Shown here one piece after another: positions 1 to 64,000 of a stretch of DNA of 64,000 bases (its first letter is position 1; the number at the start of each line of letters is the position of its first letter). The DNA comes from Escherichia phage FEC19. The notes under the pieces are model-generated. The model was given only the letters and a program-made list of their open reading frames with translations. It did not search any database and had not been told where the DNA came from. Position numbers and translations under genes: made by a program. Location of the stretch: sequence record MH816966; one strand, written 5' to 3'.

Positions 1-2
1 CT

Positions 3-311
3 ATCGTTACTCGCTTTACCCTCGAAAACGCAACCGCCGAAGTCCAGGGCGTTACGCTTACTTACGGCGAAATTCTCGCGAAATTCTCCGGCGTTCGCTT
101 AGGCGAAGAAATTAACGACGCGACGGTAATCGAGCAACTCGCTGCTTCTCGCTTAGAGCGCGACGAAAACGGATTCTTCGAAGTCGATGCGGAATTAAAT
201 TTATGCGGTAAAACGGCGTTTATTAACGAGTTCGAACTCGCCGTTTTAGTCAATTACGATAGCAAAGCTTATGCCTTCGCCCTCGAATTAATCGAAGACG
301 ACGAAGAGTAA
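3..311 (+). CDS. hypothetical protein, 5'-truncated at window edge, acidic C-terminus
   Basis: Open frame from window start to TAA at 309-311; CG-rich codon style unlike the bulk of the window. Confidence 0.45.
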   Translation: MVTRFTLENATAEVQGVTLTYGEILAKFSGVRLGEEINDATVIEQLAASRLERDENGFFEVDAELNLCGKTAFINEFELAVLVNYDSKAYAFALELIEDDEE

Positions 312-391
312 GAGAGGATTTTTAGAGCGTCGTGCGCGGCGCTTTAATAAAATTCTTTCGCGCCTAGCGCCCTAACAAATAGGAGTTTATT

Positions 392-1018
392 ATGGTTAGC
401 TTAAATCGCTTTTCTACTAGCGGCGACGTTATCGCAACTAAGACCGCCGACCTCGTTGCATTTTATAATGCAAATTCCGGCTCTAAGCCGATTAAGAAAT
501 TTGCGGACCGGCGGACCGCCGAGACTCGCGTAATCGCGCTAATCGAGTCCTTAAACGCGCTCGATGAGCCGTCCAACGAATCGCCCATCCCCGACGCGAA
601 GTCGCGTGAGGAAGTGTCCAGCGATGTAAAAACGCATAAGGCGCGTGCGGTCGTTAAAAAGGCCGAGCCGACTCAGGAAGAACTCGACGCGATGACCGAC
701 GAAGAGTATGAAGCATTCGTTAAAAGCGGCCTAAACGATAGTGCAAATTGCGTAGTGCAAAATGGAACTCCTTCCCATCGCCGTTCGAATAGCGAAGGTA
801 TTGCAAAAAGTTGGGATAATAAGGAAGTGGCGCAAAAGCGTCTCACCCGTAACGGCGTCATGGTCGAGGGAGTAGGCGAGTTCAAATCGGTCCGCGTAGC
901 GTTCGCCGCGCTGGGATTACCGGATAGCAAGCACATTCGCTTCCGCATGAAACTTAAGGAAGCTGGACGCTTGAACTTTGAGTTCGGCAACAAGTCCTAC
1001 ACCTTCCAGATCATCTAA
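392..1018 (+). CDS. hypothetical protein
   Basis: 208-aa ORF with AGGAG RBS at 379-383; contains two ATAGTGCAAAT-type motif copies in frame. Confidence 0.5.
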   Translation: MVSLNRFSTSGDVIATKTADLVAFYNANSGSKPIKKFADRRTAETRVIALIESLNALDEPSNESPIPDAKSREEVSSDVKTHKARAVVKKAEPTQEELDAMTDEEYEAFVKSGLNDSANCVVQNGTPSHRRSNSEGIAKSWDNKEVAQKRLTRNGVMVEGVGEFKSVRVAFAALGLPDSKHIRFRMKLKEAGRLNFEFGNKSYTFQII

Positions 1019-1023
1019 TCGAA

Positions 1024-1046
1024 TGGCGGCCCTTCGGGGTCGCTTT
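1024..1046 (+). terminator. stem-loop (TTCG loop) followed by T-run, putative intrinsic terminator after ORF 392..1018
   Basis: ggcccttcggggtc hairpin then gcttttc. Confidence 0.45.
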
Positions 1047-1068
1047 TCATAGTGCAAATTGGTGGCTT

Positions 1069-1332
1069 ATGAATACGCTTATTCTTATCGCTACGTTGTC
1101 CATCGGAAGCGGTCGCACCTTATCCCTTTACGACCATAGTGCAAATTGCGTTTACCCAACGCGCGTTGCGGCGATAGTTAATAGTGCAAATCGAATGCTA
1201 TTCGAGACTTGTTGGCGGGTTGATAACGAGAAAGGACGCATCGTCTTAGGTTATAGTGCAAATCTGCTGGTGGAGTCGTTCGACTGGACGGCTGAAGGTC
1301 GTAAATTGTTACGTAAAGTGACTAAAAGATGA
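1069..1332 (+). CDS. questionable ORF overlapping the motif array (three in-frame copies encode H/N/Y-S-A-N)
   Basis: 87-aa ORF; the DNA-level identity of the repeats suggests the region may be non-coding. Confidence 0.2.
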   Translation: MNTLILIATLSIGSGRTLSLYDHSANCVYPTRVAAIVNSANRMLFETCWRVDNEKGRIVLGYSANLLVESFDWTAEGRKLLRKVTKR

Positions 1333-1391
1333 CTTATAATAATACACTTTCTAACGCGTTTATGGTTGCAACCTTCCCAGTCGTATTACCG

Positions 1392-1431
1392 ATGGCCCTA
1401 GAAGTGGAGAAAACGTGTTCTAGGGCCATTT
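1392..1431. terminator. perfect 10-bp inverted repeat hairpin (ggccctagaa / ttctagggcc) between converging units, T-run on plus side
   Basis: Inverted repeat read directly; followed by attttat. Confidence 0.5.
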
Positions 1432-1446
1432 TATAGTGCAAATTGG

Positions 1447-1920
1447 CTAGTGGCGGGAGAATTGCTCACCCTCTTTGGCCGCCTCTCCAAAATCCTTGTA
1501 GAAATCATCCATGGAACGGCCCATTTTACTATTGCCGTTTTCATCAATCATTGTGATGCCGTAGATGATATTCAGTTCACGAATGGCATTAAGCTTGGCT
1601 GACGCCGCGACTTCTGGATCACGCACAAGCTTCACTAAATTGTGGATGGAACTCTTTACGCTCCACAATTCTTTCAATGGCATCTCTTCCATACGCTTTT
1701 TGTAGCGCATCTTGTAGTACGGATTGCGCTGAGTGCAGAGGATTCGCTGGCCAGTGTAGTTATCGGTCGCAACCTCCATGCCAAATACTAGTGCAAAAGC
1801 TGCGCGCATGTCATGTCCCTGAATAACAAGGTCAATGAACTCATCGAATAACGCCTGATTATGCTCTGCAAATCGTGGGTCTTCAAAGTCTTCAGGCATT
1901 GCTACATAATCTTGACTCAT
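1447..1920 (-). CDS. hypothetical protein (start moved to internal Met MSQDYV)
   Basis: ORF 1447..2115 trimmed; sigma70-like promoter (TTGAAT / TGTATAAT) at ~1965-1995 lies inside the longer ORF. Confidence 0.5.
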   Translation of the reverse strand: MSQDYVAMPEDFEDPRFAEHNQALFDEFIDLVIQGHDMRAAFALVFGMEVATDNYTGQRILCTQRNPYYKMRYKKRMEEMPLKELWSVKSSIHNLVKLVRDPEVAASAKLNAIRELNIIYGITMIDENGNSKMGRSMDDFYKDFGEAAKEGEQFSRH

Positions 1921-2139
1921 AGTGCAAATCCCATAGTGCAAATTAATAGTGTGAATTATACAATGATTGAACATTATATTCAAGTGCAGATTGATGTTCA
2001 AATTGGCTGTAAACGTACATAAATCATAGTGCTGAATGAATATCGGACCGTGGTGCGTGGTGTACTGTTTGATACGTATAAAAGAAATCCATCCCTTTCG
2101 CCGCTTGTTATGCAAATCAATGACTTAGCCGCAGCTGGC

Positions 2140-2450
2140 TGGTTGAAGCGTATCATGACGTATCATCCGTATCGCCGCAAGTCTTTGTTTTTATTTATAT
2201 CTTACGGATAATACGTATAAATATAAGTTTAGTATAAGTATGAGGATGTAGAAAAAAATTAATTTAAATTAATTCAAAATGGAGTTAATTGTTTTTTTCA
2301 AAGTTGTATAAAGTATAGCGGCGACGCGTATCATCCGTATCATCCGTAAGATGTACCACTGAACCCAGTCGCGGCGCACCATAGAAGTGTGTGGAGTGAA
2401 CTACGGATAGGTCCAAATCTTACGTCATTATACGCTTAAATTCTATGCGT
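2140..2450. repeat. composite intergenic element copy 1: multiple TACGGATGA/TCATCCGTA 9-mers in both orientations, AT-rich palindromic core, GCGTATAATGACGTA box
   Basis: A ~45-bp block (ataaagtat.gcgg..acgcgtatcatccgtatcatccgtaagat) is near-identical to 54420-54468. Confidence 0.8.
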
Positions 2451-2720
2451 AAGGTTAGCCAGCTAACTATATCTCCTTTTTAATTTCAAGCGGCAATCCC
2501 AGAGACGGCGCAGCCTACAGGCCCACACACCACGGTACACGCCCCAAAACCTAGTGATTCCCTCTCCAATACCACAACACCACAGTACAATATTCTTCCA
2601 AATTCGCACACATATTCAAGACACAAAAATCACGTCACAATACTCACACCCCCACCATCCTCTAATAGATTTACACAAATCAATCGCTTTATCCGATAAT
2701 AAAGACTCACAAGCAACAAG

Positions 2721-2744
2721 CAAACAAAAAGGGCCAATCGGCCC
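2721..2744 (-). terminator. intrinsic terminator after gene 2763..3215
   Basis: gggccaatcggccc hairpin; minus strand reads hairpin then tttttgttt. Confidence 0.6.
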
Positions 2745-2762
2745 TCTTAACATTAATCACTA

Positions 2763-3215
2763 TTAAAATATAAAATTCTTCACTCCAAGCCTTTTAAATT
2801 CCTTCCTTATCATCATATTAAACTTCTTCAATTTAGTTTTATTCATCCTTAAAGGATTGTAAGTGAGTACCTCTTCTATTACTTCCTTACGCATCTTTGA
2901 GCGCATATTAGTTAAGTAATAATTCTTGAACATATTAATAAGGTGATTGGCTTCCAGCTTAAGCTCAATTACTTCTTCCGATTCATCAAGCTCAAGTAAT
3001 CCTTTTTGCGTAAGAATATCTCTTAATATATTCTGGCACTTCTTGCAATCACCTTTACCTAAAAGCGAATCGATATAATCGCCGCTGACGCGCTCATCAC
3101 CGAAATATGTTGCGCGACCGCAAAGGCTTTGCACTTCTCCTTCGTCAAAGTAATGCGCACGATGGCCCCACTTCGGTATGGCCCAACCAGCGGCGATAAG
3201 CTTGTTACCCATCAC
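2763..3215 (-). CDS. hypothetical early protein
   Basis: 150-aa ORF in tightly packed minus-strand operon. Confidence 0.5.
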   Translation of the reverse strand: MMGNKLIAAGWAIPKWGHRAHYFDEGEVQSLCGRATYFGDERVSGDYIDSLLGKGDCKKCQNILRDILTQKGLLELDESEEVIELKLEANHLINMFKNYYLTNMRSKMRKEVIEEVLTYNPLRMNKTKLKKFNMMIRKEFKRLGVKNFIF

Positions 3216-3637
3216 CCCTCCTTAACGACGCGATAAGCAATGATGTCGCTGCCCTTTAACGCGCCTATATGGCCCCAGTGAAGATGGTCAGAGAGTCTTG
3301 ACAGTACTTTATCTCCTCCATTGCGCAGCTTGTATTCAACCATCTTCCCAGGCACCGGATTATTGCCACCAAACCACACGGTCCACGCTTCCTCCTTCGG
3401 CGCATCAACGTCCACGCCTATAGTAGCAACAACGTCATGCAACTGCTTAACGAGCGCCGATGCATCACGGACCTGCGAGCGTAATGCAACCAACTCGCGT
3501 TGCGCTTCACTGTATTTCGCTTCCAGCGCGGCGTAGTCCTCATATGCAACAAAACGTCCTTCGTGACTTTCTGGAACAGGAGTGATGTCGAAATCTTCTG
3601 TCGCCACATCGTATGTCAGGTCATAACGTTGTATCAT
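3212..3637 (-). CDS. hypothetical early protein; C-terminal domain paralogous to 4841..5341
   Basis: Shared C-terminal W.GG.NPVPGK...IIAYRVV motif. Confidence 0.55.
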   Translation of the reverse strand: MIQRYDLTYDVATEDFDITPVPESHEGRFVAYEDYAALEAKYSEAQRELVALRSQVRDASALVKQLHDVVATIGVDVDAPKEEAWTVWFGGNNPVPGKMVEYKLRNGGDKVLSRLSDHLHWGHIGALKGSDIIAYRVVKEG

Positions 3638-3854
3638 TTAACTTCTCCAAAATTTCAATAGCGATTTGCGTTTGCTTCTCAAGAGCAAGACGCAACATGT
3701 CAATTTGCAAGTCACGATGGGCCAGTTCAGCAGCGATGTCCGCCTTGCTGTAAAGTCCTTCATGCGTCATGGCAAAGATGTGGCGCGTATAATAGCCGCC
3801 CTCGTCGAGTTGCTCGATGTCACGCTGCCCGACTGCGTATTGCTTATCGGTCAT
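3621..3854 (-). CDS. hypothetical early protein
   Basis: 77-aa ORF, operon packing. Confidence 0.4.
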   Translation of the reverse strand: MTDKQYAVGQRDIEQLDEGGYYTRHIFAMTHEGLYSKADIAAELAHRDLQIDMLRLALEKQTQIAIEILEKLNDTTL

Positions 3855-4183
3855 GATGCATCCTTAGTTGGATAGAATTTAGGGTTGTTCTTATAGAATG
3901 CCTTGAGCCATGCCTTTGCTTCGGCGATGCTGCTGAACTCTTCCTTGGAGAGTCCGGTGCGGTCCTCGCCTGCGACCTTGAAATGGATGCGCACCTTGAG
4001 CCGAAGGTTGGTTGCTCTCGCGTAGTGGCCTTCATAGCCGTCATGGTTGAGACTTACTATCGCGGCGAGCATCTCGCAATCTTCTTTATCGGGATTGCCG
4101 CTGTAACAAGTCGGCCAGCCGCGACGTTGGAATGACCTGTATTGGCCTGTTGGCTCAGGGTCCACGTACCATTTCAATTTCAT
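3851..4183 (-). CDS. hypothetical early protein
   Basis: 110-aa ORF, start overlaps upstream stop. Confidence 0.5.
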   Translation of the reverse strand: MKLKWYVDPEPTGQYRSFQRRGWPTCYSGNPDKEDCEMLAAIVSLNHDGYEGHYARATNLRLKVRIHFKVAGEDRTGLSKEEFSSIAEAKAWLKAFYKNNPKFYPTKDAS

Positions 4184-4503
4184 TCGAATTTCTCCGTTTC
4201 TTTAATGCACTGTAACACTTCTTCAAGGCCCACTTCAACTTGAACATCGCTGTGACGCATCTCATCAATGAAGTCATCTTCACAGCGTATCGGGTTGTGC
4301 ATCGTTAATATTTCAAATACCTTGACGTGACTTACCAAAGGCAGAAGGTGCTTCCTTACTAGTTTGATCAAAACATCGTGGGAGTCTTTGTCTTTTAATT
4401 CTGATTCAATATTGTTTTCTTCACAGAAAAGTGACACAATGTCGCCATCCATGAATCCGAACTTAGATGCAAGCGAACGCGCCTGCAAGTGAAGAGTTTT
4501 CAT
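4180..4503 (-). CDS. hypothetical early protein
   Basis: 107-aa ORF, overlapping start/stop with neighbours. Confidence 0.5.
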   Translation of the reverse strand: MKTLHLQARSLASKFGFMDGDIVSLFCEENNIESELKDKDSHDVLIKLVRKHLLPLVSHVKVFEILTMHNPIRCEDDFIDEMRHSDVQVEVGLEEVLQCIKETEKFE

Positions 4504-4841
4504 TTGACCTTCTCCAATTGGAATCTTGCTTCTGGAAAGCCTGCGACAAACATGTCACGGCCCTCGACATCACGCTTCACGAACCAACGCATTCCGCTGA
4601 CTACCGTGAAGACAATTTGCCTTCCATCAATAATAAGTCCTTTTGCCTCATAAAGCAAATAAGTCTGACCGACTTTGAAGCTTAACATATCCTTGCTTGT
4701 GCTGGTGCACTTGAGCCGCCACTGGGTGAGATTTGATTCGCTTGCTTCGATGTCAACAACCTTACCGCGCAGCGACGATGTGCGCTGAAGCTCTTGCATT
4801 TGCTCGTCGAACGTGAGTTCACGGCCTTCTTGCTCTTCCAT
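4500..4841 (-). CDS. hypothetical early protein
   Basis: 113-aa ORF. Confidence 0.5.
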   Translation of the reverse strand: MEEQEGRELTFDEQMQELQRTSSLRGKVVDIEASESNLTQWRLKCTSTSKDMLSFKVGQTYLLYEAKGLIIDGRQIVFTVVSGMRWFVKRDVEGRDMFVAGFPEARFQLEKVK

Positions 4842-5341
4842 TATTCCTCCACGACGCGATAAGCAATGATGTCATAAACGCTTCCGTTGTGCTGCCACAG
4901 CCATCCTTCTGAATTGGATGAATAAGAAGACTTCTCTTCATTCCTCCACATCAACATGACCTTCTTACCAGGCACCGGATTCTTGCCGCCAGCCCATTCA
5001 ATCCAACCTTCATGAGATTCTTCGGGCTTCTTCAAGTGCTCATGCTTCTCACCGATGTGGGCGACAGGTTGACGGCTTCCGTAATAGAATGCCAACGCAA
5101 CGTCGTAGGATGGATGGGTGTTGGATAAGCAAATGTCATCACACCAAAGCTCCATGGTGCGCGACTTAAGCGTCATCATATTAGTATACCACTCGATGGT
5201 GTAGTGGTCGTTAAGGTTGCCGACAATATAGAAGTTGCGGCAAAAGTGCGCAGCGTCATCCGACTTCTCGCGGCTATAGCTTCTGATTGCGCCTGCCTTT
5301 ACAGCCATTTCCAATACTGCTTCGAGTTGTTCGATTTTCAT
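4841..5341 (-). CDS. hypothetical early protein; C-terminal domain paralogous to 3212..3637
   Basis: C-terminus WAGGKNPVPGKKV...DIIAYRVVEE. Confidence 0.55.
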   Translation of the reverse strand: MKIEQLEAVLEMAVKAGAIRSYSREKSDDAAHFCRNFYIVGNLNDHYTIEWYTNMMTLKSRTMELWCDDICLSNTHPSYDVALAFYYGSRQPVAHIGEKHEHLKKPEESHEGWIEWAGGKNPVPGKKVMLMWRNEEKSSYSSNSEGWLWQHNGSVYDIIAYRVVEE

Positions 5342-5583
5342 TTCTTTACTCCTAGTTCAATTTGATAGCCGATTGACAATTCATTTTCGCCGATGTTGAA
5401 TGCATCAACGGGCTGCGACATCACCGCCTTTAAATATACCTTCTTGCGCCGCTTTGCCTTGTACAAACAACGGTCGCCGCTGCGGTTGTAGATGTTAAGC
5501 CAGGTGCGCTTACTGATCTTATAAGGCACATGCGGCTTGATGAATAATAAACGGGCCTTAAGATTGGATGTCATAGTATTCAC
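5338..5583 (-). CDS. hypothetical early protein (basic)
   Basis: 81-aa ORF. Confidence 0.4.
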   Translation of the reverse strand: MNTMTSNLKARLLFIKPHVPYKISKRTWLNIYNRSGDRCLYKAKRRKKVYLKAVMSQPVDAFNIGENELSIGYQIELGVKK

Positions 5584-5882
5584 TTCCCTCCAAACGTTGC
5601 AACACGGATGTCGCGACGCGAAAAAGTCAGAACAGTGTCAAGGCTGCCAGCACAGGTTATGAATATATCGTCTGCAACAAGGTCATACCCGCCGACGCAA
5701 AGAATAAATGTGTCATCGCTATTCTTTAATAGCATGATTGCTGCAACACCGTCCTTTTTATTCTTAAAGAAGAATACTGGCTCACCGCCTTCTTGCGTCT
5801 CCTTGAACTCTTTAATTGCACCACAGTTCACGGCTTCTTGCAAAGCATTCAAAACCTTTTTCTTCATTGCTTCGTTACTCAT
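5580..5882 (-). CDS. hypothetical early protein (start at internal Met MSNEAM)
   Basis: AAAGGAGA RBS 7 nt upstream of ATG at 5880-5882; the longer ORF would overlap the promoter. Confidence 0.5.
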   Translation of the reverse strand: MSNEAMKKKVLNALQEAVNCGAIKEFKETQEGGEPVFFFKNKKDGVAAIMLLKNSDDTFILCVGGYDLVADDIFITCAGSLDTVLTFSRRDIRVATFGGK

Positions 5883-5910
5883 AATCAATTCTCCTTTGCT
5901 TGATGAACTA

Positions 5911-5957
5911 AGTATAATACAGGCAAATAAAAAGGCAAGCATTTAGCTCACCTTTTT
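5911..5957 (-). promoter_or_regulatory. terminator-promoter cassette copy A: hairpin plus U-run after gene 5961..6221, overlapping sigma70-like promoter (TTGCCT-16-TATACT)
   Basis: 28-bp core aaaaggcaagcatttagctcaccttttt identical to 7470-7497. Confidence 0.6.
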
Positions 5958-5960
5958 GAA

Positions 5961-6221
5961 TTAAATATTCTTCGCCTCTTCGTGGAGGCCGACCGACCTT
6001 AGTTTTCGTCGCAAGTAAGCTTTCTTTTCACTCTCCCGCCCGGCTGGAGTCACGCGCCAGCGTAATGTGTTCTCCAGATTCTTGCGTCGGTTGTGCTTGT
6101 CGAGTAGCTCTACCAGTGCCTTTGCGTCGTCGAGTGTTAATGCCACGGGCCGCGACCCATTAACGGCTTGTCGAAGCTTCCGCGCGGCAACGGCTAACTT
6201 AGTCATCGGACCTTTGTTCAC
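5961..6221 (-). CDS. hypothetical early protein (basic)
   Basis: 86-aa ORF. Confidence 0.5.
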   Translation of the reverse strand: MNKGPMTKLAVAARKLRQAVNGSRPVALTLDDAKALVELLDKHNRRKNLENTLRWRVTPAGRESEKKAYLRRKLRSVGLHEEAKNI

Positions 6222-6613
6222 GGCAACTCCTTATTCATAGGCGTGATAGACAACACCTTTACGTCTGTGATGTCACGGTTGTATTCGCGCTTGATTTGTA
6301 GAATCTGGGATTGGATGCGCGCGATAAAGTGCCACGTGATGCCTTCCTTAACGTTAATCCAGGCCGCAAGCTGAATTGAATCGATTTCACTTCTCAATGT
6401 CATCGGTCTGTAAGCAGCACTTTGTGCACCATAAGCAGGCTGTGTATCGTAAGCTGAATACTTGAATGACACCAAGAACATTCTTTCTTCAAGCTGACTC
6501 TCGCTATTAGGATTCTTATCACAATTAGCCATGTGTCGCAAGAACTCTTCATGCGGAAGATGCATCACATCGTGACAATACGGACAACGTTTCATTCTCA
6601 TTTTACACCTCAT
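6218..6613 (-). CDS. hypothetical Cys/His zinc-finger-like protein, paralog of 6603..6887
   Basis: N-terminal CPYCHDVMHLPHEEFLRHMANC motif. Confidence 0.5.
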   Translation of the reverse strand: MRCKMRMKRCPYCHDVMHLPHEEFLRHMANCDKNPNSESQLEERMFLVSFKYSAYDTQPAYGAQSAAYRPMTLRSEIDSIQLAAWINVKEGITWHFIARIQSQILQIKREYNRDITDVKVLSITPMNKELP

Positions 6614-6887
6614 GCAAGAAAGACAAAGATTTGATGCAGACTATTTCTTTTCCAGATACTTCCTTTATTGTATCCAGCAGGCTTTCATACGCCTTTTTGG
6701 TGATCACCATTTCTTTCGTGGTAACGATTCCTGTTGCGCCTGAGCCGTCGTCTGCTTCCGCGTGATAATGATAATAGTAACGCGTCGAATTTTCAGGATT
6801 AGCTTCACAAACGTTAACGTGATGTAAATATTCTTCAACAGGAAGTCGCATAGTTAACAAGCAATGTGGGCAGCGTTGCACCTTCAT
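6603..6887 (-). CDS. hypothetical Cys/His zinc-finger-like protein, paralog of 6218..6613
   Basis: N-terminal RCPHCLLTMRLPVEEYLHHVNVCE motif. Confidence 0.5.
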   Translation of the reverse strand: MKVQRCPHCLLTMRLPVEEYLHHVNVCEANPENSTRYYYHYHAEADDGSGATGIVTTKEMVITKKAYESLLDTIKEVSGKEIVCIKSLSFLHEV

Positions 6888-7120
6888 TTTGCATACTCCA
6901 TAGCATATTGCTGCAGCTTAAACGCAGCCTTTTGTAATTGTTTGTGACGTTCAAATAACGTCTCACGCTTTTCAGCAGGGCAATCGGCGCGAAGCATTGT
7001 TATGGCAACGCTTGACATAGCATTCAATAAAAACTGAAAACGAGACACCATTCTCAGCTCATTACGCTTGTTGAAAGACAGCTTACCCAGCGCGGCATTC
7101 ATAATTGCACCTCGACACAC
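6884..7120 (-). CDS. hypothetical early protein
   Basis: 78-aa ORF. Confidence 0.4.
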   Translation of the reverse strand: MCRGAIMNAALGKLSFNKRNELRMVSRFQFLLNAMSSVAITMLRADCPAEKRETLFERHKQLQKAAFKLQQYAMEYAK

Positions 7121-7416
7121 GATTCACTAGCCTTGAATCCCCAGCCTTCCAGACCGACTTCGCCGCAGTAACGCGCCATTGCACGCTCATCCAAGAACCA
7201 ACCGTGATATTGCTCTATGTACTTTGGTTTTTCTGAATAACAGTGAATGACTCCGTCGTCATCAATGGCCACGTAACGCGTGCCAGGCGCGACTGGTACA
7301 ACTACGTTTGGGTGGACGATTGGCCAAGGCTTGATGTGTACGGCTGTGTCTAACTTAACGTTTGGCACCCTTGAAAGGTCTTTGTAAGCGCCCTCGTCCA
7401 TTCCTAAGTAAATCAT
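7099..7416 (-). CDS. hypothetical early protein
   Basis: 105-aa ORF immediately downstream of cassette copy B. Confidence 0.5.
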   Translation of the reverse strand: MIYLGMDEGAYKDLSRVPNVKLDTAVHIKPWPIVHPNVVVPVAPGTRYVAIDDDGVIHCYSEKPKYIEQYHGWFLDERAMARYCGEVGLEGWGFKASESCVEVQL

Positions 7417-7448
7417 AATTCACCTCGCTTGTTAGTCTTGATGAAAAG

Positions 7449-7497
7449 AGTATAAGTATTGATAAAAGAAAAGGCAAGCATTTAGCTCACCTTTTTG
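7449..7497 (-). promoter_or_regulatory. terminator-promoter cassette copy B (TTGCCT-17-TATACT)
   Basis: Same hairpin core as copy A, directly after stop of gene 7502..7834. Confidence 0.6.
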
Positions 7498-7501
7498 ATA
7501 T

Positions 7502-7834
7502 TCATTTTACATAGTGGAGTAGGTCAATCTCTATCTCGTGCCTTGTCCTTGTTATCTTTGTATCACCCGTCCTGTGGGAGACTTGATGGAAGAAAGAGTC
7601 TTTGTGAGCGCATCGTTCAAACATCACGCTGGCAAATCTGCAGCCGCATATTGCATCAAGCTTTGCTCCGTTAGACAAAAGGTTGAATGTCAATACAGTG
7701 TTATCCATCCTTGCATTTTGCTTGATGCAGGACTTTAAGAAGGCGTAAGAATCGGCAAATGATTTGTGCCTTTTACAAATATCTTTAACCTTTTCACGCT
7801 CATGCGCGGCGAGTATCTGATCACGTGTCATCAC
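7502..7834 (-). CDS. hypothetical early protein
   Basis: 110-aa ORF. Confidence 0.5.
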   Translation of the reverse strand: MMTRDQILAAHEREKVKDICKRHKSFADSYAFLKSCIKQNARMDNTVLTFNLLSNGAKLDAICGCRFASVMFERCAHKDSFFHQVSHRTGDTKITRTRHEIEIDLLHYVK

Positions 7835-8070
7835 TGCACCTCTGTTATTCCGGTAATGCGAACGATTACGGTGTCATCTAAATTGAACTGCTGCCGCGCG
7901 ACGCGCTTGATGTCGTCCTTAAGGTCCGCAATCAACTCCCTTGTTAACACTGTACGCTCTGAGACGTCATATTGAACGTCAAAGGTATACTCGCCATAAA
8001 ATACCGCGCCATTGGGAAGTTGTACGACATAGAATGCCATGTACATTGCATTGATATAATCTTCCATCAT
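7831..8070 (-). CDS. hypothetical early protein (start trimmed to MMEDY to remove overlap)
   Basis: ATGA-type overlap with upstream stop. Confidence 0.4.
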   Translation of the reverse strand: MMEDYINAMYMAFYVVQLPNGAVFYGEYTFDVQYDVSERTVLTRELIADLKDDIKRVARQQFNLDDTVIVRITGITEVQ

Positions 8071-8414
8071 ACATTCTCCACGGGTCGACGAATGAGTTTG
8101 CGTAATCCTTCGGGCCAGACCTTCTTGATGACGGCCTTTGCTGGGCTGGATGAAAGCTTCTTCAGCTTCAATAGGACACATCCTTCATCATCGTTCGGTT
8201 GCACCTGGATAACGACTCGCGCTTGTCGGTCGATGACCATGACATCCCCAATGCGAATGTCTTTTACCAACACGCCCATCTCCTTCGTGCCGGATACGCC
8301 ATTGATGTGATCAAAACCTTTTCGCAGCGGTTTCATTATTTCTTCTCCTGCCATTTCTCTGACACGCTTCTTAATCTCTGCGCCAAACAACACTTCGTCT
8401 TTAACATGAGCCAT
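8067..8414 (-). CDS. hypothetical early protein (start uncertain)
   Basis: ORF 8067..8492 trimmed to limit overlap with 8401..8880. Confidence 0.35.
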   Translation of the reverse strand: MAHVKDEVLFGAEIKKRVREMAGEEIMKPLRKGFDHINGVSGTKEMGVLVKDIRIGDVMVIDRQARVVIQVQPNDDEGCVLLKLKKLSSSPAKAVIKKVWPEGLRKLIRRPVENV

Positions 8415-8880
8415 GGTCGAGTACCTTATAGAATTTAGTGGTGAATCGCTCATCGCCATAGTAGCGATACTTGCCGCCGCCAGTGTTATCAAACCTTACC
8501 CATTGAATTAAAGTCTGGTCAGCGTCGTGCGACACGTAAATCACCCGGCCATTAACAGGAATTGCGCCCTCTTCCGCGTCCTTGCTTATGATTGAATCGC
8601 CGTTCTTGATGTCAAATATGTCAATCGGCTTAAGGCGCGGCTTTTTATCAACATAAGTTTGAATAGGAACTCTTACGCAACGTGATTGATGATGGACAAG
8701 TCTTTCAACATGCCTTTTGGTTGGCGGTAAAATCTCGAATGACTCAACGCCTGCAAACTCGCTGTCGATAAATTTATTTATTTTCATCCTTAATGGAATT
8801 GGGACGTTACATTGACTTGTTGCTGCTAAAATAATTGCTGCTTCTGTTTTACTTAACATTAAAGGGCGATGAATGATCAT
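8401..8880 (-). CDS. hypothetical early protein
   Basis: 159-aa ORF. Confidence 0.5.
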   Translation of the reverse strand: MIIHRPLMLSKTEAAIILAATSQCNVPIPLRMKINKFIDSEFAGVESFEILPPTKRHVERLVHHQSRCVRVPIQTYVDKKPRLKPIDIFDIKNGDSIISKDAEEGAIPVNGRVIYVSHDADQTLIQWVRFDNTGGGKYRYYGDERFTTKFYKVLDHGSC

Positions 8881-9038
8881 AATTAACCTCTGATTTGTGA
8901 CACAAAACGTTTATAATGTTCTTTGGCTAAGACGCGTGCGCGCTCTTTCGTATGGCCGCTGGCTTCAAGTACGCGACGAAGCTGCTTGATTGCGTCTGCT
9001 TTACTAACCTTGTTATCGTTAAACTGAAATTTATTCAT
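8881..9038 (-). CDS. small basic hypothetical protein (51 aa, not in ORF track)
   Basis: Fills the gap exactly, with start and stop overlapping the neighbouring genes. Confidence 0.35.
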
Positions 9039-9256
9039 GCTTCACAAGCCGCCTTAATTTGACGTGGAGTAACGATGACTACTTCACCAACCAGTGACTT
9101 GTCATCTTCTTTTACCGTATCGATTCGAACGCGATAGTGATTGCGACCGCGTGAATCAGTAAGGTATTGATCCAGCTCAAGGATGGTGCCTGCGCGCATA
9201 TTCTGTCCTGACATCCAACGGATACGGTCGCCAGCCTTAAGAGTTTTCTTTCTCAT
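9035..9256 (-). CDS. hypothetical early protein (start trimmed to MRKKTLK)
   Basis: Longer ORF would overlap 9264..9542. Confidence 0.4.
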   Translation of the reverse strand: MRKKTLKAGDRIRWMSGQNMRAGTILELDQYLTDSRGRNHYRVRIDTVKEDDKSLVGEVVIVTPRQIKAACEA

Positions 9257-9263
9257 CTTCAAC

Positions 9264-9542
9264 TCACTTATAGTATTTAAACATAGCCGCGCAAAAATCC
9301 TGCATGGCATTCTTAATTTGCTTCTTGAACAACGGGTCATGCATCGTTTCAACATTCGTCTTAATCCGAACGTGACCGATAACATCAAACGCAGTTGCTG
9401 GCATCGGCTCATAGATTTCATGATCGTTCAAGATTATATCTAGTCTTGACTCAGAAATCACGGGATAATTCTTTCCAGCAGTAAACTGGTCATCAATCGA
9501 TAACGTGCACTTGACAAAGAATACTTTGTATGTAGTAATCAT
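9264..9542 (-). CDS. hypothetical early protein
   Basis: 92-aa ORF. Confidence 0.45.
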   Translation of the reverse strand: MITTYKVFFVKCTLSIDDQFTAGKNYPVISESRLDIILNDHEIYEPMPATAFDVIGHVRIKTNVETMHDPLFKKQIKNAMQDFCAAMFKYYK

Positions 9543-9748
9543 AGTGAGTCCTTCGGGCCGCAGTAGCGCCCGTCCAGGTAGCGGTCGTATTGGATTAAAG
9601 CGAATGTTTTCAACGAAAGGTTACGGCGCTTAAACAGGTGACCAGTTGATGGATTCTGCTCGTGCGCCGTTGGATAAAGGCGTGTCAGGTAGTGGATGAG
9701 GACTTGTAAAGCTCTACGTTGCTTTGTTATTCTCCCTTGTGTATTCAT
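9539..9748 (-). CDS. hypothetical early protein (alternative: overlapping ORF 9714..9938)
   Basis: 69-aa ORF; ambiguous. Confidence 0.3.
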   Translation of the reverse strand: MNTQGRITKQRRALQVLIHYLTRLYPTAHEQNPSTGHLFKRRNLSLKTFALIQYDRYLDGRYCGPKDSL

Positions 9749-9977
9749 GGTTGAATCTACCCTCTGTCAATATCCGGTCGTGGATTACTATACCAGTACA
9801 GCGCAGGCGGTTGGCATTGCTTCGCGCCTTTGCTGCTTGATGAGGATTGAACAAGCCAAACAAACTAGCCTTAAAGGCAAACTGGTAATATTTGATTAAA
9901 GTACTAAGTGCTAACTCAATCCTGTCTAAATTAATCATAATATCACCTCGTCAGAAAAGCAAATATTTTGATGATAA

Positions 9978-10625
9978 TTATCCTGTGGCCTGCATATTGC
10001 GTACATACTTCTGCTCTAATGAATAGATGAAGTCGGCGACCGTCAATCCTTTTGTGTGCCACTCATACATTGTGTAGCCTGTATTCAGGAAATAGCCGCG
10101 CACCTTGTCCATTGCTTCAGCTTCCTCCATGGAAGCCATCAGCGCGGCGACGTTATCATAAGAAGGCACAAATCCCTTCTTGCGTAGCGCATTGCGCAAA
10201 TCTTTAGTTCTGAATCCAATCTTGCACAGGTCATCACGGCCCGTTGAAGATGCAACCTTCGGCAGTGCAAGGAACTCTTTGAGGAACATCGAGATGTTCA
10301 GGTCGCCTGCATCATCAAGCTTCTGGAGTCGGTTGCGACCGCGACCCTTGAATTCACTTGCACGAGGGTGAGCGCCAAAACAATGCGCCCCTTCCAATTT
10401 AGGGTCGATGATCATCAAATCTTTGCCTACGCGCAATTCAACGTAGTAAAGGTATGTCTCATCGACAAGCTTCGTGCGTTTACAGGTGATGGAGTCCTTA
10501 TCGTACCCAAAACCACGCAACACGGTTGAAATCATCCGGTTCATTTCTTCTCCATGAACGTCACTCTCTTTGTTCAGTTCACCGAGATGTTGAAAGAATT
10601 TAGCGATGTTGATTGCTTTATTCAT
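9978..10625 (-). CDS. hypothetical protein
   Basis: 215-aa ORF; stop overlaps start of upstream NTPase gene. Confidence 0.5.
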   Translation of the reverse strand: MNKAINIAKFFQHLGELNKESDVHGEEMNRMISTVLRGFGYDKDSITCKRTKLVDETYLYYVELRVGKDLMIIDPKLEGAHCFGAHPRASEFKGRGRNRLQKLDDAGDLNISMFLKEFLALPKVASSTGRDDLCKIGFRTKDLRNALRKKGFVPSYDNVAALMASMEEAEAMDKVRGYFLNTGYTMYEWHTKGLTVADFIYSLEQKYVRNMQATG

Positions 10626-12295
10626 CAGAATTCATCCTTATCTCTTCCTAAAGAACGTTTGCGTTCAATAACCTTCTTCAAGAATTCAATATCTTCAGGG
10701 TCAGACTCGTCGCGGATAAGATACGCTAAGATAGTCATCAAATCAGAAATGTATTCCCCTGCTTCATTCTTAATCAGCGGCGTAAAGTAACCACGCTGGT
10801 TGCGATAGGTTGCAGGCTCAAATCCAAGCTTCGACATGTGCGGCGCAAGGGTACGTGAGAAAGGCGACTTGCCGCACTTAGCTCTGAATCCCATAGCGAT
10901 TGCACCACTGGTGATGTGCCAGCGTCCGCTGTGATGTCGGTCATAAGGCGCGGTGATGACGACTTCAACAAGGTCGTTGTCGACCATCTCGTCACGGATA
11001 ACGCCGCGAGCGCGTTCCATTTCGTTCTTGCTGAACTCAGTAAGCATACGAGATGTCTCACCGACAAAGGCGTTATAACCTGCTTCGCCGTGCTTCTCCA
11101 TCCACGCAGCGCACTCAGCCATCAGCTGCCAAACGTCTTCTTTCAAAGTTGAAAGGTCAGCTTGGAAGTCTTTAGACCAGTTCGGTTGCCCGTCCTTGTC
11201 GGCGAGTTGGCCAACAAAGATAGGATACACACGACGGTTGCCTGTATCGTCACGTTGCATGCCTGCGTATTCGTTGCCGTCCATGATAGCAATCCACTGG
11301 CGTGGTTTAACCTGCGTGTCTTCAAATTTGAAGTCCAGGTCATCTTCCGTCTTAGTCAGGAATGCTTTCATGTTTTCGATGTCGGCCTTTTTAAAGCCTG
11401 TCATCTCACCAACGTTCGCGATAATTGAGCGACCCGTAATAGCTCGCAAGAACGGGTTGAAGTTCTGCGCGGCCAAGTTCAACGGAATCGGTGTTGCGTG
11501 GCGGTCGTTCATAATAGCTTCGCAAAGTAGCTTACTAAAATAACTCTTCCCTGCGTTCTGGCCGCCGATGAGCGCAATGGAGATTGGCGCTTGACAGCCA
11601 GGGTTGGTCAGGCGGTTATAGAGCGATAGCCAAAAATACACACCGATTTGTCGGTTTAACTCTGTATCGAACGGTCGGAATAGCTCGATAAGGTATTTCT
11701 CGATGCGCGCAGTGCCGTCCCATTCAGGAAGCTTCTTGTAGAAGAAGTCCATCAGGTCGTCGCGCTGATAACGCATGGCCCATTCCTTATAGGATTGAGC
11801 GACCTGACGTGAGTTTGGGTTGGACAGACCTGCTGCGTCGACAGCGGCAACTATCTCTGTGACTTCCAATGTACGGTCGGTGAATGTTTCGCCGCGATGG
11901 TCGACTAAGCGTCCACGAAAAGTATCTTTGTGAGGGAATGGGACAATGCCGCTTCCCTTATCAAACAACGCGTCGAAAACCGCATAACGGTTCATGTCAC
12001 TCGTCCGGTCCGCCTGAAGAACAAAATCATCTTTCGTCGGTTTGTAGTGAGGGAACTTGATTACCTGAAGTGAGGCGAGCAAACGTGCTCTTTCAACCAA
12101 GTCTTCTTCGCCGTAGCACTCCATGCGCTCTGCATCTTTCTCAACAGCCTTATGCTGGAGGCTGATTTTAGCTCTGGTGCCTTGCTGCTCTGCCGCTTGC
12201 ATCTCTTCTGACACACCAGCGTCTTGAATTTCGTCAAAGATTGCACCAAATTCATCACCTGTATCCTCTGGAAGATTGTCATGTTCAATTGACAT
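10625..12295 (-). CDS. VirE/D5-like P-loop NTPase, putative replication helicase
   Basis: Walker A IALIGGQNAGKSYFSKLL; size and layout like phage/plasmid primase-associated helicases. Confidence 0.6.
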   Translation of the reverse strand: MSIEHDNLPEDTGDEFGAIFDEIQDAGVSEEMQAAEQQGTRAKISLQHKAVEKDAERMECYGEEDLVERARLLASLQVIKFPHYKPTKDDFVLQADRTSDMNRYAVFDALFDKGSGIVPFPHKDTFRGRLVDHRGETFTDRTLEVTEIVAAVDAAGLSNPNSRQVAQSYKEWAMRYQRDDLMDFFYKKLPEWDGTARIEKYLIELFRPFDTELNRQIGVYFWLSLYNRLTNPGCQAPISIALIGGQNAGKSYFSKLLCEAIMNDRHATPIPLNLAAQNFNPFLRAITGRSIIANVGEMTGFKKADIENMKAFLTKTEDDLDFKFEDTQVKPRQWIAIMDGNEYAGMQRDDTGNRRVYPIFVGQLADKDGQPNWSKDFQADLSTLKEDVWQLMAECAAWMEKHGEAGYNAFVGETSRMLTEFSKNEMERARGVIRDEMVDNDLVEVVITAPYDRHHSGRWHITSGAIAMGFRAKCGKSPFSRTLAPHMSKLGFEPATYRNQRGYFTPLIKNEAGEYISDLMTILAYLIRDESDPEDIEFLKKVIERKRSLGRDKDEF

Positions 12296-12349
12296 TTAAT
12301 CCTCCTGATACGGCTTTGTTATATTGTTGCATGGATATATCCTTTCAGG

Positions 12350-12381
12350 GTGCGGTAAATAAACGCCAGAAATCTGGCGTT
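12350..12381 (-). terminator. hairpin (aacgccag / ctggcgtt) with modest U-run
   Basis: Perfect 8-bp inverted repeat with aaat loop. Confidence 0.4.
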
Positions 12382-12431
12382 GTATATTAATATAGTAAAA
12401 CTCAGTTTAAAGCAATATAACTGGTGAACTA

Positions 12432-12722
12432 TCAGCAAGGAAATTGGTCAGCGTATGCCTTTCTCAATTTGTTTACTGACTGAACAGAATGAAGGTATTG
12501 GCAATCGGTGAAGATGCGGCGCAAACAATCCATAGAAGACAGGTCATCGTTAGTAACCACCAGAATCTCTTCCGAAGGGCAACCAGCTTCTTTGGCAATC
12601 TCATTAAGATTTGAGCCATTAATTTCTTCAACACGTTTCACCTCATCGATACCGTAAACATCAACGGCAACTTCGATGTCGTCATCGCTGATATTCTCAC
12701 CATAAAGAATTACAATATTCAT
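12432..12722 (-). CDS. hypothetical early protein (acidic)
   Basis: 96-aa ORF. Confidence 0.5.
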   Translation of the reverse strand: MNIVILYGENISDDDIEVAVDVYGIDEVKRVEEINGSNLNEIAKEAGCPSEEILVVTNDDLSSMDCLRRIFTDCQYLHSVQSVNKLRKAYADQFPC

Positions 12723-12823
12723 TTACTCACCCCTGCCAAATAATGTGCCATATCCAATACATATAATAGCCCCAGGATGATAACAAGGGAAATGATTAAT
12801 GTGTATTTCTTTACGGCTTTCAT
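12719..12823 (-). CDS. small hydrophobic peptide (34 aa, one predicted TM), not in ORF track
   Basis: MKAVKKYTLIISLVIILGLLYVL...; stop overlaps next start. Confidence 0.3.
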   Translation of the reverse strand: MKAVKKYTLIISLVIILGLLYVLDMAHYLAGVSK

Positions 12824-12841
12824 ATGTATCTATACCTAAAT

Positions 12842-13105
12842 TTACTGTTGAGGATCACCGATGGAGTCTGTCGCATCCCATTCAACGCGTGCTGTACGTT
12901 CTGCTGGTGGACAACCTTCTCCGGCGTAAAGCTCCACCACACCTTCGTGAGAGCAGCACTGGCACTCTACAAGGTCGCCGTCCTCCCAGGCACCTTCTTC
13001 TGCATTGCGATGCTGCCGCACCTTGATCACATCGCTTGCACAGTTAGGACAAGTCGAAAGACTGCTTGTGACGTTCCAAACGAACTCGTTGCGGAAAGCA
13101 CCCAT
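12842..13105 (-). CDS. hypothetical zinc-ribbon protein (CPNC...CQCC)
   Basis: Start trimmed to MGAFRNEF to abut upstream stop. Confidence 0.45.
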   Translation of the reverse strand: MGAFRNEFVWNVTSSLSTCPNCASDVIKVRQHRNAEEGAWEDGDLVECQCCSHEGVVELYAGEGCPPAERTARVEWDATDSIGDPQQ

Positions 13106-13106
13106 G

Positions 13107-13397
13107 CTACACCTCTTGATCTCGCTGTTGTTGAATCGCGGCTGCAGCTTCTTCAAAATTGACGGGCTCAACGGTAAATGTCGCGCTGACAGTGAAGTTG
13201 TTAATCGTCAGCAAAGTATTGAAACGCTCTGCATTCAGATTCATCGCCACGTGCGTCGACACATTAAGGATTGCACCAACGACTTCTTCCACCGCATAGC
13301 CTTTAAACAGAGGAAGAATTTCATTGACAAGCTTCAGCTCGTTCTCCACGCGAAGTTTTTGTGCTTCTTCAGTGGTCATCATTTTTGGTTCGTTCAT
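13107..13397 (-). CDS. hypothetical early protein
   Basis: 96-aa ORF. Confidence 0.5.
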   Translation of the reverse strand: MNEPKMMTTEEAQKLRVENELKLVNEILPLFKGYAVEEVVGAILNVSTHVAMNLNAERFNTLLTINNFTVSATFTVEPVNFEEAAAAIQQQRDQEV

Positions 13398-13399
13398 TT

Positions 13400-13546
13400 T
13401 TATTCCTTAACAAATTCAGAGTAGTGTTTGGCCGCAGCCGATTGGTGGTGAGCCATGACACCTTCAAGGGTGGGAAGCTCTACGTGCTTAGGTTCTAACG
13501 AATTTAACAGACCTTCAAGCTCGATGTTCAATTCTTCGCTTTGCAT
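13400..13546 (-). CDS. small hypothetical protein (48 aa, not in ORF track)
   Basis: GAGGTGA RBS upstream of ATG at 13544-13546. Confidence 0.35.
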   Translation of the reverse strand: MQSEELNIELEGLLNSLEPKHVELPTLEGVMAHHQSAAAKHYSEFVKE

Positions 13547-13604
13547 AAATCACCTCTGCTTCAGTTCATAAAATGATTATAGTTGCTAGAAAAATAAAAG
13601 CAAA

Positions 13605-14687
13605 CTATTTTATGCCACCTGCGCGACGATTTATCATATCAAGTTGATTCTCAATATAAGGCATGACTACTGCTTCAACAAAAGCGGTCCAGCCTTTCTT
13701 GCCTTCACCTTTCCGGTGACAGTCGTGAGCGCAACCGAAAACGAATTCATGTTCAGCGCCAGGGATTGGGCCTCGAAAATAAGCGCCGTATGGGTCGCCG
13801 TTGGTGTGCTCTTCACCCCAAGGACAGATGATGCGGCATTTACCTGACATGTTTTCAACCACATCGCCATCGGACCCTTCGCCCATCTTATTGCGCGCAA
13901 GGATTTGCTGGGCTATTTTATACCAAACAGCATCATATTTGTATTCGTCAACGTCGATTTGAATTTCACGCTTTTGCGGCATAACGACGTGGAAACCGAA
14001 GGCTTGGCAAATCTCTTCGATTGTGTAGCGCAAGGAATAGTCTGCATGGACAAGTCGGCAGCGGAACGGGTCGCCGTTCTCATCGACATATTTATAGGGG
14101 CCGTCGTGAGTCACACGCTTGTTGTTGATGCACCCAGGAACACGGCCCACGCGCGTCACGTCTTTAATCGTGTTGTCGCCGCCCTTCTTGAGTACCATGT
14201 TTACGAAAGACCCAAGGAATGCTTTGAACTGAATAAGATGGTCAATCGGTTCTTTAAAGAAGTACCACAGCTGATGGTTGTTCGGCGAAGTCTCGACGAT
14301 GACGGTTGGTTTTAGGCGCTCGAAAAAGAATTCCAAATCTAAATCGCCCTTTGACCCTTTACCGTGCCCAATGTCGTCGACCATCATCGCCATGCCATGA
14401 CCAAAGGCCGATTCCGTGCGCCAGTATCGCATCTCGCCTGTCTTTGGGTTGGGAGACTTACGCATTGAACTTATGCAGGCGTAACCGTTCTGATGTTGCA
14501 TCAGCGGCTTGCCAAGCTTCCAAGGCTTAGGCCAGAAGCTGCTGTTAATCTTTTTGCCGCGCTCGTCAGTCTGCACTGTTGCTTCAGGCGCAAACACGGT
14601 CATGACGCGTTCATCTTCTGGAATGCCTCTTTGGAGTTCCGTCAAAAACTCTTCGATTATTTTTGCTTCTTCTCTTAAACTAGCCAT
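13605..14687 (-). CDS. archaeo-eukaryotic-type primase (prim-pol-like) with C-terminal Cys/His zinc motif
   Basis: Ordered AEP-like motifs: MVDDIG (DxD), TSPNNHQLWYFF (sGxGxH-like), KDVTRV; C-terminal CPWGEEH...CAHDCH. Confidence 0.55.
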   Translation of the reverse strand: MASLREEAKIIEEFLTELQRGIPEDERVMTVFAPEATVQTDERGKKINSSFWPKPWKLGKPLMQHQNGYACISSMRKSPNPKTGEMRYWRTESAFGHGMAMMVDDIGHGKGSKGDLDLEFFFERLKPTVIVETSPNNHQLWYFFKEPIDHLIQFKAFLGSFVNMVLKKGGDNTIKDVTRVGRVPGCINNKRVTHDGPYKYVDENGDPFRCRLVHADYSLRYTIEEICQAFGFHVVMPQKREIQIDVDEYKYDAVWYKIAQQILARNKMGEGSDGDVVENMSGKCRIICPWGEEHTNGDPYGAYFRGPIPGAEHEFVFGCAHDCHRKGEGKKGWTAFVEAVVMPYIENQLDMINRRAGGIK

Positions 14688-14716
14688 CTTTCTTTCCTTC
14701 GGTGATCAATACCTGC

Positions 14717-14744
14717 AGTATAATATTGAGTGATACAAAGTCAA
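14717..14744 (-). promoter_or_regulatory. sigma70-like promoter (TTGACT-16-TATACT) for the primase operon
   Basis: Read from reverse complement upstream of ATG 14687. Confidence 0.5.
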
Positions 14745-14780
14745 CAATATTTACCATTTAGTTCACAATTTCGATTTACT

Positions 14781-14809
14781 TTGCTTTATACTATATCTGC
14801 AATTATACT
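14781..14809 (+). promoter_or_regulatory. sigma70-like promoter (TTGCTT-17-TATACT) for the plus-strand replication block
   Basis: Divergent from the minus-strand promoter in the same gap. Confidence 0.5.
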
Positions 14810-14847
14810 ATCAGAAAATATTTCCGCACTAACAAAGGTCGCCTGAA

Positions 14848-15174
14848 ATGAACGAAAAAGATACGAAGCAACGCGAACGTGCAACACACGTCGGCATCGT
14901 TGAGTCCTTCCTTAATACAAGACTGAATTCAAGTCTTACAATTATGCGATTCCTGGGTCAACCAGACAGAATCAAATTCATCTTTGCCGCAAATCCGGTA
15001 TCGCTTTACATCCCTGTTGAATCCATGGCGTACCTGGTGCGCGACGAGCAAGGGTGGAAGATACCAAACACGACTGTTTTCTTCAGCCACGTTGACGGTG
15101 AGATGTTTGAACGAAAAGAAGATTGCCATTTTATTCCAGTATATCTGGACCTTGAAAGCGTAGTGGAGTTATAA
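14848..15174 (+). CDS. hypothetical protein, first gene of plus-strand block
   Basis: 108-aa ORF; stop overlaps helicase start. Confidence 0.45.
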   Translation: MNEKDTKQRERATHVGIVESFLNTRLNSSLTIMRFLGQPDRIKFIFAANPVSLYIPVESMAYLVRDEQGWKIPNTTVFFSHVDGEMFERKEDCHFIPVYLDLESVVEL

Positions 15175-16358
15175 TGAACATTCCAGAATTTAATAATGAG
15201 CCAGTGATTCAGTTCAACGCGCAACAGATTGATGCCATCGAAAAGGCCGTTGCATGGTACAAGCGATTGCAGGACGGTAAAACGACGAAGCGCGTGTTTT
15301 TCATCGCTGGCTATGCAGGAACAGGTAAAACCTCTATTGCGCGTGAGATTGTGCGCCGTTGTGTCGGTGAGTACGGTGCCATTTATATTGCGCCGACCGG
15401 AAAGGCCGCCAGCCGATTGAAGCAGAAAGGGTGTCGTGGCGCGAAGACCCTTCACCAGTTCATCTATAACGTGCGCGGCGTAAATGACGACAATGAGCCA
15501 ATATTTTCGAGAAAGTCAAAGCTGGACGAAAAGCCGCATCTTGTAGTCCTTGATGAAGCTTCAATGGTTGGCGAGTGGGATACAGAGCGCCTTCTTGATC
15601 ACCGCATCCCTGTGCTGGCATTAGGCGACATTGGACAAGTCCCTCCAGTAAAAGCCGCCGCCTACTTTACTGAAGATGCCGTTGACGTCCTGTTAACCGA
15701 AATCATGCGGCAGGGGAAAGAGTCCAACATAATCCGCGCTTCCTTCTTCGTGCGACAGGGCAACCGACTTCCTCCGCGTGAATACGATGACGTAAAGGTG
15801 TTGGCTGAATCGCCGCGCGTTACCGCGCTGAAGAAATTCATGGGCGAAGATGATCAAATTATTTGTTCATATAATAGCACTAAAGATAAATGGAATTCAT
15901 TATTGCGACAAGTGAGCGGACGTATAACGCCAATGCCAGGAATCGGCGAGAAAGTTATTTGCACATTCAACCAACACGGGCCAGGATTCTGTAATGGCGA
16001 GCAAGGGATTGTTATTAGTTATGAGCCAGTGCCGGACTTTGAAAGGGATGAAGACGAGTCTAATGAAATCATGTATGTCAATTTGCGCTCGCTTACCGAT
16101 GGCAAGGATATAAAGGTTAAGATCAATCCTCTTTCCTTCTCTACTGATCAGGAAGTGCGCAAAGAGGCTCAACGCGCTGTTGGAGGTATGGACTATGGCT
16201 ATGTCATAACGGTGCACAAATCGCAAGGCAGCGAGTGGGACAATGTGTGCGTGCTGGAAGAAATCTTGCGCGGCGTTCCGTATGCCAAGATGATGTACAC
16301 AGCCATCACCCGCGCTAAGAAGAATCTGACCGTGTACCGTGATTTGAAAGCGCGTTAA
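15174..16358 (+). CDS. SF1 DNA helicase (RecD/Dda-like)
   Basis: GYAGTGKT Walker A, VVLDEASMV motif II, C-terminal ITVHKSQGSEWDNV. Confidence 0.8.
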   Translation: MNIPEFNNEPVIQFNAQQIDAIEKAVAWYKRLQDGKTTKRVFFIAGYAGTGKTSIAREIVRRCVGEYGAIYIAPTGKAASRLKQKGCRGAKTLHQFIYNVRGVNDDNEPIFSRKSKLDEKPHLVVLDEASMVGEWDTERLLDHRIPVLALGDIGQVPPVKAAAYFTEDAVDVLLTEIMRQGKESNIIRASFFVRQGNRLPPREYDDVKVLAESPRVTALKKFMGEDDQIICSYNSTKDKWNSLLRQVSGRITPMPGIGEKVICTFNQHGPGFCNGEQGIVISYEPVPDFERDEDESNEIMYVNLRSLTDGKDIKVKINPLSFSTDQEVRKEAQRAVGGMDYGYVITVHKSQGSEWDNVCVLEEILRGVPYAKMMYTAITRAKKNLTVYRDLKAR

Positions 16359-16517
16359 TGTTGACGTAAATTTACGAAAAATAAAACTGAAAATCAGTTT
16401 AATTAAAGTGGCATCGCCGCCAGAGTTTTTAGTTGCTACTGGCGGCGACTGAAGGCATAATTAAGTTATCCCAAACGGGGAATATAAAATAAACTAATTT
16501 ATTTAAGGACTGTGAAT

Positions 16518-17357
16518 ATGGCCGAAGCAATCAAAGTATTATCTAAAGAAGAAAAACAAGCAGCTGCAGCAGAACGTCGTCGCGTGGCTGAAGAAAAACG
16601 CCTGGCTAAAAAGAAAGAAGCCGAAGAAAAACGCCAGAAGCGTGAGCAGGAAAAACAAGCCAAGCGTGAAGAAGCTGCGCTGAAACGCAAGCAGGCTGCT
16701 GATGAGAAGGCTCAGAAGCGTGCTGAAGAAGCAGCGAAGAAAGCCAAAGAGCGTGCAGAAAAGGCTGCTGCTAAGAAAGCAGAGCGTGAAGCCGCTAAAG
16801 CAGCAAAAGAAATCGAAAAGGCAAAGGCTAAAGAAGAAGCCAAGCGCCTGAAAGCTGAACAAGCTGCTGCTAAGAAAGCAGAGCGTGATCAAGCCCGTGC
16901 TGCAGCGAAGGCCGAAAAAGAGAAGGCCAAAGAAGAAGCTAAAGCGAAACGCAAGGCAGAGCGTGAAGCTGCTAAGATTGCGGCTAAAGAAGCTGCAGAA
17001 AAGCAGAAAGAACAGCGTAAGAAAGAAGCTGAAGAACGTCGCAAAGCCATCGCAGAACGTAAGGCTGCTAAAAAGGCAAACGGTCAGCGTCGTGCAAAAG
17101 CAACCCACTTCATCTACACTGGCAATGGCCTGAGCCAGCCGCAAGAGCATTCCACCCGTGGACGCGTTCTGGCGGCGATCAAAGAAGGCGAAGTTGGCGT
17201 GGCGCAGTCTATCGATGAGCTGGGCGAAAAAGTTAAAGATCAACTGTTTGGCGCTTCCGTTCGCTCCTACCTGAGCAAGCTGGAAGAGATGGGCCACATC
17301 GAGTTTGTCGATGTTGAATCCAACGAAGATGCCGAAGACGGTGATCAAGCGGAATAA
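16518..17357 (+). CDS. K/A/E-rich low-complexity charged-repeat protein with small globular C-terminal domain
   Basis: ~200 aa of AEEKR/AKKAER-type repeats; ATG at 16518 preferred over GTG at 16512 (AAGGA RBS). Confidence 0.55.
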   Translation: MAEAIKVLSKEEKQAAAAERRRVAEEKRLAKKKEAEEKRQKREQEKQAKREEAALKRKQAADEKAQKRAEEAAKKAKERAEKAAAKKAEREAAKAAKEIEKAKAKEEAKRLKAEQAAAKKAERDQARAAAKAEKEKAKEEAKAKRKAEREAAKIAAKEAAEKQKEQRKKEAEERRKAIAERKAAKKANGQRRAKATHFIYTGNGLSQPQEHSTRGRVLAAIKEGEVGVAQSIDELGEKVKDQLFGASVRSYLSKLEEMGHIEFVDVESNEDAEDGDQAE

Positions 17358-17384
17358 CCTTAGGACGGTTATGCAGCGGTAATT

Positions 17385-17411
17385 GACCCACACTTGTTGT
17401 GGGTCTTTTTT
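17385..17411 (+). terminator. intrinsic terminator
   Basis: gacccaca / tgtgggtc stem followed by tttttt. Confidence 0.7.
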
Positions 17412-17489
17412 CATCTGTACTAAATAAAATGACTTGTTGCTGTAAAATAATTTAGCTATTATACTTCTCATATCACCCACAAAGGACAA

Positions 17490-18485
17490 ATGAACATGAA
17501 ACAACCTGTAATGATTATCGGCGGCGGACTGGCAGGACTTATCACCGCGTGTCACTTCCCGAACTCTGTTGTGTACGAAGCAGGGGAACGAGCGCAACAG
17601 CACAAGGCGCTGCTACGCTTTCGCAGCGAAGAAGTAAGCCGTATTACCGGAATCCCTTTTAAGGCCGTGACAGTTGACAAGGCTGTGTATTTTCGCGGCA
17701 ACTACTATCACGACCATTGCCCAATCAACCTTGCCAATATGTATTCCATGAAGGTCACCAATCAATTTGGCAGCCGTTCAATCATGAAGCTTAAGACTGC
17801 AACGCGTTATATTGCGCCTGATGACTTTTATGATCAGCTTGTCGACAAACTGGGTGACCGCATATTCTTTGATACTCCGGTTGATACTCTTTGCGGCTAT
17901 AGCGAGACGCCAATCATCAACACGTCGCCGCTGCCAGTAATGATGAAGCTTGCTGGGATTGATCAAAAGCTTGATTTCTCATTTGATAAAGCAAACATTC
18001 GCGTTTACCGCTTTAAGATTAAACGTAAGTGTGATTTGTATCAGACAATTTACTTCCCTGACTACTCCGTCAGAACTTACCGCGCATCAATTACTGGTGA
18101 CACGCTTATCATTGAAACAATTCCTTTGGTCAGCGTGAGTGAAGCTGCAGTTGAAGCCGCTGGCGGCATCACTCGTTACCGTGACATGAAGCTGCGCGCA
18201 GAAGTCGACGAAGTGTTGACAGCCTTTGGCCTCTCATGGAGTGACATTGCTCTTGAAGAAGTTGAAAAGGTCGACCAGAAATATGGCAAGATTGTCGACA
18301 TTCCGAAAGACTTGCGACACGCCCTACTCCTGCAGCTGACTATGGATTTGAACGTGTTCAGTGTCGGTCGATTTGCTACCTGGCGCAACATTTTGCTTGA
18401 TGACGTTGCCCATGACCTTGTTGAAGTTGAAAAACTCATCAAAGCAAATAACTATCAAAAATTTGCTTATATTGCTAATAAATAA
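17490..18485 (+). CDS. FAD/NAD(P)-binding Rossmann-fold oxidoreductase
   Basis: N-terminal VMIIGGGLAGLITA (GxGxxG) followed by acidic residue. Confidence 0.55.
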   Translation: MNMKQPVMIIGGGLAGLITACHFPNSVVYEAGERAQQHKALLRFRSEEVSRITGIPFKAVTVDKAVYFRGNYYHDHCPINLANMYSMKVTNQFGSRSIMKLKTATRYIAPDDFYDQLVDKLGDRIFFDTPVDTLCGYSETPIINTSPLPVMMKLAGIDQKLDFSFDKANIRVYRFKIKRKCDLYQTIYFPDYSVRTYRASITGDTLIIETIPLVSVSEAAVEAAGGITRYRDMKLRAEVDEVLTAFGLSWSDIALEEVEKVDQKYGKIVDIPKDLRHALLLQLTMDLNVFSVGRFATWRNILLDDVAHDLVEVEKLIKANNYQKFAYIANK

Positions 18486-18550
18486 TTTGCTTTCTGCTTC
18501 AATGGGCGTATACTTTAATCATTGAAGCAGAACTCATAGAGGAAACGAAA

Positions 18551-18997
18551 ATGAAACGAATCACTGGAATCGCGCTTGCCGCTACTGCTATTCTCGGCAC
18601 CATGTATATGGAAGCGACTGAAGCTGCCATCCGTACTTCCGATTCAATCGCTGTTTACGATTGCGAAGCGATGGACGGCAAGACCTCAGCAACGACTGGT
18701 GCAAAGATTACCACTTACATCGGTGTGAACGAGCAAGAAGGTCTGAATATTCAGATTCAAGGATTCACAGGGAAAGGTACCAACCGTACTCCGTGGATGC
18801 AACGTTTCACTTTCGTCCAACCTCGTTCAACTGGCGACTTTATCAATCTGATTGGTGAAAACCGTTCTGGTGCAGAAATCTTTACATCAATGAGTTCTAA
18901 TAATGAACCAAAGAAAAGTTTTCAGTTGCTTTATAACGCACAATTCGTTTATCATTGCACCTTCTCTGGTGATCAGCAACTAGTGAATTACCGTTAA
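18551..18997 (+). CDS. hypothetical protein with N-terminal signal-peptide-like segment
   Basis: MKRITGIALAATAILGTMYMEA; preceded by 11-bp perfect inverted repeat flanking TATACT. Confidence 0.45.
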   Translation: MKRITGIALAATAILGTMYMEATEAAIRTSDSIAVYDCEAMDGKTSATTGAKITTYIGVNEQEGLNIQIQGFTGKGTNRTPWMQRFTFVQPRSTGDFINLIGENRSGAEIFTSMSSNNEPKKSFQLLYNAQFVYHCTFSGDQQLVNYR

Positions 18998-19010
18998 TAG
19001 GATAATTAAA

Positions 19011-19841
19011 ATGAAAGTTGAATTAATTCGATACACCCAAGATGCACTTGACCTTTTGCTGGAAACAAAGAACACGCGCATGACTGGTAAGCCTGTCTCT
19101 GAGATGACGGAATCAGAGAAGCAAGAGCATTGGCGCTACATGCTTGATACAATCAAGTCGCCTTTTGACTTTGTGGACTATATCTTTGACATCACCGATG
19201 TTTCAAAGAATATGACCCATCAGATGGTGCGCACACGCACAGGCGCATATCAAGAACGCACCAGCCGCGCTCAGGAGTCGTCTGCATTTGATGCGATTCG
19301 TCCGAAGGCATTCTCACACCAAAATCCAGAGTTGATTGATCAATGTGAAGCATTTGGGACTGATGAAGAGCACCAGTCTTTACTTCAAAAGCAATACTTA
19401 GCAGAGAAGTGGGATGATGCGATGGCGACTATCGATGTTTTGTATCAAGAGCTTCGCGCGGCTGGCGCAGAGATTCAAGATGCACGTGCCGTGTTGCCTT
19501 CTAATATGCAAACGCATATCATGGCAAAGTTCAACTTGCGCACGCTGCAACAGATGGCGTCAAACCGCTTGTGCACGCGCACTCAAGGCGAGTATCAAGA
19601 AGTATTCCGCGCGATGGTTGCTGAAGTCCTCAAGGTGCACCCGTGGGCAAATCCATTATTACAGCCGCAATGCATCGGTATGGGTAAATGCGCGTTTCCT
19701 CGTCATGGCAAAGCCCATTGCCCTTGGTATCGTGATTGGATGGATACCACGGCACAGCAAGAAGAGTTGCGCATCCAGTTTTGGAGTGCGATGCCAATCA
19801 CCAACAATCCAGTTGCTAAAGATGGAGTATCAAAAGGATGA
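19011..19841 (+). CDS. ThyX-like protein (flavin-dependent thymidylate synthase family), divergent
   Basis: Segment DITDVSKNMTHQMVRTRTGAYQERTSR resembles the ThyX RHR-x7/8-S region but with RTR; Cys/His-containing C-terminal extension. Confidence 0.5.
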   Translation: MKVELIRYTQDALDLLLETKNTRMTGKPVSEMTESEKQEHWRYMLDTIKSPFDFVDYIFDITDVSKNMTHQMVRTRTGAYQERTSRAQESSAFDAIRPKAFSHQNPELIDQCEAFGTDEEHQSLLQKQYLAEKWDDAMATIDVLYQELRAAGAEIQDARAVLPSNMQTHIMAKFNLRTLQQMASNRLCTRTQGEYQEVFRAMVAEVLKVHPWANPLLQPQCIGMGKCAFPRHGKAHCPWYRDWMDTTAQQEELRIQFWSAMPITNNPVAKDGVSKG

Positions 19842-20710
19842 GCATTAAAAACAGCGAAATCTTAAACGTATTCGACCTTGACGGAACGCTGTTTGATGAC
19901 CGTTGGCGCTTAGACCGCATCAAGGTGGCAGGTCCGTTGTCAGACTATGATGACTATCACAGCGGTATTGGTTATGATCAGTTCTATCCTCACATTGCAT
20001 CAGCAGTAGAGTCGGCATCTCTTCGCGGTGAGGCGGTTGAATATTGGACTGCAAGGCCAGAAAAATACAGACAAGTGACTTTTGAACGTCTGGATAATGT
20101 TTTTCCTTTTGATGAATTTACAATCAAGATGAGAGACTATGGCGACAAACGTCCATCAACTATTATGAAATCTGCATGGCTATCGCACGCATTGCGGCAC
20201 GGCGATTATCGAATCATCAATGTATTCGACGACCGACAAGACGTACTCGCGCGGATGCAAGATGAAGCATTGTATTATAATTCCGTTGCTCAAAATAAAA
20301 TCGCTTTTACATTTAATCTTTGCAAGGCAGGTGAAGTGGTGCAACAATTAGCAATTGATCCAAGCGCAACAGGGCAAGAAGAGACTAAGGCTGTGGAAGT
20401 TGAACAATCTCCGGCAACTGCCGCCGATATTCTTGATGCAATGGCAGCAACCTTCCGTGAGCGCAACGCTGTCTATGGTGATAACGCTGTGATGGTAGGT
20501 CAGGTTATGCAAGTGCTTTTCCCTAATGGCGTGACGTTGAAAACGCCGGAAGACTACCACATGTGGCATCTGTTCGAGCTTAAGATTGTCAAGCTTACAC
20601 GCTTCGCAATCAGCGGCCTGAAGCACGAAGACTCTATACACGATGATGGTGTTTACAGCGCCATGTGTGAACGTCTTGTTAACGCCCATAATATTAATTT
20701 CAATAAATAG
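19838..20710 (+). CDS. HAD-superfamily phosphatase with additional C-terminal domain
   Basis: VFDLDGTLFDD (DxDGT) and NVFDDRQD motifs; ~130-aa C-terminal region of unknown function. Confidence 0.55.
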   Translation: MSIKNSEILNVFDLDGTLFDDRWRLDRIKVAGPLSDYDDYHSGIGYDQFYPHIASAVESASLRGEAVEYWTARPEKYRQVTFERLDNVFPFDEFTIKMRDYGDKRPSTIMKSAWLSHALRHGDYRIINVFDDRQDVLARMQDEALYYNSVAQNKIAFTFNLCKAGEVVQQLAIDPSATGQEETKAVEVEQSPATAADILDAMAATFRERNAVYGDNAVMVGQVMQVLFPNGVTLKTPEDYHMWHLFELKIVKLTRFAISGLKHEDSIHDDGVYSAMCERLVNAHNINFNK

Positions 20711-20775
20711 TTTACTTGTGCGTTTCGATGAGTTATATTTATCTCATCGAAACGAAGTCCAAAAAGGATAAATAA

Positions 20776-21459
20776 ATGAAAAAAGTAATTGTTGTAACTG
20801 GCTGCAATTCCGGTCTTGGTAAATCCATTTTTGACACCCTTGGCGCTTACGGTCATGAAGTTGTCGGTATTGATTTGGAGAACGGCTATGACATCCGTAA
20901 CGCGAAACAGATGAAAGAGCTTCTCTCTCAATACGACGTAGAAGGCTTGATCAACTGCGCTGGCGTCAACTCCAACAACTGGTTCGAAGATGTTAACTAC
21001 GAAGAGTTCAATCGCGTTATGCACACCAACGCCTTCTCTTTCGTCAACACGACTCAGGCCGCGCTGAAAAGTCTTATCGACAACAAAGGTTTTGTGATCA
21101 ATATCGTTTCTAACGCTGCGCATATTCCTATGACGTCCAGCTTGTGTTATAATGCTTCCAAGGCTGCTGCGCTCATGATTAGCAAGCAGATGGCTCACGA
21201 GCTTACGCCTAAATACGGGATCACGGTATTCTCTATTAGTCCTAACAAGCTACGTGGTACTGGCATGTCCAAACAAATTGAAGATGCTGTTTGCGCGACT
21301 CGCGGCTGGACTCCTGAGTATGCTGCTGAATACCAGAAAAAGGCGTTGATGAATGGATTGGAGACTGAGCCGCAAGTAATTGCTGACTTCATTCGCCATA
21401 TCTTAATTACGGGCGCATGGCGCTTTATGTCTGGTACTGATATTCCATTTGGGAAATAA
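20776..21459 (+). CDS. short-chain dehydrogenase/reductase (SDR)
   Basis: VTGCNSGLGKS cofactor motif and YNASK catalytic motif. Confidence 0.8.
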   Translation: MKKVIVVTGCNSGLGKSIFDTLGAYGHEVVGIDLENGYDIRNAKQMKELLSQYDVEGLINCAGVNSNNWFEDVNYEEFNRVMHTNAFSFVNTTQAALKSLIDNKGFVINIVSNAAHIPMTSSLCYNASKAAALMISKQMAHELTPKYGITVFSISPNKLRGTGMSKQIEDAVCATRGWTPEYAAEYQKKALMNGLETEPQVIADFIRHILITGAWRFMSGTDIPFGK

Positions 21460-21462
21460 ATC

Positions 21463-21633
21463 ATGACTATCAAAGTTGTTGTAGAAGTGATTGGCGACGT
21501 GGCAGAAGTGAAGATTGATCAAGAAGGCGTTGGATTTGAAGTAATAAGAATCGAAAACGCAAAGATTAACCACGAGCGCGTCGGTTCAATTGAGACTTAT
21601 TCCATAGAAGGCAACACAGTAATTAATCAATAA
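21463..21633 (+). CDS. small hypothetical protein (56 aa, not in ORF track)
   Basis: Fills gap between SDR and VOC genes; weak RBS. Confidence 0.3.
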   Translation: MTIKVVVEVIGDVAEVKIDQEGVGFEVIRIENAKINHERVGSIETYSIEGNTVINQ

Positions 21634-21653
21634 TATTTAATTAAGGAAACAAA

Positions 21654-22205
21654 ATGCCACATTTTAAAATTGAACAAATCGCCCTGTCAATTCCAGATGC
21701 TCAGCGCGCACAGGATTTTCTGGCTAAAATCGGCCTGACAGAATGGTTCCATGATCATGTTGTTGCTACTGGTCGCGTATTTGAAGCTGATGACTTTAAA
21801 GGTCAGCGCGGCGATTGCACCAACGAAGCTGACTTGCGCTTCAACTATCAAGCTGGCAACGGCACCGATGGCGGCGCTGGTAAGCCTCTTGAACTTGAAA
21901 TTCTTGACTACACGAAAGGCCGCAACTGGATTAACGAAAACATCGAATACATCGATGCACATGACAATCAGGTTAGCCATCTTGGTATGCACGTGACTGC
22001 CGCTGAACTTGCTGAATGGCGCAAGTTCTTTAAAGAAGAAGGCATTCAGGTTGCGCAGGAAGTTGTGACCGACTCTCACACCAACCCAAACATTGCTGGT
22101 CAGCGTCGTTACAACTATGTGATCTTTGATACGCGTGAAATCATTGGTGTCGACCTTAAGTTCATCGTGCGGTTGAATCAAGACGGTACTCCGTACACTG
22201 TATAA
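21654..22205 (+). CDS. VOC-fold (glyoxalase/dioxygenase-like) protein, putative
   Basis: Two beta-alpha-beta-like modules with His residues (HFKIEQIALSIPD, SHLGMHV); weak. Confidence 0.4.
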   Translation: MPHFKIEQIALSIPDAQRAQDFLAKIGLTEWFHDHVVATGRVFEADDFKGQRGDCTNEADLRFNYQAGNGTDGGAGKPLELEILDYTKGRNWINENIEYIDAHDNQVSHLGMHVTAAELAEWRKFFKEEGIQVAQEVVTDSHTNPNIAGQRRYNYVIFDTREIIGVDLKFIVRLNQDGTPYTV

Positions 22206-22221
22206 CGAATCGTGAATCTGT

Positions 22222-22247
22222 GGCCGTCCTAATGGGCGGCCTTTTTG
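22222..22247 (+). terminator. intrinsic terminator
   Basis: ggccgtcc taat gggcggcc then ttttt. Confidence 0.6.
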
Positions 22248-22259
22248 TAGGAGGCCAAT

Positions 22260-22802
22260 GTGTTATTTCTCCCTTATGACTTCGAAACAACCGGATTAAC
22301 CGTGCACCCGAAAGCGCCGCTTGGAATGCAGCCGCGCCCTATTGAATTTGCAGGCCTGTTGACGGATGGAAAAGAGATTCTTGAAACTTTCGAGTTCATA
22401 ATTAATCCTGAAATTGTGATTGAAGAAATCATCACAAAGATTACCGGATTAACCAATGAAGACCTTGAGTGCAATCCACCCTTTATTCATTTCGTTCCGC
22501 AACTAAAAGACATCTTCAAGAAGACTGATGCCACTATCGCGCACAACCATGCGTTCGATAAGAACATCCTTGATTATGCATTGCAGCGCGAAGGTCTTAC
22601 ACTTGGTGATGTTAATTTTCCAGAAATAAACATTTGTACAGTCGAGCAAACCTTGCCTATTTTTGGCCGAAGAGTTAAGCTTCAAGAGCTGTATGAATTA
22701 TATTTCGGAAAATATGAACAGAAGCACCGTGCATTAGACGACGTAATATTACTGCACAAAGTCTGCCAACAAATTGGCGTATATGACATCTGGAGTAAAT
22801 AA
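22260..22802 (+). CDS. dnaQ: DnaQ-like 3'-5' proofreading exonuclease
   Basis: Exo I YDFETTG, Exo II AHNHAFD, Exo III HRALDD; GTG start with strong GGAGG RBS. Confidence 0.8.
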   Translation: MLFLPYDFETTGLTVHPKAPLGMQPRPIEFAGLLTDGKEILETFEFIINPEIVIEEIITKITGLTNEDLECNPPFIHFVPQLKDIFKKTDATIAHNHAFDKNILDYALQREGLTLGDVNFPEINICTVEQTLPIFGRRVKLQELYELYFGKYEQKHRALDDVILLHKVCQQIGVYDIWSK

Positions 22803-25699
22803 TGTTTCCACAATTGAGAGTTCGCAGCGGTTACACGTTCAAAGAAGTATATGGACGGCATCCTGAAATTATAGCACGGCTCAAAGAGTTGGGCTGCGAA
22901 GTCGCGGCATTAGTTGATAACAATACATGGGGTCACGTTCGCTGGGAAAAGGAATGCCAGAAAAATGATATTAAGCCTATGTTCGGCATGGAGATTCCAA
23001 TCATCGACCCTGATGCGGACCCGAAAAAGGGATTCAAACCGAAGGCTTGGATATTGGCGCTTGACCTGAAATCCTTTTACAATGCGACCACGCTTGCAAC
23101 ACAGCGCGGCGGATTGACCCGTGCAGAGTTCGGGGCGCTGGATGGCGTCGTTAAATTCTGTGGCGGTGCCGTGGAGCTGCTGCGGCCAGAGGACTACGAT
23201 TATATAGACGTCAACCCATCATCGTTCCTTTTGGCCAAGCGCCAGGTATTGGCTCACCGCAGCAACGGAAGGCCGCTGGTTTTAACCGGATACAACCACA
23301 TGCCTTCACCTGAGCACGTTGACTTTGCTTATGCTTGGGAAGTGCGCGACACGGTTAAGCCGCACTGCATCGTTGACGCGGAAGACTTGCGCAAACAGCT
23401 TAAAGGAATCCTGACCGAAGATGAGTTGAATCAAGCAACGGCCAATGCGGTTGATATTGCAAACGGAATCGTTGGGCTTGACCTGAAGCTGCGCAAGGCA
23501 CCGATTATCCACCTTGCTGGTGACATGGTAAAGCTTGCTCGTGAGGGGATGGAGTACCGCCTCAAAGCAGGTCACATCAAAGAATGGACGCAGGAATATG
23601 AGGACCGATTCAACGAAGAGATTCACCAGATTCAGCTGAAAGATTTCGACTCATACTTTCTGGTGGTAGCGGACCTTGTACGATTTGCAAAAACAAAAAT
23701 GCTCGTCGGACCCGCTCGCGGCTCATCGGCTGGTTCACTGGTTTGTTATTGCCTCGGCATCACGGAAGTTGACCCAATCCCGTATAAGCTGCTATTTGCC
23801 CGATTCATCGACGTAAGCCGCGCCGACCTCCCTGATATTGATATTGACTTTGAGGACACCAAACGCTATATGGTGTTTGATTACCTCAAAGAAAAATACG
23901 GCGAAATGAACGTTGCAAAGCTTGGAAACATCAACACGCTTAAGGCCAACTCAGTAATGGCTCAGGTTGGTAAGAAGTTCAACATTGGATATCACGAAAC
24001 GGCCAACATTAAAAACGCATTGCTTGAATACTCATCCGGTGACGCCCGTTATGGTCACGGTCTGGAGGATACCTTTGCAACAACGACCACGGGCCAAGAG
24101 TTCGTGGCGAAATATCCTGACGCCGCGCGATGCATGGGTGACCTTGAGATTCACCCTTCTCACACTGGCGTTCATGCAGCGGGAATCATTGTGTGTAATG
24201 ACCCAATCTCTGATTACTGTACTGTAACGGCGGAAGGGATTGCGCAAATTGATAAGCCTGACAGCGAATACCTTAACCTTTTGAAGCTTGATGCGTTGGG
24301 CCTTCGTACCCTCGGCATCATTTCTGATACTGGCGTGATAGATGCTGAAACGCTGTACGGAATCAAGCTTGATGATCAAAGCGTCCTTGACATCCTTAAC
24401 GAAAACAAAATGTCAGGCATCTTCCAGTTTGAAGGTGACGCTGTACGCTCAGTAACCAACTTTGTGCACGTTGATAACTTTAACAAAATCGATAACCTGA
24501 CAGCACTTGGTCGACCTGGCCCGTTGTCATCCGGTATGGCCCAAAAATACATCGAACGCGCGGCAGGACGTGCGCCGATTGAGTACGACGTGCCGCAGCT
24601 TGAGCCGTACTTAAAAGAGACTTACGGCGTGTTCCTTTACCAAGAGCAAATCATGGCCGTGGTTAAAGAGATTGGTTCATTTGACTGGGCGAAAACATCA
24701 GCCGTGCGTAAGGCGATGTCAGGTCGTAAGGGTGAGGAATACTTTAACAAGCTTGGCGAAGACTTCGTTGCAGGCGCAATAAATAACGGCGTACCGGAAG
24801 CGGATGCAAGAAAGCTTTGGCAGGCGATGGCGACGTTCGGGTCATGGGGCTTTAACAAGTCACACTCCGTGTCATACGCGGTCGTAACCTACTGGACCTT
24901 GTGGCTTAAACGACACTACCCGTTGGAATTTGCCGCTGCTTGCTTACGCGCTGCTAAGGACGAAGACCAGACGATTGCGATATTACGTGAACTTGCGAAG
25001 GAAGGCGTGGATTATGTGCCAATCGACCCTGATCACTCTTCAATGAACTGGACCATCGCTAACGGAAAGCTAATCGGCGGCATCATGAACGCTAAAGGGT
25101 ACGGAATGGTGAAGGCGATGAAGTACATCGAAGCACGTGAAGCCGGAACCTTAACGCAAAAGCAGAAGGATGCATTGGCCAATGCTGAAGTCAAATACGG
25201 CGACCTTACAGAGATGCACACCAAGTTCGGCTGGGCATATAATGACCCATATCTTATTGGCGTCACTTCCGGCGCTTCAATACGCCAGATGAAGGAAGTA
25301 GGCGATGATGAGCGTGCAATAGTAATCGGCAAACTGACCAAGAAAGTGCTGGCAGACGAGAACGAAGCAACACGCATCCGTAAACGTCTTGAGCGCGGCA
25401 TTTACACAAAGCACGGCAAACTTAAAAAGGGTCTTCAAGCTGATGGTCGCTACGCAGAGTTTGACCAGTATGGAAACAAGCTTGAAACTCAATTCATCGA
25501 CCTTATGTGCAAGGACGATTCGACCGACTCGCCAATGCGCTTCAGGATTCGCCCAGAGAAGTTCCAGAAATACGGGAAGTACATTGCAGAGAACGTCGGG
25601 AACGGTGCATTCTTCCTGATGAAAGGCCGCAAGCTTGAAGGTATTGATATGTTCATCGTCGACGTTATCAAACAGGTGTATCCAGATGGCAACAAATAA
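22802..25699 (+). CDS. dnaE: DNA polymerase III alpha-like (DnaE family, PHP N-terminus)
   Basis: N-terminal LRVRSGYTF PHP-like start, PDIDIDFED catalytic aspartates, LLKLDALGLRTL motif; 965 aa. Confidence 0.85.
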   Translation: MFPQLRVRSGYTFKEVYGRHPEIIARLKELGCEVAALVDNNTWGHVRWEKECQKNDIKPMFGMEIPIIDPDADPKKGFKPKAWILALDLKSFYNATTLATQRGGLTRAEFGALDGVVKFCGGAVELLRPEDYDYIDVNPSSFLLAKRQVLAHRSNGRPLVLTGYNHMPSPEHVDFAYAWEVRDTVKPHCIVDAEDLRKQLKGILTEDELNQATANAVDIANGIVGLDLKLRKAPIIHLAGDMVKLAREGMEYRLKAGHIKEWTQEYEDRFNEEIHQIQLKDFDSYFLVVADLVRFAKTKMLVGPARGSSAGSLVCYCLGITEVDPIPYKLLFARFIDVSRADLPDIDIDFEDTKRYMVFDYLKEKYGEMNVAKLGNINTLKANSVMAQVGKKFNIGYHETANIKNALLEYSSGDARYGHGLEDTFATTTTGQEFVAKYPDAARCMGDLEIHPSHTGVHAAGIIVCNDPISDYCTVTAEGIAQIDKPDSEYLNLLKLDALGLRTLGIISDTGVIDAETLYGIKLDDQSVLDILNENKMSGIFQFEGDAVRSVTNFVHVDNFNKIDNLTALGRPGPLSSGMAQKYIERAAGRAPIEYDVPQLEPYLKETYGVFLYQEQIMAVVKEIGSFDWAKTSAVRKAMSGRKGEEYFNKLGEDFVAGAINNGVPEADARKLWQAMATFGSWGFNKSHSVSYAVVTYWTLWLKRHYPLEFAAACLRAAKDEDQTIAILRELAKEGVDYVPIDPDHSSMNWTIANGKLIGGIMNAKGYGMVKAMKYIEAREAGTLTQKQKDALANAEVKYGDLTEMHTKFGWAYNDPYLIGVTSGASIRQMKEVGDDERAIVIGKLTKKVLADENEATRIRKRLERGIYTKHGKLKKGLQADGRYAEFDQYGNKLETQFIDLMCKDDSTDSPMRFRIRPEKFQKYGKYIAENVGNGAFFLMKGRKLEGIDMFIVDVIKQVYPDGNK

Positions 25700-26108
25700 C
25701 CGCGAGCAAAAATACATATTCGTTCCTTTGAAGAAGCATTCAGAATCAATATTGAAGCTTCAACGAATCGAATCGATGACTGGTGATGGCGTGCCGGACG
25801 TAATCGGCACCAACCGGAAAGGTCGCGGCTTTTGGCTTGAAATGAAGTTCTTTGAATCGTGGCCTGCAAGGGCCACCACTGCACCTTTCAGAAATGCATT
25901 TGAGAAAGGTCAGTGCAGCTTTCTTTCTTCGTGGAATGATTGGAAATACCCATCATTTGTTTTGCTTAAAGTCGATTCTGAGAAGATGTTTTATTTAGTC
26001 CACCCTTCGATTGAATTAAAGCGTTATAATATTGCAGACGTTCAACGTGAGATAATCGTGAAGGGAACTATTCACCACATCATTAAGTATTTAGAGGAAT
26101 TGTCATGA
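25686..26108 (+). CDS. VRR-NUC / PD-(D/E)xK-type nuclease, putative
   Basis: PDVIG...GRGFWLEMK arrangement; start at ATG overlapping dnaE stop. Confidence 0.5.
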   Translation: MATNNREQKYIFVPLKKHSESILKLQRIESMTGDGVPDVIGTNRKGRGFWLEMKFFESWPARATTAPFRNAFEKGQCSFLSSWNDWKYPSFVLLKVDSEKMFYLVHPSIELKRYNIADVQREIIVKGTIHHIIKYLEELS

Positions 26109-27628
26109 AAACACAAGGGATGCGCCACCAGCTTCTGGCGCTTGATAAAGCAGGCCGCAGAAAATACTTTGCCTATTTCATGGAACAGGGTCTTGGTAAA
26201 ACTTGGACCGCTTTGGCAGAGTTTGAAAAGCACTTCACCGCTGGCGCGTTCGATGCCATGGTAGTCATCGCTCCAAACGGTGTCCACTCAAACTGGATTC
26301 GTCGTGAAGCGCCAGAGCACCTTTCCATCAAGTGGATTGGGCACTACTGGCGCGGCAACGATAAGATGAAAACTAAAAAGGGCAAGGCGCTTTGGGAGAA
26401 GATGTTTGCTGATCACTACCCCGAAGGCGAAGTGCCTGCGCGCATCTTCTCATTCAACATCGATACTGTCAACACACCAGTCGGTTATCAACACATCGAG
26501 TCGGTCTTGAAGAAGTACCGCTGCCTGATGATCATCGACGAATCAACGCGCATCAAGAATAACACAGCCAAACGCTCCATCAAGGTTGTGGAATTGGGAC
26601 GGCTGGCAAAGGCCCGTCGAATCCTTTCTGGCACGCCGTTGCCGCGCTCGCCTGCGGATATTTACATGCAATACCACTTCCTTGAAGCAGGATTGCTCGG
26701 CACCAAATCATTCCGTGCCTTTAACTCTGAATTTACAGTGCTGCTTGAAGCGCACGACCCAGAGATGCAAGCCATCCTCAAGAAAATCGGCGGCAATGGC
26801 TATGGGATTCCGCAAGTGCCGCGCAAAGACCAGTTTGGCCGACCGATGTACAAGAACCTTGACAAGCTTATCCGGCTGATGGAACCGCACTATTTTCGTG
26901 CAACAAAAGCAGAATACTTGCCTGACCTTCCAGAGAAGGTGTACAAGTTTATTGACTTCGAGTTGTCGCCTAAACAACGCGATGTTTACGATGAACTCAA
27001 GAATGAGTACAACTATTTGATGGAATACAAGGGCGAAGAAGAAAACGTCAAGTTTGAGATGATCGCGTCGCGCACTAAGATGAAGCAGGTGACATCCGGC
27101 TTTGTTAAGGTGTATGATGAGATGGTCTACATGGAAGACAACCCACGATTCACGGCCTTTAAGGATTATGTGGAAGGTGTGCTGGAAGATGACCCAGAGC
27201 GCAAATTCATCGTTTGGGCCATCTTTAAGGAAGAGATGAACCAGATTAAGGACTGGCTTGAGTCTGAAGGCGTGGTCACTGGTGTATACAATGGTGAAAC
27301 GTCCAAAGAGCAGCGAGAGTTCTTAATTGATGACTTCCAGAAGAATACAGTCGAGAACGGCGGAACGCAAGTCTTGGTTTGCCACGCTGCAGCGGCAGGC
27401 ATCGGCATCACTCTTACCGCCGCTGACTTGGCAATTTATTATTCTTGCAACTACGACAACGAGCTGCGCAAACAATCCGAAGACCGAAATCACCGCATCG
27501 GCACCAAATCAAGCGTGTTGTATGTTGATTTTATTGGTGTTGATACCATCGACGAAGAAATTCAGCGTTCACTCAGTATGAAGTCAATGCTTGCTGATCA
27601 CATCCTCGACGGCAAAAAGATGAATTAA
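26105..27628 (+). CDS. SNF2-family helicase/ATPase
   Basis: GLGKTWTAL motif I, MIIDESTRIKN motif II, C-terminal helicase region. Confidence 0.8.
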   Translation: MKTQGMRHQLLALDKAGRRKYFAYFMEQGLGKTWTALAEFEKHFTAGAFDAMVVIAPNGVHSNWIRREAPEHLSIKWIGHYWRGNDKMKTKKGKALWEKMFADHYPEGEVPARIFSFNIDTVNTPVGYQHIESVLKKYRCLMIIDESTRIKNNTAKRSIKVVELGRLAKARRILSGTPLPRSPADIYMQYHFLEAGLLGTKSFRAFNSEFTVLLEAHDPEMQAILKKIGGNGYGIPQVPRKDQFGRPMYKNLDKLIRLMEPHYFRATKAEYLPDLPEKVYKFIDFELSPKQRDVYDELKNEYNYLMEYKGEEENVKFEMIASRTKMKQVTSGFVKVYDEMVYMEDNPRFTAFKDYVEGVLEDDPERKFIVWAIFKEEMNQIKDWLESEGVVTGVYNGETSKEQREFLIDDFQKNTVENGGTQVLVCHAAAAGIGITLTAADLAIYYSCNYDNELRKQSEDRNHRIGTKSSVLYVDFIGVDTIDEEIQRSLSMKSMLADHILDGKKMN

Positions 27629-27702
27629 TATCAAAAATAATTTGACTTGTCACGGAAGATGAGTCATAATTACTTCATCGAAACGAAATAGAGGAATACA
27701 AA

Positions 27703-27966
27703 ATGGTACGCATCCTTGAACGTTACAAAAATGAAGCTACTGGCGCAATCGCGTTCAAACGTCTTTTGGTCAAAGAAATTGACGGTATGTTCCGCGTTGT
27801 AAAAGAGTTTGATTATGGCAACGGTGCTGGGGTGAATACCGTAATTATGCCTGGCATCAAGGCATATAAGACTTTAAAAGGCGCTGAGAAGGCTTTGGCG
27901 GCTTGGAAACCTGAACGTTATCAAATGACCCGTGTTGAAGGGCTAATGCAAGAAGGTAAAATATGA
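27703..27966 (+). CDS. hypothetical protein
   Basis: 87-aa ORF with promoter-like TTGACT-18-ATAATT upstream. Confidence 0.45.
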   Translation: MVRILERYKNEATGAIAFKRLLVKEIDGMFRVVKEFDYGNGAGVNTVIMPGIKAYKTLKGAEKALAAWKPERYQMTRVEGLMQEGKI

Positions 27967-28520
27967 GCAATATTAATTGGGAAGATGATTTGCCGCAGGT
28001 TGCTCCTGAGAGCATTCAGGAGCGTCTTGCGCGCTTAGTATCTGAATTGGCAGAGCGCCAAGAAGCTTTGACAGAGCTTGAAGATGAAGCTGATATGCAA
28101 AAGCAGCGCATCAGTGAAATCAAAACTGTTCTGCTTCCTGGCGTTATGGATGAGCTTGGCGTGTCCGAAATCAAGCTTGAAGACAAGACCAAAATCAAGG
28201 TCGAGTCAAAAGTAAACGCTTCAATCAAGAAAGAAAATGAATTGAAGGTATTCGATTGGCTTGTCAACAATGGTTACGGCGGCTTGATCAAGTCCAGCGT
28301 CACGGCTGAGTTCGGTCGCGAAGAAATCGAGCAAGCGCAAGAGATTGTTGCCGCGCTGCGTGAAGATGGTGTTGAAGCCACGTTGAAACAAGGCGTTCAT
28401 TCTGCTACACTGAAGTCGTTTGTAAAAGAACAGCTGGAAGCGGGCAATCCAGTTAGTGAAGATATTAGCGTTTTTGAATACAAAGAAGCTAAAATAACCT
28501 TGCCTAAAAGCAAAAAGTAA
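27963..28520 (+). CDS. hypothetical acidic coiled-coil protein
   Basis: 185-aa ORF. Confidence 0.45.
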   Translation: MSNINWEDDLPQVAPESIQERLARLVSELAERQEALTELEDEADMQKQRISEIKTVLLPGVMDELGVSEIKLEDKTKIKVESKVNASIKKENELKVFDWLVNNGYGGLIKSSVTAEFGREEIEQAQEIVAALREDGVEATLKQGVHSATLKSFVKEQLEAGNPVSEDISVFEYKEAKITLPKSKK

Positions 28521-28579
28521 TTTAACCTTTATCTTGAAATCAGGTTGCCACGAAACTTGATACTATAGGAAAATATCAA

Positions 28580-29440
28580 ATGTCTAAGAAAGAAACCACC
28601 GAAGTTGCAGTGAAAAACACCCAGATGTCCGCTATGGCTGATTTTGTCGACATGACCGATTTTGGCGCTGGTTTTGAAGGTGCCGATGCCGATGCGTATG
28701 CCATTCCTTTTATCGTCGTACTGCAGAAGATGTCTCCTATGGTCGACGAAGATGATCCAAAACACGTTCCTGGCGCAAAGGCTGGCATGCTTTACAACAC
28801 CGTTACTGGTGAGTTGTATGACGGCAAGAAAGGCGTGCAGATCATCCCTTGCGCATTCAAACGCACCTTCATTCTTTGGGGCGGTCGCGAGTCCGACGAT
28901 AAAGGCTTTAAAGGTGAATTCACCAAAGAGCACGTTGATGCAGAAGTCGCGGCAGGCCGCGCTGTTGAGATCAACGGTAAGGTATTCGTGCCGGACGAAA
29001 ACGGCAAGGTGCACGAGAAGAAATCTCCTTACTACGCAGATACACGCAACCACTTCGTAATTCTGTTGAACGAAGAAACTGGTGAATTTGGTAGCGCAAT
29101 GCTGTCTCTGACTTCTTCCATGATCAAGCCGTCTCGCATGCTGATGACCGCTCTGCAGCAGAAGAAAGTTCAGACTCCGCAGGGTCTGAAAACGCCGCCG
29201 ACCTTTATGAACATCGTTCGCATGGGTACTGCATCCCAGTCCAAAGACGGCAACACCTGGTCTGTTCTGAAGTTTGAGCTGGAAGGTCTGGTGCAGGACA
29301 AAGGCCTGTACGAAGTCGCCAAGGCATTCCACAACGACGTAGTGGGCGGTAACGTTAACATCGACCGCAGCAAGCAGGAAGAAGCAAGCGGTGCCGCTGG
29401 TCCTGTCAATGAAACTCCTACCGACGCAGAAGAGTTTTAA
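28580..29440 (+). CDS. putative single-stranded DNA-binding protein
   Basis: Acidic C-terminal tail ending ...TDAEEF, reminiscent of SSB tails; position in replication block. Confidence 0.35.
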   Translation: MSKKETTEVAVKNTQMSAMADFVDMTDFGAGFEGADADAYAIPFIVVLQKMSPMVDEDDPKHVPGAKAGMLYNTVTGELYDGKKGVQIIPCAFKRTFILWGGRESDDKGFKGEFTKEHVDAEVAAGRAVEINGKVFVPDENGKVHEKKSPYYADTRNHFVILLNEETGEFGSAMLSLTSSMIKPSRMLMTALQQKKVQTPQGLKTPPTFMNIVRMGTASQSKDGNTWSVLKFELEGLVQDKGLYEVAKAFHNDVVGGNVNIDRSKQEEASGAAGPVNETPTDAEEF

Positions 29441-29459
29441 TCGACAATCAAATCAACAA

Positions 29460-29485
29460 GGCTGCCGATTGGCGGCCTTTTATTT
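29460..29485 (+). terminator. intrinsic terminator
   Basis: ggctgcc gatt ggcggcc then ttttatttat. Confidence 0.55.
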
Positions 29486-29497
29486 ATCTGGTGCATC

Positions 29498-30016
29498 ATG
29501 ATAGAAAGAATTGTACCGCTCTTGAAGATTCTGGCCCTTGTTGGCGCGTTTGCCGCTGGATCATACGTTGAAGACCTGCAGCAAACCAACGCATCACTGG
29601 CCAAGGATAATCAATATCTGACATCGCTTAATGAGCGTAAGGACAAGATAAATGCACTCGAAGAGCAAATTGCATCTTTACAGGTTGAATCGGCATCGGC
29701 ATATGAGAAAGGTCGCCAGGAAGCGCAACTGGTTGCTGATGACACTATTGCTCGTTACAAGTCTGGGAATATCAAGTTGCGCGCGCAACTCAGCTGCTCC
29801 CGTGAGTTACTCAGGAGTATGCCCGACTCTGCGACCACTGGACGCCTCTCTATCCCAGAAGGAAACTGTGGACTATCAGAAGAAGATGTCAGTTTTCTTG
29901 TTCAGTTCGCCGCAGAAACAAATCGATTAAAAGAGAAAGTTAATAGCTTGATTGATACTTATAATCAGGCTAAAATAAAAATCGATCAATTCAATGCATC
30001 AAAGGAAAATAAATGA
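29498..30016 (+). CDS. Rz-like i-spanin, putative
   Basis: N-terminal TM segment, coiled-coil periplasmic region, NIKLRAQLSC resembling the Rz RRRLHIKAVC region. Confidence 0.45.
   Translation: MIERIVPLLKILALVGAFAAGSYVEDLQQTNASLAKDNQYLTSLNERKDKINALEEQIASLQVESASAYEKGRQEAQLVADDTIARYKSGNIKLRAQLSCSRELLRSMPDSATTGRLSIPEGNCGLSEEDVSFLVQFAAETNRLKEKVNSLIDTYNQAKIKIDQFNASKENK
29739..29930 (+). CDS. Rz1-like o-spanin embedded in +1 frame of the Rz-like gene, putative
   Basis: MTLLLVTSLGISSC lipobox-like signal then short Pro-containing mature part with second Cys. Confidence 0.4.
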   Translation: MTLLLVTSLGISSCARNSAAPVSYSGVCPTLRPLDASLSQKETVDYQKKMSVFLFSSPQKQID

Positions 30017-30636
30017 AACAGATTTATGCAAACATTCGCCAGTGGGCTTCTGACCGTAACATCATCCAAGGTTGCGACCTTAAGGACCAATACCCGAAGC
30101 TTATCAGCGAGTTCGGGGAGTTAACCGACCACGTTGATCAACTCCATGACCTTGTGTTCTTCGACCCTGAAATTGGATATACAGAGCAAGCCATCTGTGA
30201 CTTGCAGGCAGCAATTAAGGACGACATCGGCGATTGCCTTGTTGTGTTGACCATCCTGGCGGCGCAAAACGGTACTGAAATCGAAAACATTAATGGCGGC
30301 GGTTGTGCTGATAAAGGCGCTCACCCTCATTCATTCATCCTTCGCCTGGCAAAGACCCTTGGACGGCTTGGTGATGCTATTGCTAAGAATCAGACCATGG
30401 ATATTGACGTCACCATCATGGCCGCAGTCGATTACCTTTCCGGCGTAGCTCATGATTATGGCCTTCGCTTATCCGACTGTGCGCAAGCGGCCTACGAAGA
30501 CATCAAGGACCGCAAAGGTGTCATGTACAACGGAACGTTCATCAAATCTACTGATCCAGCTTATGAGCACTCCTGCAAAATGGTAAAGAAGCTGGAACTT
30601 GAAGACCGTGTGATCAGAGAAGTTACAGGACAATAA
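30013..30636 (+). CDS. mazG: MazG-like nucleotide pyrophosphohydrolase
   Basis: LISEFGELTDHV and DDIGDCLVVLTILA resemble MazG EExxE / metal-binding helices. Confidence 0.55.
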   Translation: MKQIYANIRQWASDRNIIQGCDLKDQYPKLISEFGELTDHVDQLHDLVFFDPEIGYTEQAICDLQAAIKDDIGDCLVVLTILAAQNGTEIENINGGGCADKGAHPHSFILRLAKTLGRLGDAIAKNQTMDIDVTIMAAVDYLSGVAHDYGLRLSDCAQAAYEDIKDRKGVMYNGTFIKSTDPAYEHSCKMVKKLELEDRVIREVTGQ

Positions 30637-30638
30637 TT

Positions 30639-31601
30639 ATGACAGCATTAAAACCAATGAAGGGTTGCCAACGTAAGCAGATTATCGAGCGCGGCGAGGA
30701 CGTGCCGCTGCCTTGCGGACTGTCATTCAAGGTCGATGGCATACGTGCAATGGCGTATGACAACTTGCCAATGGGCACTTCCGGCATGCCGTTGCGCAAC
30801 GTTCAAATCAAAAAAGAGTTCCTCTTTTTGGGTGAACTAATTCACGGACTTGATGGAGAGCTAATCGACGGCAATCCAAATGATAAGAACGTCATGCAAC
30901 AGGCCTATACTGCATGCATGAATACTGATGCAATCACTAACTTTACATGGTGGGTGTTTGATGACTTCAGCGACCCTGATCTGCCTTTTGAAAAGCGTTA
31001 TGCAAACTATCGAGCTAGAGTTGCTGAGGTCAATCAGCATCTCATCAACCATGGTCGACGCCCATTCCTTCGCGCTCTCGAATATCGAAACATCGAAAAT
31101 ATGGAACAGTACGCGGCGATGCAAATCGAAGCAGACCAGCTTGGATATGAAGGCTTGTATGGCAAGTCTTGGACGGGCAAATACAAGCATGGCCGCGCGA
31201 CGCCGAAGTCACGTGATGTGTGGAAGGACAAGCCGTGGACGGATGAAGAAGGATTGATCATAGACTTCGTTGAGATGATGGAGAACAACAACGAAGCATT
31301 CATTGACGAATTGGGTCGCACCAAGCGTTCAAAAGAGGCTGAAGGTTTAGTTGCAAAAGGATACCTTGGCTCATTCGTAGTCGTCAATCCGAAATATGTG
31401 GATGAGAAAGGTGAAATGATTCCTTTCCGCGTATCCGCTGGTTCAATGCCTATGGCAGAGAGAAAAATGCTTTGGGAGAATCGCGAGAACTATCGCGATA
31501 AATATCTAACGTATAAATTCTTTAACTTCGGCATTGTTGATGTGCCGCGCTCTGCTTTGTATAAATGCTTCCGTGATATTACCGATATGGAGTATTTTTA
31601 A
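30639..31601 (+). CDS. ATP-dependent DNA ligase
   Basis: Motif I FKVDGIRA (KxDG), DGELI, EGLYGK downstream. Confidence 0.7.
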   Translation: MTALKPMKGCQRKQIIERGEDVPLPCGLSFKVDGIRAMAYDNLPMGTSGMPLRNVQIKKEFLFLGELIHGLDGELIDGNPNDKNVMQQAYTACMNTDAITNFTWWVFDDFSDPDLPFEKRYANYRARVAEVNQHLINHGRRPFLRALEYRNIENMEQYAAMQIEADQLGYEGLYGKSWTGKYKHGRATPKSRDVWKDKPWTDEEGLIIDFVEMMENNNEAFIDELGRTKRSKEAEGLVAKGYLGSFVVVNPKYVDEKGEMIPFRVSAGSMPMAERKMLWENRENYRDKYLTYKFFNFGIVDVPRSALYKCFRDITDMEYF

Positions 31602-31676
31602 GACACTAGATAAATAATTGGTGCGGATAATCTATCGCGTTGTTTTATAGAATTTAATATACAGTGTATACATAAA

Positions 31677-31701
31677 GCCGGAAATCTCCGGCTTTTCTTT
31701 T
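31677..31701 (+). terminator. intrinsic terminator after ligase
   Basis: gccgga aatc tccggc then ttttctttt. Confidence 0.65.
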
Positions 31702-31777
31702 ATTTACCTTTCGCCTTATTTACTTTCAAAACCTTCGGCCTATACTATTAATATTCGTAATCAAAAGGTGAATTATA

Positions 31778-32320
31778 ATGAAATCGAAAACTTTAAAGAT
31801 TGTTTTGATCACCATCATGGCTATGCTGACAGTCTTGTTCTTCACCAAAAGTGCAGCGGCTGAAAGTATGTTTACGCCGCCAAATAGTAATGCCAAAGTG
31901 TTAACGAGATATTTTAACAACGGCCAATCGTTCGAATTTTGCTGGAACAAATATGATGTGATAAAGGAAAGGTTTGATAAGGAAAAGATGTGCGTAATGA
32001 ATGATCGCGGTCGCCAAGTCGTTTCGTTTGTGTTCGGAATGTCAATTGCAAAAGTTGATGCCGCTGAAATCGTTGTCAGGTATAATACATTGGACAGCGG
32101 CCTTGTCGACAAGACATACCCTGTTGCAGTAGACAGCAGGACAGGCGGCGCACTCATACTCACTCCAGAAGATAAATCAGATGTCGTTAACATGCTCATC
32201 AACAGCAAAGACGTAATCGTGTTTTATCATGTTGAAGGCGTATCAGACTACCAAATGGCCTACTATCCACTGCCCTTAAGAGATGCTTCAGGTAATGTTA
32301 AGACACAGGATGTGCGTTGA
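31778..32320 (+). CDS. secreted/periplasmic hypothetical protein (signal peptide)
   Basis: MKSKTLKIVLITIMAMLTVLFFTKSAAAE. Confidence 0.5.
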   Translation: MKSKTLKIVLITIMAMLTVLFFTKSAAAESMFTPPNSNAKVLTRYFNNGQSFEFCWNKYDVIKERFDKEKMCVMNDRGRQVVSFVFGMSIAKVDAAEIVVRYNTLDSGLVDKTYPVAVDSRTGGALILTPEDKSDVVNMLINSKDVIVFYHVEGVSDYQMAYYPLPLRDASGNVKTQDVR

Positions 32321-32547
32321 CATGGGTGGTAGTTATGCAGAAAGATTTGGAAGAAAACAAAAGGCTGAAAAAGGCTTTGACGTCTCAAATCTTGTCCCTG
32401 TTGGTAAAGCTTATTGGGGAGTCAATTAGCAACAAGGTGGCACGGGCCGCGATTGTTGGCGTGATTGGCATGGCGGGGTATTACTTCGACTTGCCAGACA
32501 TTGATACAAGTTCCGCGCCGCCAGTCCAGGTTGAAGCCGTGAAATAA
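32317..32547 (+). CDS. small membrane protein (one TM), possible holin or lysis/exclusion factor
   Basis: AAIVGVIGMAGYYF hydrophobic segment; adjacent to endolysin. Confidence 0.35.
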   Translation: MTWVVVMQKDLEENKRLKKALTSQILSLLVKLIGESISNKVARAAIVGVIGMAGYYFDLPDIDTSSAPPVQVEAVK

Positions 32548-32551
32548 ACAA

Positions 32552-32571
32552 AGGCCCATATGGGCCTTTTT
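32552..32571. terminator. bidirectional intrinsic terminator between converging blocks
   Basis: aggccca ta tgggcct flanked by A-run and T-run. Confidence 0.65.
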
Positions 32572-32572
32572 C

Positions 32573-33217
32573 TTACATAACTGCTAGTGCATCCTTGTAA
32601 CGCTTCCGTCGCAAATCCCCATGGTTAGCCGTATTCGGCGCGGCCCCGTTAATCCGCTTCACGGTCGAATCAAATGCACCCGCATCGGCAAGTGGAATGC
32701 AACCGCTGTTCTTGAAGAACCACGCTGCGCTGTCAGCGATGTATTTCGGCTCAGTCAAAATGTCAGGGTTATTCAAGGCGTCATACCCTGATTGCTTTGA
32801 ATACTCTGCATAGTTATCCTTTCCAGTCAGCTGAATGGCACCACGGCCACGGTACTTCCAACCGTCGCCAGATGCTACCGAACCATTTCCCATTCGGTTT
32901 GCATATGTATTATTGGCGATTTCCATTGGTTTACGGGCAATCGACAACGCCAAGGAGTTTGGTGCGCCACCGAAACGACCGCTGACGCTGTAACGGCTAG
33001 GCCACGTGTTGGCAAGACCCTGTGCAGAGTAGTTGAGATTTTCCACAAATGTTCTCAAGCTGCCTGTCTCTACTCCTACGTTTGCAAGGAATGCCGCGAT
33101 GGCATTCTTGCTTTTGATTCCGTAGTGCTCACAAGCCTGCTTGAAAGGGTCCACCCATTTCTCTGCGACATCCATGCTGCATCCGGTCCCTTTAGATATT
33201 ACGTTTGCATTAATCAT
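32573..33217 (-). CDS. endolysin, glycoside hydrolase family 19-like
   Basis: AIAAFLANVGVETGSL and GRGAIQLTG motifs typical of GH19 lysins. Confidence 0.75.
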   Translation of the reverse strand: MINANVISKGTGCSMDVAEKWVDPFKQACEHYGIKSKNAIAAFLANVGVETGSLRTFVENLNYSAQGLANTWPSRYSVSGRFGGAPNSLALSIARKPMEIANNTYANRMGNGSVASGDGWKYRGRGAIQLTGKDNYAEYSKQSGYDALNNPDILTEPKYIADSAAWFFKNSGCIPLADAGAFDSTVKRINGAAPNTANHGDLRRKRYKDALAVM

Positions 33218-33225
33218 AAATCACC

Positions 33226-35013
33226 TTATGCGCTTCTGTACCAGCCGTTCAAGACGACATATCGCGGCAGAGTTGAAACAGCCGTTGGGACGGACTGCCC
33301 TGCATCGCCAGTGTTACCGACCACATCGTGAGTGTGAGCGGGGAGGGTATATCCATGGCTGTGATTGCCAGCGTAATTTATATTCAACCCATGAGTGTGT
33401 GACCCAGAAGATTGAATATTGTGAACGTGGTTGCCGTTAGTTGAGGTGTTGTATTTATAGTTGTCCCAGTCGCCGCCCTTTCGACTTCCGAAGTTGTTGT
33501 GCGTCCCATCATACACGCCATACCGCGCATCATTCGTATTTGCTTCACCCCAGCTACTGTCATGGTGGTGGTTGCCTGCTGAATCCATTCCGTGCACGTG
33601 AGCACCGTTTTGACTGGTATCGCCTGTGTGGTTATGGTTGCCTGCGTCTCCAGTGGTATTGGACCATGGACCACTCTGTCGCGTAGTTATGTTCACGCTG
33701 TGATTGTGCAGAGGAAGCATGGCGGCGGTAAGAGTAACAGAGTCTGCACCTCCAGTGTCAAGACCGTTTCTTGCCGTGCCAGACGTCCTGATGACCATGT
33801 TATCAGGCAACCTGGTCCATACCTGACCGTAAGCGCCCAGTTTAGTATTTGGGTTAGTGCCATTAGTCAAGAATCGAGTCTCACCGACTTCGAATACATC
33901 ACCCATAGTTATCAACTTCGCGGCCAAAGCATCGAGTTGGCGCTTTGTGACAAACTGTTGCGGCTCACTAGCATCGACACCGATTTGCGCCGCGCCGAAT
34001 GCTTGAAGAAGACGCCAAACGGTGCCGTCATAAATAATAGTAAAAGGAAGAAGACCGACGATGGACCCTGCTGGCAGCTCGCCGCCGTCGAATCCAAGGA
34101 CTGCAACTTTGTTTGCACCAATGGTCACGGTAACAGGTCCGGTGGTCGTTACATCATTGACAATTGTCAGGCGACTACCTGCTGACGGAGGCCATGAATA
34201 ACCTGCTGGAACGGTAAGGATTATATCTTGTGCGCCTTTACCTGATGCAAGATTCGGCGTTCCAATTTGCACGTCTTGAACAGTTGCATTTTGAATCCAA
34301 GCACTCCAAGCGCCAGACGTATAAGAGCGGGTGAAAACATATCCGTTCATTGACGTGTATTGTTGCAGGGCGAAAGTCTGCGCATTAACCTGCCAAGCGC
34401 AAACCTGGAGACGACCTGCAACCTTCGTCGCACCAACCGCGTTCGGGATGTTAGAGCAGAGAGCGGCGACTGCGTCAGATTGAATAACAATAGTTGTGGA
34501 AGTCGTGATATTATCAAAGTCCACAAAGTTTGAAATCAGTCCGCGAACAAAATACGGGTTTTGCGCATCGCCGCCAGCAGGCATAGGAATATATTTTCGC
34601 GCTTCGCTAGGCAGCGTCAATTCCTGCCAAGATTCCGTTTCGCCGTTAGCTGGGACTGCGCTGGTGTTGCCGTCAACCACGCTCTGGAAAATGCGCCATT
34701 CAGGCGCTGAAGGGGTGCCAGAGTTGCTTACAACGATGGCATTTTTCGGGTATCCATCTGGCTTCAAGTCAGACGAGAAATACTGTTGAGCGCCGTGGTC
34801 CTGGATGAACATAAGGTTGTCGGTGATCAGATTCAGCAACCAGTTCATCGACTCACGTTCAACTGCTTTCGCGGCGACGTTTCCGGCTTCCAGCGCAAGT
34901 GCATAGTCAGGGGTGTAGCCGCGCTGGAAGTTCACATAACCGCTTGGACTTGCATCCGGCACCACGGATACATCACCGCTTTGCGCGAAAGGTCTGTTAA
35001 TAAGTGTTGGCAT
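33226..35013 (-). CDS. tail fiber protein with C-terminal His-rich HxH repeats
   Basis: N-terminal fiber-like region; C-terminus with many HxH/HNH triplets; GAGGA RBS before trimmed start. Confidence 0.7.
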   Translation of the reverse strand: MPTLINRPFAQSGDVSVVPDASPSGYVNFQRGYTPDYALALEAGNVAAKAVERESMNWLLNLITDNLMFIQDHGAQQYFSSDLKPDGYPKNAIVVSNSGTPSAPEWRIFQSVVDGNTSAVPANGETESWQELTLPSEARKYIPMPAGGDAQNPYFVRGLISNFVDFDNITTSTTIVIQSDAVAALCSNIPNAVGATKVAGRLQVCAWQVNAQTFALQQYTSMNGYVFTRSYTSGAWSAWIQNATVQDVQIGTPNLASGKGAQDIILTVPAGYSWPPSAGSRLTIVNDVTTTGPVTVTIGANKVAVLGFDGGELPAGSIVGLLPFTIIYDGTVWRLLQAFGAAQIGVDASEPQQFVTKRQLDALAAKLITMGDVFEVGETRFLTNGTNPNTKLGAYGQVWTRLPDNMVIRTSGTARNGLDTGGADSVTLTAAMLPLHNHSVNITTRQSGPWSNTTGDAGNHNHTGDTSQNGAHVHGMDSAGNHHHDSSWGEANTNDARYGVYDGTHNNFGSRKGGDWDNYKYNTSTNGNHVHNIQSSGSHTHGLNINYAGNHSHGYTLPAHTHDVVGNTGDAGQSVPTAVSTLPRYVVLNGWYRSA

Positions 35014-35023
35014 TGCCGTTCCT

Positions 35024-37762
35024 CTACACGATGTATTTAATTTTTGATAAAAGGGTTGATGCCCAATCACCAGTTAAGTCAGTTATGTTCATGCTTGAAA
35101 CATAACCACCAGCAGCACTTCTCGGAAAGTTTACTGTTGCTACAACATCACCATTAGAAGCAATCAATTGAATTCCAGTGGCAAGTGATCCTGGGTTTTT
35201 GATGTATATAGAAGTCGCAGTTTTCTTTGCGAAATCTTCGCTTGTTGAAATTGCAAGCGCATTCATCGTACTACCAGACACAAGCATCAAGCTTAAAATA
35301 TCAAGTTCAAGAGTCGTACCAACTTCGGTCGGCAAGTCTTTCCCTGATATCAAACCGATGCTGATGCCGCCTGTCGATCCATCCCAGGTAGAGCCTTCAA
35401 CAATCTCAGCGGCAAGGTCAATTTCGATACGTTGCAAATCACCTGCGCCTATGTTGTAGAATTTAGGGATATAGCCACCCATCCCATCCGGTACAGTTAC
35501 AAAAAGTTTTTGACCGTTAACCGTGTTGTTTTTGACTATTGCGATAAACGACAAAGGGCCAGTCAGGGTGCCAGTGTATTTAGTAGCAAGTACAGCGCGT
35601 GCATAACCGGACGCTGGCACAGTCCCTATTGTAGCGGAAAGCTTGAATGATGGGAACTGGTTGGGCACACCGCTGATTGGCGTCGCTGTGACAGTGTTTA
35701 CGCCATCCTCAATGATATTGCCAAAAGATGTACCGTCGTTTGGCTGTGTGTAGCGCCAATAGTTAGTGATTGCCGTGCGTGGTATTTCACGACCAAAGTC
35801 ATCTCTTGATGCTTTTGAGATTGAATAGTCGTTGACAAGCGCGCCGTCGACGACCTGGTTCACACCTTTCAAAGATTCAAGCTGGCGTATCACACCGTTG
35901 AAGTTGTTCAGCGGCCACTCGTTAATGCCGCCAACTCTGATGATACCGTCAGTGTTAATCCACGCAACACCTTCCGTTTCAAATCCTACGCGCGTGTCTG
36001 TTATGTCGCTGACAGTCAAATCGATATCAGATAAGTCTGCGACTTCTTGGTAAAGCTGCCATCGTATTCCGGCATTTGCTGGCAAGAATCCTTCATTCCT
36101 GTCGCCAACTAGCGTCTTAAAGTTGTCAGACAGGTTGTTGGCGAAATAAGGTCCGATGACGTATTCCATGTAATAGTCGGCGGTCGGAGGCGGCGGTACT
36201 CCATCCAGCCTGCTAACGTTCCATGAGCGTCTGATTCCATCAGTCTCTGCAATCAGCGTGGCGTTCCCTGGGTACGGGTAGCCGCCGATTGAGCCAGAGT
36301 ATGCAAGTGATGAGCCAGGTTGCATGAATGACTCGCCAACTACACCGTTTCTTGTCGTCAGCGGTCCGTTTGCACAGGAGATGTTATTGAGCGTTCCCGC
36401 CGTTACAGACAGGATTGCTGTTCCGTCAGAAGGAGGGTTTTGCGTTCCATAAAAATAAGGCTCAGGCCCATTTGGATTCTGAACAGGGTCGCAGACGCAA
36501 ATCGAGTATCCAAACAAAAGGGCATCAGACCCTTCAGGCAATTCACGAGTTTGAGTTGATCCAGCGGCAGTCGCCTTCAACTCTATTGAAAAGCTGGTAC
36601 TTACTCCAGAAGCAGCGGTTGCCGTCTGCTCTACAATCCAGATTCGATACCAATCGCCGCCAATTGCTTTTATGCCACCACGGTTTGATTCCCTTCTTAC
36701 TCCATCGAATTTGCCTTTGATGAAATAGCTCAATGACGGGTCCAAGTTGAACTGGCCAGTGACGGGGTCAAACAGCTTTCCATTACTCGATGCATCACTA
36801 TTCTCTGTAACAGAAACAGAAGCGACGTTTTCAGAAAGCACCTTTATGTAGAAGCTATAGCAAACGTTGACGCCAGCCTGCGAAGGAAGCGAAATTGATT
36901 TGGCACTTGGATTATTGGCCAAAGAATACACAGGCTCACCGCTTGAAGCCGTCTTGATGACCCTTACTGCGTTGGCAAAATTCTCTATGGCCTCGCCTGG
37001 GTAATCGCCACACAACTGCCCATAGTAATCAGGCCCACCATACTGTCTGGTATCGCCGCCGACAAGCCCTGCGCCGGAACCATTTCCCCATGAGTACCAA
37101 TCTGGGTGCGCCATCCGTGACACGGTGCCTGACACTCCGCTGATGGTCAGCCCGGCGTTGTTGCCATGGCTTAAAAGTATCTGCTTATAATCATGCTGAA
37201 TCTCAGTTGACCCCTGCCAGTCGTACAGAAGGAATGAGCCATTGGTTGATTCAGACGAAGACACCGCGCCTTGAGTATTGTCGGTCACATATGCGTAGCG
37301 TGATGAAGAGTAATCCCAAGACTCTCCACGGTTGAAAATCCACTTAAGCATGCGGTTGATACTTTCGATGCGGCCATCACTTGTAAGCGTCAGATAACGA
37401 AGCTTAAGAAGTATGCGCGCTTCTTCGATATTCTTTACAACCTTCCCGCCAGCACCAAAGAAGTTGCCGCCGATGTTGTCCGCACCTTCAAAGTTGTCGC
37501 GCGTCGGTCCAAACGCCCAGTTGTGCTCATAATTGCTTAAGTCCACAAAGTCTCTTGGTATGCAAAGAATGTCGCACCAAATATAAATTCCCATTGCATC
37601 ACAAGTGTCAATGTTAAAAATGTTATTGTACCAGTCAGTCCAAAACTGATCTTGGTATCTTTCATACCAGTCACTTTTCTTTTGCACCAAAGATGTAATG
37701 TTTGGTGCATTGTTCTGCATCCACTTAAGGTTTTGCAACAGGTTTGTGTCAAACTTTTGCAT
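35024..37762 (-). CDS. large tail/baseplate-associated structural protein
   Basis: 912-aa ORF within tail module. Confidence 0.5.
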   Translation of the reverse strand: MQKFDTNLLQNLKWMQNNAPNITSLVQKKSDWYERYQDQFWTDWYNNIFNIDTCDAMGIYIWCDILCIPRDFVDLSNYEHNWAFGPTRDNFEGADNIGGNFFGAGGKVVKNIEEARILLKLRYLTLTSDGRIESINRMLKWIFNRGESWDYSSSRYAYVTDNTQGAVSSSESTNGSFLLYDWQGSTEIQHDYKQILLSHGNNAGLTISGVSGTVSRMAHPDWYSWGNGSGAGLVGGDTRQYGGPDYYGQLCGDYPGEAIENFANAVRVIKTASSGEPVYSLANNPSAKSISLPSQAGVNVCYSFYIKVLSENVASVSVTENSDASSNGKLFDPVTGQFNLDPSLSYFIKGKFDGVRRESNRGGIKAIGGDWYRIWIVEQTATAASGVSTSFSIELKATAAGSTQTRELPEGSDALLFGYSICVCDPVQNPNGPEPYFYGTQNPPSDGTAILSVTAGTLNNISCANGPLTTRNGVVGESFMQPGSSLAYSGSIGGYPYPGNATLIAETDGIRRSWNVSRLDGVPPPPTADYYMEYVIGPYFANNLSDNFKTLVGDRNEGFLPANAGIRWQLYQEVADLSDIDLTVSDITDTRVGFETEGVAWINTDGIIRVGGINEWPLNNFNGVIRQLESLKGVNQVVDGALVNDYSISKASRDDFGREIPRTAITNYWRYTQPNDGTSFGNIIEDGVNTVTATPISGVPNQFPSFKLSATIGTVPASGYARAVLATKYTGTLTGPLSFIAIVKNNTVNGQKLFVTVPDGMGGYIPKFYNIGAGDLQRIEIDLAAEIVEGSTWDGSTGGISIGLISGKDLPTEVGTTLELDILSLMLVSGSTMNALAISTSEDFAKKTATSIYIKNPGSLATGIQLIASNGDVVATVNFPRSAAGGYVSSMNITDLTGDWASTLLSKIKYIV

Positions 37763-37768
37763 AGTTCC

Positions 37769-39040
37769 TCACACAAATTTAACGTTGATGAAGCCGCGCA
37801 TAGTATTCGCCTTATCCCAAGGGTTGGCAATCCACTCGCTGCCGTAATCGGATGGATAATTTGGCGCTGCCTGTCCGCTTTTTACTGCTGCAATTTTGCA
37901 ATCTTTAATGTACAGACCTGGATACTCGCAAGACACTGCTGAAGCAATCTCAAAAGAAGATTGAGATTGGCCCACTGCATATCCTTGCTCGCCGTTAAAA
38001 TTTCCATTACCGTAATTCAACACAGCGGCAATAATGGATTCGGCATCGGCGGTTGCGGTGCCTCTTACAACAGTAATATCGACATACAAGTCATATATGA
38101 CAGCAGTGTTGAACTTTACGAAATAAGACAGTTGCGATTCTTCGTCGACAACTTCTATTCCATCAGGCGAGTTGACTGGATCACCCTGGTTGGTAGCACC
38201 AAAGTCCCACGGCTGGCCGCCCATCTTTGCCTTGAAAATAGTCTCAGCAAAAACTTGCTTATCGAACGTTCCGCTTGCGCACACCCAGACACCGTTAGGC
38301 GTTGAAAAGGTGATGCCGCGCACCGTTCCAGGCAATCCCGTGTCGTTCTCCACGACCATCACCGATTCCACGCCGTCGACCGACATGGCGCGAGCGCGAA
38401 TAGCACCAAGCGATGCAATTCCCTGCTGGTAAAGGCGCTTAACGCGAGCGGCCTTTAACGCTCCGTCGCCCATGTATTGTGTTCCTGGCACGGTCGTCGT
38501 TTCCGACGTTGAATAAGTTCTTGACCATCCGATGACGTCATAACCTTGCACCACTGTGAACTCTTCATCAGGTGCAACAGTGAATGATCCATAGTCTTTT
38601 GACGCAAGAGTCATATTGCTTGTCTTGCCAGTCGAAGCGATTTGAACGTCTTCCAGCACATACCAGTATGTACCATTTGAATCAGTAAGAAGACTTCCAG
38701 CAGGAATTTCCAGCAGCGGCGTTCCCTCTGCAGTCACACCTTTCAGCATCGTGCTTACGTTTTTTGTGCGCTCGATACCAAGAAACGCCGCGATTGCATC
38801 AAGATATACTCCATATGAGTAGTTAGGGTTGATGAGACTTCCCAATTCGGCATTGTTCTTCATCACTGAAGTTCTTGCCAACGTCTCTGTTGCGATTAGC
38901 GTGCCTTGCGGCGTCGAAGCATCAACATCAAGCCCGACCCCTAAAGACTCAATCCATTCACCTTGAACATCAGCCAATAAATCTGCCGTGTCAATGGTGA
39001 TCACACCAGTACTTACTATGTAAGAATATTGTGCACTCAT
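37769..39040 (-). CDS. baseplate protein (gpJ-like?), putative
   Basis: 423-aa ORF in baseplate position. Confidence 0.4.
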   Translation of the reverse strand: MSAQYSYIVSTGVITIDTADLLADVQGEWIESLGVGLDVDASTPQGTLIATETLARTSVMKNNAELGSLINPNYSYGVYLDAIAAFLGIERTKNVSTMLKGVTAEGTPLLEIPAGSLLTDSNGTYWYVLEDVQIASTGKTSNMTLASKDYGSFTVAPDEEFTVVQGYDVIGWSRTYSTSETTTVPGTQYMGDGALKAARVKRLYQQGIASLGAIRARAMSVDGVESVMVVENDTGLPGTVRGITFSTPNGVWVCASGTFDKQVFAETIFKAKMGGQPWDFGATNQGDPVNSPDGIEVVDEESQLSYFVKFNTAVIYDLYVDITVVRGTATADAESIIAAVLNYGNGNFNGEQGYAVGQSQSSFEIASAVSCEYPGLYIKDCKIAAVKSGQAAPNYPSDYGSEWIANPWDKANTMRGFINVKFV

Positions 39041-39765
39041 TCTATCATATTCCCAGTTCTGTTTCCAGGCCCGTTACCGATATGCCCGTGAGTGGATACA
39101 TCAATGCCGCCGACCGTTGTGCCAGTCGGAAGCGTTGCCGTCGTTCCTTCTTTGCCTTCTATCCCACCATTGAATGTTGCTTTTCCATTTACTATCAATT
39201 GTTGATCGATAGTGGTTATCGGGGTCTTGACGTTTACTCCAGCAGACGCAGTTATGTTTATTGAGTCATCGCTTAGTGCAATTCTCACAGCGCCGCTGAG
39301 GGATTGAATTACCATTGACCCCGCATCCTCTCCGCTTATGGTGTATTTTCGGAATACATCCGGTATGAACAGTCCATCAGCGAAAGTTTTTACACGGCCA
39401 TTGGTAGGCGCGGTCGGCTTCAATTCTTCAAGGAATGTCGACAACTCGCGGTCGCCAGCGAATATCCAGCCCAAGTCGCCTTCCTTCAAAGGGAAGTTGA
39501 TCACGAATCCGCCGCCGCCGATTGCCAGTACCGGAATTGACACCAAAGGTTGACGCTCCACTGGCTTATCATCAAGACTTACGAAATGAATAACAGGTTT
39601 TATGACTGCTAAATTTTTCTTGCGGTCATAAGATATTACTTGCGCAGGAATCATGCCATCAGTGGTATACTTGCCACGGTCCAGCATTCCCTGAAGCGCG
39701 GCAAACATACTTGATTTGTCAGTTTGGTTGGGGCTTGTAAGTTGGGTTAACTTTTCTGCCATCAT
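39037..39765 (-). CDS. tail/baseplate structural protein
   Basis: AGGAG RBS before trimmed start MMAEKL. Confidence 0.45.
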   Translation of the reverse strand: MMAEKLTQLTSPNQTDKSSMFAALQGMLDRGKYTTDGMIPAQVISYDRKKNLAVIKPVIHFVSLDDKPVERQPLVSIPVLAIGGGGFVINFPLKEGDLGWIFAGDRELSTFLEELKPTAPTNGRVKTFADGLFIPDVFRKYTISGEDAGSMVIQSLSGAVRIALSDDSINITASAGVNVKTPITTIDQQLIVNGKATFNGGIEGKEGTTATLPTGTTVGGIDVSTHGHIGNGPGNRTGNMIE

Positions 39766-39822
39766 AGACTCCTTATATCTGATCAACAAATTATAATCTA
39801 TAAGGAGTCTATAAGCAATATT

Positions 39823-40344
39823 TTAGCGATTTGACTTTGATTCTTTAATGGCAGCTTCGTTTGAGTAGGCTTCATTAAGTGATTTTGCTATTAAACCATC
39901 AAACATGGCAAATGCATCACGCAGTGAATAGTATTCTTCCAACTCCTTTAAAGATGCAAGGCCGTTATTTATTAGACTTGCAACCATTGGCTCAAGATAA
40001 TTAGGCTCTACTGTCGGTGCATCAGCCAAGAATCTATTTGGAATTTTGGTGCTTTTCCAATCGCTAAGGAATCCAAAGTTGTGCTTTTTAACGGCTTCCA
40101 TCAATACTTTCAACACAAGATTAGGCGGCAAGTGATTAGGAATACTTTTCACTTCCTCACTAATTACTTTTTCAGAATTAAGCCTTACTTTGGACCCGTC
40201 ATATTTGATCACATAACATTCACTCAATAATTCAAGTGGAGTTAATATACTTATGTCATCCACCATTTCAAATGCATCTATTGCGCTAAATTGATGAATT
40301 TCATAAGTCACGCCAAACAAGTCGATTATTTTATTCTTTCTCAT
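39823..40344 (-). CDS. tail module hypothetical protein
   Basis: 173-aa ORF. Confidence 0.45.
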   Translation of the reverse strand: MRKNKIIDLFGVTYEIHQFSAIDAFEMVDDISILTPLELLSECYVIKYDGSKVRLNSEKVISEEVKSIPNHLPPNLVLKVLMEAVKKHNFGFLSDWKSTKIPNRFLADAPTVEPNYLEPMVASLINNGLASLKELEEYYSLRDAFAMFDGLIAKSLNEAYSNEAAIKESKSNR

Positions 40345-40346
40345 AT

Positions 40347-41219
40347 TTATGCCGATGGTGCAACGCCGCCCGTCACCGTAAATATATCATCACGACTCGC
40401 TAAATCATATTCAAGTTGCATGATGACAAATGTGGTGTCGTTCAAGCTTGGGTTTAAGACTGATTTGAATTTAACACCTTGTGCAAGCTTCAAATCTGCG
40501 TTATACATACAAGTGAAGTCTGCACCCCACTCGTTCCACATCGGTATTCCGACAAATTCCTCAATGACTGTAATCTGGTCTGGATTTAGAATTTTGTCTT
40601 TATCCTTAACAATTAACGTATCGTCATCAATGTATGCCGCGATGGAGTTGCGTTGATAGTTCTGGATCTCAAGCAGCAGCGCAGCAGCAACATATGTCGT
40701 TCTTCCTGGATTCACAAGGCGCTGATTATTAATCGACGTGTCGCAAATAACAGTATCGATGTCCATTTGTTTTGCAGACCATTCCACGAACTCTTTGAAA
40801 GTCGGGTTGGATGGCGCAGCTTGAGTTATGAACTTCGTTCTGTTTATTTGGTTGGTGTAACAAGTGATTCTGATGACTATATTCGGCGGCGGCGCTGTTA
40901 TCTCAACTGTCGTCACCTGTCCCTTGTATACCAAGTTGCTGCTGATTACGTTTCCCTCTCTGTATCCAGCTTCAATAGTCACGTTGACGTAGTTCGCCGC
41001 CAGCTGACCTTGATCACGCAGACGTTTGTTGAATGCCGTGAAGTTGGAAAGCAGGTACTCTCTCAAGTACCCTGTTAATCCTGCGACTTCAATCGTGGCC
41101 TTATTCTGAACGGAAAGTGCTGCCTTTTTGATTCGGCATCTAAGCATCAATCCTTCATCAAGCACTTGGCTTGTGCCATCCGGCATAAATAAGGTGACTT
41201 TAAGGATTCTCTTTTTCAA
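40347..41219 (-). CDS. tail structural protein immediately after tape measure
   Basis: 290-aa ORF. Confidence 0.45.
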   Translation of the reverse strand: MKKRILKVTLFMPDGTSQVLDEGLMLRCRIKKAALSVQNKATIEVAGLTGYLREYLLSNFTAFNKRLRDQGQLAANYVNVTIEAGYREGNVISSNLVYKGQVTTVEITAPPPNIVIRITCYTNQINRTKFITQAAPSNPTFKEFVEWSAKQMDIDTVICDTSINNQRLVNPGRTTYVAAALLLEIQNYQRNSIAAYIDDDTLIVKDKDKILNPDQITVIEEFVGIPMWNEWGADFTCMYNADLKLAQGVKFKSVLNPSLNDTTFVIMQLEYDLASRDDIFTVTGGVAPSA

Positions 41220-41223
41220 ATTA

Positions 41224-43404
41224 TCACCACTTCAAAGGTGTAGCAGTAAGGTTGTTTATGTCGTTGATATCATCTTGTTCAAGCACACGCTTAGTCTCAA
41301 TCGCCGTGCTTCTTGGGTCTTGAGCGCCGTTGACGTTGATGACAACGTTTTTCTGACCCATAGTGATATCACGCCCACCAGGTCGACTATTCGCGGAAAG
41401 GTCACTGCCGTATTTCTGGAATGCCTCAAGCTGAAATGCCGCAAGACGAGCATTCTTCATCGCTTCGGCCTGAATGTTCGGTCTTACACCTGGAGTTGAA
41501 GCCAGCTGCATGTTTTTAATATAATCCCTTTGCGTTCCAAGTTTAAGGTAAGTTTGAGCAAAGTCAATATCACCTTTGTTTACTTGTCCTTGCATCAGCT
41601 GCTCAACTGGCACGTTGAGGTATCCTGCAATAGCTTCTTGCAGCTGTCTGTATTGCACCGTTTGGCGGGATTGTCCCTGTACTGGAGCGTAGCTGCCTTT
41701 TGGCGCTTCTACTCCGCTACCGCTAAGCACTGGAGTAACTGGTGCACCTTGCGGCGCTCCCGTGGCGTATTCTCCATTCGCCTGTCGTTCGAGAGCGGCC
41801 ATTACCTTGCCAGGGTATGCACGGGTGTTCTTTCCCCATCCGCTGCGGTCATATCCGCCGTGATACATAGTCAGCGCAAGATTCCAATCGCCATTAGCAG
41901 CGGTGAAATATTCCTTGAGAAGTTGAGCGCCGCCCATAATGTTTTGTCTAGGGTCGTTGCCGTCTGTGATGCCAAGACCCTTGAAGTTGGAAGGCATTAT
42001 TTGCATCAGTCCGGTCGCGCCTGCTCCGCTTACGGCATTAGGGTTGAATCCAGATTCGACTTCTGTGACGGCCTTCATCATCGCAACAGGTATTCCATAA
42101 CGCTTGGAGGCTTCCTCATAGATTGAGTCGTAAGCGGTCGGATTGCCTGACCCCAAGTTATTGCCTACGGTCGCACCAGTACTTAGTGCTGGTGTTCCAG
42201 GTATGGCGGATTGGCCTGCGCTTCGTCCTATCTCACCAGCCCATGCAGCCCACGCTTGTCGCTCATCAATGACTCCAGCAAAGGTTGAAACGGCGCTTGA
42301 AAACAGGTTTATATCGCGAGTGAAAAGTGCTTGCGCAGAACGTTGTTCAGCCGCGTTTTGCTCCTGGTTCCTCTGGCGTTTCACATCGCCGTCGGCCATC
42401 TGCGTGATCCATCTATCAACGGCACGCTCGTGACGCTCGTTAACAGCCGCTTGTTTATCAAACGGGTGTTTCAAGTCAGCGATGAAATTGTCGACAAATT
42501 CAGACCATCCATCAGACATTCTTTGGAACATCATCTGGAATCCTTCGACTGTATCGGCAGTCTTGCTGACAAGCGTCGAGAATGCCGGCATCACGTTCTC
42601 GCCGATTACCAGTTCAATGCGTCGCCAGTCTTCTTGAATTTGGCCCATGCTGTTTCGTATCGTTTCAAGTGCGGCCTGCTGTCTTTGCAGCTTCGCGGTT
42701 TCTTCGTCGCTTATACGGGTGCTTTCTTTGACTGATTGATTTCGCTCACGAAGCGCACGGACTTCATCAGCGGTAAAACCTGCCAGAGCACCAATAGCAC
42801 GAGCGGTTTGCTCATTTACACTTCTCAGCTTTGTGCCAATTTCATCAAGCAGCTGGTTTGTGTCTTTTATGCCGCCGTTACTGTTGAAAGGACTGGTTCC
42901 CATCTTGTTAAGCAACAAGTTGTCCTTGTTCATAACATCTGGGTTGGTGTATGCGTTGAATGCGAGATTAGAAGCCTTGCTGATCAAATCCCTTGACCCT
43001 TGCGCACCAAGAACTCCGCCTGAACTCTCATTCAATTGTCGCTGTAATTGCTCCACGCCAATTGGTGAAAGTCCTGCTTCAAATCCCAGCTTCCTTTGCG
43101 CTTCGTATTCTTTTCGAACATCAACAATGGATTTGACGACGACAGCCAATCCTGCGACAACAGGAACGAGCGCGGCAAAGCGATAAGTAAGCCGCGCAAG
43201 GATTCCGTCAATAGACCCCAGTTCAGCTGTGAGAGGCTTCAGCTCACCAAACACATCTTTGAATGCTCCGGTGAAGTCTTTACCAGCGGCCTTTGCCTTT
43301 TTGTTTGTCTGATCAACCTTATCTTGCAATTGCTCAAGACGATTGATGGACTCTTTCAAGTCCACCGTATATTGAAGAACAAATTTTTCTAATGAGTCAG
43401 ACAC
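41224..43404 (-). CDS. tape measure protein with lytic transglycosylase (SLT-like) domain
   Basis: Coiled-coil N-terminal part, hydrophobic segment, TEVESGFNPNAVSGAGATGLMQIMP motif. Confidence 0.7.
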   Translation of the reverse strand: MSDSLEKFVLQYTVDLKESINRLEQLQDKVDQTNKKAKAAGKDFTGAFKDVFGELKPLTAELGSIDGILARLTYRFAALVPVVAGLAVVVKSIVDVRKEYEAQRKLGFEAGLSPIGVEQLQRQLNESSGGVLGAQGSRDLISKASNLAFNAYTNPDVMNKDNLLLNKMGTSPFNSNGGIKDTNQLLDEIGTKLRSVNEQTARAIGALAGFTADEVRALRERNQSVKESTRISDEETAKLQRQQAALETIRNSMGQIQEDWRRIELVIGENVMPAFSTLVSKTADTVEGFQMMFQRMSDGWSEFVDNFIADLKHPFDKQAAVNERHERAVDRWITQMADGDVKRQRNQEQNAAEQRSAQALFTRDINLFSSAVSTFAGVIDERQAWAAWAGEIGRSAGQSAIPGTPALSTGATVGNNLGSGNPTAYDSIYEEASKRYGIPVAMMKAVTEVESGFNPNAVSGAGATGLMQIMPSNFKGLGITDGNDPRQNIMGGAQLLKEYFTAANGDWNLALTMYHGGYDRSGWGKNTRAYPGKVMAALERQANGEYATGAPQGAPVTPVLSGSGVEAPKGSYAPVQGQSRQTVQYRQLQEAIAGYLNVPVEQLMQGQVNKGDIDFAQTYLKLGTQRDYIKNMQLASTPGVRPNIQAEAMKNARLAAFQLEAFQKYGSDLSANSRPGGRDITMGQKNVVINVNGAQDPRSTAIETKRVLEQDDINDINNLTATPLKW

Positions 43405-43407
43405 AGT

Positions 43408-43824
43408 TTACCCCTTGTTTGGAGTCTCGCCGCTGAGGAATGGCGCGATTAATCGCATCGATTCGCCAATAAATGCTGCAGCCATTTCGCCGCCAGCTTG
43501 TTCCCAGTATCCTTCACGTTCAGCGTGAGTCTCTGGGTTGATTCCGTTTTCCATCAACACTGCTTCGAAAACCAATTTCAAGTTTTCCCAGTCGCCAAGA
43601 TGGTTGTCAATAAGTGCGCCAGTGCTCAGCGGAATTTCTTGCCCGACATCAAGTTCAACCTTTGCAAAGCTTAACACTTCCATTGTGTATTCTGAACGGA
43701 ATGCAGGGTCTTTTGACATTGCAAATTCGATGAATCGGCGCTGTATGTTCCAACCTTCCATCGCAGTCATTTTGCTGATTTTAATTTCTACTTTACGACC
43801 AGTTTGTTTATTGGTGATCTTCAT
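43408..43824 (-). CDS. tail assembly protein, putative
   Basis: 138-aa ORF directly upstream of tape measure. Confidence 0.4.
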   Translation of the reverse strand: MKITNKQTGRKVEIKISKMTAMEGWNIQRRFIEFAMSKDPAFRSEYTMEVLSFAKVELDVGQEIPLSTGALIDNHLGDWENLKLVFEAVLMENGINPETHAEREGYWEQAGGEMAAAFIGESMRLIAPFLSGETPNKG

Positions 43825-43825
43825 T

Positions 43826-44386
43826 TTATATTCCTACTGTTGATTTTATTTTATTATATAACGAACTCACAGTTGTAGTCAAACTGACTGGCTCTTTAAT
43901 AGCCACGCCATTTGACGATTCATCTGCGGACTGTTTAGGGTCAAAGCTTCCTTGAATACTAAATGACGTCTGTTCAAATGTTATTACAATTGAGACTCCA
44001 TTCAGGTTTTCTTCTGACTGAGTTATTTCGACATCAGACATCGACATTTTGCTTGCAATTATGCTTCGAGAAGTTATTGAAAATGTGACTTCATCATTGT
44101 CGAATGTATTAATTATGTTTTCAATAGTCGATTGGTCGTTGCAAATTACGTTTAGCGCCATGTGCGCTGGCATTATTACTTTTGCCGCCTGTAGATTGCT
44201 TACTGAGGATGTACTTGATACTTCCACCACCTGCATCGCCGTTCCAGCAATTGGAAATTGAGTAGTTTCTGCTGGTGATGTTATTTCTGCAGACACTGGA
44301 GAAAGCCTTGTCCAGACAGGAAGCCCTGTCGACTCATTCGTTATGGTCAGAGATTGACCAGAAAGCAGAATCGAAACAAAGTCCAT
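43826..44386 (-). CDS. tail module hypothetical protein
   Basis: 186-aa ORF. Confidence 0.45.
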   Translation of the reverse strand: MDFVSILLSGQSLTITNESTGLPVWTRLSPVSAEITSPAETTQFPIAGTAMQVVEVSSTSSVSNLQAAKVIMPAHMALNVICNDQSTIENIINTFDNDEVTFSITSRSIIASKMSMSDVEITQSEENLNGVSIVITFEQTSFSIQGSFDPKQSADESSNGVAIKEPVSLTTTVSSLYNKIKSTVGI

Positions 44387-44919
44387 CAGAACATCCCCTT
44401 GATGCCATTCATCACCTTTGTTGCAACGCCAGTGACGCTGGCAGTAGTCTCTTTTATATAAGCGATGCCGCGCTCAATGACAGTGGAGTCGGCTGCTTGC
44501 GCTGTTTGAATAGACACATCCTGCTGTGTTAATATCTCGTGGAAGACCAGTTGTATGGGTTGTGAAGTTATATTGTCAGCATCTTGGCTGAGATTGTTAT
44601 TTTGCAGCACCATACGTTCAAATATTAGCCCACGAGAATTTATTGTGTATATAGTGGACCTATTTTGCAGCATCTTTGCGATTGCTTCGGACGCGCTTTT
44701 TGTCTGTGCTATTACAGTCACAGTCAATATTCTAGGCATTTTGACCCTGCCATCGACAATATAGCTTCCATCCTCCCTTTGGTTCTTGAATATCTTTGCT
44801 TGGAGTCTTATTTTAACGTTAACAATCGCCCAACCAAGCGTTGACACTTCCCCAAGGTTGAAGCTTCTTATTGTGAAGCTTCTGTTGGAAAGACTATATG
44901 ACAATAAATCGATAGCCAT
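44386..44919 (-). CDS. tail module hypothetical protein
   Basis: 177-aa ORF. Confidence 0.45.
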   Translation of the reverse strand: MAIDLLSYSLSNRSFTIRSFNLGEVSTLGWAIVNVKIRLQAKIFKNQREDGSYIVDGRVKMPRILTVTVIAQTKSASEAIAKMLQNRSTIYTINSRGLIFERMVLQNNNLSQDADNITSQPIQLVFHEILTQQDVSIQTAQAADSTVIERGIAYIKETTASVTGVATKVMNGIKGMF

Positions 44920-45416
44920 TAAATTGACCCCAATATACTCTGCACCACGCCTTTTGCAATTTGTGATGTGCTCTGTGCGCCGCCGTAGCTGGCAAACACG
45001 AATGTGTATCTGTTTGTCTTACGACGACCGGATTGCTCAATGGAGTCGCCAAGCGGACCGCTGATGATGGTCCCGTTCGAAAATGCTACTCTGCCGCCAT
45101 CAGGATATGTAATAAGCATTGATGTGACATCCTGTATAGGAAGCCACTTGAATCCGCCTTTACGAGCGGAAAGCAAAAGCTTTAGATTTATGTCGTCTTC
45201 AGTGTTTGGGATCACTGCAATGGATACGCGAACGACGGCGGCCTTGTCATAAATACAAATGCCGCCGTCATAAGTAAGTTGATAGCCTACTGATTCAACT
45301 TCCTCAATAATTAGCGAATCCTGGTCATCAGACAAAGAACTGATATTCAGCCCAACAGGAAAAGATTGGAGAGCGACAATTCTAATGCTTGTGCCAAATC
45401 CACTAATATTGACCAT
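44919..45416 (-). CDS. tail tube-like protein, paralog of 46367..46834
   Basis: N-terminus MVNISGFGTSIRIVA. Confidence 0.45.
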   Translation of the reverse strand: MVNISGFGTSIRIVALQSFPVGLNISSLSDDQDSLIIEEVESVGYQLTYDGGICIYDKAAVVRVSIAVIPNTEDDINLKLLLSARKGGFKWLPIQDVTSMLITYPDGGRVAFSNGTIISGPLGDSIEQSGRRKTNRYTFVFASYGGAQSTSQIAKGVVQSILGSI

Positions 45417-45418
45417 GT

Positions 45419-45685
45419 TTACTCCGCAGATGCAGATTTAACTGCTGCAAGAATTTCATCCTTATAAGAAAGACCTTTGATGTCAATCTCATGTTCCTTT
45501 GCATAAGCCTTCAATTCAGAGACGCTCATTGAATCAAAATCAACTTTCGATTCCACTGCCTTCTCTTCAACCTGTTCTTTCTTCTCCGCAACAGGGTTTG
45601 AAGTCTTTTTGAATAATTCCGATGCGTCTTCAAATTTTTCGCCAAATTTCATGACGCCATTAGCAAAATGAATTACTTGTGCCAT
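45419..45685 (-). CDS. tail module hypothetical protein
   Basis: 88-aa ORF. Confidence 0.45.
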   Translation of the reverse strand: MAQVIHFANGVMKFGEKFEDASELFKKTSNPVAEKKEQVEEKAVESKVDFDSMSVSELKAYAKEHEIDIKGLSYKDEILAAVKSASAE

Positions 45686-46041
45686 TATTGATTACTCACC
45701 TTTATACGTTCGCCATAAATAGTCACCACTTCAGCGGTGAATCCAAGAATACCGTTTTGGATGGTGACAGTCAATGAGTCGATTCCGGCAACGTCTGCTT
45801 TCTTCAGAATAGCATCTGCAATCGACTTTCTCGCACCGTCTTCATCAACGGGCGATTTGAAAACAGTGCCTAAATAATCGACTCCGTTTTCAACATCGTA
45901 CAAGTCTTCACCAAGTCGCATTTGATGCGCTGCCTTGATAACTTGTACCATGGCCTTTTCTCCTGACAGAATATTCAAATTTCTTCCATCAGGCAGAAAC
46001 AGGTCGTTGTTATCATTAACTTCAATCGTTAGAGTTGTCAA
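45685..46041 (-). CDS. tail module hypothetical protein
   Basis: 118-aa ORF. Confidence 0.45.
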   Translation of the reverse strand: MTTLTIEVNDNNDLFLPDGRNLNILSGEKAMVQVIKAAHQMRLGEDLYDVENGVDYLGTVFKSPVDEDGARKSIADAILKKADVAGIDSLTVTIQNGILGFTAEVVTIYGERIKVSNQ

Positions 46042-46367
46042 ATTGCAAACTCCGCTTCAGCAGTTTTCTGGAATTCAGCCAACTCAGATTCTGACATGTA
46101 ATATAAATTACAGCCGCCAGAGTTAAAATTCTCATAATCGGGTGTGCTGTCAAAAATAAAATTGCCGTACCCAATCATGAGATATTTATAAGGCACCATT
46201 GGTATACCACCAAAACAACGTACCCCCTGAATCAACAATTCGCCATTGCGGTAAACATCTGCGCACATGTGCTCAATTGCGGCGAATATGTGCAGCTGCC
46301 AATAAGCACCGTCAACGTTAAAGCTGATATTCTGGTTAGGTACGCTGTCAAGTGGTATTTGATACAT
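46038..46367 (-). CDS. tail module hypothetical protein
   Basis: 109-aa ORF. Confidence 0.45.
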   Translation of the reverse strand: MYQIPLDSVPNQNISFNVDGAYWQLHIFAAIEHMCADVYRNGELLIQGVRCFGGIPMVPYKYLMIGYGNFIFDSTPDYENFNSGGCNLYYMSESELAEFQKTAEAEFAI

Positions 46368-46834
46368 TATAAAATCTCTTGGTTGCTCACGCCAGTTTTG
46401 ACTACGTTCTCAAACTTAAAGCGATATTGACGTGTTTTTACACGACCCTGAGACTGGATGCCAGGAATTACTGAGCCAGTCGTCAAAGTGCCCTTGTTCA
46501 GTGTAATGACCATGCCAGAAGGGTAGGTCAGAATAAGGGTGATCACGTCTTTCGCAGAGTTCTTTCGCTTGCCTACACGGTTAGCCGCTGCCAGAACATC
46601 TAAGTTCACATCGCTTTCAGAAGTAGGGATGATGTTGACGCCTACTTCAAGAGGGTTGGCACGGTTCCATACTACCAGGTCACCGTTCAATCCCATTGCT
46701 GCTTCAGAGATTTGAAGATCAGGCGCGTCAATCGGATCAGCATCATCTGCGAAATCAGAAAGAGTTACACCATTTGGAAAAGTGTTTGATGCCACTAAAC
46801 GAATCGAAGCGCCAAAACCGGAAACGTTAATCAT
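46367..46834 (-). CDS. tail tube-like protein
   Basis: N-terminus MINVSGFGASIRLVA; follows large tail protein. Confidence 0.45.
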   Translation of the reverse strand: MINVSGFGASIRLVASNTFPNGVTLSDFADDADPIDAPDLQISEAAMGLNGDLVVWNRANPLEVGVNIIPTSESDVNLDVLAAANRVGKRKNSAKDVITLILTYPSGMVITLNKGTLTTGSVIPGIQSQGRVKTRQYRFKFENVVKTGVSNQEIL

Positions 46835-46881
46835 TACAGATTCCTCTCAGAGAGATGGCCGCCAGTTACGGCGGCAATTAT

Positions 46882-48420
46882 TTAGATAAGAACGTCACGA
46901 CCTTCAACGCGACGCACAGCATCATCTTTAGAGTAGATTAGCGTGTATGTTGCATAGTATTCGGTGCGCCCATCGGAAGTGGTTTCAGTATCAAAATCTA
47001 CAGTCAGCCAGTAACCGATAGTTTCAACCTGCCGCCAAGCAGTGTTGTCACCGGAAGTTTGCGTGATGTATTGTTTCTGAATCTCAGTCAGCGCCTTGCC
47101 AACAGAGATGGTGCCGTTCACTTTTGCGTTATCCACAGCAACCTGAATCATGGCTTGCACAGTCGCTTTCCCTTCTTCGTTAGCAGGGACGCGACCAAGA
47201 TTCAAGAACATGCTGAACAGCTGAGATGTAATAGCAGACTTGAGCCACATTTCGTTGGCATAAGTGTTCATATCAACTGCTGCTGTTGACCCGCCCATCA
47301 ATACGCCGCGCTGGAAGAATGCCAAGGTTTGTCCGGCCTGCTGAGTAGCACCGATGTAGTTCGCACGGTTTTGATCAGCAGTATCTGCGCGAGAGTCAGT
47401 TGAAACAGTCACGTTGCGAGTATCAAACTGATAATACATGTAGTTTTGAGTCGCATTCACAGTATTATAGTTTGTTGCCGCGAGGATTTCAGCAGGTGCT
47501 TGGTCGATGTAATCGTTGGCAAGGTTAGTTGCGCGAATCATCATGCCAACGCCTGAGTACCCTTTCAGAGCGGTGTAGTATGACCCGATATTAGCGAACG
47601 AAGTCGAGAATAAATACATGTACATATTATTCTGCGAATGAGTCCACGCTGCCACAGCGGTAATCTCTTCCAGAGTTCGGTCTGCTCCAGCGAAAAGGAA
47701 TGAGCCGAAGTTGTTGGAGATTTCCACAGATGCTGCGATTGCTTCTACCGGACTTGAAACGCCCTGGCCTGCAACGGTTACGGTGCCAGTGGTGGTCCAA
47801 CCCAACGCTTGAGACGGGTCGGTCGGTTGGCCTGTGACGTTGATAGACAGGTTGCCTGCACCAGCGGTAGACGGTGCTGCTTCCAGCGTGAACTGCTGAG
47901 TATTAGCATTCCAATACACTTCTGCATCAGCAAGTGCAGGCACCGATGTGCCACCTTCTGCTGCAAATTTAGTATTGATTGCCGTTTCCAGAAGTTCAGC
48001 AACATTTGCCAGACTTGTCGCTGCTGAAAGGTTAATTGCGTCAGTCAGGTAGTCTGTGCCATCGTAAGTGATGCTTAAGATAGCGCCAGTGAATGCCTGA
48101 AACGTAGCAAGCACTTTAGGCTCAGTATCACCGATTACCATTGCTGGAATCGCAGTCGACACAATACGCGAGAAGCTGATCGAATCAGGCGAGTTAATTT
48201 GCTTGCTGATGAATCCAAAATATAATGCTGCGCGCTTATATTCTTCGGAAGAATAACCGAAATATGATCCAACAGCATCAGCCGTTGAAAATTCTGCTAC
48301 AATGCCAGGCGGCAGAACTGTATTAGAAGTCATGACGCGAAGAGACAGTTTGCGAACTGCAACAGCCGCGCCTGCTCCGACCCCTGATACAATTTTAATA
48401 TAACGAGATTGACTGATCAC
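46882..48420 (-). CDS. major tail structural protein (sheath-like?)
   Basis: 512 aa, immediately upstream of tube-like gene; no motif confirmed. Confidence 0.4.
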   Translation of the reverse strand: MISQSRYIKIVSGVGAGAAVAVRKLSLRVMTSNTVLPPGIVAEFSTADAVGSYFGYSSEEYKRAALYFGFISKQINSPDSISFSRIVSTAIPAMVIGDTEPKVLATFQAFTGAILSITYDGTDYLTDAINLSAATSLANVAELLETAINTKFAAEGGTSVPALADAEVYWNANTQQFTLEAAPSTAGAGNLSINVTGQPTDPSQALGWTTTGTVTVAGQGVSSPVEAIAASVEISNNFGSFLFAGADRTLEEITAVAAWTHSQNNMYMYLFSTSFANIGSYYTALKGYSGVGMMIRATNLANDYIDQAPAEILAATNYNTVNATQNYMYYQFDTRNVTVSTDSRADTADQNRANYIGATQQAGQTLAFFQRGVLMGGSTAAVDMNTYANEMWLKSAITSQLFSMFLNLGRVPANEEGKATVQAMIQVAVDNAKVNGTISVGKALTEIQKQYITQTSGDNTAWRQVETIGYWLTVDFDTETTSDGRTEYYATYTLIYSKDDAVRRVEGRDVLI

Positions 48421-48432
48421 GTCGGTGTCCTC

Positions 48433-48918
48433 TTATTTAATGACTTGGCTGTTGACAGATTGCCACATAAGACTGCTGTGGATTAAAGGCTTGTCGAATC
48501 CCTTCACACGTACAGTATATCTGGCGTTTCTTTGCCACGGTCCGTTTTTAATTGATTCGACAATCTTTGCTTCCATCGCAAGCCCAATTTGACCCAATGC
48601 CTGTCTAGCGTCTATTTTACCGGAAAAAATCTTTTTAGCAATTTTATTCTCTATTTCACTGCGCTCACTAACGAATAATTCATAGGCATATCTCATGAAT
48701 GGTCTGGGTGGCACTTCTACCCTGACTGGGCCTTGTCCAAAGTTCAAAACGGCTATGTGACCAAATTCGTTAAGCCGCGCGACTTCTGAAACCAACATTC
48801 CTTCTCCACCAGTTTCTGAAGGGTATCTGGTAGAATCAAACCATCCCGCCTCGACAGTAAGACCCTTCATAGATTGAAGCGCCTTAATCTGTTTTTCTAT
48901 CATTTTTGATTTTGTCAT
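48433..48918 (-). CDS. head-tail joining / tail completion protein, putative
   Basis: Position; start trimmed to MTKSKM. Confidence 0.4.
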   Translation of the reverse strand: MTKSKMIEKQIKALQSMKGLTVEAGWFDSTRYPSETGGEGMLVSEVARLNEFGHIAVLNFGQGPVRVEVPPRPFMRYAYELFVSERSEIENKIAKKIFSGKIDARQALGQIGLAMEAKIVESIKNGPWQRNARYTVRVKGFDKPLIHSSLMWQSVNSQVIK

Positions 48919-48919
48919 A

Positions 48920-49501
48920 TTACACCGGAACGTCACCCAAATCATTATTAACAGCTCTTGCCACTGCAGGAGTATCAATTGAAATTGCGTTTCTGTGAAG
49001 TATTACCAAATCAAAAGAAGGGAATGATTCAAATTGCGACATATCATCATAAAACTTTTCATTATTATTCATGTCGATTCGATATACTGAGGCCTGATGC
49101 TTTTTGAACCAATCTCTCAGATTAGCTTTATGAGTTATGAATCTTGCCAAATAAGTCAATACGTCATTAGCAGTAGGCTTTTCTGGGTCACCAGGGACTT
49201 CTGGAAATAAGCCACTAATTTGAAAACGTGTTGCGTATATCTGATCTTCAATATCTTTAAATTTGCCGTTTACAAATTGAGACTCATCATTGACAAATTC
49301 ACTTTTCCTCATGGACCATCCAAACGGAACTGAGAATAAAAGGTTAAACCAAATTTGGTCACCAGTCGGAATGCCCTGTTGAGTCGGTTGATACTTTTTC
49401 TGGACCGGAACAGCAGAAAGGTCTGCACGACTATACGCCGCCAGACCTTCTTCAATTCGCGTTGCCAGCATGTCAATCAGGTCGACATCTGTCATATACA
49501 C
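48920..49501 (-). CDS. head-tail connector region hypothetical protein
   Basis: 193-aa ORF. Confidence 0.45.
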   Translation of the reverse strand: MYMTDVDLIDMLATRIEEGLAAYSRADLSAVPVQKKYQPTQQGIPTGDQIWFNLLFSVPFGWSMRKSEFVNDESQFVNGKFKDIEDQIYATRFQISGLFPEVPGDPEKPTANDVLTYLARFITHKANLRDWFKKHQASVYRIDMNNNEKFYDDMSQFESFPSFDLVILHRNAISIDTPAVARAVNNDLGDVPV

Positions 49502-49502
49502 C

Positions 49503-49889
49503 TCAAGTAGACACTGGAAAGCTTTGTTTTATTTCCACGGCAAGGCAAGTCGTCCAACCATCTTGGTCAAACCATGTCGTTTCATCTTCCATTTTATACG
49601 TTTTCCCACCAAACACAAAATAGTCGCCGGAAGCGTCGCGGTCAAGGTCAACAATGTCTTTGTCTACCCAGATTTTGACATAGTTCTTTTGAAGCTCCAA
49701 TCCAAGCTCGACGTATTGATTTCGAAGAACAGCCTGCACCGAAGCAAGTAGCGTGATTGGTTCTTCATAAGTGGTAACGTAGTTGCGCATTTTATCAAGA
49801 GTGCGCCCCTTGTACATGTAATATTGAATCGGTTGGCGACCGATGACCTTTGTCGCAACTCGATATAAGTTTACGCCAGGAATCCTCAC
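49503..49889 (-). CDS. head-tail connector region hypothetical protein
   Basis: 128-aa ORF. Confidence 0.45.
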   Translation of the reverse strand: MRIPGVNLYRVATKVIGRQPIQYYMYKGRTLDKMRNYVTTYEEPITLLASVQAVLRNQYVELGLELQKNYVKIWVDKDIVDLDRDASGDYFVFGGKTYKMEDETTWFDQDGWTTCLAVEIKQSFPVST

Positions 49890-50350
49890 CAGAATACCCC
49901 ACCAATTTTACGAAATCCTTCGCGCTCTGGAAGACCGCCAAACGACAAGCCGCCGACAGCCAGTGCTTGCAGAAGCGCCCAAAGCGCCATGCCATAAGGA
50001 GTACTTGAAAGCCAGTATTCCCAACCATCACTTGCAGGCGGCGCTACCTTATTCACGGTGATGTCACCGATTGTTGCACCAGTCACGAAGCCGCCTTGTT
50101 CAACTCCGTCACCAGAAGACACAGACACCTGTTGGTCTGTGGCTATGCATAAAAGATGAGCCGTCATATATTCCAATGCCAGCTCCAATTTACTGCCATT
50201 TAAAACACGACAAGGACTGTCTTGTGATTCAATAAATTCACATGCCATGTCATAGAAAACTTGAAGCGTTGTGTCAGGGAATTTTACCTGATCAGCAAAC
50301 TGTGGAAATTTTATTCTGAACTTTTCGTAATCTAATGACATGGCATTCAC
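49886..50350 (-). CDS. head-tail connector region hypothetical protein
   Basis: 154-aa ORF. Confidence 0.45.
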   Translation of the reverse strand: MNAMSLDYEKFRIKFPQFADQVKFPDTTLQVFYDMACEFIESQDSPCRVLNGSKLELALEYMTAHLLCIATDQQVSVSSGDGVEQGGFVTGATIGDITVNKVAPPASDGWEYWLSSTPYGMALWALLQALAVGGLSFGGLPEREGFRKIGGVFW

Positions 50351-50355
50351 CTTAT

Positions 50356-50820
50356 TTAAACGCGGAACAAATCATCTTCTTGTTCGCCGCTCAATTTAAC
50401 CTTGATGCGCTTGTCAGCCGTCTCACGCGTCATAGGTGCGAACGGGTCATCTGACATGCCGCGCACTTCTTTAGCGACAGCTTTATGATTGCCAACGATG
50501 TCGTGGTTAACCACTTTAACCAGACCTTTTTCAAGGTGCTGCTTGAATACGTGATGATCTTTTAAATGTTCAAAATCAGCATCGCTTACAACGGTGACGA
50601 TTCCTTCAGGAGTCCACAAAGGTGCACCATCAGCGCCTTTTGCCATTTCACCAAAGCCGGAAGTTGCCGAAGTAAGACCAGCACCGCCCTTGATCAGAAT
50701 CTGTTTGCGAATATTTGGAAGAGCGCCTGAACCAGCTTTTGCATTCGGGTTTTCTTTCACTTCCGTATAGAAAGTGTAGTTGACTGACATAGACATAGTT
50801 GAAACGATGTATTTTGGCAT
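50356..50820 (-). CDS. structural hypothetical protein
   Basis: 154-aa ORF. Confidence 0.45.
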   Translation of the reverse strand: MPKYIVSTMSMSVNYTFYTEVKENPNAKAGSGALPNIRKQILIKGGAGLTSATSGFGEMAKGADGAPLWTPEGIVTVVSDADFEHLKDHHVFKQHLEKGLVKVVNHDIVGNHKAVAKEVRGMSDDPFAPMTRETADKRIKVKLSGEQEDDLFRV

Positions 50821-50880
50821 TTTGTAGTCCTATTTATATAAGCCTCAGATAAGCCCCTACAGCCCTTGAGGTCTATTGAT

Positions 50881-50910
50881 ATGGGGCGAAGCCTTTCGAC
50901 CACGCCCCAT
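50881..50910. other. strong stem-loop (atggggcg / cgccccat) just downstream of capsid gene
   Basis: Perfect 8-bp inverted repeat; U-run only on plus side. Confidence 0.4.
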
Positions 50911-50935
50911 GTGTTTTACTGTGTAATCACAGCAA

Positions 50936-52075
50936 TTAGATACCAGTCATACGGACGACTGCGAAAGGACGCTTGAGCAGAACGCCTGCTGTTGCGTTTG
51001 CGTAGTCTTCAACGTAGCTCTTAGCACGTTTCTCAACGCCCAGAGTCATGAACTTAGTCTGAACCAGCTGGCTGAATACGGAACCATCGTCGCTTGAACC
51101 ATCAATTGAGGAATCGATGTGATCAGCGTACAGATATGCCACGTTCAGGAAAGTCGGGTCACTGCCAAGTGCGCCGTTGAGTTCCGGTGCAGATTTGATC
51201 TTCATCTTCGGATAAGTCTGGGTGATCCAGTCACGTACAGAAATACCGAAGTCGGTGGTGTTTGACAGCCAATCAATAGAGTTGGTCGGCAGCGCCAGAG
51301 TCATATCAACCTTCTCTGGATCAATCTGGTCCTGAGAGTTGACACGGATTTGACGAACCATCAAACGGATGTCTGCAGTCACCTGTTGGAAGGTCGCAGT
51401 AGCCCAGCCGGAAGTGGTGTTTGAAGTCATCGCCGCTGGCAGGTTTGGATCATTCAGGAAGCCGAACGTGCGGTTGTTCCCGTTGTACCAGCCATAGAAG
51501 CCGATTGCGTTACGCATGATTTCCAGAGATACAGCAGCCTGCTGGCGCTTGGTCTCTGCGGAGTTCAGACGCATCGCAGACGCGCGACCTTCTTCCAGCA
51601 TGCCGACTGCCATGCCCATTTCACCACGAACGATGGAGCGGCGTTCAAAGTTTACGTTCCAGCTTGCCAGAGGAATAGAGGTGAAATCACCATATTCAAC
51701 TGCGGTGCCAGCTGGTTCAACGATACCCTGAACGATTTCCGCATCTTCCCACTGACCAACGGTGTCAATACCAACCAGCTCATCGATTTTACGAGCGGCG
51801 GTCATGATTTTGACGAAGCCAGGCAGCCACTGTTGCAGGAATTGCAGCGGGGTCGGGATTGATGGCGTGGTCTGCGGCGCAGTAAACGCGGCGTCACCTA
51901 CGCGGAAAGCGCCTGCACGGTTTAAGTGCTCAATCTGATCACGCACAATCGCGGAATCAAACACAATACCGATACGAGCAAGCTGGGAAACAGCCGCGTC
52001 GGTTACGGATTGCATATCAAAAGGACGCACCTTGCTCGCTGGGAGGCGAGAGTGTGTTTGGCTAATGCGAGTCAT
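50936..52075 (-). CDS. major capsid protein, putative
   Basis: 379 aa, position after protease/scaffold, followed by stem-loop. Confidence 0.6.
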
Positions 52076-52089
52076 TATTCACCTGCCTA

Positions 52090-52707
52090 TTAACGAGTCA
52101 ATTGTACAATGGTATAAGTGGAAGACTGGACGCTTGGGCCGGAAAGGGCAATAGTCGTCGGGTCAATCACAATACCGCCTGGGATGGCAACCATGCCAGT
52201 TGGCAATGAGCCAGTATAGGCGATAATTGCACCAATAGGCAAGTTGTTCGGGTTGTTACCGCTGGAAATGCCTTTAGGTACATAAGCAAGCAGGTCGCCA
52301 TAGTTAAGCGTCTGCGGACTGGTGCTTGGGTTGAATACTTCAACTACGAGGCCCGTGCACATATCATAGAACTCGCCTTCGCTATATTGAGGCAGAACCA
52401 TGCTGGCACCCAAAGGGCCAGTAGAGTTGCCATACAGCGCGTAACGCTTGCTATTGCCGAGGATGCCGTAGTAGTTAGTGCCGCCCAGCTCAACTTCAAA
52501 GTCCTGCGCGCCCAAAGTTTTGGTTTGACCAGTACCCATTAAGGATACGTCAGTCTTAAAACCGAACACACGGCTGATGGCGTTTACGTTTGCGCCTTCG
52601 TTAGCGTTGGCAATTCGGCCTGGCTTCCCACGCTGTGGGCCGTCGCGAACGATGTCGCCAGGAAAGCCAGTTGTATATTGACGGCCTACACTAGTTTGGA
52701 AAGTCAT
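52090..52707 (-). CDS. capsid-associated structural protein
   Basis: Start trimmed to MTFQTS; lies between scaffold and capsid genes. Confidence 0.45.
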   Translation of the reverse strand: MTFQTSVGRQYTTGFPGDIVRDGPQRGKPGRIANANEGANVNAISRVFGFKTDVSLMGTGQTKTLGAQDFEVELGGTNYYGILGNSKRYALYGNSTGPLGASMVLPQYSEGEFYDMCTGLVVEVFNPSTSPQTLNYGDLLAYVPKGISSGNNPNNLPIGAIIAYTGSLPTGMVAIPGGIVIDPTTIALSGPSVQSSTYTIVQLTR

Positions 52708-52709
52708 GT

Positions 52710-54128
52710 TTATTCCCCTTTCAACCAAGCTTCAAACGCTTCGTCAGTTGCTGCAGAATCCGCAGCGGCCTTTTGTTTTGCGACTACACGCTGTTTTTGA
52801 CCGTGTTCAACGCCGCGCAGATAATTATCCACCACGTCAAACTCAGCACCATCAACGCACTTCAAGCCTAACTTTTTAGCGCCATATTTCGCTACGGACT
52901 TGGAGTCCATAGTTGCATGATCAAAGGCACCAACAACTTTAGACAGGCGCTGGTAGAGGCTATTCTTACGAGCAGAATCAGCGTAGAAAGCAGCAACTGC
53001 TGAATCAGATGCCATTGAGTGTTCCCCTTTTGCTGGACCTGGCGACGCTTTCGCCGCTTTTGTCGGTTTGTCATCTTTTTCGACCGAAGCCCCCTTTACG
53101 TTGCTGTTTTGCAGGCCGCTAACCACATCTTCAGCTTTGTCGCAAGGTGATACATCTTCAGCCTTGACTTCAACTTCTTCGTCTTTGACTTCGGCTTCAA
53201 CTTCTTCTTCATCACCTACCGCGCCACCTTTCAGTTTTGCAATAAGTGCTTCGATTTGGCTGATCAGTTGCGGAAGCTCGCCGCCAGCGTGAGATTCAGT
53301 TTCAACTTCAAACTTCTCTTCACCTTCTGGAGTCTCTTCAGCTTCTGCTTTGACTTCTGGATCAACCATCACTTCTTCACGTTCTTCGGTTGAATCCTTC
53401 TCTTCTGCTTTCACTTCAACTTCGTCCTGATGAGCAGCTTCGGTGCTCTCTTCATTCAGAAATTGTTCGAGCGCAGGGATCAGTGACTTCAGCTGTTCAA
53501 CAGCATTATCACGCGCTTTACCTTTTAACGGTTTTGGCATGTCTAAATCCTCGTTGGATGGTGTTACAGTCGTCAAACAAAGATGGTCAAAGCAACGACC
53601 ATCCAGCACCCGTGCACCTGGTACTCGACCAACGTCCACGAGAGCAATGTGGTTGCCGCGAAGAGTTGTCTGTACCACTTCATACGGCTGCCCGTCAAAC
53701 TCTCCAGACTGTATGATGAATTCACAGTCATAGCCCAAAGACAAGTCAACCTTTCCAGAATCGATGGCTTTCTTCAGACGACGGCTAAAAACTTTAAGGT
53801 CGCCGCGCATCCATGGCTTGTCATAATAAACATTGCCAGTTAGAACGCCATCAACGCCATACTCTTCGGGTGCTGTGTTATCCTCATCACCTTCGAATCC
53901 AGAAAGCATTTCGTGATTGTCGATGAAAGGGATATTTTTGAATGAATCTATCGCTTCGGGGTCTTTCACCGCTGACTCTGGGCGATAAACTTTTACGATG
54001 CGATTCGGATCACCATCAAGTCCAACCTGACCTGCAGAATAATCAAAAATGCCAAATGACGAAATGGGACAACCCACAATCGTCAAGAATCCATTTTTGT
54101 CAATTTCGCGTGCCGTTTGCATTCGCAT
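52710..54128 (-). CDS. prohead protease-like N-terminal domain fused to acidic scaffold-like region
   Basis: Long E/K/V-rich acidic repeats (EVEAEVKDEEVEVKAED) after a ~200-aa N-terminal domain. Confidence 0.5.
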   Translation of the reverse strand: MRMQTAREIDKNGFLTIVGCPISSFGIFDYSAGQVGLDGDPNRIVKVYRPESAVKDPEAIDSFKNIPFIDNHEMLSGFEGDEDNTAPEEYGVDGVLTGNVYYDKPWMRGDLKVFSRRLKKAIDSGKVDLSLGYDCEFIIQSGEFDGQPYEVVQTTLRGNHIALVDVGRVPGARVLDGRCFDHLCLTTVTPSNEDLDMPKPLKGKARDNAVEQLKSLIPALEQFLNEESTEAAHQDEVEVKAEEKDSTEEREEVMVDPEVKAEAEETPEGEEKFEVETESHAGGELPQLISQIEALIAKLKGGAVGDEEEVEAEVKDEEVEVKAEDVSPCDKAEDVVSGLQNSNVKGASVEKDDKPTKAAKASPGPAKGEHSMASDSAVAAFYADSARKNSLYQRLSKVVGAFDHATMDSKSVAKYGAKKLGLKCVDGAEFDVVDNYLRGVEHGQKQRVVAKQKAAADSAATDEAFEAWLKGE

Positions 54129-54151
54129 CCACCCTCAAATAAGTATTGTGT

Positions 54152-54180
54152 ATTATATCTAATGAAAAAAACTTAGGCAA
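54152..54180 (-). promoter_or_regulatory. sigma70-like promoter (TTGCCT-17-TATAAT) for capsid operon
   Basis: Read from reverse complement; GAGGGTGG RBS before ATG 54128. Confidence 0.55.
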
Positions 54181-54224
54181 ACAATAATTATGGTTTGAAT
54201 ATGTATAACAACCGATATAGCCGC

Positions 54225-54530
54225 GCCTTAATTAGTGTGATACGGATGATACGGATAAAATGAGGCGTATTTTTATCCGTATCGGTGTATAAGCCGCGCT
54301 ATCACTGGTGTGCTACGGATGATACGGATGATACGGATACTTTTCATATATAAGAGTTTATAAAAAAAATAAAATTAAATTAGATATATAATTTTAAATT
54401 AATTTATTTGAATTCCTATAAAGTATCGCGGCAACGCGTATCATCCGTATCATCCGTAAGATTCTTTTGAAAACAACTACTTACTTGATACGGATGATAC
54501 GTCATTATACGCGTAAAATCCTGCGGCAAT
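54225..54530. repeat. composite intergenic element copy 2 (TACGGATGA 9-mers, 13-bp perfect inverted repeat, AT-rich core, GCGTATAATGACGTA box)
   Basis: Homologous to 2140-2450; triple tandem tacggatga at ~54282-54308. Confidence 0.8.
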
Positions 54531-54545
54531 CCATTGCCAGGCGAT

Positions 54546-54683
54546 TCAGTGAATATTAAAAAGCACTCCAGCAACTAAAACGCCAATCAGCATCGAGTCG
54601 TAAACAGCCCATTTCCAAGAAAGCAAAGAGTTGCAATTAATATTTCGCACTTTAACGTAACGTGACTGAATAATCTTTTGCAT
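54546..54683 (-). CDS. small membrane protein (45 aa, C-terminal TM), not in ORF track
   Basis: AAGAGGA RBS; MQKIIQSRYVKV...MLIGVLVAGVLFNIH. Confidence 0.35.
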   Translation of the reverse strand: MQKIIQSRYVKVRNINCNSLLSWKWAVYDSMLIGVLVAGVLFNIH

Positions 54684-54693
54684 AACTTCCTCT

Positions 54694-55614
54694 TTAGTTC
54701 AACTTAATTGCGGTGATCTGTCCGTAAACGGTAGATGTCAATGCGTCTGTGCATTGATAGTTTAGATACACATTGCCAGGCGCGGCAAGAGTAATTATCT
54801 TTGTTGGAATATTGCCGCCGAAACGACCTGCAGCCCGAATGCCAGCAGACATCGTGAATGCATCATCCGTAATATCTGAATTACTTGTTGACAATTTTAC
54901 TGTAATTCCGGTATTCGCTTGAACTCCTTCTGTTGCGACAGTCAACTGACTTGCTGTCACAAGCCATTTCCCTGCAGGCAGGTTTAATGTTGCCAGATTC
55001 ACCAGAGTTGTCGGAGGATTGCTTACACTATTGCTTGTGTTTTGCACATTGCTTGCAGCAGCATTAAGAACTCCAGAACCATCAATTGATAGTGTCGTTC
55101 CTACTTTTACGCCACCCAAGGTTGATGCTGATGCAATCGGTAACGAGTATTGAGTAACACTAATTGTACCGTCACCTGCAACACTTATGCCACTTCCTAT
55201 CTTGACACCGCCGAGAACAGAAGCCGTTGCCGCTGGTAACGTGTATTGGTTGCCGCTGGATTTGACTACCTTAACGGCGACAGCATTCTTGGACCCTCCA
55301 GACTCCATGCCTATAATCACCGCTTCTCCAAAAGCGATGGTGATTGTAGATGCAGTTAAACCAGTCTGCACGTCTGTTATGTTCATTTTGGGAACTGAAA
55401 GTGTCAGATTCGGCTTGCTGGTAGAATCGCCATCATTACCGATCATAAAGAATTGACCAACTGAATTGTATCCAGACGCCAATGGCGGACTCAATGGAAC
55501 AATCAGGTTTTTATCGGATGTAAATTCTGAAACAATCGCCAAACCGTTAGCATATACAGCAGGCAATACTGGCGTTTGTCCAGATAGAGGAAACGTGCTG
55601 ATTGGTATCGTCAT
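54694..55614 (-). CDS. fiber-like structural protein with internal tandem repeat
   Basis: Repeat YTLPAATASVLGGVKIGSGISVAGDGTISV / YSLPIASASTLGGVKVGTTLSIDGSGVLNA. Confidence 0.5.
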   Translation of the reverse strand: MTIPISTFPLSGQTPVLPAVYANGLAIVSEFTSDKNLIVPLSPPLASGYNSVGQFFMIGNDGDSTSKPNLTLSVPKMNITDVQTGLTASTITIAFGEAVIIGMESGGSKNAVAVKVVKSSGNQYTLPAATASVLGGVKIGSGISVAGDGTISVTQYSLPIASASTLGGVKVGTTLSIDGSGVLNAAASNVQNTSNSVSNPPTTLVNLATLNLPAGKWLVTASQLTVATEGVQANTGITVKLSTSNSDITDDAFTMSAGIRAAGRFGGNIPTKIITLAAPGNVYLNYQCTDALTSTVYGQITAIKLN

Positions 55615-55621
55615 AATGACC

Positions 55622-56473
55622 TCAAATGATTGGTATTTTTCTGCACTTGCAGTGTATTGCCCATCCAGGAGGACCGATGTCACCCTTTTTGAACTTCAAT
55701 TCGCCGCCAACTTCCCATAGGCGCTTGTCATCAAGTTTAAATCTCATTCCGTCGACGTGTTCATGAGAGATTCGCGGCTCCTTTCCTGCTCCTGAGTGCG
55801 CCCATTCAAATTCTTCAACTCCATTCTGGCGCATTCTTTCATCGCTCAGAACGCAATACAATTTGCTTGTCTGGTCTTTGGCGATTAAGTCGACTCTCTT
55901 TGCAGAGAAGTGTTTTACGTTTCGCAGCGCCGCCTGAATGCCTGACGTGCCTTGCTGGGCTGGGTCGGGCGAAGTCAGTGAAAGCATAACTGCTTCGTAC
56001 ACTCTGTTGTGAATATCCTCGCCAACCTTGGTCACTAGAGTCGTGTTGAACGTCTCGCTTGTTCTAAGAGTGTTCTCAACGAATTTGTTATATGTGGCCT
56101 TTGGCGCTTCTATGCCTGCGGACTTAAGGCTGGCGAATGTAGCAGAAGTGGCACCCTTTTCGACCGACTTGATAAAATCAGCGGCAATCTTCGACCCAAC
56201 ACGCGCAAACGCCTTTGCCCATTTCAGCTGCAGACGTTTCATAAGAGTTTGGAATGTTGAATCAGCAGAGTCTTGCGCAAAGAACTTCTGCACCTGCTTC
56301 TTTTCAAGCCATTCTGAAATGCCTGCCTGATAGTCATCAATCATCGCATAGCAAAGACCTTTCATCTCACGACGGTAGGCCATCGCAATAGCGTTTGATG
56401 GGATTATCGGACTGCCGCGCCCGATTCTATCGGGTGAGCGGCGTTCACGTTTTTTCGAAGCTTTAAAAGCCAT
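55622..56473 (-). CDS. head morphogenesis protein, MuF/SPP1 gp7-like
   Basis: C-terminal EEFEWAHSGAGKEPRISHEHVDG motif; start trimmed to MAFKAS. Confidence 0.7.
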   Translation of the reverse strand: MAFKASKKRERRSPDRIGRGSPIIPSNAIAMAYRREMKGLCYAMIDDYQAGISEWLEKKQVQKFFAQDSADSTFQTLMKRLQLKWAKAFARVGSKIAADFIKSVEKGATSATFASLKSAGIEAPKATYNKFVENTLRTSETFNTTLVTKVGEDIHNRVYEAVMLSLTSPDPAQQGTSGIQAALRNVKHFSAKRVDLIAKDQTSKLYCVLSDERMRQNGVEEFEWAHSGAGKEPRISHEHVDGMRFKLDDKRLWEVGGELKFKKGDIGPPGWAIHCKCRKIPII

Positions 56474-56474
56474 A

Positions 56475-58850
56475 TCAACCTTGCTTCGGTGAATTAGTAG
56501 GATTATTGAGTGCTCCGTATGCTTGAGAGCAATCACCCTTCAACCACTCTTTGAATGAGTTCACATCTAATTCGTGGATTGAGTCGAATCCGTTCCAACC
56601 GTTACCAAATGATGCCTGATAAGCTTCTTTTGCTTCTTCTGCTGAATCGAATCCAAGCATGCACTTGTGTTCATCGAACTCGCCAGAGTAGTTATCGTTT
56701 TGGTTCACGATAAAGACCTTCGGCGACTTCAGATTTGTGCCAACAAAGCAGTCGACTTCATCGCCGTCCGCGCCCTTGGTGCCTTTGATGAATCCGTAGT
56801 GGTGCGGCATCTTGACTGCCCATTCACCGTCAAGGCTGTTTCCTCTACGGATGCTGTTGCGAGGATTCTCAATCCCAAGAATCAGCCCATGCAACTTCAT
56901 CTTAGGTAATGATGCTGCGTCCATCTTTCCAACGTTGTGTCGTAAGTTGACGACATTACCTTTGACGCTTGGAAGGGTAGACGGTTGCACCGACCGTGAA
57001 TCTTTTTGAGGGTCAAAATCCACATCCTGACCTTCTTTCAGGTAGTAATCCGCAATACCCTCCAGACCTTCTTTCAACTGCGTTAGGACATCAACCTGAT
57101 GGCTTGATTCATCGTCGGTATCGTCCATGTTGATTTCGACAGGCGCTCTGTCAGGGTTTTCCGCCAACTCACCGCGCGCGGCACCTTCTGGCATAATGCC
57201 TGTTTCACTGTAGAACTGGCCGCCCATCTTAACGACATCAGCTTTCGCCTGTTCAATATCGGCCTTACCTTGTAGGACTTCACCAGCAGACTTGCCAAGC
57301 AATGCCATATTCTCTGGAGACATCCCTGGTGTTTCTTCTGCCGCATCTTCCGGCAGACGGTTGTAGCCGCTGTTTTTGTCGTCTTTGATGCGGTCGCGCT
57401 CTTCATCAGGAGAAATGACGCCAGCATCAATAAGAGTTTTGCCAGTGTTGGCTCGCTTATCATTGATTTCTGCAAGTTGAGTAGCAGTAAGTGAGCCAAC
57501 TGGTTCCCATGCAACCTTAACATCGACATCCACCCCTTCTGATTTGAGAAGGATTTTGTAATGGCGGTCGAGAATTTTTGTCAGGTCATGCTGCTGGCAC
57601 GTTTCCAACTCTTCGTGATAGCTGACCATCTCGAATTCACCAGTGGCGTTAAAGCCTTTTGGCGAAGTCCCAAGCAGTTTGGTCGACGGAACTTTTGCGA
57701 TTGCGGCCACCAGCTGGTACTGGTTCATGATGATGCTGTCGAAGTCTGACAAGTTGATATCAAACTGGTCCATCTCTTCTTTTTGGCCAAGCACTTTGAC
57801 TGCATAGTTGTCGCGGTACTTGATCCACATCATCAGACGTTCTGCAAAAGACCGCTCATTGGCAATCGCCTTGTCAACGTCGGTCCGCAGCGTGGTTGTA
57901 CGCTTGGACATCGCCAGCAATGGCGCTTCGTTAGCGGTACGTTCAGCGGCATAGATGCGTTCATAAATCTGCTGAGTCAGAGGAATGCCGCCGTAAATAT
58001 AAGTTGGCTTGAGAATATCAGCTGGCTCATCATTGCGCAAGATGATGAGGTGACTTCGATGATAACGTTGTCCACTGATCACCCAGTATTCTGGATCATA
58101 GAAGTGCTGTGATGCAGGGTCGGCGGTGTTTTCAGACGTCAAAAATGGCATCATCCAATAAGGGTCGACCTGAATGATTCCCTTATAAGACCCCTTTGTC
58201 ACACCATCAATGTTAAAAGGCTTGCTGTAATATTCTGGGTCATCGCTACGCACATCAAATATGATGACGCGGATACCAAAAATATTTTTGAATCGTTCGG
58301 CTTCAACTAAGTGCTCTTTGATATTAAATTCTTTATCAATTTGCTTTAGGCGTTCGCTTGCCTGTACTGACAATTCTGACTCAGAACTGGATTTGACTTC
58401 CCATCCTTTACGGACCGCATCGCGGCCTACCATGGAACAAGCCTTGTTCACCAGCCAGTGCTGCGCGATGATGGCGCAAGCTTGATATCCGATAAATGAT
58501 TGCGATAAGTACCAGTTTTGCAACTGAATAGGTACTGTGTATGGGTTGACTTGCCCTTCTGAACTGATGTTCTTTAAGGCATTATCCATAACTTTTTTGG
58601 ATACTGTTGCGGAATCGACTGAGCGACCTTTTATGATTGCAACACCATCGCCATTAATATCAGGCTCATATAAAGGGAAGTCATCAACCGTTTTAAAGGT
58701 CGGTCGATTGCTTTCAGTCTTTTCCCAGCGTTGACCGCTGCCGCGCCTTTCAAGGCGTTCAAACGGTGCCAATGGGTCGCCTGGCGGCATCTCCGCTGGT
58801 TCGGCTTCTGGTTGCGTCTTCTCCCAGAGTTTTATGCCAAGAATTTTCAT
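56475..58850 (-). CDS. portal protein with C-terminal extension
   Basis: 792 aa between terminase and MuF; AGGTGG RBS before trimmed start MKILGIK. Confidence 0.65.
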   Translation of the reverse strand: MKILGIKLWEKTQPEAEPAEMPPGDPLAPFERLERRGSGQRWEKTESNRPTFKTVDDFPLYEPDINGDGVAIIKGRSVDSATVSKKVMDNALKNISSEGQVNPYTVPIQLQNWYLSQSFIGYQACAIIAQHWLVNKACSMVGRDAVRKGWEVKSSSESELSVQASERLKQIDKEFNIKEHLVEAERFKNIFGIRVIIFDVRSDDPEYYSKPFNIDGVTKGSYKGIIQVDPYWMMPFLTSENTADPASQHFYDPEYWVISGQRYHRSHLIILRNDEPADILKPTYIYGGIPLTQQIYERIYAAERTANEAPLLAMSKRTTTLRTDVDKAIANERSFAERLMMWIKYRDNYAVKVLGQKEEMDQFDINLSDFDSIIMNQYQLVAAIAKVPSTKLLGTSPKGFNATGEFEMVSYHEELETCQQHDLTKILDRHYKILLKSEGVDVDVKVAWEPVGSLTATQLAEINDKRANTGKTLIDAGVISPDEERDRIKDDKNSGYNRLPEDAAEETPGMSPENMALLGKSAGEVLQGKADIEQAKADVVKMGGQFYSETGIMPEGAARGELAENPDRAPVEINMDDTDDESSHQVDVLTQLKEGLEGIADYYLKEGQDVDFDPQKDSRSVQPSTLPSVKGNVVNLRHNVGKMDAASLPKMKLHGLILGIENPRNSIRRGNSLDGEWAVKMPHHYGFIKGTKGADGDEVDCFVGTNLKSPKVFIVNQNDNYSGEFDEHKCMLGFDSAEEAKEAYQASFGNGWNGFDSIHELDVNSFKEWLKGDCSQAYGALNNPTNSPKQG

Positions 58851-58956
58851 TGTTAACGCCACCTGACAGTGAAAGGGAATCAATCTATATTATAAATATT
58901 CATGTGTTTGTAAGCAAATGATATGTATGGTGATCATAAATAGTTCATAAAATATT

Positions 58957-58985
58957 TTGCTTTTGTATCATTTTGAGTTATATTT
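58957..58985 (+). promoter_or_regulatory. sigma70-like promoter (TTGCTT-17-TATATT) for opposite-strand cassette
   Basis: AT-rich gap; AAAGGAGA RBS before ATG 59013. Confidence 0.45.
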
Positions 58986-59012
58986 TAGTTAACCAAACGA
59001 AAGGAGATTGAA

Positions 59013-59429
59013 ATGAGCACAACAATTGTATTTGTCGTCCTACACAACGGCGAAGTCGTTAACGTATGCGAATATGAAGAACTGGCAAAGGCCACTGCTG
59101 CGCGATACGAAGGTGCTACTATTGACCCGTGGATTTTAGATGCGCGCAACGTCTTGCAGGCGACTTTGGATGAGTGGCTGTTGGGTCGCAAAGTCTATCC
59201 AGTAGACGACATCGACTCAATTCAAGGTGAAACAGTATATTTTGAAGATGAATGCGTTCGCGGCATCGGCAAATTTATGGGATTGTGCCCATCTTCATCC
59301 AAAAATAAATTTTATCGTATTCAAGTTGAAGAAAACGATATGTTTGACAAAGTTACGCGCTCGATTGTTCCTGACGGCGGCACTCCAATCTTTATGGCAG
59401 AATCAGACATCAAGGGGATCATCAAATGA
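59013..59429 (+). CDS. hypothetical protein in opposite-strand cassette
   Basis: 138-aa ORF with strong RBS. Confidence 0.5.
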   Translation: MSTTIVFVVLHNGEVVNVCEYEELAKATAARYEGATIDPWILDARNVLQATLDEWLLGRKVYPVDDIDSIQGETVYFEDECVRGIGKFMGLCPSSSKNKFYRIQVEENDMFDKVTRSIVPDGGTPIFMAESDIKGIIK

Positions 59430-59665
59430 GAACGTTAACCGAACTCGATGTTTTGAAAGACGTTGCAGCCGCGCTGGGCGTAGAATTATCCGAAAAGGCG
59501 ACACTAGGTGCTTTGCGTCGGGATTTACTCGAAGCTGTTGACCGCAACGATTTTGACCGTAAGTGTATGCAAAAGAAGATTCGGCAGGCGGTGAGAGCGG
59601 GTAAGCGATTCCGTGCCAGGTCGTTTGCCGCAAGAAAGCTTGACCTTCAGCACGGAATGCTTTGA
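59426..59665 (+). CDS. hypothetical basic protein in opposite-strand cassette
   Basis: 79-aa ORF; start overlaps upstream stop. Confidence 0.45.
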   Translation: MRTLTELDVLKDVAAALGVELSEKATLGALRRDLLEAVDRNDFDRKCMQKKIRQAVRAGKRFRARSFAARKLDLQHGML

Positions 59666-59668
59666 TTG

Positions 59669-61129
59669 TTAAAGGTTAGAGAAGAAGCCGGATGCTGCAA
59701 CGATTGGTTTCATCAATGCCATGATTGCTGCGTCCGCTTTGTTAGGTGATTTGACTCCACGCTTTGCCATATCCTTTTTGGATTCAACTTTGAACTTGCC
59801 AAGAACAGACGTATCTTTGCGCGGCGCTGACATCTCAAAAAGAAACGTCTCAATCTCTTCAGTAGTCCAAGCTGGAATCCCAAGTTCCGGTATACCATCG
59901 GTGTCGATTGAAATCAATTCATCAGTCGGATATACGGCTTGCCCAGTTGCATATTCGTATGTCTTTCTGAATCTCTCTGCAATTTCAGTCCACTTTTGCG
60001 CTTTTATGTTTGCGAAATGGTCTTTATTGAGTATTTCAACGTGTGGTAGCTCAAGAAAAACGTCATCAGGATCATCAACAGACCCTTGCGCGTTGAACGC
60101 ATTAAATTCGATTCTTGGAAATGATGGATTTTCATGTATTGCATACTCGTTTAGTTCATCAAACTTTGAACCAGCAAAAGCGCCGACACCGATGGCGTCA
60201 TAAGTTATGGAAGCGCCGAATGTAAGCGCATCTTTCCAAACTCCGCTTGCCGATTTCAACAATTCATCTTCCAGGCCTTCCCACGTCTTGATGCCGCGCA
60301 ATACGTTTCCTGTGACGAATGCAGTGGCGTTAAGGTCGTCGCCATCGTCCGCTACGTCAAAGCCTATACGGTTAGACCCTGACAAACTCCAGCCCAGCGT
60401 TGGGTGCTTGTGGAGATTAAGCGCGGCCTTAACGAATGCGCGGTTGATTACAGATTTGTCGCCGCCAGTCTTCGGCACGCCGCCATAAACGTGCTCTGCC
60501 TTTTTCGGGTCACGCTCGTACATGCCTGCAATAACGTCCAACATTGTTTGCGACAAGAATGGATTATCTTGCCAGTTTATCTTTTTAACAATTGCATTCT
60601 TCGGCGGTCGCATAACAAAGTTTTGATATACGAAATCGGCCTCTTCATCAGGGTTAAAGATGATCCATATTTCGGACCCTTCTTTACGTATTGTCGGCTC
60701 AATAATGTCCCACTGTTCTTCAGTAAGCGCGTGCGCTTCTTCCAGCCAAAGAACATCAACGCCTTCTGTTGATTTGATTTCATCAACGTTACGTGCGATA
60801 CCATAAAATAGAAATTCAGATTTAGTTCTTTTGTGTTCGATAGAGTTCTTTAATAAATTGAACTCATCTTTAAAATCAGAAATCTCTATTTTGTCTTTTA
60901 ATAGTGTATATACAGATTCAGAAATCTTGTTCTGGAATTGTCGAACGCAAAGGAATTTTAATTTGAAGTTTGCCGCCAAATAAATAGCAAAACCAGCGGC
61001 ATCGTGCGATTTGGAAGATGCACGACCGCCGTATATTACTTTGTATCGCGCTTTTGTCTTCCAGACTTCTTTTAAAGCAGGATTCAACTGGTACATGAAT
61101 TTCCAATTATGTGTTAATATTTTATTCAT
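59669..61129 (-). CDS. terL: terminase large subunit
   Basis: Walker A YKVIYGGRASSKS; acidic nuclease-like C-terminal half. Confidence 0.85.
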   Translation of the reverse strand: MNKILTHNWKFMYQLNPALKEVWKTKARYKVIYGGRASSKSHDAAGFAIYLAANFKLKFLCVRQFQNKISESVYTLLKDKIEISDFKDEFNLLKNSIEHKRTKSEFLFYGIARNVDEIKSTEGVDVLWLEEAHALTEEQWDIIEPTIRKEGSEIWIIFNPDEEADFVYQNFVMRPPKNAIVKKINWQDNPFLSQTMLDVIAGMYERDPKKAEHVYGGVPKTGGDKSVINRAFVKAALNLHKHPTLGWSLSGSNRIGFDVADDGDDLNATAFVTGNVLRGIKTWEGLEDELLKSASGVWKDALTFGASITYDAIGVGAFAGSKFDELNEYAIHENPSFPRIEFNAFNAQGSVDDPDDVFLELPHVEILNKDHFANIKAQKWTEIAERFRKTYEYATGQAVYPTDELISIDTDGIPELGIPAWTTEEIETFLFEMSAPRKDTSVLGKFKVESKKDMAKRGVKSPNKADAAIMALMKPIVAASGFFSNL

Positions 61130-61205
61130 ATTATAGTTTGCTTGTACAAGCTATATCAAGTAAAATTATGATTCCAGCTTAGTAGTGGATAAAGGGTGAT
61201 CTTTC

Positions 61206-61232
61206 GGCCAGATTTTTTCTGGCCATTTTTTT
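61206..61232 (+). terminator. stem-loop with T-run (ggccagattttttctggcc attttttt)
   Basis: Inverted repeat read directly; orientation uncertain. Confidence 0.35.
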
Positions 61233-61252
61233 GATTAAAATTCACAAAAAGT

Positions 61253-61280
61253 TTGCCTTTCTGAAACTCTGCGTTATAAT
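61253..61280 (+). promoter_or_regulatory. sigma70-like promoter (TTGCCT-16-TATAAT) for right-end plus-strand genes
   Basis: Consensus -10 and near-consensus -35. Confidence 0.55.
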
Positions 61281-61306
61281 CATATTAACTCAAAACCGGA
61301 GGTAAT

Positions 61307-61522
61307 ATGAAACTCATCGACCGTGCCATCAAAGCCATAGATAACCATTCCACAGCTATTGCATTTGTAATGGGATTCTGTTTTACTGCTGCGTTTGGCG
61401 ACGTTCACACATTCAAGTCTGTCATCTTGTGCTGGTCTATCTGGTCCCTCATTTCTCTGGTTTTGATTCTTCCGATGACGTGGCTTATCCTTACTTGTCT
61501 GGAATCTCAAGGTGAAGACTGA
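61307..61522 (+). CDS. small membrane protein (two hydrophobic segments), holin candidate
   Basis: 71 aa with two hydrophobic stretches. Confidence 0.4.
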   Translation: MKLIDRAIKAIDNHSTAIAFVMGFCFTAAFGDVHTFKSVILCWSIWSLISLVLILPMTWLILTCLESQGED

Positions 61523-61743
61523 TGAGACTATCAATCAAAGAGCGGGCAAAACGTCCCAAAAGGAGTGAGCCAAAAGCGAAATATACATGCGTAGGCGGTC
61601 CATTCGACGGTCAAGCGATGTGGCTTTCAAAATCTAATCCATCGACGGTTGAGTTTAGCCTTCATGGAATGCGCGGCAGATACCTGCTAAACAGAGAAAC
61701 AATCGGCAGCACATTTGTGGAGTGGAAAGAAAATGGCAAGTGA
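61522..61743 (+). CDS. hypothetical basic protein
   Basis: 73-aa ORF. Confidence 0.4.
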   Translation: MRLSIKERAKRPKRSEPKAKYTCVGGPFDGQAMWLSKSNPSTVEFSLHGMRGRYLLNRETIGSTFVEWKENGK

Positions 61744-61966
61744 ATTAACTTTAAAAGTACCAAAAGAAGTGCTAGATAAGGCATATGCAGATTCTGTAAA
61801 AGAATTGGCCGTGGTGCTTGGGATTGAAAATGAATTTAACGTTCAATTGCAATTCCTTAAGGACACGCTTCAAATTAAAGAGAATAGAGAGGCTGGAAGC
61901 GGTGCGCCTTTAGCTCTGGCAATCCTCTATACAGGTCTGATTTTGCAATCTGGAGACGAACTGTGA
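61733..61966 (+). CDS. hypothetical protein (start uncertain)
   Basis: ORF 61715..61966, internal ATG preferred. Confidence 0.3.
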   Translation: MASELTLKVPKEVLDKAYADSVKELAVVLGIENEFNVQLQFLKDTLQIKENREAGSGAPLALAILYTGLILQSGDEL

Positions 61967-62162
61967 ATCGTTGGTGCAGTTGGAAGTTGAAACGTCTTGC
62001 CTGGGCCAATGCCGCCAATTCTGCTGGCCCAATCACCGCTGGCGTTGGGTCGGTATGGGATGGCGAAGGCCGTTGGGACTCGCTGTGTGGTACGCGCCTA
62101 TTCTTTCGCGTAAAATAATTATCACCCTTCCCACTTCGGGAAGGGAATTTAAAGAGGTTATC

Positions 62163-62504
62163 ATGAACAACACTTTATCACAACTGCTAATCTGGACTAT
62201 CGCCGCTATCATCGGCACCGTCATTATGATGTCAAGCGCAAAGGCGCAAACTGATATTTGCGGCAGACTTATTTCTGAGAATGGCGAGATTTATTATGGC
62301 AACTCAAAAGGCGATTATATATCACCTGAAGTTTGCGCTCAGAAGAAGGCGGAAATGCAAAAGCAGTATCATGAAGATCAATCCATATCTCAGGCCGCGC
62401 TGATTGAATTAAGTATATCAGCCATCATCTTTCTGATCGTTTTTATGCTCATTATTAAACCAAATAATGACAGCAACCGTCATATTCCTCTCAAAAGAAA
62501 TTAA
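62163..62504 (+). CDS. membrane protein with N-terminal signal/TM and C-terminal TM
   Basis: AAAGAGG RBS 5 nt before ATG; hydrophobic segments at both ends. Confidence 0.4.
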   Translation: MNNTLSQLLIWTIAAIIGTVIMMSSAKAQTDICGRLISENGEIYYGNSKGDYISPEVCAQKKAEMQKQYHEDQSISQAALIELSISAIIFLIVFMLIIKPNNDSNRHIPLKRN

Positions 62505-62542
62505 GGCTATAATACGGTTGTCGACAAAACGAGGACCGTAAA

Positions 62543-64000
62543 ATGCCAAGGCTAATATTCAAAAACAACTTTGAGGTCGCGCTTGCTCAGCCAACGACGA
62601 CTTCAGACACCACAATTACAATCCGCTCAGGGTCGGGCTTTCCGACCTTGGCCGCAAACGAGCGTGTAGTGGCGACAATCGTCGACGCTGCAACAGGCCT
62701 CCAATTCGAAATCATCACAGTAACAGCCGTCGTTGGTGATGTCCTGACCGTTCAGCGTGCACAGGAAGGGACTGCAGCGCGTGCATGGGCGGCTGGCGAC
62801 ATGCTTTCCATTCGAACAACTGCTGCGACTTTGACGGGTACTGTCCGAAACTTTGGCGTAATTCCTAATGGAGTAAACCTTAACGCGCTGAACGGAAGCT
62901 GGTTCGGGCAGTATTACCAACTGGCTGATTCTGGGGCATCAATATCACTCAACTATCCTGTCGCACAAGCGGGAATACTTGAAGTTTTACAAACGGGAGT
63001 TTCAACGAACGGATGTGTTCAGCGATACACACCTTACAACACTAACACTGTATACCAGAGGCTGTATAATGCCATCACATCAACTTGGTCTGATTGGGTT
63101 CAAGTTTATAATACGCAAAGCGTTATACCAGTCGCAAATGGCGGTACAGGACAAACGACCATCCAAGGGATGAAGTCTGCTTTTGGATTCGGAACGGTCG
63201 CTGATCAAAACATTGTTCCCACTTCAATGGGCGGTACGGGATCAGCAGACAATGCGCAGGCATGGCTTAACATTCGTCCACAAGGGTCGACTCCGCTGGC
63301 TGGCGACCCTGTGAATGATTATGATGCCGCAACTAAGCGTTGGGTTGAGAACTTAGTAAATACTGGCACCGTTGGCCCAAGCATGAACGGTGTTATGAAC
63401 TATGGCGTCGGTGACTTCCACTTACGCGACAGTCGTGCTTATATTCAACCATATGAAGTCGTTGCTGATGGGCAGTTGTTAAACCGCGCTGACTGGCCTG
63501 AACTTTGGGCGTATGCGCAAATGCTTTCTCCTATTGCTGATGCCGACTGGCTTGCTGACCCAGCGAAACGCGGCAAGTATTCACTTGGTAATGGCACAAC
63601 GACATTCCGTGTACCAGACAGAAATGGTGTCCAGACCGGTTCCATACAAGCCTTATTTGGCAGGGGTGACGGCGGTAATTCATCGGCCAACGGAGTCGTT
63701 TCTGAGTCAGGTGCACCAAATATAACTTACTCCGCGCCGCACACAATGGTCACGTTGGCTTCTGCGCCAAGTCAGGTGGCGACTAATGGCGCTTTTCAGT
63801 CGATCACTTCTGGGGACTCTCCAGCAGCAGCAGGTTCTGGTTCAAGATTCATACAAACAAACTTTGACGCTTCTCGATCAAGCCCTGTATACGGAAGATC
63901 AGCAGCGGAAATCGTTCCGCGTAACTTTGTTGGCGTTTGGGTGATTCGTGCATCGGGTGGCTTTGTTGCCGCGAATACGACTTGGAGCGTTATTAATGGT
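62543..64000 (+). CDS. tail fiber protein with tail-collar-like domain, 3'-truncated at window edge
   Basis: Own translation: VANGGTGQTT, PTSMGGTGSADNAQAWLNIRP, DYDAATKRWVEN, LLNRADWPELWAYA...GNGTTFRVPDRNG. Confidence 0.65.
   Translation, partial: MPRLIFKNNFEVALAQPTTTSDTTITIRSGSGFPTLAANERVVATIVDAATGLQFEIITVTAVVGDVLTVQRAQEGTAARAWAAGDMLSIRTTAATLTGTVRNFGVIPNGVNLNALNGSWFGQYYQLADSGASISLNYPVAQAGILEVLQTGVSTNGCVQRYTPYNTNTVYQRLYNAITSTWSDWVQVYNTQSVIPVANGGTGQTTIQGMKSAFGFGTVADQNIVPTSMGGTGSADNAQAWLNIRPQGSTPLAGDPVNDYDAATKRWVENLVNTGTVGPSMNGVMNYGVGDFHLRDSRAYIQPYEVVADGQLLNRADWPELWAYAQMLSPIADADWLADPAKRGKYSLGNGTTTFRVPDRNGVQTGSIQALFGRGDGGNSSANGVVSESGAPNITYSAPHTMVTLASAPSQVATNGAFQSITSGDSPAAAGSGSRFIQTNFDASRSSPVYGRSAAEIVPRNFVGVWVIRASGGFVAANTTWSVING

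Follow-up and report, generated by a model that had tools for sequence, protein, structure and literature searches.

The stretch analysed here (the window: 64,000 nucleotides of Escherichia phage FEC19, record MH816966) belongs to Wifcevirus, a genus of E. coli myoviruses, and is 97% identical to phage WFH; a window position equals the WFH L001 position minus 1421. The features at its left end are collected in Table 1. A terminal repeat of about 3.7 kb has been described for Wifcevirus (Korf 2019, PMC6563267), and in agreement with this the two ends of the WFH record were found to be identical over exactly 3701 bp, while PhageTerm placed the direct terminal repeat (DTR) at 3673 bp in Mansfield and 3566 bp in MTx, and an exact DTR of 3603 bp is present in Kyle. 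As the window holds a single copy of the repeat, assignment of its left end to the DTR rests on homology to these relatives. The window edge cuts the repeat, a further ~1.42 kb of which lies upstream of position 1, and position ~2280 represents the left physical end of the genome.

Table 1. Features at the left end of the window
Feature	Position	Strand	Remarks
Part of direct terminal repeat (DTR)	1..2280	.	Homology to WFH; window edge cuts DTR
TG/CA-depleted, CpG/TpA-enriched island, inner half	1..1330	.	Dinucleotide observed/expected ratios; continues upstream in relatives
gp103-like ORF	1..311	+	First full codon at 3; ATG and one more base outside window
gp102	392..1018	+	208 aa, pI 8.9; family phrog_4730
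EcoP1 site AGACC	441..445	+	Inverted copy at 1878-1882; head-to-head pair within DTR
ATAGTGCAAAT motif array	739..1943	+	3' part of gp102 to terS start codon
Intrinsic terminator hairpin, GGCGGCCCTTCGGGGTCGC then T-run	1026..1043	+	Annotated in WFH at L001 2447-2464
gp101-like ORF	1069..1332	+	87 aa, basic; last gene of rightward unit
Small terminase subunit (TerS)	1447..1920	-	PDB 7uxe 'Small terminase', E=9e-33; phrog_4783; Mansfield annotation agrees

The two ORFs singled out by the sequence-only reading, 3..311 and 392..1018, are present and correspond to gp103 (clipped by the window edge) and gp102 of WFH. The gp103-like protein of 102-104 aa has a pI of 4.07, a net charge of -15 and just 4 Met, Cys, Trp, His or Gln residues; its ORF was found in 9 wifcevirus records, with distant homologues in Kyle (gp006) and MTx (gp004), and gave no match in Pfam, PHROG, NCBIfam or PDB, just as a PHROGs search with gp104 and gp105 gave none. 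Residues 4-208 of gp102 align with profile positions 2-200 of the 204 positions of phrog_4730 (E=6.1e-89), a conserved core family of Pbunavirus-like myoviruses to which no function is assigned, and no match to gp102 was obtained in Pfam, NCBIfam or PDB. In a large protein search all of the 120 matches listed for gp102 were wifcevirus copies with 98-100% identity; public assemblies contain more than 300 wifcevirus contigs. Single-sequence AF2 models of the gp103-like ORF and gp102 had a pLDDT of 39 and yielded no usable fold.

The composition of the left end was claimed to differ visibly from the remainder of the window, and it does deviate from the genome average in CpG, TpA and TG/CA: over positions 1-1050 the observed/expected (o/e) ratios are 1.90 for CpG, 0.96 for TpA and 0.48 for TG/CA, as compared to 1.12, 0.67 and 1.16, respectively, over the whole window. 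CpG o/e in 1-kb windows is 1.11±0.145, with its maximum of 1.94 in the first window, and over the first 300 bp TG/CA o/e drops to 0.24 (1.19±0.13 for the genome). The 300-bp windows starting at 1-401 have TG/CA ratios of 0.24-0.45 and deviate by 5-8 SD on a combined index, as against a TG/CA ratio of 1.185±0.131 and a minimum of 0.65 for those starting beyond 1500. The anomaly peaks at 1-700 (TG/CA o/e 0.24-0.57) and fades over 700-1330 (0.7-0.9); the composition of the gp101-like ORF is close to normal. Two of the measures by which the segment might have been expected to stand out did not reveal it, as the GC content of 1-1050 (0.503 versus 0.463 for the window) is no outlier and the genome-referenced codon adaptation index (CAI) is unremarkable for both ORF 3..311 (z -0.7) and ORF 392..1018 (z -1.2). 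The anomaly is dinucleotide-specific, and neither GC nor CAI sets the two ORFs apart.

The codon style described for these ORFs holds for CGC (0.61 versus 0.36), GCG (0.42 versus 0.23) and TTA (0.38 versus 0.11), which are enriched, but not for AAT, which is barely so, or for TCG, which mostly spans two codons (xTC|Gxx in 23 of 34 cases). The primary feature is a depletion of TG/CA rather than an abundance of CG-rich codons: the fraction of Leu, Val, Ala, Thr, Ser and Pro codons that contain TG or CA is 0.024 in ORF 3..311 and 0.125 in ORF 392..1018, as compared to 0.307±0.058 (z -4.9 and -3.1), as exemplified by CTG plus TTG at 0.08 of Leu codons versus 0.44. CpG at 3|1 codon junctions reaches 0.314 and 0.183 in the same two ORFs against 0.091±0.026 (z +8.5 and +3.5).

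Within the island both strands are depleted in TG as well as CA (o/e 0.06-0.6), in whose place stand CG and TA, the dinucleotides one transition away. Genes of either orientation and the DNA between them show the depletion, which extends to codon junctions and to each of the three codon positions; it is as strong at amino-acid-determining positions as at junctions, affects coding DNA more than intergenic DNA and goes on for 200-400 bp past the last terminator. It reaches the -35 boxes of three sigma70-like promoter candidates (TTTACT-N16/17-TATAAT/TATACT) ahead of gp103, gp104 and gp105, where TTTACT stands in place of TTGACA. The CpG excess is located at 3|1 junctions (89 per kb versus 33 per kb) with within-codon CpG unchanged, and therefore does not reflect tRNA supply or a codon style based on CGN or NCG. 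Met, Cys, Trp, His and Gln make up 1-4% of the residues of the island proteins, which are small and acidic (pI 4.0-4.4), as compared to 10.5% in reference ORFs. The purge acts on the DNA as such and has reshaped the encoded proteins, from which these five amino acids are almost gone. The depletion of gp102 is intermediate (0.64) owing to constraint on its protein. CG- and TA-centred palindromes are plentiful in the island, with TCGA occurring 25 times, CGCG 24 times and TTAA 24 times in 2 kb.

These data bear on the view that the codons were tuned to fast and high early expression or to tRNA supply, for which it may be said that the genes sit behind strong promoter-like sites. We consider such translational adaptation barely credible, since the chief signals come from non-coding DNA and the junctions between codons, the depletion is strand-symmetric, the preferred Leu codon of E. 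coli, CTG, is avoided while TTA and CTC are used, and the CAI is unexceptional. Avoidance of transcription pause sites was rejected because CG is enriched, and avoidance of RNA-level toxins because the depletion is strand-symmetric and extends to untranscribed DNA.

In WFH the island runs on upstream of the window, with TG/CA ratios of 0.08-0.5 over L001 300-1800, and in the relatives the anomaly extends 1.4 kb past the window edge, giving a total island of ~2.7 kb. It takes up two thirds of the 3.7-kb DTR, on the right-hand side, up to the right physical end of the virion DNA, and in the relatives comes to 100-400 bp from the right-hand boundary of the DTR; in kaset, Mansfield and Kyle it breaks off sharply where the DTR or the physical genome ends, and in MTx the island lies inside the PhageTerm DTR. 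The suggestion that the left end is a functionally distinct segment is borne out by these findings, in that it belongs to the DTR and to an island of distinct composition that stops at the physical end of the genome.

Confinement of the anomaly to the DTR, its termination at the DTR end and its graded decay inward would also be expected if processing of the repeat turned TG/CA into CG or TA by a regional mutation or repair bias, without selection; strand-displacement duplication at packaging, end resection and annealing, or heteroduplex repair between the copies could be its source. The first-step-transfer (FST) repeat of T5 likewise has a compositional step, with a CpG o/e of 1.31 inside and 0.76 outside, exactly at the repeat boundary. 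In addition, SNPs that change TG/CA status were not significantly scarcer in the island (22/64 versus 43% expected, p=0.21), so that this underpowered test, conducted on the well-aligned columns of four wifcevirus genomes with non-homologous replacement genes left out, gave no significant signal of selection. However, in terS and roughly 1.2 kb of this DTR the TG/CA ratio is normal or raised (1.3-1.6; 1.35-1.44 for terS), which implies that being in the repeat is insufficient. Such a bias would furthermore need two different transitions, each dependent on context (T to C ahead of G, G to A following T), while the equal depletion at amino-acid-determining positions and junctions, and the greater depletion of coding as compared to intergenic DNA, are the opposite of a neutral pattern; enteric T:G repair (Vsr) makes CCWGG, which is depleted here. 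We regard a mutational origin as unlikely. Three specific processes were rejected: a CpG-methylation-type island, as the genome background is not CpG-depleted; deamination of single-stranded DNA, which would create TG, and with strand asymmetry; and Vsr/Dcm repair, which would generate CCWGG.

The atypical composition had been taken to suggest horizontal acquisition, that is, derivation of the segment from a donor genome or mobile gene pool of such composition, and the variability of the gp103 slot among wifceviruses could be read in the same way. This origin did not stand up to comparison with other phages. In 354 records of Pbunavirus-like phages a gp102 homologue sits at the syntenic position, which identifies gp102 as a core gene; the distant homologues of ORF 3..311 in Kyle and MTx lie within the corresponding island; in kaset the gp103 slot holds a different gene of the same composition (TG/CA 0.17); and two MTx paralogues of one family differ according to place, gp006 inside the island having a TG/CA ratio of 0.25 and gp016 outside it 0.99. 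Taken together, the core status of gp102, the gp103 homologues in Kyle and MTx, the slot replacement and the MTx paralogues indicate that the style is set by position and does not stem from a donor. The DTRs of Pantoea phage Kyle and Serratia phage MTx contain the same island, made up of other genes, so that the island is conserved with diverged genes in Wifcevirus, Kylevirus and Myosmarvirus, across three enterobacterial genera, and was not found beside the gp102 homologues of Pbunavirus Ab27 and Xanthomonas phage XcP1. Like horizontally acquired islands, the segment shows a sharp local oligonucleotide deviation; unlike them, it has conserved synteny, is inherited vertically, lacks mobility genes and has a position-dependent composition, with promoters and non-coding DNA in the same style, and neither a patchy distribution nor a donor-set composition was observed. 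We know of no genome with a genome-wide TG/CA o/e of 0.1-0.3 that might have served as donor, and acquisition appears very improbable.

We infer instead that the composition persists because sequences with TG or CA are selected against in this part of the genome. The explanation that we favour, albeit at somewhat less than even confidence, is that the island is pre-early DNA which enters the cell first, in the manner of the T5 FST region, and has been selected to lack TG/CA-containing nuclease targets. The segment would be packaged last and enter first, an orientation deduced solely from the fact that terL follows terS and from the rule that DNA packaged last leaves first; host RNA polymerase would then transcribe it at once, giving rise to pre-early and probably anti-defence proteins. 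As with the first-step-transfer DNA of T5, it would be the only part of the genome open to motif-dependent nucleases of the host. DNA without TG/CA would lose every target with CAG/CTG, CAC/GTG and similar triplets, and thereby probably the majority of sites for enteric type I and type III enzymes as well as the Dcm/EcoRII sites, at a cost of only the five most dispensable amino acids.

Restriction data for these and other phages are consistent with this first-entry explanation. T5-like phages are restricted only via sites in the FST repeat (PMC10644984), and in Autographiviridae it is similarly the sites of the leading region that decide restriction (PMC12455610). In the BASEL study the wifceviruses, with about 90 sites each, were immune to EcoCFT_II yet highly sensitive to EcoP1, and were immune to EcoRI, EcoRV and EcoKI without any known protection. 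From the published site counts we deduced the EcoCFT_II site to be CACAG, which is absent from the DTR of Bas99 (5.0 expected), as are EcoRI, EcoRV and EcoCFT_I sites; this DTR has 1 EcoKI site and 1 Dcm site (9.1 expected), and AGACC is present at 6 sites in both orientations, with no avoidance. The phenotypes agree with the sites present in and absent from the Bas99 DTR and fit the T5 rule that resistance to restriction-modification fails only for sites in the repeat, a correlation over six systems that draws on natural sites only. The island itself is without GATC, EcoRI, EcoRV and CACAG sites and nearly without CCWGG, and 50% of REBASE specificities have a site in it as compared to 60±2% in control segments (z=-4.7), the lowest value of all. 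A generic avoidance of all restriction sites was rejected, the gain being a modest 16% fewer REBASE specificities. The abundance of CG/TA palindromes likewise counts against the first-entry explanation, and avoidance of 6-bp palindromes beyond the dinucleotide effect was not clearly stronger in the islands (0.54-0.75) than in controls (0.78±0.15).

A near-absolute purge at the level of a dinucleotide would be more readily understood if one agent, rather than diverse host enzymes, were responsible, and the same positional selection could be driven by an early nuclease or DNA-binding factor of the phage's own, with loose TG/CA specificity. Such a factor would be active while only the first-entering repeat is inside the cell, as in the A1-dependent degradation of host DNA by T5, which takes place at a time when FST DNA alone has entered. 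Self-immunity of this kind accounts for the tolerated CG/TA palindromes and for the limitation of the trait to one lineage, but we judge it improbable: no nuclease is annotated or was detected among the island genes or the neighbouring early genes, T5 FST DNA is itself without TG/CA depletion, and the literature examined contains no record of wifceviruses degrading the DNA of their host. It is possible, though we lean against it, that Wifcevirus, Kylevirus and Myosmarvirus (Lindbergviridae-like) share a strategy of writing the first-entering 2-3 kb, genes, promoters and spacers alike, free of TG/CA and hence invisible to TG/CA-dependent nucleases, be these of the host or their own.

The likeness of the island to T5 FST DNA extends to a long direct terminal repeat and to small genes with no function assigned, set in divergent, sigma70-driven pre-early units that are putative in Wifcevirus. 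The T5 repeat is, however, not depleted in TG/CA (0.94 versus 1.02), and T5, with its 10-kb repeat and proven two-step injection, is a siphovirus, whereas Wifcevirus is contractile-tailed and its staged entry putative; no homologues of the T5 pre-early proteins A1, A2 and Dmp were detected among the DTR proteins by Pfam, PHROG or NCBIfam. The leading region of T7-like phages resembles the island in having early host-RNAP promoters, which are predicted in the island, followed by a small and very acidic first product, in T7 Ocr, and in that motif content sets its sensitivity to restriction-modification (PMC12455610), as is proposed for the island. The leading 6 kb of T7, unlike the island, has ordinary dinucleotides (TG/CA 0.9-1.25), and gp103-105 have no detectable sequence similarity to Ocr. 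The T7 terminal repeat is short and non-coding. ORF 3..311 is small, strongly acidic and situated in a leading, presumably early, region behind an early-type promoter candidate, which recalls the DNA-mimic anti-restriction proteins of the Ocr/ArdA type, and its properties make the gp103-like protein a candidate pre-early anti-defence protein. The absence of a purge from the T7 leading region, and a shift in T5 that concerns only CpG, indicate that restriction avoidance does not in general need such a purge. In classical avoidance of restriction sites by phages, selection strips short targets as it may have done here, but it acts on specific 4-8-mers across the genome, whereas the island has lost a whole complementary dinucleotide pair over 2-3 kb only; unlike in classical avoidance, five amino acids are lost from the proteins and CG/TA palindromes have become commoner.

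No published account of this composition was found in our literature searches, and a TG/CA-free terminal-repeat island is apparently new to the literature. If the first-entry explanation is true, the island would provide an unusually clear case in which selection at the DNA level overrides protein composition, to the point that five amino acids are nearly eliminated. It would also give a testable answer to the puzzle left by the BASEL study, namely the immunity of wifceviruses to EcoCFT_II, EcoRI, EcoRV and EcoKI as against their sensitivity to EcoP1, and suggests that a T5-style biology, in which only the leading repeat is vulnerable, exists in myoviruses related to the therapeutic Pbunavirus phages. 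A TG/CA o/e below about 0.35 beside a repeat boundary could serve as a signature by which first-entry modules and novel anti-defence genes are located in other phages. On the broader and less probable reading of a strategy shared by the three genera, contractile-tailed phages would combine a T5-like staged infection with a novel protection of the whole genome, for which the acidic, TG/CA-free proteins may be the effectors.

The Wifcevirus repeat, unlike that of T5, also holds terS and the motif array, which consists of 8 exact copies of TAGTGCAAAT together with variants, on one strand throughout, and is also found in Mansfield. Its adjacency to terS makes the array a candidate small-terminase (pac-like) recognition array. 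It had been grouped with the segment of odd composition, from which it is better kept apart as a terS-adjoining feature sited where the anomaly fades and not where it peaks.

The stretch derives from a virulent myovirus of E. coli and Shigella, a Wifcevirus with a genome of ~68 kb, and shows 97% identity to vB_EcoM_WFH; the window runs in reverse orientation to the WFH record, window position p being position p+1421 of L001 (the WFH right end, reverse-complemented). The sequence-only reading had ascribed a distinct, CG-rich codon style to the first two ORFs, and a distinct composition was indeed borne out, as CpG observed/expected (o/e) was 1.90 in window 1-1050 as compared to 1.12 for the whole window, TpA o/e 0.96 as compared to 0.67, and o/e of the complementary pair TG/CA 0.48 as compared to 1.16. 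CpG o/e peaked in the first 1-kb window (1.94; 1-kb windows in general 1.11±0.145), and TG/CA was 0.24-0.45 for 300-bp windows starting at 1-401 (rest of genome 1.185±0.131, minimum 0.65); the anomaly is genuine and far above chance. GC content (0.50, within the usual range) and codon adaptation index (z of -0.7 and -1.2 for the two ORFs, with the window's own genes as reference) were ordinary, indicating that the anomaly is neither a GC shift nor a generic codon bias. A secondary small patch at 31400-31800, covering a gene end and an intergenic terminator region, has a CpG o/e of 1.7-2.0 and TG/CA of 0.65-0.76.

Coordinates of features at the left end (window positions unless a record is named)
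Feature	Position	Strand	Remarks
gp103 promoter-like site	-99..-72		just outside the window
gp103 (WFH)	3..311		ATG outside; gene cut four bases after ATG by the window edge
GCGAAATTCTC	67-88		11-mer, perfect tandem duplication within ORF 3..311
gp102 (WFH)	392..1018		phrog_4730 member
ATAGTGCAAAT array	739-1943	+	eight exact TAGTGCAAAT copies, all on one strand
gp101	1069..1332	as gp103 and gp102	small third gene
Chi (GCTGGTGG)	1266-1273		in the repeat, just inside the island
terS	1447..1920	minus	small terminase; PDB 7uxe, E=9e-33; Mansfield annotation agrees
gp102-family paralogues, Serratia phage MTx (L009)	2714-3220 and 6483-7517

The two ORFs cover merely the weaker half of the anomalous island, which in WFH extends 1.4 kb past the window edge through the leftward genes gp104 and gp105, where TG/CA o/e drops to 0.06-0.3. 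The WFH record carries the identical sequence of exactly 3701 bp at its two ends, and the Wifcevirus repeat has been reported as about 3.7 kb (Korf et al. 2019, PMC6563267), so that window 1-2280 represents terminal repeat. The island adjoins the right boundary of this repeat: in kaset, a circular assembly, it starts abruptly there, and in Mansfield, for which termini were set by PhageTerm, a step in TG/CA from 0.33-0.66 to 1.24 coincides exactly with the end of the repeat at position 3673. Inward it weakens through gp102 and gp101, and terS lies within the repeat yet has normal or elevated TG/CA. That the feature is positional and DNA-level in nature, a TG/CA-free island specific to its position in the terminal repeat, is well supported. 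The sole part of the distal repeat to retain TG/CA (WFH L001 60-140, ~60-140 bp from the physical right end and outside the window) carries three spaced copies of (A/T)AATGATT(C/G)G(A/C), reading cgAATGATTCGAcg, ataATGATTCGAaa and ctAATGATTGCGtg, which may serve to recognise or protect the DNA end.

When dinucleotides were tallied by codon position against 31 long reference ORFs, CpG inside codons proved the same as in the reference (14 and 18 per kb as compared to 13 and 18), and the surplus fell on codon junctions (89 per kb as compared to 33), as did that of TpA (52 as compared to 19). TG and CA were 3.5- to 8-fold depleted at all codon positions, with Leu codons CTC and TTA replacing CTG and TTG, and NCA and NTG codons almost missing; CAG/CTG was the most strongly depleted trinucleotide (7-fold). 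Of the 34 TCG triplets, remarked on initially as codons, most (23) are out of frame. GATC does not occur in 2 kb, and CTAG is at random level in the island though almost banned from the remaining genome. Met, Cys, Trp, His and Gln, the codons of which need TG or CA, make up just 1-4% of gp103, gp104 and gp105 as compared to 10.5% in the reference ORFs. TG and CA were equally depleted in intergenic DNA and in genes of both strands, and the purge reaches promoters: of three promoter-like sites, TTTACT-N16/17-TATAAT (TATACT for gp104), one each preceding gp103, gp104 and gp105, the -35 hexamer is consensus TTGACA stripped of TG and CA. Selection acting on duplex DNA is the reading to which such a purge points, as it is strand-symmetric, extends to non-coding DNA, promoters and the codon positions that determine amino acids, depends on position and is maintained from one genus to another. 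The surplus of CG and TA is exactly what single transitions from TG/CA give. A mutation bias specific to the repeat is less likely, as terS, located in this repeat too, is normal, and the effect on coding positions is no weaker than that on spacers. A SNP test on four genomes gave no significant result.

Horizontal acquisition, also suggested by the sequence-only reading, found no support. Syntenic homologues of gp102 are present in 354 phage records, from Pseudomonas Pbunavirus to Serratia, Pantoea, Erwinia and Xanthomonas phages. Gp103 is limited to nine wifcevirus records, with Kyle gp006 and MTx gp004 as distant relatives, and in kaset its slot is filled by a gp105 paralogue of like composition (TG/CA 0.17, CpG 2.29). 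Islands in the equivalent place, with TG/CA as low as 0.12 and diverged gene sets, are also present in Pantoea phage Kyle, which has an exact repeat of 3603 bp, and in MTx, with a repeat of 3566 bp by PhageTerm. MTx offers a natural control, as its gp102-family paralogues differ by location: gp006, inside the island, has a TG/CA o/e of 0.25, 3.0% Met/Cys/Trp/His/Gln and 4% of Leu/Val/Ala/Thr/Ser/Pro codons with TG/CA, as compared to 0.99, 8.1% and 28% for gp016 outside. The copy within the MTx repeat island is short, and that outside is of 344 aa with an N-terminal extension. No island was found in Pbunavirus Ab27 or Xanthomonas XcP1; among the genomes examined it is limited to the long-repeat enterobacterial branch.

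The first part of a T5-like phage genome to enter is the terminal repeat, and restriction-modification is effective only via sites in the repeat (PMC10644984); a like rule has been shown for the leading regions of Autographiviridae (PMC12455610). Were packaging to begin at the terS side, the island would be last packaged and first ejected. By published phenotypes, wifceviruses are immune to EcoCFT_II, a type III system of the BASEL set, and, with no known means of protection, to EcoRI, EcoRV and EcoKI; yet they are very sensitive to EcoP1_I, though its sites and those of EcoCFT_II are equally numerous. The EcoCFT_II site can be inferred to be CACAG, the sole 5-mer giving the published counts (92 for the BASEL Wifcevirus Bas99, 51 for Bas01). 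The Bas99 repeat contains no CACAG (5.0 expected), EcoRI, EcoRV or EcoCFT_I sites, one EcoKI site, one Dcm site (9.1 expected) and six AGACC sites in both orientations, AGACC being a motif without TG or CA; EcoP1 sites in the repeat showed no avoidance. This content matches what the T5-like rule would predict, and would account for the published sensitivity puzzle. Without TG/CA, the cheapest complementary dinucleotide pair to lose as only the five rarest amino acids are forfeited, 53% of all hexamers and 38% of the specificities in REBASE can no longer occur. The overall drop in specificities with a site was modest (50% in the island as compared to 60±2% for controls), albeit below every control segment; CG- and TA-centred palindromes are frequent in the island, and palindrome avoidance there was not clearly stronger than in the rest of the genome. 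An anti-nuclease purpose is a testable hypothesis, and what really drives the purge may be a specific agent dependent on TG/CA, encoded by host or phage. A literature search found no account of a TG/CA-free island, for which the most fitting class is target avoidance in a leading region, in a new and extreme form. The purge is absent from T7, and T5 (L010) has just a CpG step, a weaker counterpart of the effect, which falls at about 9.5-10.2 kb, the repeat boundary or injection-stop region, with a CpG o/e of 1.31 in the first-step-transfer repeat as compared to 0.76 in adjoining unique DNA; we know of no published discussion of this step.

The island products of wifceviruses (gp103-gp105), Kyle and MTx are of 90-115 aa with a pI of 4.0-4.4 (net charge of gp103, -15), and resemble leading-region DNA-mimic inhibitors in acidity and small size; no homology supporting this link was found, and the predicted structure was unusable. 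Where the anomaly fades, between gp102 and terS, lies the ATAGTGCAAAT array, which spans the 3' part of gp102 and gp101 up to the terS start codon, is conserved in Mansfield, and includes variant TAGTGCAAAT copies at 466, 753, 1789 and 1943 on the same strand. The remainder of the 64 kb has a single copy with one mismatch, and judging by position the array is probably a small-terminase (pac-like) recognition array. The window contains five Chi sites (1.24 expected; 1 of 100 shuffles reached 5), that in the repeat having the orientation in which it would act on RecBCD coming in from the left, terS-side end of the genome. Intergenic regions 2140-2350, straddling the left repeat boundary (~2280), and 54230-54500 are mildly CpG-rich and TG/CA-poor, and share tandem pairs of a 9-bp unit, ATCATCCGT/ACGGATGAT, flanking an extremely AT-rich core, as well as a ~45-bp near-identical block, tataaagtat.gcggc.acgcgtatcatccgtatcatccgtaagat; they may represent origins, an injection-stop-like element or regulatory regions. 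ATCATCCGTATC was counted 7 times as compared to 0.3 expected.

What the first reader, a model, noticed from the sequence alone, without database searches (positions are those of the whole stretch)
738..1945. Phased family of ATAGTGCAAAT 11-mers at the left end
At least nine same-orientation copies of (C)ATAGTGCAAAT(Y) occur in ~1.2 kb. Six of them (1049, 1136, 1181, 1253, 1433, 1919) start at positions congruent modulo 3, although several lie outside any ORF. In ORFs 392..1018 and 1069..1332 the motif is in frame and encodes S-A-N. The copy at 1919 overlaps the start codon of minus-strand gene 1447..1920 (ATTTGCACTATG on the minus strand). Exact DNA-level identity suggests a nucleic-acid signal (phage-specific promoter, operator, iteron, or packaging/partition site) rather than a protein repeat. 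The minus-strand form ends in CACTAT, loosely reminiscent of the 3' end of single-subunit RNAP promoters, but no such polymerase is in this window.
Basis: seen in the sequence. Interest (0 to 1): 0.75.

Follow-up and report, generated by a model that had tools for sequence, protein, structure and literature searches.

The report
Phage packaging-signal repeats near genome end
Ten same-direction copies of an 11-base DNA word surround the small-terminase gene just inside the fixed end of this E. coli phage genome, recur in distantly related phages whose DNA is otherwise unalignable, and are most likely the marks by which the phage's DNA-packaging enzyme recognises its own chromosome.

Summary
ATAGTGCAAAT occurs 8 times exactly, and its core TAGTGCAAA 10 times. 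All copies are on the + strand within window 738-1943, and there are none elsewhere in 64 kb.

The window is a Wifcevirus, an E. coli myovirus with a 3.7-kb direct terminal repeat (DTR). The physical left genome end maps to window 2280, so the array lies 340-1540 bp inside the DTR.

The minus-strand gene 1447..1920 is the small terminase (TerS); its closest solved relative is Pseudomonas phage E217 TerS (PDB 7UXE, E=9e-33). The same core, TAGT[GA]C[GA][AG]A, forms co-oriented arrays of 8-16 copies around terS in Kylevirus phages and four metagenomic relatives, where TerS is only 40-68% identical. Relatives outside that TerS clade lack it.

Copies sit in non-coding DNA, in sense coding DNA and in antisense coding DNA, so this is a DNA-level signal. 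ORF 1069..1332 is nevertheless a real gene. The mod-3 phasing is not significant.

Best reading (about 0.45): recognition sites for the ring-shaped TerS that mark the DTR for site-specific packaging. The three promoter-proximal copies would double as a terS operator.

Rivals are another regulator's operators, a Chi-like polar end signal, and iterons. A phage-RNAP promoter is not supported. Binding and function are untested.

The parts
738..748 (+). Exact motif copy inside ORF 392..1018 (codes D-S-A-N). It is paired with the variant at 752. The pair is absent in vB_Eco4M-7 and RCIP0319.
752..762 (+). Variant copy GTAGTGCAAAA, with the 9-mer core intact.
1049..1059 (+). Exact copy in non-coding DNA, between a terminator (about 1026-1043) and the ATG of ORF 1069..1332. 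Identical in all 9 Wifcevirus genomes.
1136..1146 (+). Exact copy inside ORF87 (H-S-A-N-C). The homologous site in other genera is TAGTACGGA or TAGTACGGG, which codes S-T-D or S-T-G.
1181..1191 (+). Exact copy inside ORF87. It codes N-S-A-N, and N-S-A is invariant in the protein family.
1253..1263 (+). Exact copy inside ORF87. Five relatives carry an A-to-G variant (TAGTGCGAAT). It abuts the Chi site at 1266-1273.
1433..1443 (+). Exact copy in non-coding DNA, between the bidirectional terminator (about 1393-1428) and the terS stop codon.
1788..1798 (+). Variant copy CTAGTGCAAAA, antisense within terS.
1919..1929 (+). Exact copy whose minus-strand form ATTTGCACTATG contains the terS start codon. 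Metagenomic relative L016 has the same arrangement.
1933..1943 (+). Exact copy in the terS 5' leader, 14 bp from the copy at 1919.
1946..1956 (+). Degenerate copy ATAGTGTGAAT overlapping the -10 hexamer of the proximal terS promoter.
1447..1920 (-). terS, the small terminase gene (157 aa). The short ATG start is favoured because the longer start annotated in WFH is ATA in this window.
1955..2001 (-). Two overlapping sigma-70-like promoters, TTGAAC-17-TATAAT and TTGAAT-17-TATAAT, directly upstream of the tandem motif copies.
1069..1332 (+). ORF87, a real gene encoding a small protein with a signal-peptide-like N-terminus and two invariant cysteines. It hosts three motif copies and is found only in array-bearing genomes.
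392..1018 (+). ORF208 (phrog_4730, function unknown). It hosts the distal motif pair. Its conserved C-terminal domain is also present in array-less relatives.
2280..2280 (.). Left boundary of the direct terminal repeat, which is the physical left genome end. The DTR is window 2280 and below, and runs off the left edge of the window.

Best explanation
The array is a cis-acting DNA signal. It consists of at least 10 co-oriented sites with consensus R-TAGTGC-R-R-A-W-Y, spread over about 1.2 kb from the terS promoter through terS and ORF87 into the 3' part of ORF208. It starts 340 bp inside the physical left end, within the 3.7-kb direct terminal repeat.

Proposed mechanism: the ring-shaped small terminase, encoded in the middle of the array, binds these direct repeats. 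DNA would wrap or loop around one or more rings. The resulting nucleoprotein complex would mark the concatemer junction as phage DNA and give it polarity. The large terminase could then cut at the fixed DTR boundary and package a genome with exact ends. The three tandem copies between the -10 hexamer and the ATG of terS would act at the same time as an operator, giving negative autoregulation of terS.

Shown here: the array, its orientation, its position relative to the end and to terS, its cross-genus conservation, and the TerS identity of the gene.
For: 1. Gene 1447..1920(-) is a small terminase. phmmer against the PDB hits E217 TerS (7UXE) at E=9e-33 over residues 3-147. Phage Mansfield's annotators independently called the identical protein TerS by HHpred.

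2. The physical end maps to window 2280 by two independent determinations. WFH has an exact 3701-bp repeat at both record ends. Mansfield has a PhageTerm-predicted DTR opened at the same base. In WFH all 10 copies lie at 339-1542 of each DTR copy, with none in the unique 64 kb.

3. The same core forms co-oriented arrays, always antisense to terS and running from about 100 bp upstream of terS to about 900-1200 bp downstream. Copy numbers are Kyle 11, PA1 16, L016 8, L017 10, L018 12 and L040 8, where TerS is 40-68% identical and flanking DNA is unalignable. Across the whole Kyle genome there are 11 copies in 900 bp of each DTR copy and 3 in the remaining ~66 kb.

4. Flanking positions not used in the search are constrained. 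Position +10 is T or A in 68 of 68 instances, and position -1 is a purine in 59 of 68.

5. Array-bearing TerS proteins form one clade. Relatives outside it (E217, MTx, PCSE1, L027, L033, L036, L038) lack the array.

6. Pbunaviruses are reported as circularly permuted without fixed ends (PMC12345254), and E217 TerS bound no DNA in vitro (PMC9611059). The array-bearing Wifcevirus and Kylevirus have fixed ends.

7. Within 9 Wifcevirus genomes, motif columns in 1019-2000 vary less than other columns (3.4% against 11.5%, Fisher p=0.018).

8. Tandem copies cover the terS promoter-to-ATG interval in this window, L016 and L018.

9. From established knowledge: pac/cos recognition sites typically lie in or next to terS (lambda cosB-Nu1, P22, SPP1, P1). 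Direct repeats are what a cyclically symmetric oligomer would read.
Against: - No binding data exist, and the only solved family member, E217 TerS, showed no DNA binding in vitro (PMC9611059).
- The array is 1.0-1.2 kb long with irregular spacing of 12-355 bp. This is far larger than known TerS recognition regions, which I recall as 100-300 bp.
- A more classical pac-like arrangement sits right at the cut site. CGTATCAT repeats lie on both sides of an ~80% AT stretch containing the boundary (window 2149-2173 and 2327-2350). That could be the real terminase site.
- Serratia phage MTx has a fixed DTR but no such array.
- The putative N-terminal DNA-binding region of TerS is variable within the array-bearing clade.
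- In Kyle and PA1 no copy lies on the terS promoter, so the operator role is not universal.
- Chi clusters pointing at the left end hint that this end is the exposed, possibly first-injected and last-packaged end. That complicates a simple 'bind here, cut 340 bp away, package inward' model.
- Any lineage-restricted gene, ORF87 for example, shows the same phyletic pattern as TerS.
Confidence: 0.45

Rival explanations
1. The sites are operators for a different sequence-specific DNA-binding protein, either another DTR-encoded small protein or a host factor. That protein would regulate transcription of the terminal-repeat genes, for example by shutting off terS or the early genes. The sites would have no role in packaging.
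For: Three copies lie between the -10 hexamer and the ATG of terS, directly downstream of two near-consensus sigma-70 promoters. L016 and L018 have the same layout. ORF208 has a conserved C-terminal domain with a faint NUMOD-like HTH signal (E=0.039, one member). Several DTR proteins have no known function.
Against: Only 3 of at least 10 copies are at a promoter. The others lie inside genes, after terminators or antisense, with no promoter-like context. Kyle and PA1 have full arrays but none on the terS promoter. The C-terminal domain of ORF208 is nearly invariant in E217, MTx and PCSE1, which lack the motif, so ORF208 is an unlikely reader. Asymmetric sites in uniform orientation over 1 kb are atypical for dimeric repressors.
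Confidence: 0.2
2. The array is a polar signal read from the DNA end by a translocating machine. Candidates are a Chi-like sequence that modulates a helicase-nuclease (host RecBCD, possibly altered by the phage RecD-like protein), a recombination hotspot promoting DTR-DTR recombination and concatemer formation, or a signal controlling DNA entry.
For: All copies share one orientation relative to the physical end, in all seven array-bearing lineages examined. They lie on the same strand and in the same region as dense clusters of correctly oriented Chi sites: 9 in 1.7 kb in Kyle, 7 in PA1, 7 in L017 and 5 in L040. One abuts copy 1253 in the window. The phage encodes a RecD-like 'exonuclease V alpha' homologue (annotation).
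Against: No known enterobacterial helicase-nuclease recognises this sequence. Tandem copies sitting exactly on the terS promoter and start codon are not explained. Several Chi-plus-motif composites are a single homologous site inside the TerS C-terminal 'HYPPA' codons, so they are not independent. Wifcevirus has only one Chi in the region, so the association is not obligatory.
Confidence: 0.12
3. The sites are iterons of a replication origin located in the terminal repeat and bound by a phage initiator.
For: The copies are direct repeats in one orientation, number about 10, and lie near a very AT-rich stretch (window 2181-2300, about 80% AT).
Against: Spacing is irregular at 12-355 bp rather than the regular roughly 20-bp register of iterons. 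The sites are only 11-13 bp long. The replication genes (DnaE-like polymerase, helicases, primase) lie 40-60 kb away in WFH and Kyle. No initiator gene is adjacent. The AT-rich stretch is 240 bp or more from the nearest canonical copy and coincides with the packaging cut site.
Confidence: 0.07
4. The sites are promoters for a phage-specific RNA polymerase or sigma factor. This was the first reader's hint, based on the CACTAT resemblance to T7/SP6-type promoters.
For: The minus-strand form ATTTGCACTAT(G/A) shares ATTT...CACTAT with the SP6/T7 promoter ends. This comparison is from memory.
Against: No single-subunit RNAP is present. The only large unassigned ORF near the window end is a tail fibre (phrog_6921, E=1e-194, plus Peptidase_S74), and relatives' annotations list none. 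The motif is absent from the other 62 kb, so it precedes no other gene. Most copies would drive antisense transcription. The motif is 6 nt shorter than such promoters.
Confidence: 0.02
5. The repeats are a by-product of a repeated peptide or codon usage, or they arise by chance.
For: Four copies code S-A-N in frame. N-S-A at copy 1181 is invariant in the ORF87 protein family. TAGTACGGA at 1715 is explained by the TerS NPYY codons.
Against: Three exact copies are non-coding (1049, 1433, 1933), and two (1788, 1919) lie in or overlap terS on its antisense strand. In Kyle the copies fall in different reading frames. At homologous sites the peptide changes (SAN, STD, STG) while the DNA stays within TAGTRCRRA through transitions only. 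The expected chance count is far below what is observed.
Confidence: 0.01

Closest known systems
Lambda cosB (R1-R3 sites bound by small terminase gpNu1)
   Same: Repeated short recognition elements lie just inside the packaged end, immediately next to the small-terminase gene. They are read by the small terminase to position the large subunit for cutting at a fixed site.
   Different: cosB spans about 120 bp with 3 sites of mixed orientation plus IHF sites, and generates 12-nt cohesive ends. Here there are at least 10 co-oriented sites over 1.2 kb, embedded in three genes, in a phage with a 3.7-kb direct terminal repeat. TerS belongs to a different structural type (an E217-like decamer). Binding is untested.
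SPP1/SF6 pac (pacL/pacR boxes bound by G1P) and P1 pac (hexamer repeats bound by PacA)
   Same: There are multiple short repeats in and around the 5' end of the terS gene, overlapping its promoter region, and they nucleate a TerS-DNA complex.
   Different: Those sites flank the cut within about 100-270 bp and serve headful packaging with permuted ends. Here the nearest canonical copy is 337 bp from the cut, the array extends mostly away from it, and the ends are exact. These comparisons are from memory and from review PMC9611059.
T7 SRL/SRR arrays of short repeats next to the terminal repeat
   Same: Arrays of imperfect short direct repeats lie close to the terminal repeat of a phage with exact DTRs, and are thought to act in concatemer processing.
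   Different: The T7 arrays are tight tandem heptamer-like repeats outside a 160-bp repeat and are unrelated in sequence. Here the copies are dispersed, lie inside a 3.7-kb repeat, and are centred on terS. This comparison is from memory.
Chi sites (GCTGGTGG) and other polar DNA signals
   Same: Orientation relative to a DNA end is strictly uniform. In relatives the array is physically interleaved with true Chi clusters on the same strand.
   Different: The sequence is different, no known reader exists, and there is tight local clustering on a promoter and start codon, which Chi does not show.
Iterons of plasmid and phage origins
   Same: Multiple direct repeats in one orientation.
   Different: The sites are shorter and irregularly spaced. 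No adjacent initiator gene is present, and the replication module is distant.

Membership tests
Small terminase (TerS), E217/Pbunavirus type - for gene 1447..1920(-) | Sequence homology to an experimentally solved TerS across the oligomerisation core | tested here: met
   phmmer against the PDB hits 7UXE (E217 TerS decamer) at E=9e-33, residues 3-147. The family alignment has 13 invariant columns.
Small terminase (TerS), E217/Pbunavirus type - for gene 1447..1920(-) | Ring oligomer, and required for packaging | not testable with these tools
   Inferred from homology only.
Terminase recognition site (pac/cos-type cis element) | Lies at or near the packaging cleavage site or physical genome end | tested here: met
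   The first canonical copy is 337 bp inside the DTR left boundary (window 2280). The whole array is inside the DTR. In Kyle it lies 579-1483 bp from the end.
Terminase recognition site (pac/cos-type cis element) | Genetically linked to terS and co-inherited with a TerS lineage | tested here: met
   The array spans terS in 7 of 7 lineages of one TerS clade and is absent in 7 of 7 lineages outside it.
Terminase recognition site (pac/cos-type cis element) | Specifically bound by TerS | not testable with these tools
The homologous E217 TerS bound no DNA in vitro (PMC9611059), although E217 lacks the motif.
Terminase recognition site (pac/cos-type cis element) | Required in cis for packaging or for generating the ends | not testable with these tools
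   Needs transduction or mutant-phage experiments.
Terminase recognition site (pac/cos-type cis element) | Compact size (about 100-300 bp) adjacent to the cut | tested here: not met
   The array spans about 1.2 kb with spacings of 14-355 bp. The CGTATCAT repeats at the boundary fit this feature better.
Transcriptional operator | Sites overlap or adjoin the promoter they control | tested here: inconclusive
   Met for copies 1919, 1933 and 1946 at the terS promoter. Not met for the other 7 or more copies, nor for Kyle and PA1.
Origin iterons | Regularly spaced repeats next to an AT-rich unwinding element and an initiator gene | tested here: not met
   Spacing is irregular. Replication genes are distant.
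Single-subunit RNAP promoter | A cognate RNAP is encoded, and the motif lies upstream of many genes | tested here: not met
   No RNAP is encoded. The motif is confined to 1.2 kb.
Chi-like polar signal | Uniform orientation with respect to the DNA end that the enzyme enters | tested here: met
   68 of 69 instances across six genomes are co-oriented, and they lie on the same strand as the Chi clusters.
Chi-like polar signal | Recognised by a translocating helicase-nuclease, with a change in its activity | not testable with these tools
   No candidate reader could be tested.
Protein-coding repeat | Copies confined to coding DNA in one frame, with conservation at the peptide level | tested here: not met
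   Non-coding and antisense copies exist. Frames differ in Kyle. The peptide varies while the DNA motif is kept.

The most novel reading that the evidence does not exclude
The array is not, or not only, a terminase loading site. It would be a phage-specific polar 'self' signal read from the exposed left DNA end, a Chi-like sequence. It would work alongside the true Chi clusters seen in Kylevirus to reprogram a helicase-nuclease, either host RecBCD or a hybrid with the phage RecD-like protein. The result would be that incoming or replicating phage DNA is spared and channelled into DTR-DTR recombination while host DNA is degraded.
Probability: 0.07. Interest if true: 0.9.

Novelty: new variant of a known kind. 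Interest (0 to 1): 0.55.

Why it matters
How small terminases recognise viral DNA is still unresolved. [quoted passage not shown] For the solved E217-type decamer, no DNA target is known at all.

This array gives a sharply defined candidate target for close relatives of that protein: a conserved 11-13-bp site, in tandem at 12-14-bp spacing and in dispersed copies. The phages concerned (Wifcevirus and Kylevirus) have exact terminal repeats, while the Pbunavirus branch is reported as permuted. That makes specific versus non-specific DNA recognition by one TerS fold directly testable. It also offers an entry point into how long direct terminal repeats are generated, which is poorly understood for any long-DTR phage.

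There is a practical side. Wifcevirus phages are being engineered and rebooted synthetically (PMC11074155). Recoding genes in the DTR without knowing about these sites could break packaging.

Tried and rejected
- Pfam, PHROGs and PDB sequence searches of all DTR proteins gave nothing except TerS.
- The second homologue search, for ORF208, returned only near-identical Wifcevirus proteins and gave no depth.
- ORF87 was modelled with AlphaFold2 (pLDDT 75, all-beta plus a C-terminal helix) to test it as a possible reader. The Foldseek search of the PDB found nothing significant, with a best E of 0.25.
- An Rfam scan of 1-3300 found only a sub-threshold chance hit.
- A literature search for the motif string returned only unrelated primers. 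The E217 terminase paper is not held. The vB_Eco4M-7 synthesis paper says nothing on termini.
- I looked for an equivalent array in E217, MTx, PCSE1, L027, L033 and L036 and found none. PCSE1 (AAATATCGS) and L037/L038 (ACTTGCGGA) have other repeats upstream of terS, and MTx has three 21-bp repeats downstream.
- Helical phasing of spacings was rejected: there is no 10.5-bp register.
- Resemblance to DnaA box, IHF, CytR and Tus sites was checked by eye and rejected, with at least 2-3 mismatches and no fit to the Kylevirus variants.
- Co-variation of the TerS N-terminal region with the motif is inconclusive. Only E10, R65 and A108 are clade-specific invariant residues.
Full report
**What the window is.** Megablast of the first 6 kb finds 27 Wifcevirus genomes at 89-96% identity. 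These are E. coli and Shigella myoviruses, ECML-117-like, of about 68 kb. The closest is vB_EcoM_WFH, and the window runs in reverse orientation to its record. WFH and WFC were published with a terminal repeat of 'about 3.7 kb' (PMC6563267).

**Where the genome end lies.**
- In the WFH record, gene 1 (202-834) recurs at 67784-68416, so positions 1-3701 repeat at 67583-71283.
- Motif positions in WFH and in the window sum to a constant: WFH x equals window 2281-x. WFH position 1, the physical left end, is therefore window 2280.
[quoted passage not shown] Its position 1 aligns to the same base, and its right boundary sequence is identical to WFH's.
- The window thus holds the inner 2280 bp of the repeat followed by unique sequence.

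**The observation.**
- ATAGTGCAAAT occurs exactly at 738, 1049, 1136, 1181, 1253, 1433, 1919 and 1933, all on the + strand. Allowing one mismatch, 9 matches are found against 1.78 expected, and 0 of 100 shuffles reach 9.
- The 9-mer TAGTGCAAA has 10 copies, adding 752 and 1788. All are + and none lie elsewhere on either strand of 64 kb.
- In WFH the same 10 positions occur in each repeat copy and nowhere in the unique 64 kb.
- Degenerate copies lie at 1946, 1983 and 2026. The copy at 2026 is canonical in vB_Eco4M-7.
- The mod-3 congruence of six copies is real, but P(at least 6 of 8 in one class)=0.059. Copies inside + strand ORFs must also avoid the frame that reads TAG. I give it no weight.

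**Anatomy.** On the minus strand, the WFH orientation, the order reading inward from the end is as follows.
1. About 120 bp of ~80% AT DNA containing the boundary, flanked by CGTATCAT repeats.
2. Two overlapping near-consensus sigma-70 promoters, TTGAAC-17-TATAAT and TTGAAT-17-TATAAT.
3. Three tandem motif copies at 13-14-bp spacing. The first overlaps the -10 hexamer and the last contains the ATG of gene 1447..1920.
4. That gene, with one internal copy at 1788.
5. A copy between its stop codon and a bidirectional terminator.
6. Three copies inside the convergent ORF87 (1069..1332).
7. One copy between ORF87's ATG and the upstream terminator.
8. A pair inside the 3' part of ORF208 (392..1018).

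The longer start annotated for gene 1 in WFH is ATA in this window.

**The central gene is the small terminase.** Pfam is silent. However, phmmer against PDB sequences hits chain 7UXE_A, 'Small terminase', at E=9e-33 over residues 3-147. 7UXE is the cryo-EM decamer of Pseudomonas phage E217 TerS (PMC9611059). Mansfield's annotators reached the same call by HHpred. tblastn finds the family in 357 phage records, mostly Pbunavirus.

**Cross-genus conservation is the strongest result.**
- Pantoea phages Kyle and PA1 (Kylevirus) share only a 74-86-bp stretch of alignable DNA with this region. They nevertheless carry 11 and 16 copies of TAGT[GA]C[GA][AG][AG], all in one orientation, within about 900 bp over and downstream of their terS.
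- Across the whole Kyle genome there are 11 copies in each 3603-bp DTR copy (record 587-1483) and 3 in the remaining ~66 kb. About 4.5 per strand would be expected over the whole genome.
- Four metagenomic contigs show the same pattern, always antisense to terS. L016 has 8 copies, L017 has 10 plus one stray, L018 has 12 and L040 has 8, with TerS 45-68% identical in L016-L018.
- Over 68 instances, positions outside the search pattern are constrained. Position +10 is T (52) or A (16) and never C or G. Position -1 is a purine in 59 of 68. Position +11 is T or C in 58 of 68. The site is therefore about 13 bp: R-TAGTGC-R-R-A-W-Y.
- The array always runs from about 100 bp upstream of the terS ATG to 900-1200 bp downstream.

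**It is a DNA-level signal laid over real genes.**
- Substitutions among nine Wifcevirus genomes fall by codon position as 3:3:28 in ORF87, 11:16:89 in ORF208 and 5:3:46 in terS. ORF87 has protein homologues at 26-58% identity in the other genera. All three are therefore genuine genes.
- At homologous ORF87 sites the peptide changes (S-A-N, S-T-D, S-T-G) while the DNA stays within the motif by purine-purine transitions only.
- In Kyle the copies sit in different reading frames.
- Motif columns between 1019 and 2000 are less variable than the rest (3 of 88 against 103 of 894, p=0.018).
- One 'copy', TAGTACGGA at 1715, is the TerS NPYY codons and also occurs in array-less E217. It is probably protein-driven.

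**Who lacks it.**
- E217, Serratia MTx, Salmonella PCSE1 and IMG/VR contigs L027, L033, L036 and L038 have TerS and ORF208 homologues but 0-1 copies.
- In a neighbour-joining tree, the seven array-bearing TerS proteins form one clade.
- ORF87 occurs only in array-bearing genomes, but it looks like a small exported protein. Its model matches no DNA-binding fold.
- Pbunaviruses are described as circularly permuted and terminally redundant (PMC12345254), and E217 TerS bound no DNA in vitro. Wifcevirus and Kylevirus have exact ends.

**Interpretation.** A conserved, asymmetric, co-oriented site family is centred on terS and sits just inside a fixed genome end. It is restricted to one TerS clade, and that clade makes exact termini. 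I think it most likely that these are TerS recognition sites.

Direct repeats are what a cyclic oligomer would read. The 12-14-bp tandem spacing at the promoter is roughly the arc per subunit of DNA wrapped on a ~10-mer ring, but that is my rough inference and was not computed. The promoter-proximal triplet would also repress terS.

I hold this at about 0.45, for these reasons:
- Nothing shows binding.
- The array is several-fold longer than any known recognition region.
- MTx makes a DTR without it.
- The CGTATCAT repeats flanking the AT-rich cut site look like a more classical pac site.
- Chi clusters aimed only at the left end suggest that end is the exposed, perhaps last-packaged, one.

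The rivals, in descending order, are operators of another protein, a Chi-like polar end signal, and iterons. A phage-RNAP promoter and a coding artefact are effectively excluded. No RNAP is encoded, since the 774-aa ORF at the window end is a tail fibre, and the motif precedes no other gene.

**Novelty.** No paper in the searchable library contains the motif, and none of the Wifcevirus papers read here mentions it. If it is a TerS site, it is a new and unusually extended variant of the pac/cos recognition principle. It would also be the first candidate DNA target for the E217-type small terminase family.

Noticed in passing
window 1266-1273; Kyle record 262-1979 (L019); L006 5857-7429; L017 323-1824; L040 2986-3989; L008 179-1276: There are dense clusters of the E. 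coli Chi sequence GCTGGTGG in the same part of the terminal repeat. All are oriented so that RecBCD entering at the left physical end would recognise them. Kyle has 9 in 1.7 kb against about 1 expected per strand per genome, PA1 has 7, L017 has 7, L040 has 5 and MTx has 4. None are oriented for the right end. The window has only one, abutting motif copy 1253. This suggests the left end is the RecBCD-exposed end, or that Chi drives DTR recombination.
   Followed up: partly
window 2149-2173 and 2327-2350, around 2181-2300: CGTATCAT(CCGTA) repeats lie on both sides of a ~120-bp stretch of about 80% AT that contains the DTR boundary at 2280. Three are inside the repeat and two outside. This is a classical pac-like geometry and a rival candidate for the terminase recognition or cleavage site. 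Related 'GCGGCAATACG...GATACG' strings precede terS in L016 and L018.
   Followed up: partly
outside the window: WFH record 3726-3745 and 3822-3838 (L002); Mansfield; Kyle record 3628-3647 (L019): A 20-mer, AATTT(G/C)(C/A)CAGTACACTAATCA, is conserved between genera 23-45 bp beyond the right boundary of the terminal repeat, in otherwise unalignable non-coding DNA. It reads like the 11-mer ATTTGC|ACTA split by 5 bp, in the same orientation as the array. It may mark the second cut site.
   Followed up: partly
window 1069-1332: ORF87 encodes a small protein with a signal-peptide-like N-terminus, two invariant cysteines and a CWR motif. It is found only in genomes that carry the motif array (7 of 7 against 0 of 7). 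The AF2 model (pLDDT 75) is all-beta plus a C-terminal helix and has no PDB fold match. Its function is unknown.
   Followed up: yes
window 1921-2115 (minus strand): The WFH record annotates terS with a 633-bp ORF starting 159 bp upstream. That ATG is ATA in this window, and the extension would run through the promoters and motif copies. It is probably an over-extended start call in MK373776.
   Followed up: yes
window 392-1018: In ORF208 (phrog_4730) the N- and C-terminal domains align in all eight relatives compared, out to Pbunavirus, Myosmarvirus and a Salmonella phage. The C-terminal domain, with the motif ...SVRxAFxxLGLPDSKHIRFRMKLK, is very strongly conserved. It gives a faint hit to the I-HmuI NUMOD-like domain (E=0.039, one member). 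It may be a DNA-binding protein of the terminal-repeat region.
   Followed up: partly
L009 386-715; L037 611-845 and L038 2060-2294; L008 965-1090: Other TerS lineages carry their own short repeat clusters next to terS. Salmonella phage PCSE1 has AAATATCGS seven times upstream. Two IMG/VR contigs have (G)AACTTGCGGA six to seven times upstream, on both strands. Serratia MTx has three copies of AAAAATAAGCATGCTTTGTAT, with a palindromic core, just downstream. This hints that lineage-specific terS-proximal repeats are a family trait.
   Followed up: partly
window 1921-2762: An 840-bp gene-free gap lies upstream of terS and is bisected by the DTR boundary. Its outer, unique half (2281-2760) is C/A-rich on the + strand and ends in a strong terminator-like hairpin (2727-2748, minus strand). 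No Rfam family matches.
   Followed up: no
TerS residues 10, 64-65 and 108 (window 1447-1920, minus strand): E10, R65 and A108 are invariant in the seven array-bearing TerS proteins and rare outside that clade. Just before the NPYY motif, E followed by S, A, N or H is the usual pair in array-less relatives, whereas the array-bearing clade has Q, K or R followed by R. This gained basic residue could contact DNA.
   Followed up: partly

What the first reader, a model, noticed from the sequence alone, without database searches (positions are those of the whole stretch)
2140..2450. Two diverged copies of a ~300-bp iteron-rich element ~52 kb apart
Regions 2140-2450 and 54225-54530 share the same architecture: several TACGGATGA / TCATCCGTA 9-mers in both orientations (tandem triple at ~54282-54308), a near-identical ~45-bp block (2308-2355 versus 54420-54468), an AT-rich palindromic core, and a GCGTATAATGACGTA box. 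Both lie upstream of minus-strand promoters. This looks like a set of binding sites for one DNA-binding protein, either a transcriptional regulator or a replication initiator, and no such system is obvious from the protein annotations.
Basis: seen in the sequence. Interest (0 to 1): 0.8.

Follow-up and report, generated by a model that had tools for sequence, protein, structure and literature searches.

The report
Twin packaging-site repeat arrays in coliphage
Two ~300-bp blocks of the same 9-base repeat are real: one holds the exact spot where this E. coli phage's DNA is cut for packaging, next to the small terminase gene, and the other is an unexplained twin in front of the capsid-assembly genes, a pair kept in five related phage genera.

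Summary
In the register CGTATCATC (=TACGGATGA), all 9 exact copies in 64 kb lie in element A (2140-2450) or element B (54225-54530).

The window is a Wifcevirus, a PB1-like E. coli myophage. Four records from three laboratories start at window 2280. So the left boundary of the ~3.7-kb direct terminal repeat lies in A's AT-rich core. The arrays flank it in inverted orientation, 360 bp upstream of the small terminase (TerS) gene (1447-1920, minus).

B has the same dyad layout. It sits in the gap before the head protease-scaffold-capsid operon and is not a genome end.

The pair occupies the same two positions in Kylevirus, Myosmarvirus, Pbunavirus and Bcepfunavirus. Each genus has its own repeat, shared by its A and B (BcepF1: 16 of 16 TTAGTTA in the two clusters). 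In Pbunavirus JG024, published read starts place the packaging start inside A.

Best reading: both are docking arrays for one phage-encoded protein, most likely TerS. A is the packaging signal. B's role is unknown; co-regulation or a second docking site is my guess. Binding is untested.

This is a new variant of a pac/cos-type site, with a conserved second copy not described in the papers I could search.

The parts
1447..1920 (-). Small terminase (TerS) gene, 157 aa, start ATG at 1920
   Evidence: phmmer hit to PDB 7UXE 'Small terminase', E=1.9e-32. 100% identical to Mansfield gp002, which is annotated as terminase small subunit.
1955..2001 (-). Two overlapping sigma-70-like promoters in front of TerS (TTGAAC/TTGAAT-17-TATAAT)
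   Evidence: Consensus scan, 10 of 12 matches. The homologous position in Pbunavirus 14-1 has a mapped start site, P041.
2149..2176 (+). Element A, outer array on the TerS side: CGTATCATGA CGTATCATC CGTATCGCC (3 units)
   Evidence: conserved in all Wifcevirus subgroups
2202..2219 (-). Element A, inner array on the TerS side, degenerate (CGTATTATC CGTAAG read on the minus strand)
2257..2274 (.). 18-bp perfect AT palindrome AATTAATTTAAATTAATT, bases 7-24 of the packaged genome
   Evidence: Read directly. Imperfect in Mansfield and WFC, so perfect symmetry is not required.
2280..2281 (.). Physical left genome end and left boundary of the ~3.7-kb direct terminal repeat. Virion DNA starts at 2280 and runs toward lower coordinates.
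   Evidence: Mansfield, WFH, WFC and Ro157lw records all begin with the reverse complement of the window from 2280. Mansfield was opened at the PhageTerm DTR boundary. In WFH, position 1 equals position 67583.
2307..2352 (+). Element A, conserved block TATAAAGTATAGCGGCGACG plus inner array CGTATCATC CGTATCATC CGTAAGAT
   Evidence: 44 of 46 identical to 54417-54462. The tandem units are kept in subgroups whose flanks have diverged.
2364..2385 (+). A-specific GC-rich block CCCAGTCGCGGCGCACCATAGA on the non-repeat side of the cut
   Evidence: Identical 22 nt in Serratia phage MyoSmar at 3634-3655, at a similar distance from its terminus. CCAGGCGCGGC is kept in all Wifcevirus subgroups. Absent from the matching place in B.
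2401..2435 (-). Element A, outer array on the far side: CTACGGATA plus TACGTCATTATACGC (= GCGTATAATGA CGTA on the minus strand)
   Evidence: (D18, I1)
54152..54180 (-). Sigma-70-like promoter in front of the head maturation protease (TTGCCT-17-TATAAT)
   Evidence: the homologous 14-1 promoter P014 has a mapped start site
52710..54128 (-). Head maturation protease gene, first gene of the protease-scaffold-major capsid operon downstream of B
   Evidence: Pfam DUF2213 E=5e-35; PHROG 3778 head maturation protease E=8.5e-173
54236..54285 (.). Element B, outer arrays on the protease side: TGTGATACGGATGATACGGATA and TTATCCGTATCG, in opposite orientations
54313..54339 (-). Element B, inner array: CTACGGATGATACGGATGATACGGATA (3 tandem units)
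   Evidence: (I9)
54340..54416 (.). Element B, AT-rich core (90% AT)
54417..54462 (+). Element B, conserved block TATAAAGTATCGCGGCAACG plus inner array CGTATCATC CGTATCATC CGTAAGAT. It forms a 22-bp perfect inverted repeat with 54314-54335.
   Evidence: (I9); 54312-54460 folds as a hairpin with z = -9.3
54484..54512 (-). Element B, outer array: CTTGATACGGATGATACGTCATTATACGC (3 units on the minus strand)
   Evidence: (I1)

Best explanation
A and B are paralogous arrays of docking sites for one phage-encoded, genus-specific DNA-binding protein. Each array has a 9-bp unit (CGTATCATC) in runs of two or three. The outer runs point inward and the inner runs point outward around an AT-rich core.

Element A is the packaging initiation signal. 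The terminase cut that makes the left genome end, and the left boundary of the ~3.7-kb direct terminal repeat, falls at 2280|2281 in A's core. Packaging runs from there toward the adjacent TerS gene. That adjacency and the cut position make the ring-shaped small terminase the most likely binder. On this reading A works like lambda cosB, SPP1 pacL/pacR or P1 pac.

Element B is a second array for the same protein. It lies in front of the head protease-scaffold-capsid operon and is not a genome end. My preferred guess for B is that it ties head-gene expression, or head-gene DNA, to the same protein, as an operator or second docking site.

Shown here: the repeat statistics, the terminus position, the TerS identity, and the conservation and covariation in five genera. 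Inferred: that a protein binds, that it is TerS (my estimate about 0.45), and what B does.
For: (1) Specificity. All 9 exact CGTATCATC copies in 64 kb lie in A or B. TACGGATGA occurs 10 times against 0.28 expected.

(2) Terminus. Four records from three laboratories start at window 2280. Mansfield was opened at the PhageTerm DTR boundary. The WFH repeat offset gives the same base. The right boundary is also base-identical in Mansfield and WFH, so the ends are fixed.

(3) TerS. The gene is 360 bp from the cut.

(4) The same pair at the same two syntenic sites in four further genera, each with its own repeat: Kyle GGTTATT, 17 of 17 in A or B of the 27 kb held; MyoSmar CGAAAAGTA; Pbunavirus GGTAATTTGG; BcepF1 TTAGTTA, 16 of 16 in 72.4 kb. 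The matrix of 8-mers shared between A and B has a diagonal of 30/20/17/30 and off-diagonal values of 2-9.

(5) The DTR boundary lies 360-390 bp upstream of TerS inside the element in Kyle and MyoSmar too.

(6) In Pbunavirus JG024, 36 of 161 long reads start at 59,376 and a pac fragment fits that site (PMC10913387). That base lies inside the A homologue, about 50 bp from its AT core.

(7) Footprint. Within Wifcevirus the sequence diverges 10 bp beyond the cut, but the tandem units, the CCAGGCGCGGC block and the outer units persist. B is 97-100% conserved, more than the flanking coding sequence.

(8) E217 TerS is a decameric ring. Units spaced about one helical turn apart suit adjacent subunits of a ring; this is inference.

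(9) Among TerS orthologues the N-terminal helix-turn-helix region varies most while the core is conserved.
Against: No binding data exist. The related E217 TerS showed no appreciable DNA binding in vitro (review PMC9611059); I could not read which DNA was tested.

No pac or cos system that I know of has a conserved second array far from the cut. An array (B) with more exact units than A (6 exact CGTATCATC against 3) should compete for TerS or attract cuts, yet no record or report shows an end at B.

B is as symmetric as A without any cut, so the dyad design is not explained by cutting.

In Pbunavirus 14-1 a mapped sigma-70 start site (P040) sits directly after the tandem repeats of A. That fits an operator for a transcription factor equally well.

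A lies next to the primase gene in 3 of 5 genera. Iterons flanking an AT-rich core is also the classic look of an origin.
Confidence: 0.5

Rival explanations
1. The repeats are operators for a dedicated phage transcription factor, not TerS, which co-regulates two head-and-packaging operons (TerS; protease-scaffold-capsid). The terminase cut in A uses other cues and only happens to lie in the same intergenic region.
For: Both elements lie directly upstream of sigma-70-type promoters and operons. In 14-1 the start site P040 lies immediately after the tandem repeats of A, and P041 and P014 are the gene-proximal promoters. B is symmetric without a cut. Two sites upstream of two operons sharing a motif is the usual signature of a regulon.
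Against: No candidate regulator was found: neighbouring ORFs have no DNA-binding domain. The cut falls inside the element, flanked by arrays, in four genera, which is hard to call coincidence. No start site was mapped in the B core of 14-1. Other late operons (TerL, portal, tail) lack the repeats.
Confidence: 0.2
2. A and B are replication elements bound by the phage initiator, for example the DNA-binding part of the primase/helicase. They would act as two origins, or as an origin plus a cis-acting partner like ori and crr of satellite phage P4.
For: Inverted iterons flanking an 82-90% AT core. A abuts the primase gene in Pbunavirus, and lies near it in MyoSmar and BcepF1. From my own knowledge, P4 alpha protein binds the same octamer in two sites 4.5 kb apart. 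The window encodes a RepB-type primase and a VapE-like helicase.
Against: In Wifcevirus the primase and helicase genes are 8-12 kb from A. Cumulative GC skew follows transcription direction and marks neither element. The repeats are not DnaA boxes and differ between phages of closely related hosts. The terminus and the TerS linkage hold in all five genera, primase linkage in only three.
Confidence: 0.15
3. B is a neutral or recent duplicate of A, kept similar by gene conversion, or is a mobile inverted-repeat element.
For: A and B share a 27-nt exact stretch. One metagenome contig ends exactly at this shared block, showing that the repeat confuses assemblers.
Against: The pair sits at the same two syntenic positions in five genera infecting beta- and gamma-proteobacteria. 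Outside the motifs A and B are diverged, so conversion is not homogenising them. B is more conserved than the flanking genes.
Confidence: 0.03
4. The inverted repeats act as RNA hairpins (terminator, attenuator or RNase III site) in the long structural transcript, not as protein-binding DNA.
For: 54312-54460 folds into a long hairpin, z = -9.3. B lies between two co-directional gene blocks.
Against: A hairpin does not need the same 9-mer at two loci, nor tandem direct copies, nor outer arrays. Covariation is by motif identity between loci, not by compensatory pairing. No Rfam family reaches its threshold.
Confidence: 0.03
5. The repeats bind a host protein such as DnaA; TTATCCGTA resembles the DnaA box TTATCCACA.
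For: 7 of 9 match for one copy (54274-54282; read directly, DnaA box from my own knowledge). One IHF-consensus match at 2115-2127.
Against: Phages of E. coli, Pantoea and Serratia, whose hosts are closely related enterobacteria, use unrelated repeats. The IHF pattern is not enriched, 6 against 4.4 expected.
Confidence: 0.03

Closest known systems
Phage P1 pac site (PacA/PacB)
   Same: Short repeats, hexamers in P1, arranged in two clusters on both sides of the cleavage region, with a bendable AT-rich or IHF region between them, next to the terminase genes. (From my own knowledge.)
   Different: P1 packages by headful without fixed repeats, uses Dam methylation of the hexamers, and has one site only. 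Here the unit is 9 bp, the ends are fixed with a 3.7-kb repeat, and a second array lies 16 kb away.
Bacillus phage SPP1 pac (pacL-pacC-pacR) bound by TerS G1P
   Same: TerS contacts repeated boxes on both sides of the cut made by TerL, and the site lies at the TerS gene (review PMC9611059).
   Different: SPP1 is a headful packager and has no second copy. The box sequences and spacing are unrelated.
Lambda cos (cosQ-cosN-cosB with R sites for gpNu1)
   Same: The order is cut site, then TerS-binding repeats, then the TerS gene. The packaged end is the one carrying the TerS-side repeats. (From my own knowledge.)
   Different: Lambda makes 12-nt cohesive ends and has three 16-bp R sites on one side only. 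Here arrays lie on both sides and the ends are long direct repeats.
T4 gp16 pac synapsis (gene 16 and gene 19 homologous sites)
   Same: It is the only packaging model I know with two similar TerS sites at a distance, proposed to be paired by twin TerS rings.
   Different: T4 has no unique pac site and its second site is a short chance-like homology inside a gene. Here both sites are large, non-coding and conserved across genera.
Satellite phage P4 ori and crr
   Same: Two separated clusters of the same short iteron, bound by one phage protein and both needed in cis. (From my own knowledge.)
   Different: In P4 the function is replication and the binder is the primase-helicase. Here one cluster is the genome terminus beside TerS.
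Pbunavirus JG024 putative pac site at 59,376
   Same: It is the homologous locus: the reported read-start peak falls inside the Pbunavirus copy of element A.
   Different: That paper reports only a position. The repeats, the dyad layout and the second copy were not described, and Pbunavirus is reported to be circularly permuted rather than having fixed repeats.

Membership tests
Terminase recognition/cleavage site (pac or cos type) of tailed phages | Contains or abuts the physical genome end made by terminase | tested here: met
   For element A only. Four records start at window 2280; PhageTerm boundary; WFH repeat offset. B is not at any reported end.
Terminase recognition/cleavage site (pac or cos type) of tailed phages | Lies in or next to the small terminase gene | tested here: met
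   TerS at 1447-1920, 360 bp from the cut. The same arrangement holds in Kyle, MyoSmar, Pbunavirus and BcepF1.
Terminase recognition/cleavage site (pac or cos type) of tailed phages | Repeated sequence motifs flanking the cut | tested here: met
   Arrays at 2149-2219 and 2327-2435 around 2280|2281.
Terminase recognition/cleavage site (pac or cos type) of tailed phages | Specific binding by TerS and requirement for packaging | not testable with these tools
   Needs EMSA or footprinting and genetics. The only related datum is negative: E217 TerS showed no appreciable DNA binding in vitro.
Phage with fixed direct terminal repeats | Both repeat boundaries are sequence-defined and reproducible | tested here: met
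   The left boundary is identical in four records. The right boundary is identical to the base in Mansfield (3673) and WFH (3701). The right boundary lies outside the window.
Iteron-type replication origin | Iterons next to an AT-rich unwinding region | tested here: met
   Both elements. This feature is shared with pac sites, so it does not discriminate.
Iteron-type replication origin | Initiator gene adjacent, and host DnaA boxes | tested here: inconclusive
   Primase is adjacent to A in Pbunavirus, MyoSmar and BcepF1, but 8-12 kb away in this window. There are no consensus DnaA boxes.
Iteron-type replication origin | Replication starts there | not testable with these tools
   GC skew is uninformative. 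Marker-frequency data are needed.
Operator array of a co-regulated promoter pair (regulon) | Motif lies at or upstream of mapped promoters of both operons | tested here: inconclusive
   Predicted promoters lie downstream of both elements. In 14-1 a start site abuts the repeats in A (P040), but none was mapped in the B core. There are no data for Wifcevirus itself.

The most novel reading that the evidence does not exclude
The packaging signal of PB1-like phages is a two-site system. The same protein, probably TerS, must occupy both the terminus array (A) and a distant twin (B) in front of the capsid genes. It would do so either to pair the two sites before cutting or repeat duplication, or to feed packaging status back onto head-gene expression. 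Specificity would have co-evolved at both sites over five genera.
Probability: 0.25. Interest if true: 0.8.

Novelty: new variant of a known kind. Interest (0 to 1): 0.62.

Why it matters
How small terminases recognise viral DNA is still disputed. For the PB1-like group, which includes widely used therapeutic Pseudomonas phages, a TerS structure exists (E217, PDB 7UXE) but no binding site, and the protein did not bind DNA in vitro.

These arrays give a concrete site to test, together with five natural specificity variants. They also explain why Wifcevirus records are opened where they are.

The conserved twin in front of the capsid operon is unexpected. If it binds TerS, it would be a new link between packaging and head assembly or expression.

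A practical point: the 27-nt exact repeat shared by A and B can break assemblies. Knowing the true ends matters for rebooting or engineering these phages.

Tried and rejected
- Host DnaA or IHF as the binder: rejected. The repeats differ between phages of closely related hosts, and the IHF pattern is not enriched.
- RNA element: no Rfam family near its threshold.
- Candidate DNA-binding proteins among neighbouring ORFs: none by Pfam, PHROGs or PDB sequence search.
- GC skew as a way to find an origin: it only follows transcription direction.
- IMG/VR scan with the 22-mer: only 4 contigs (6 loci), all Wifcevirus. One is 100% identical to the window over the stretches compared (A 2040-2760 and B 54130-54700).
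- A third copy of the repeat at the right repeat boundary: absent in Mansfield, Kyle and MyoSmar. A different motif sits there.
- The primary E217 TerS paper could not be read, so I do not know which DNA was tested for binding.
- The 14-1 supplement gave start sites but no time-resolved or regulator data.

Full report
**What the window is.** The two regions match 27-28 GenBank phage records at 90-99% identity (one distant Pantoea match aside). All of these are Wifcevirus, E. coli/Shigella myophages of 66-72 kb related to Pseudomonas PB1-like phages. One IMG/VR contig of 68,472 bp is 100% identical over the stretches compared.

**Check of the observation.**
- TACGGATGA occurs 10 times against 0.28 expected.
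- Read in the register CGTATCATC, there are 9 exact copies in 64 kb: 3 in element A, 6 in element B, none elsewhere.
- The shared block is real. It is 66 nt at 85% identity, and its core matches at 44 of 46 positions.
- The 'GCGTATAATGACGTA box' is simply two more units of the same repeat.
- The AT-rich cores are 82% AT (A) and 90% AT (B), against 54% for the window.

**Anatomy.** Both elements have the same pseudo-dyad layout. An outer array points inward, an inner array points outward, then comes the AT-rich core, then the mirror image.
- A: 2149-2176 (+), 2202-2219 (-), core with the palindrome at 2257-2274, 2327-2352 (+), a GC-rich block at 2364-2385, then 2401-2435 (-).
- B: 54236-54285, 54313-54339 (-), core, 54437-54462 (+), 54484-54512 (-).
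- B is the more regular copy. Its inner arrays form a 22-bp perfect inverted repeat, and 54312-54460 folds as a hairpin with z = -9.3.

**Element A holds the genome end.**
- The Mansfield record is the reverse complement of the window. [quoted passage not shown] Its first base is window 2280.
- WFH and WFC were deposited with both repeats, 'about 3.7 kb each'. In WFH, position 1 equals position 67583, which is the same base.
- Mansfield, WFH, WFC and Ro157lw, from three laboratories, all start ATTTT(G/A)A..., which is the reverse complement of the window from 2280.
- The right boundary is also identical to the base in Mansfield and WFH. These are fixed ends, not headful scatter.
- The cut lies between the inner arrays, 6 bp from the palindrome.

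**The neighbouring gene is TerS.** The minus-strand ORF that starts at 1920 matches PDB 7UXE 'Small terminase' with E = 1.9e-32. It is identical to Mansfield gp002, annotated as terminase small subunit. Sigma-70-like promoters lie between A and TerS, and between B and the head maturation protease gene at 52710-54128.

**The pair is ancient and covaries.** Relatives were found with TerS as the query.

| Phage (genus) | Element A | Element B | Shared repeat |
|---|---|---|---|
| Pantoea phage Kyle (Kylevirus) | Its 3,603-bp repeat starts 356 bp upstream of TerS, inside an AT-rich core | 515-bp gap before the protease homologue | GGTTATT / GGAATAACC, 9-bp period; 17 of 17 copies in the 27 kb held lie in A or B |
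| Serratia phage MyoSmar (Myosmarvirus) | PhageTerm boundary 387 bp upstream of TerS | Gap before the protease | CGAAAAGTA |
| Pbunavirus (vB3530, JG024, 14-1) | Upstream of TerS | Upstream of protease | GGTAATTTGG, plus longer shared blocks |
| Burkholderia phage BcepF1 (Bcepfunavirus) | Upstream of TerS | Upstream of prohead protease | TTAGTTA; all 16 copies in 72.4 kb fall in these two clusters |

- A matrix of 8-mers shared between A and B has a diagonal of 30, 20, 17 and 30. Off-diagonal values are 2-9.
- A motif that changes between genera but stays matched between two loci of one genome implies one co-evolving, phage-encoded binder and selection on both loci. This removes the 'recent neutral duplication' refutation.

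**Published experimental support from Pbunavirus.**
- In JG024, 36 of 161 long reads begin at 59,376 +/-5, and a restriction 'pac fragment' fits that site. That base lies inside the A homologue, about 50 bp from its AT core and 600 bp upstream of TerS. An independent record, vB3530, starts 2 nt away.
- In 14-1, cappable-seq maps a sigma-70 start site (P040) immediately after the tandem repeats of A. It also maps the gene-proximal promoters P041 (TerS) and P014 (protease). No start site was mapped in the B core.

**Footprinting within the genus.** Ten bases beyond the cut, on the non-repeat side, the Wifcevirus subgroups diverge completely. Each still keeps the tandem ATCCGTATCATCCGTA, a CCAGGCGCGGC block, an inverted unit and the outer units. 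B is 97-100% identical across the genus and varies less than the coding sequence beside it. A 22-nt GC-rich block (2364-2385) is identical in MyoSmar at a similar distance from its terminus. It has no counterpart in B, so it may mark the copy that is cut.

**Interpretation.**
- A is a packaging signal of the P1 pac, SPP1 pac or lambda cosB type. It has repeats on both sides of the cut, sits beside the TerS gene, and packaging proceeds toward TerS.
- The likeliest binder is TerS. Its relative E217 TerS is a decameric ring, and units spaced about one helical turn apart would suit neighbouring subunits. This is inference.
- Across the five genera the N-terminal helix-turn-helix region of TerS varies most, while the core is conserved. 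That is consistent with changing specificity, but it is not proof.
- Against this, E217 TerS did not bind DNA appreciably in vitro. Also, no known pac or cos system has a conserved second array.
- B is not a reported end. Its function is not established. I favour an operator or second docking site for the same protein in front of the head operon. A pairing role with A, or a replication role like P4 ori/crr, is not excluded.
- My rough split for the binder: TerS 0.45; another phage transcription factor 0.2-0.25; a replication initiator 0.15-0.2; a host factor below 0.05.

**Novelty.** The terminal-repeat boundary and the TerS annotation are already in GenBank, and a putative pac position is published for JG024. 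I did not find the following in the papers I could search: the repeat arrays, their dyad layout around the cut, the twin upstream of the head protease, and the concerted change of both across five genera. I rate this a new variant of a known kind, with an unexplained conserved second copy.

Noticed in passing
L003 (Mansfield) 3540-3720; L006 (Kyle) 3440-3650; outside the window: The right boundary of the terminal repeat has its own signal. AATCATTA-type repeats with roughly 15-bp spacing lie before the cut, and (CA)GTACACTAATCA lies about 30-45 bp after it. Unlike the A/B repeats, this signal is conserved between Wifcevirus and Kylevirus, and a related GTACACTAAAT occurs in MyoSmar. No A/B-type repeats occur there.
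   Followed up: partly
window 738-757, 1136-1155, 1251-1273, 1431-1453, 1917-1939: A second repeat family, (TT)ATAGTGCAAAT, is confined to the terminal-repeat region. Two tandem copies sit between the TerS promoter -10 and the TerS start codon, so it may be an operator or a 5'-UTR element. The other copies lie inside or just after ORFs.
   Followed up: no
window 2364-2385 = L007 (MyoSmar) 3634-3655: A 22-nt non-coding block, CCCAGTCGCGGCGCACCATAGA, is identical between an E. coli phage and a Serratia phage whose TerS proteins are only about 30-35% identical. MyoSmar also has an inverted copy at 3349-3371. A GCGGCA/CGCGGC motif recurs in A and B of all genera.
   Followed up: partly
L019 (IMGVR_UViG_3300045988_152943), locus end at 13650 = window 54462: The locus held for this metagenome-assembled Wifcevirus contig stops 4 nt after the shared A/B block in element B, which suggests the contig itself ends there. 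This is most likely an assembly break at the 27-nt exact repeat, not a physical end.
   Followed up: no
window 2281 onward versus L021-L024: Wifcevirus subgroups are near-identical up to 10 bp past the terminus and then unrelated for several hundred bases. The genome end is therefore also a mosaic or recombination junction between the conserved terminal repeat and a variable block of small genes.
   Followed up: partly
window 3219-3391 vs 4845-5011; 5925-5959 vs 7464-7498: There are paralogous stretches in two small minus-strand ORFs (3212-3637 and 4841-5341), and a 35-nt near-identical terminator-like repeat about 1.5 kb apart (D6, D11, D10).
   Followed up: no
window 16755-17086: Lys/Ala/Glu-rich coding repeats with a 99-nt period lie inside ORF 16512-17357 (D3, D7).
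   Followed up: no
window 54863-54871: A single exact TACGGATGA lies inside the head-fibre-like ORF 54694-55683, 330 bp beyond B. It is isolated and probably chance.
   Followed up: no
relatives: Pbunavirus versus Wifcevirus, Kylevirus and Myosmarvirus: Pbunavirus is reported as circularly permuted and headful-packaged, while the enterobacterial relatives have fixed ~3.6-3.7-kb repeats. All keep the A/B pair, so the packaging mode seems to have changed while the initiation signal was retained.
   Followed up: partly
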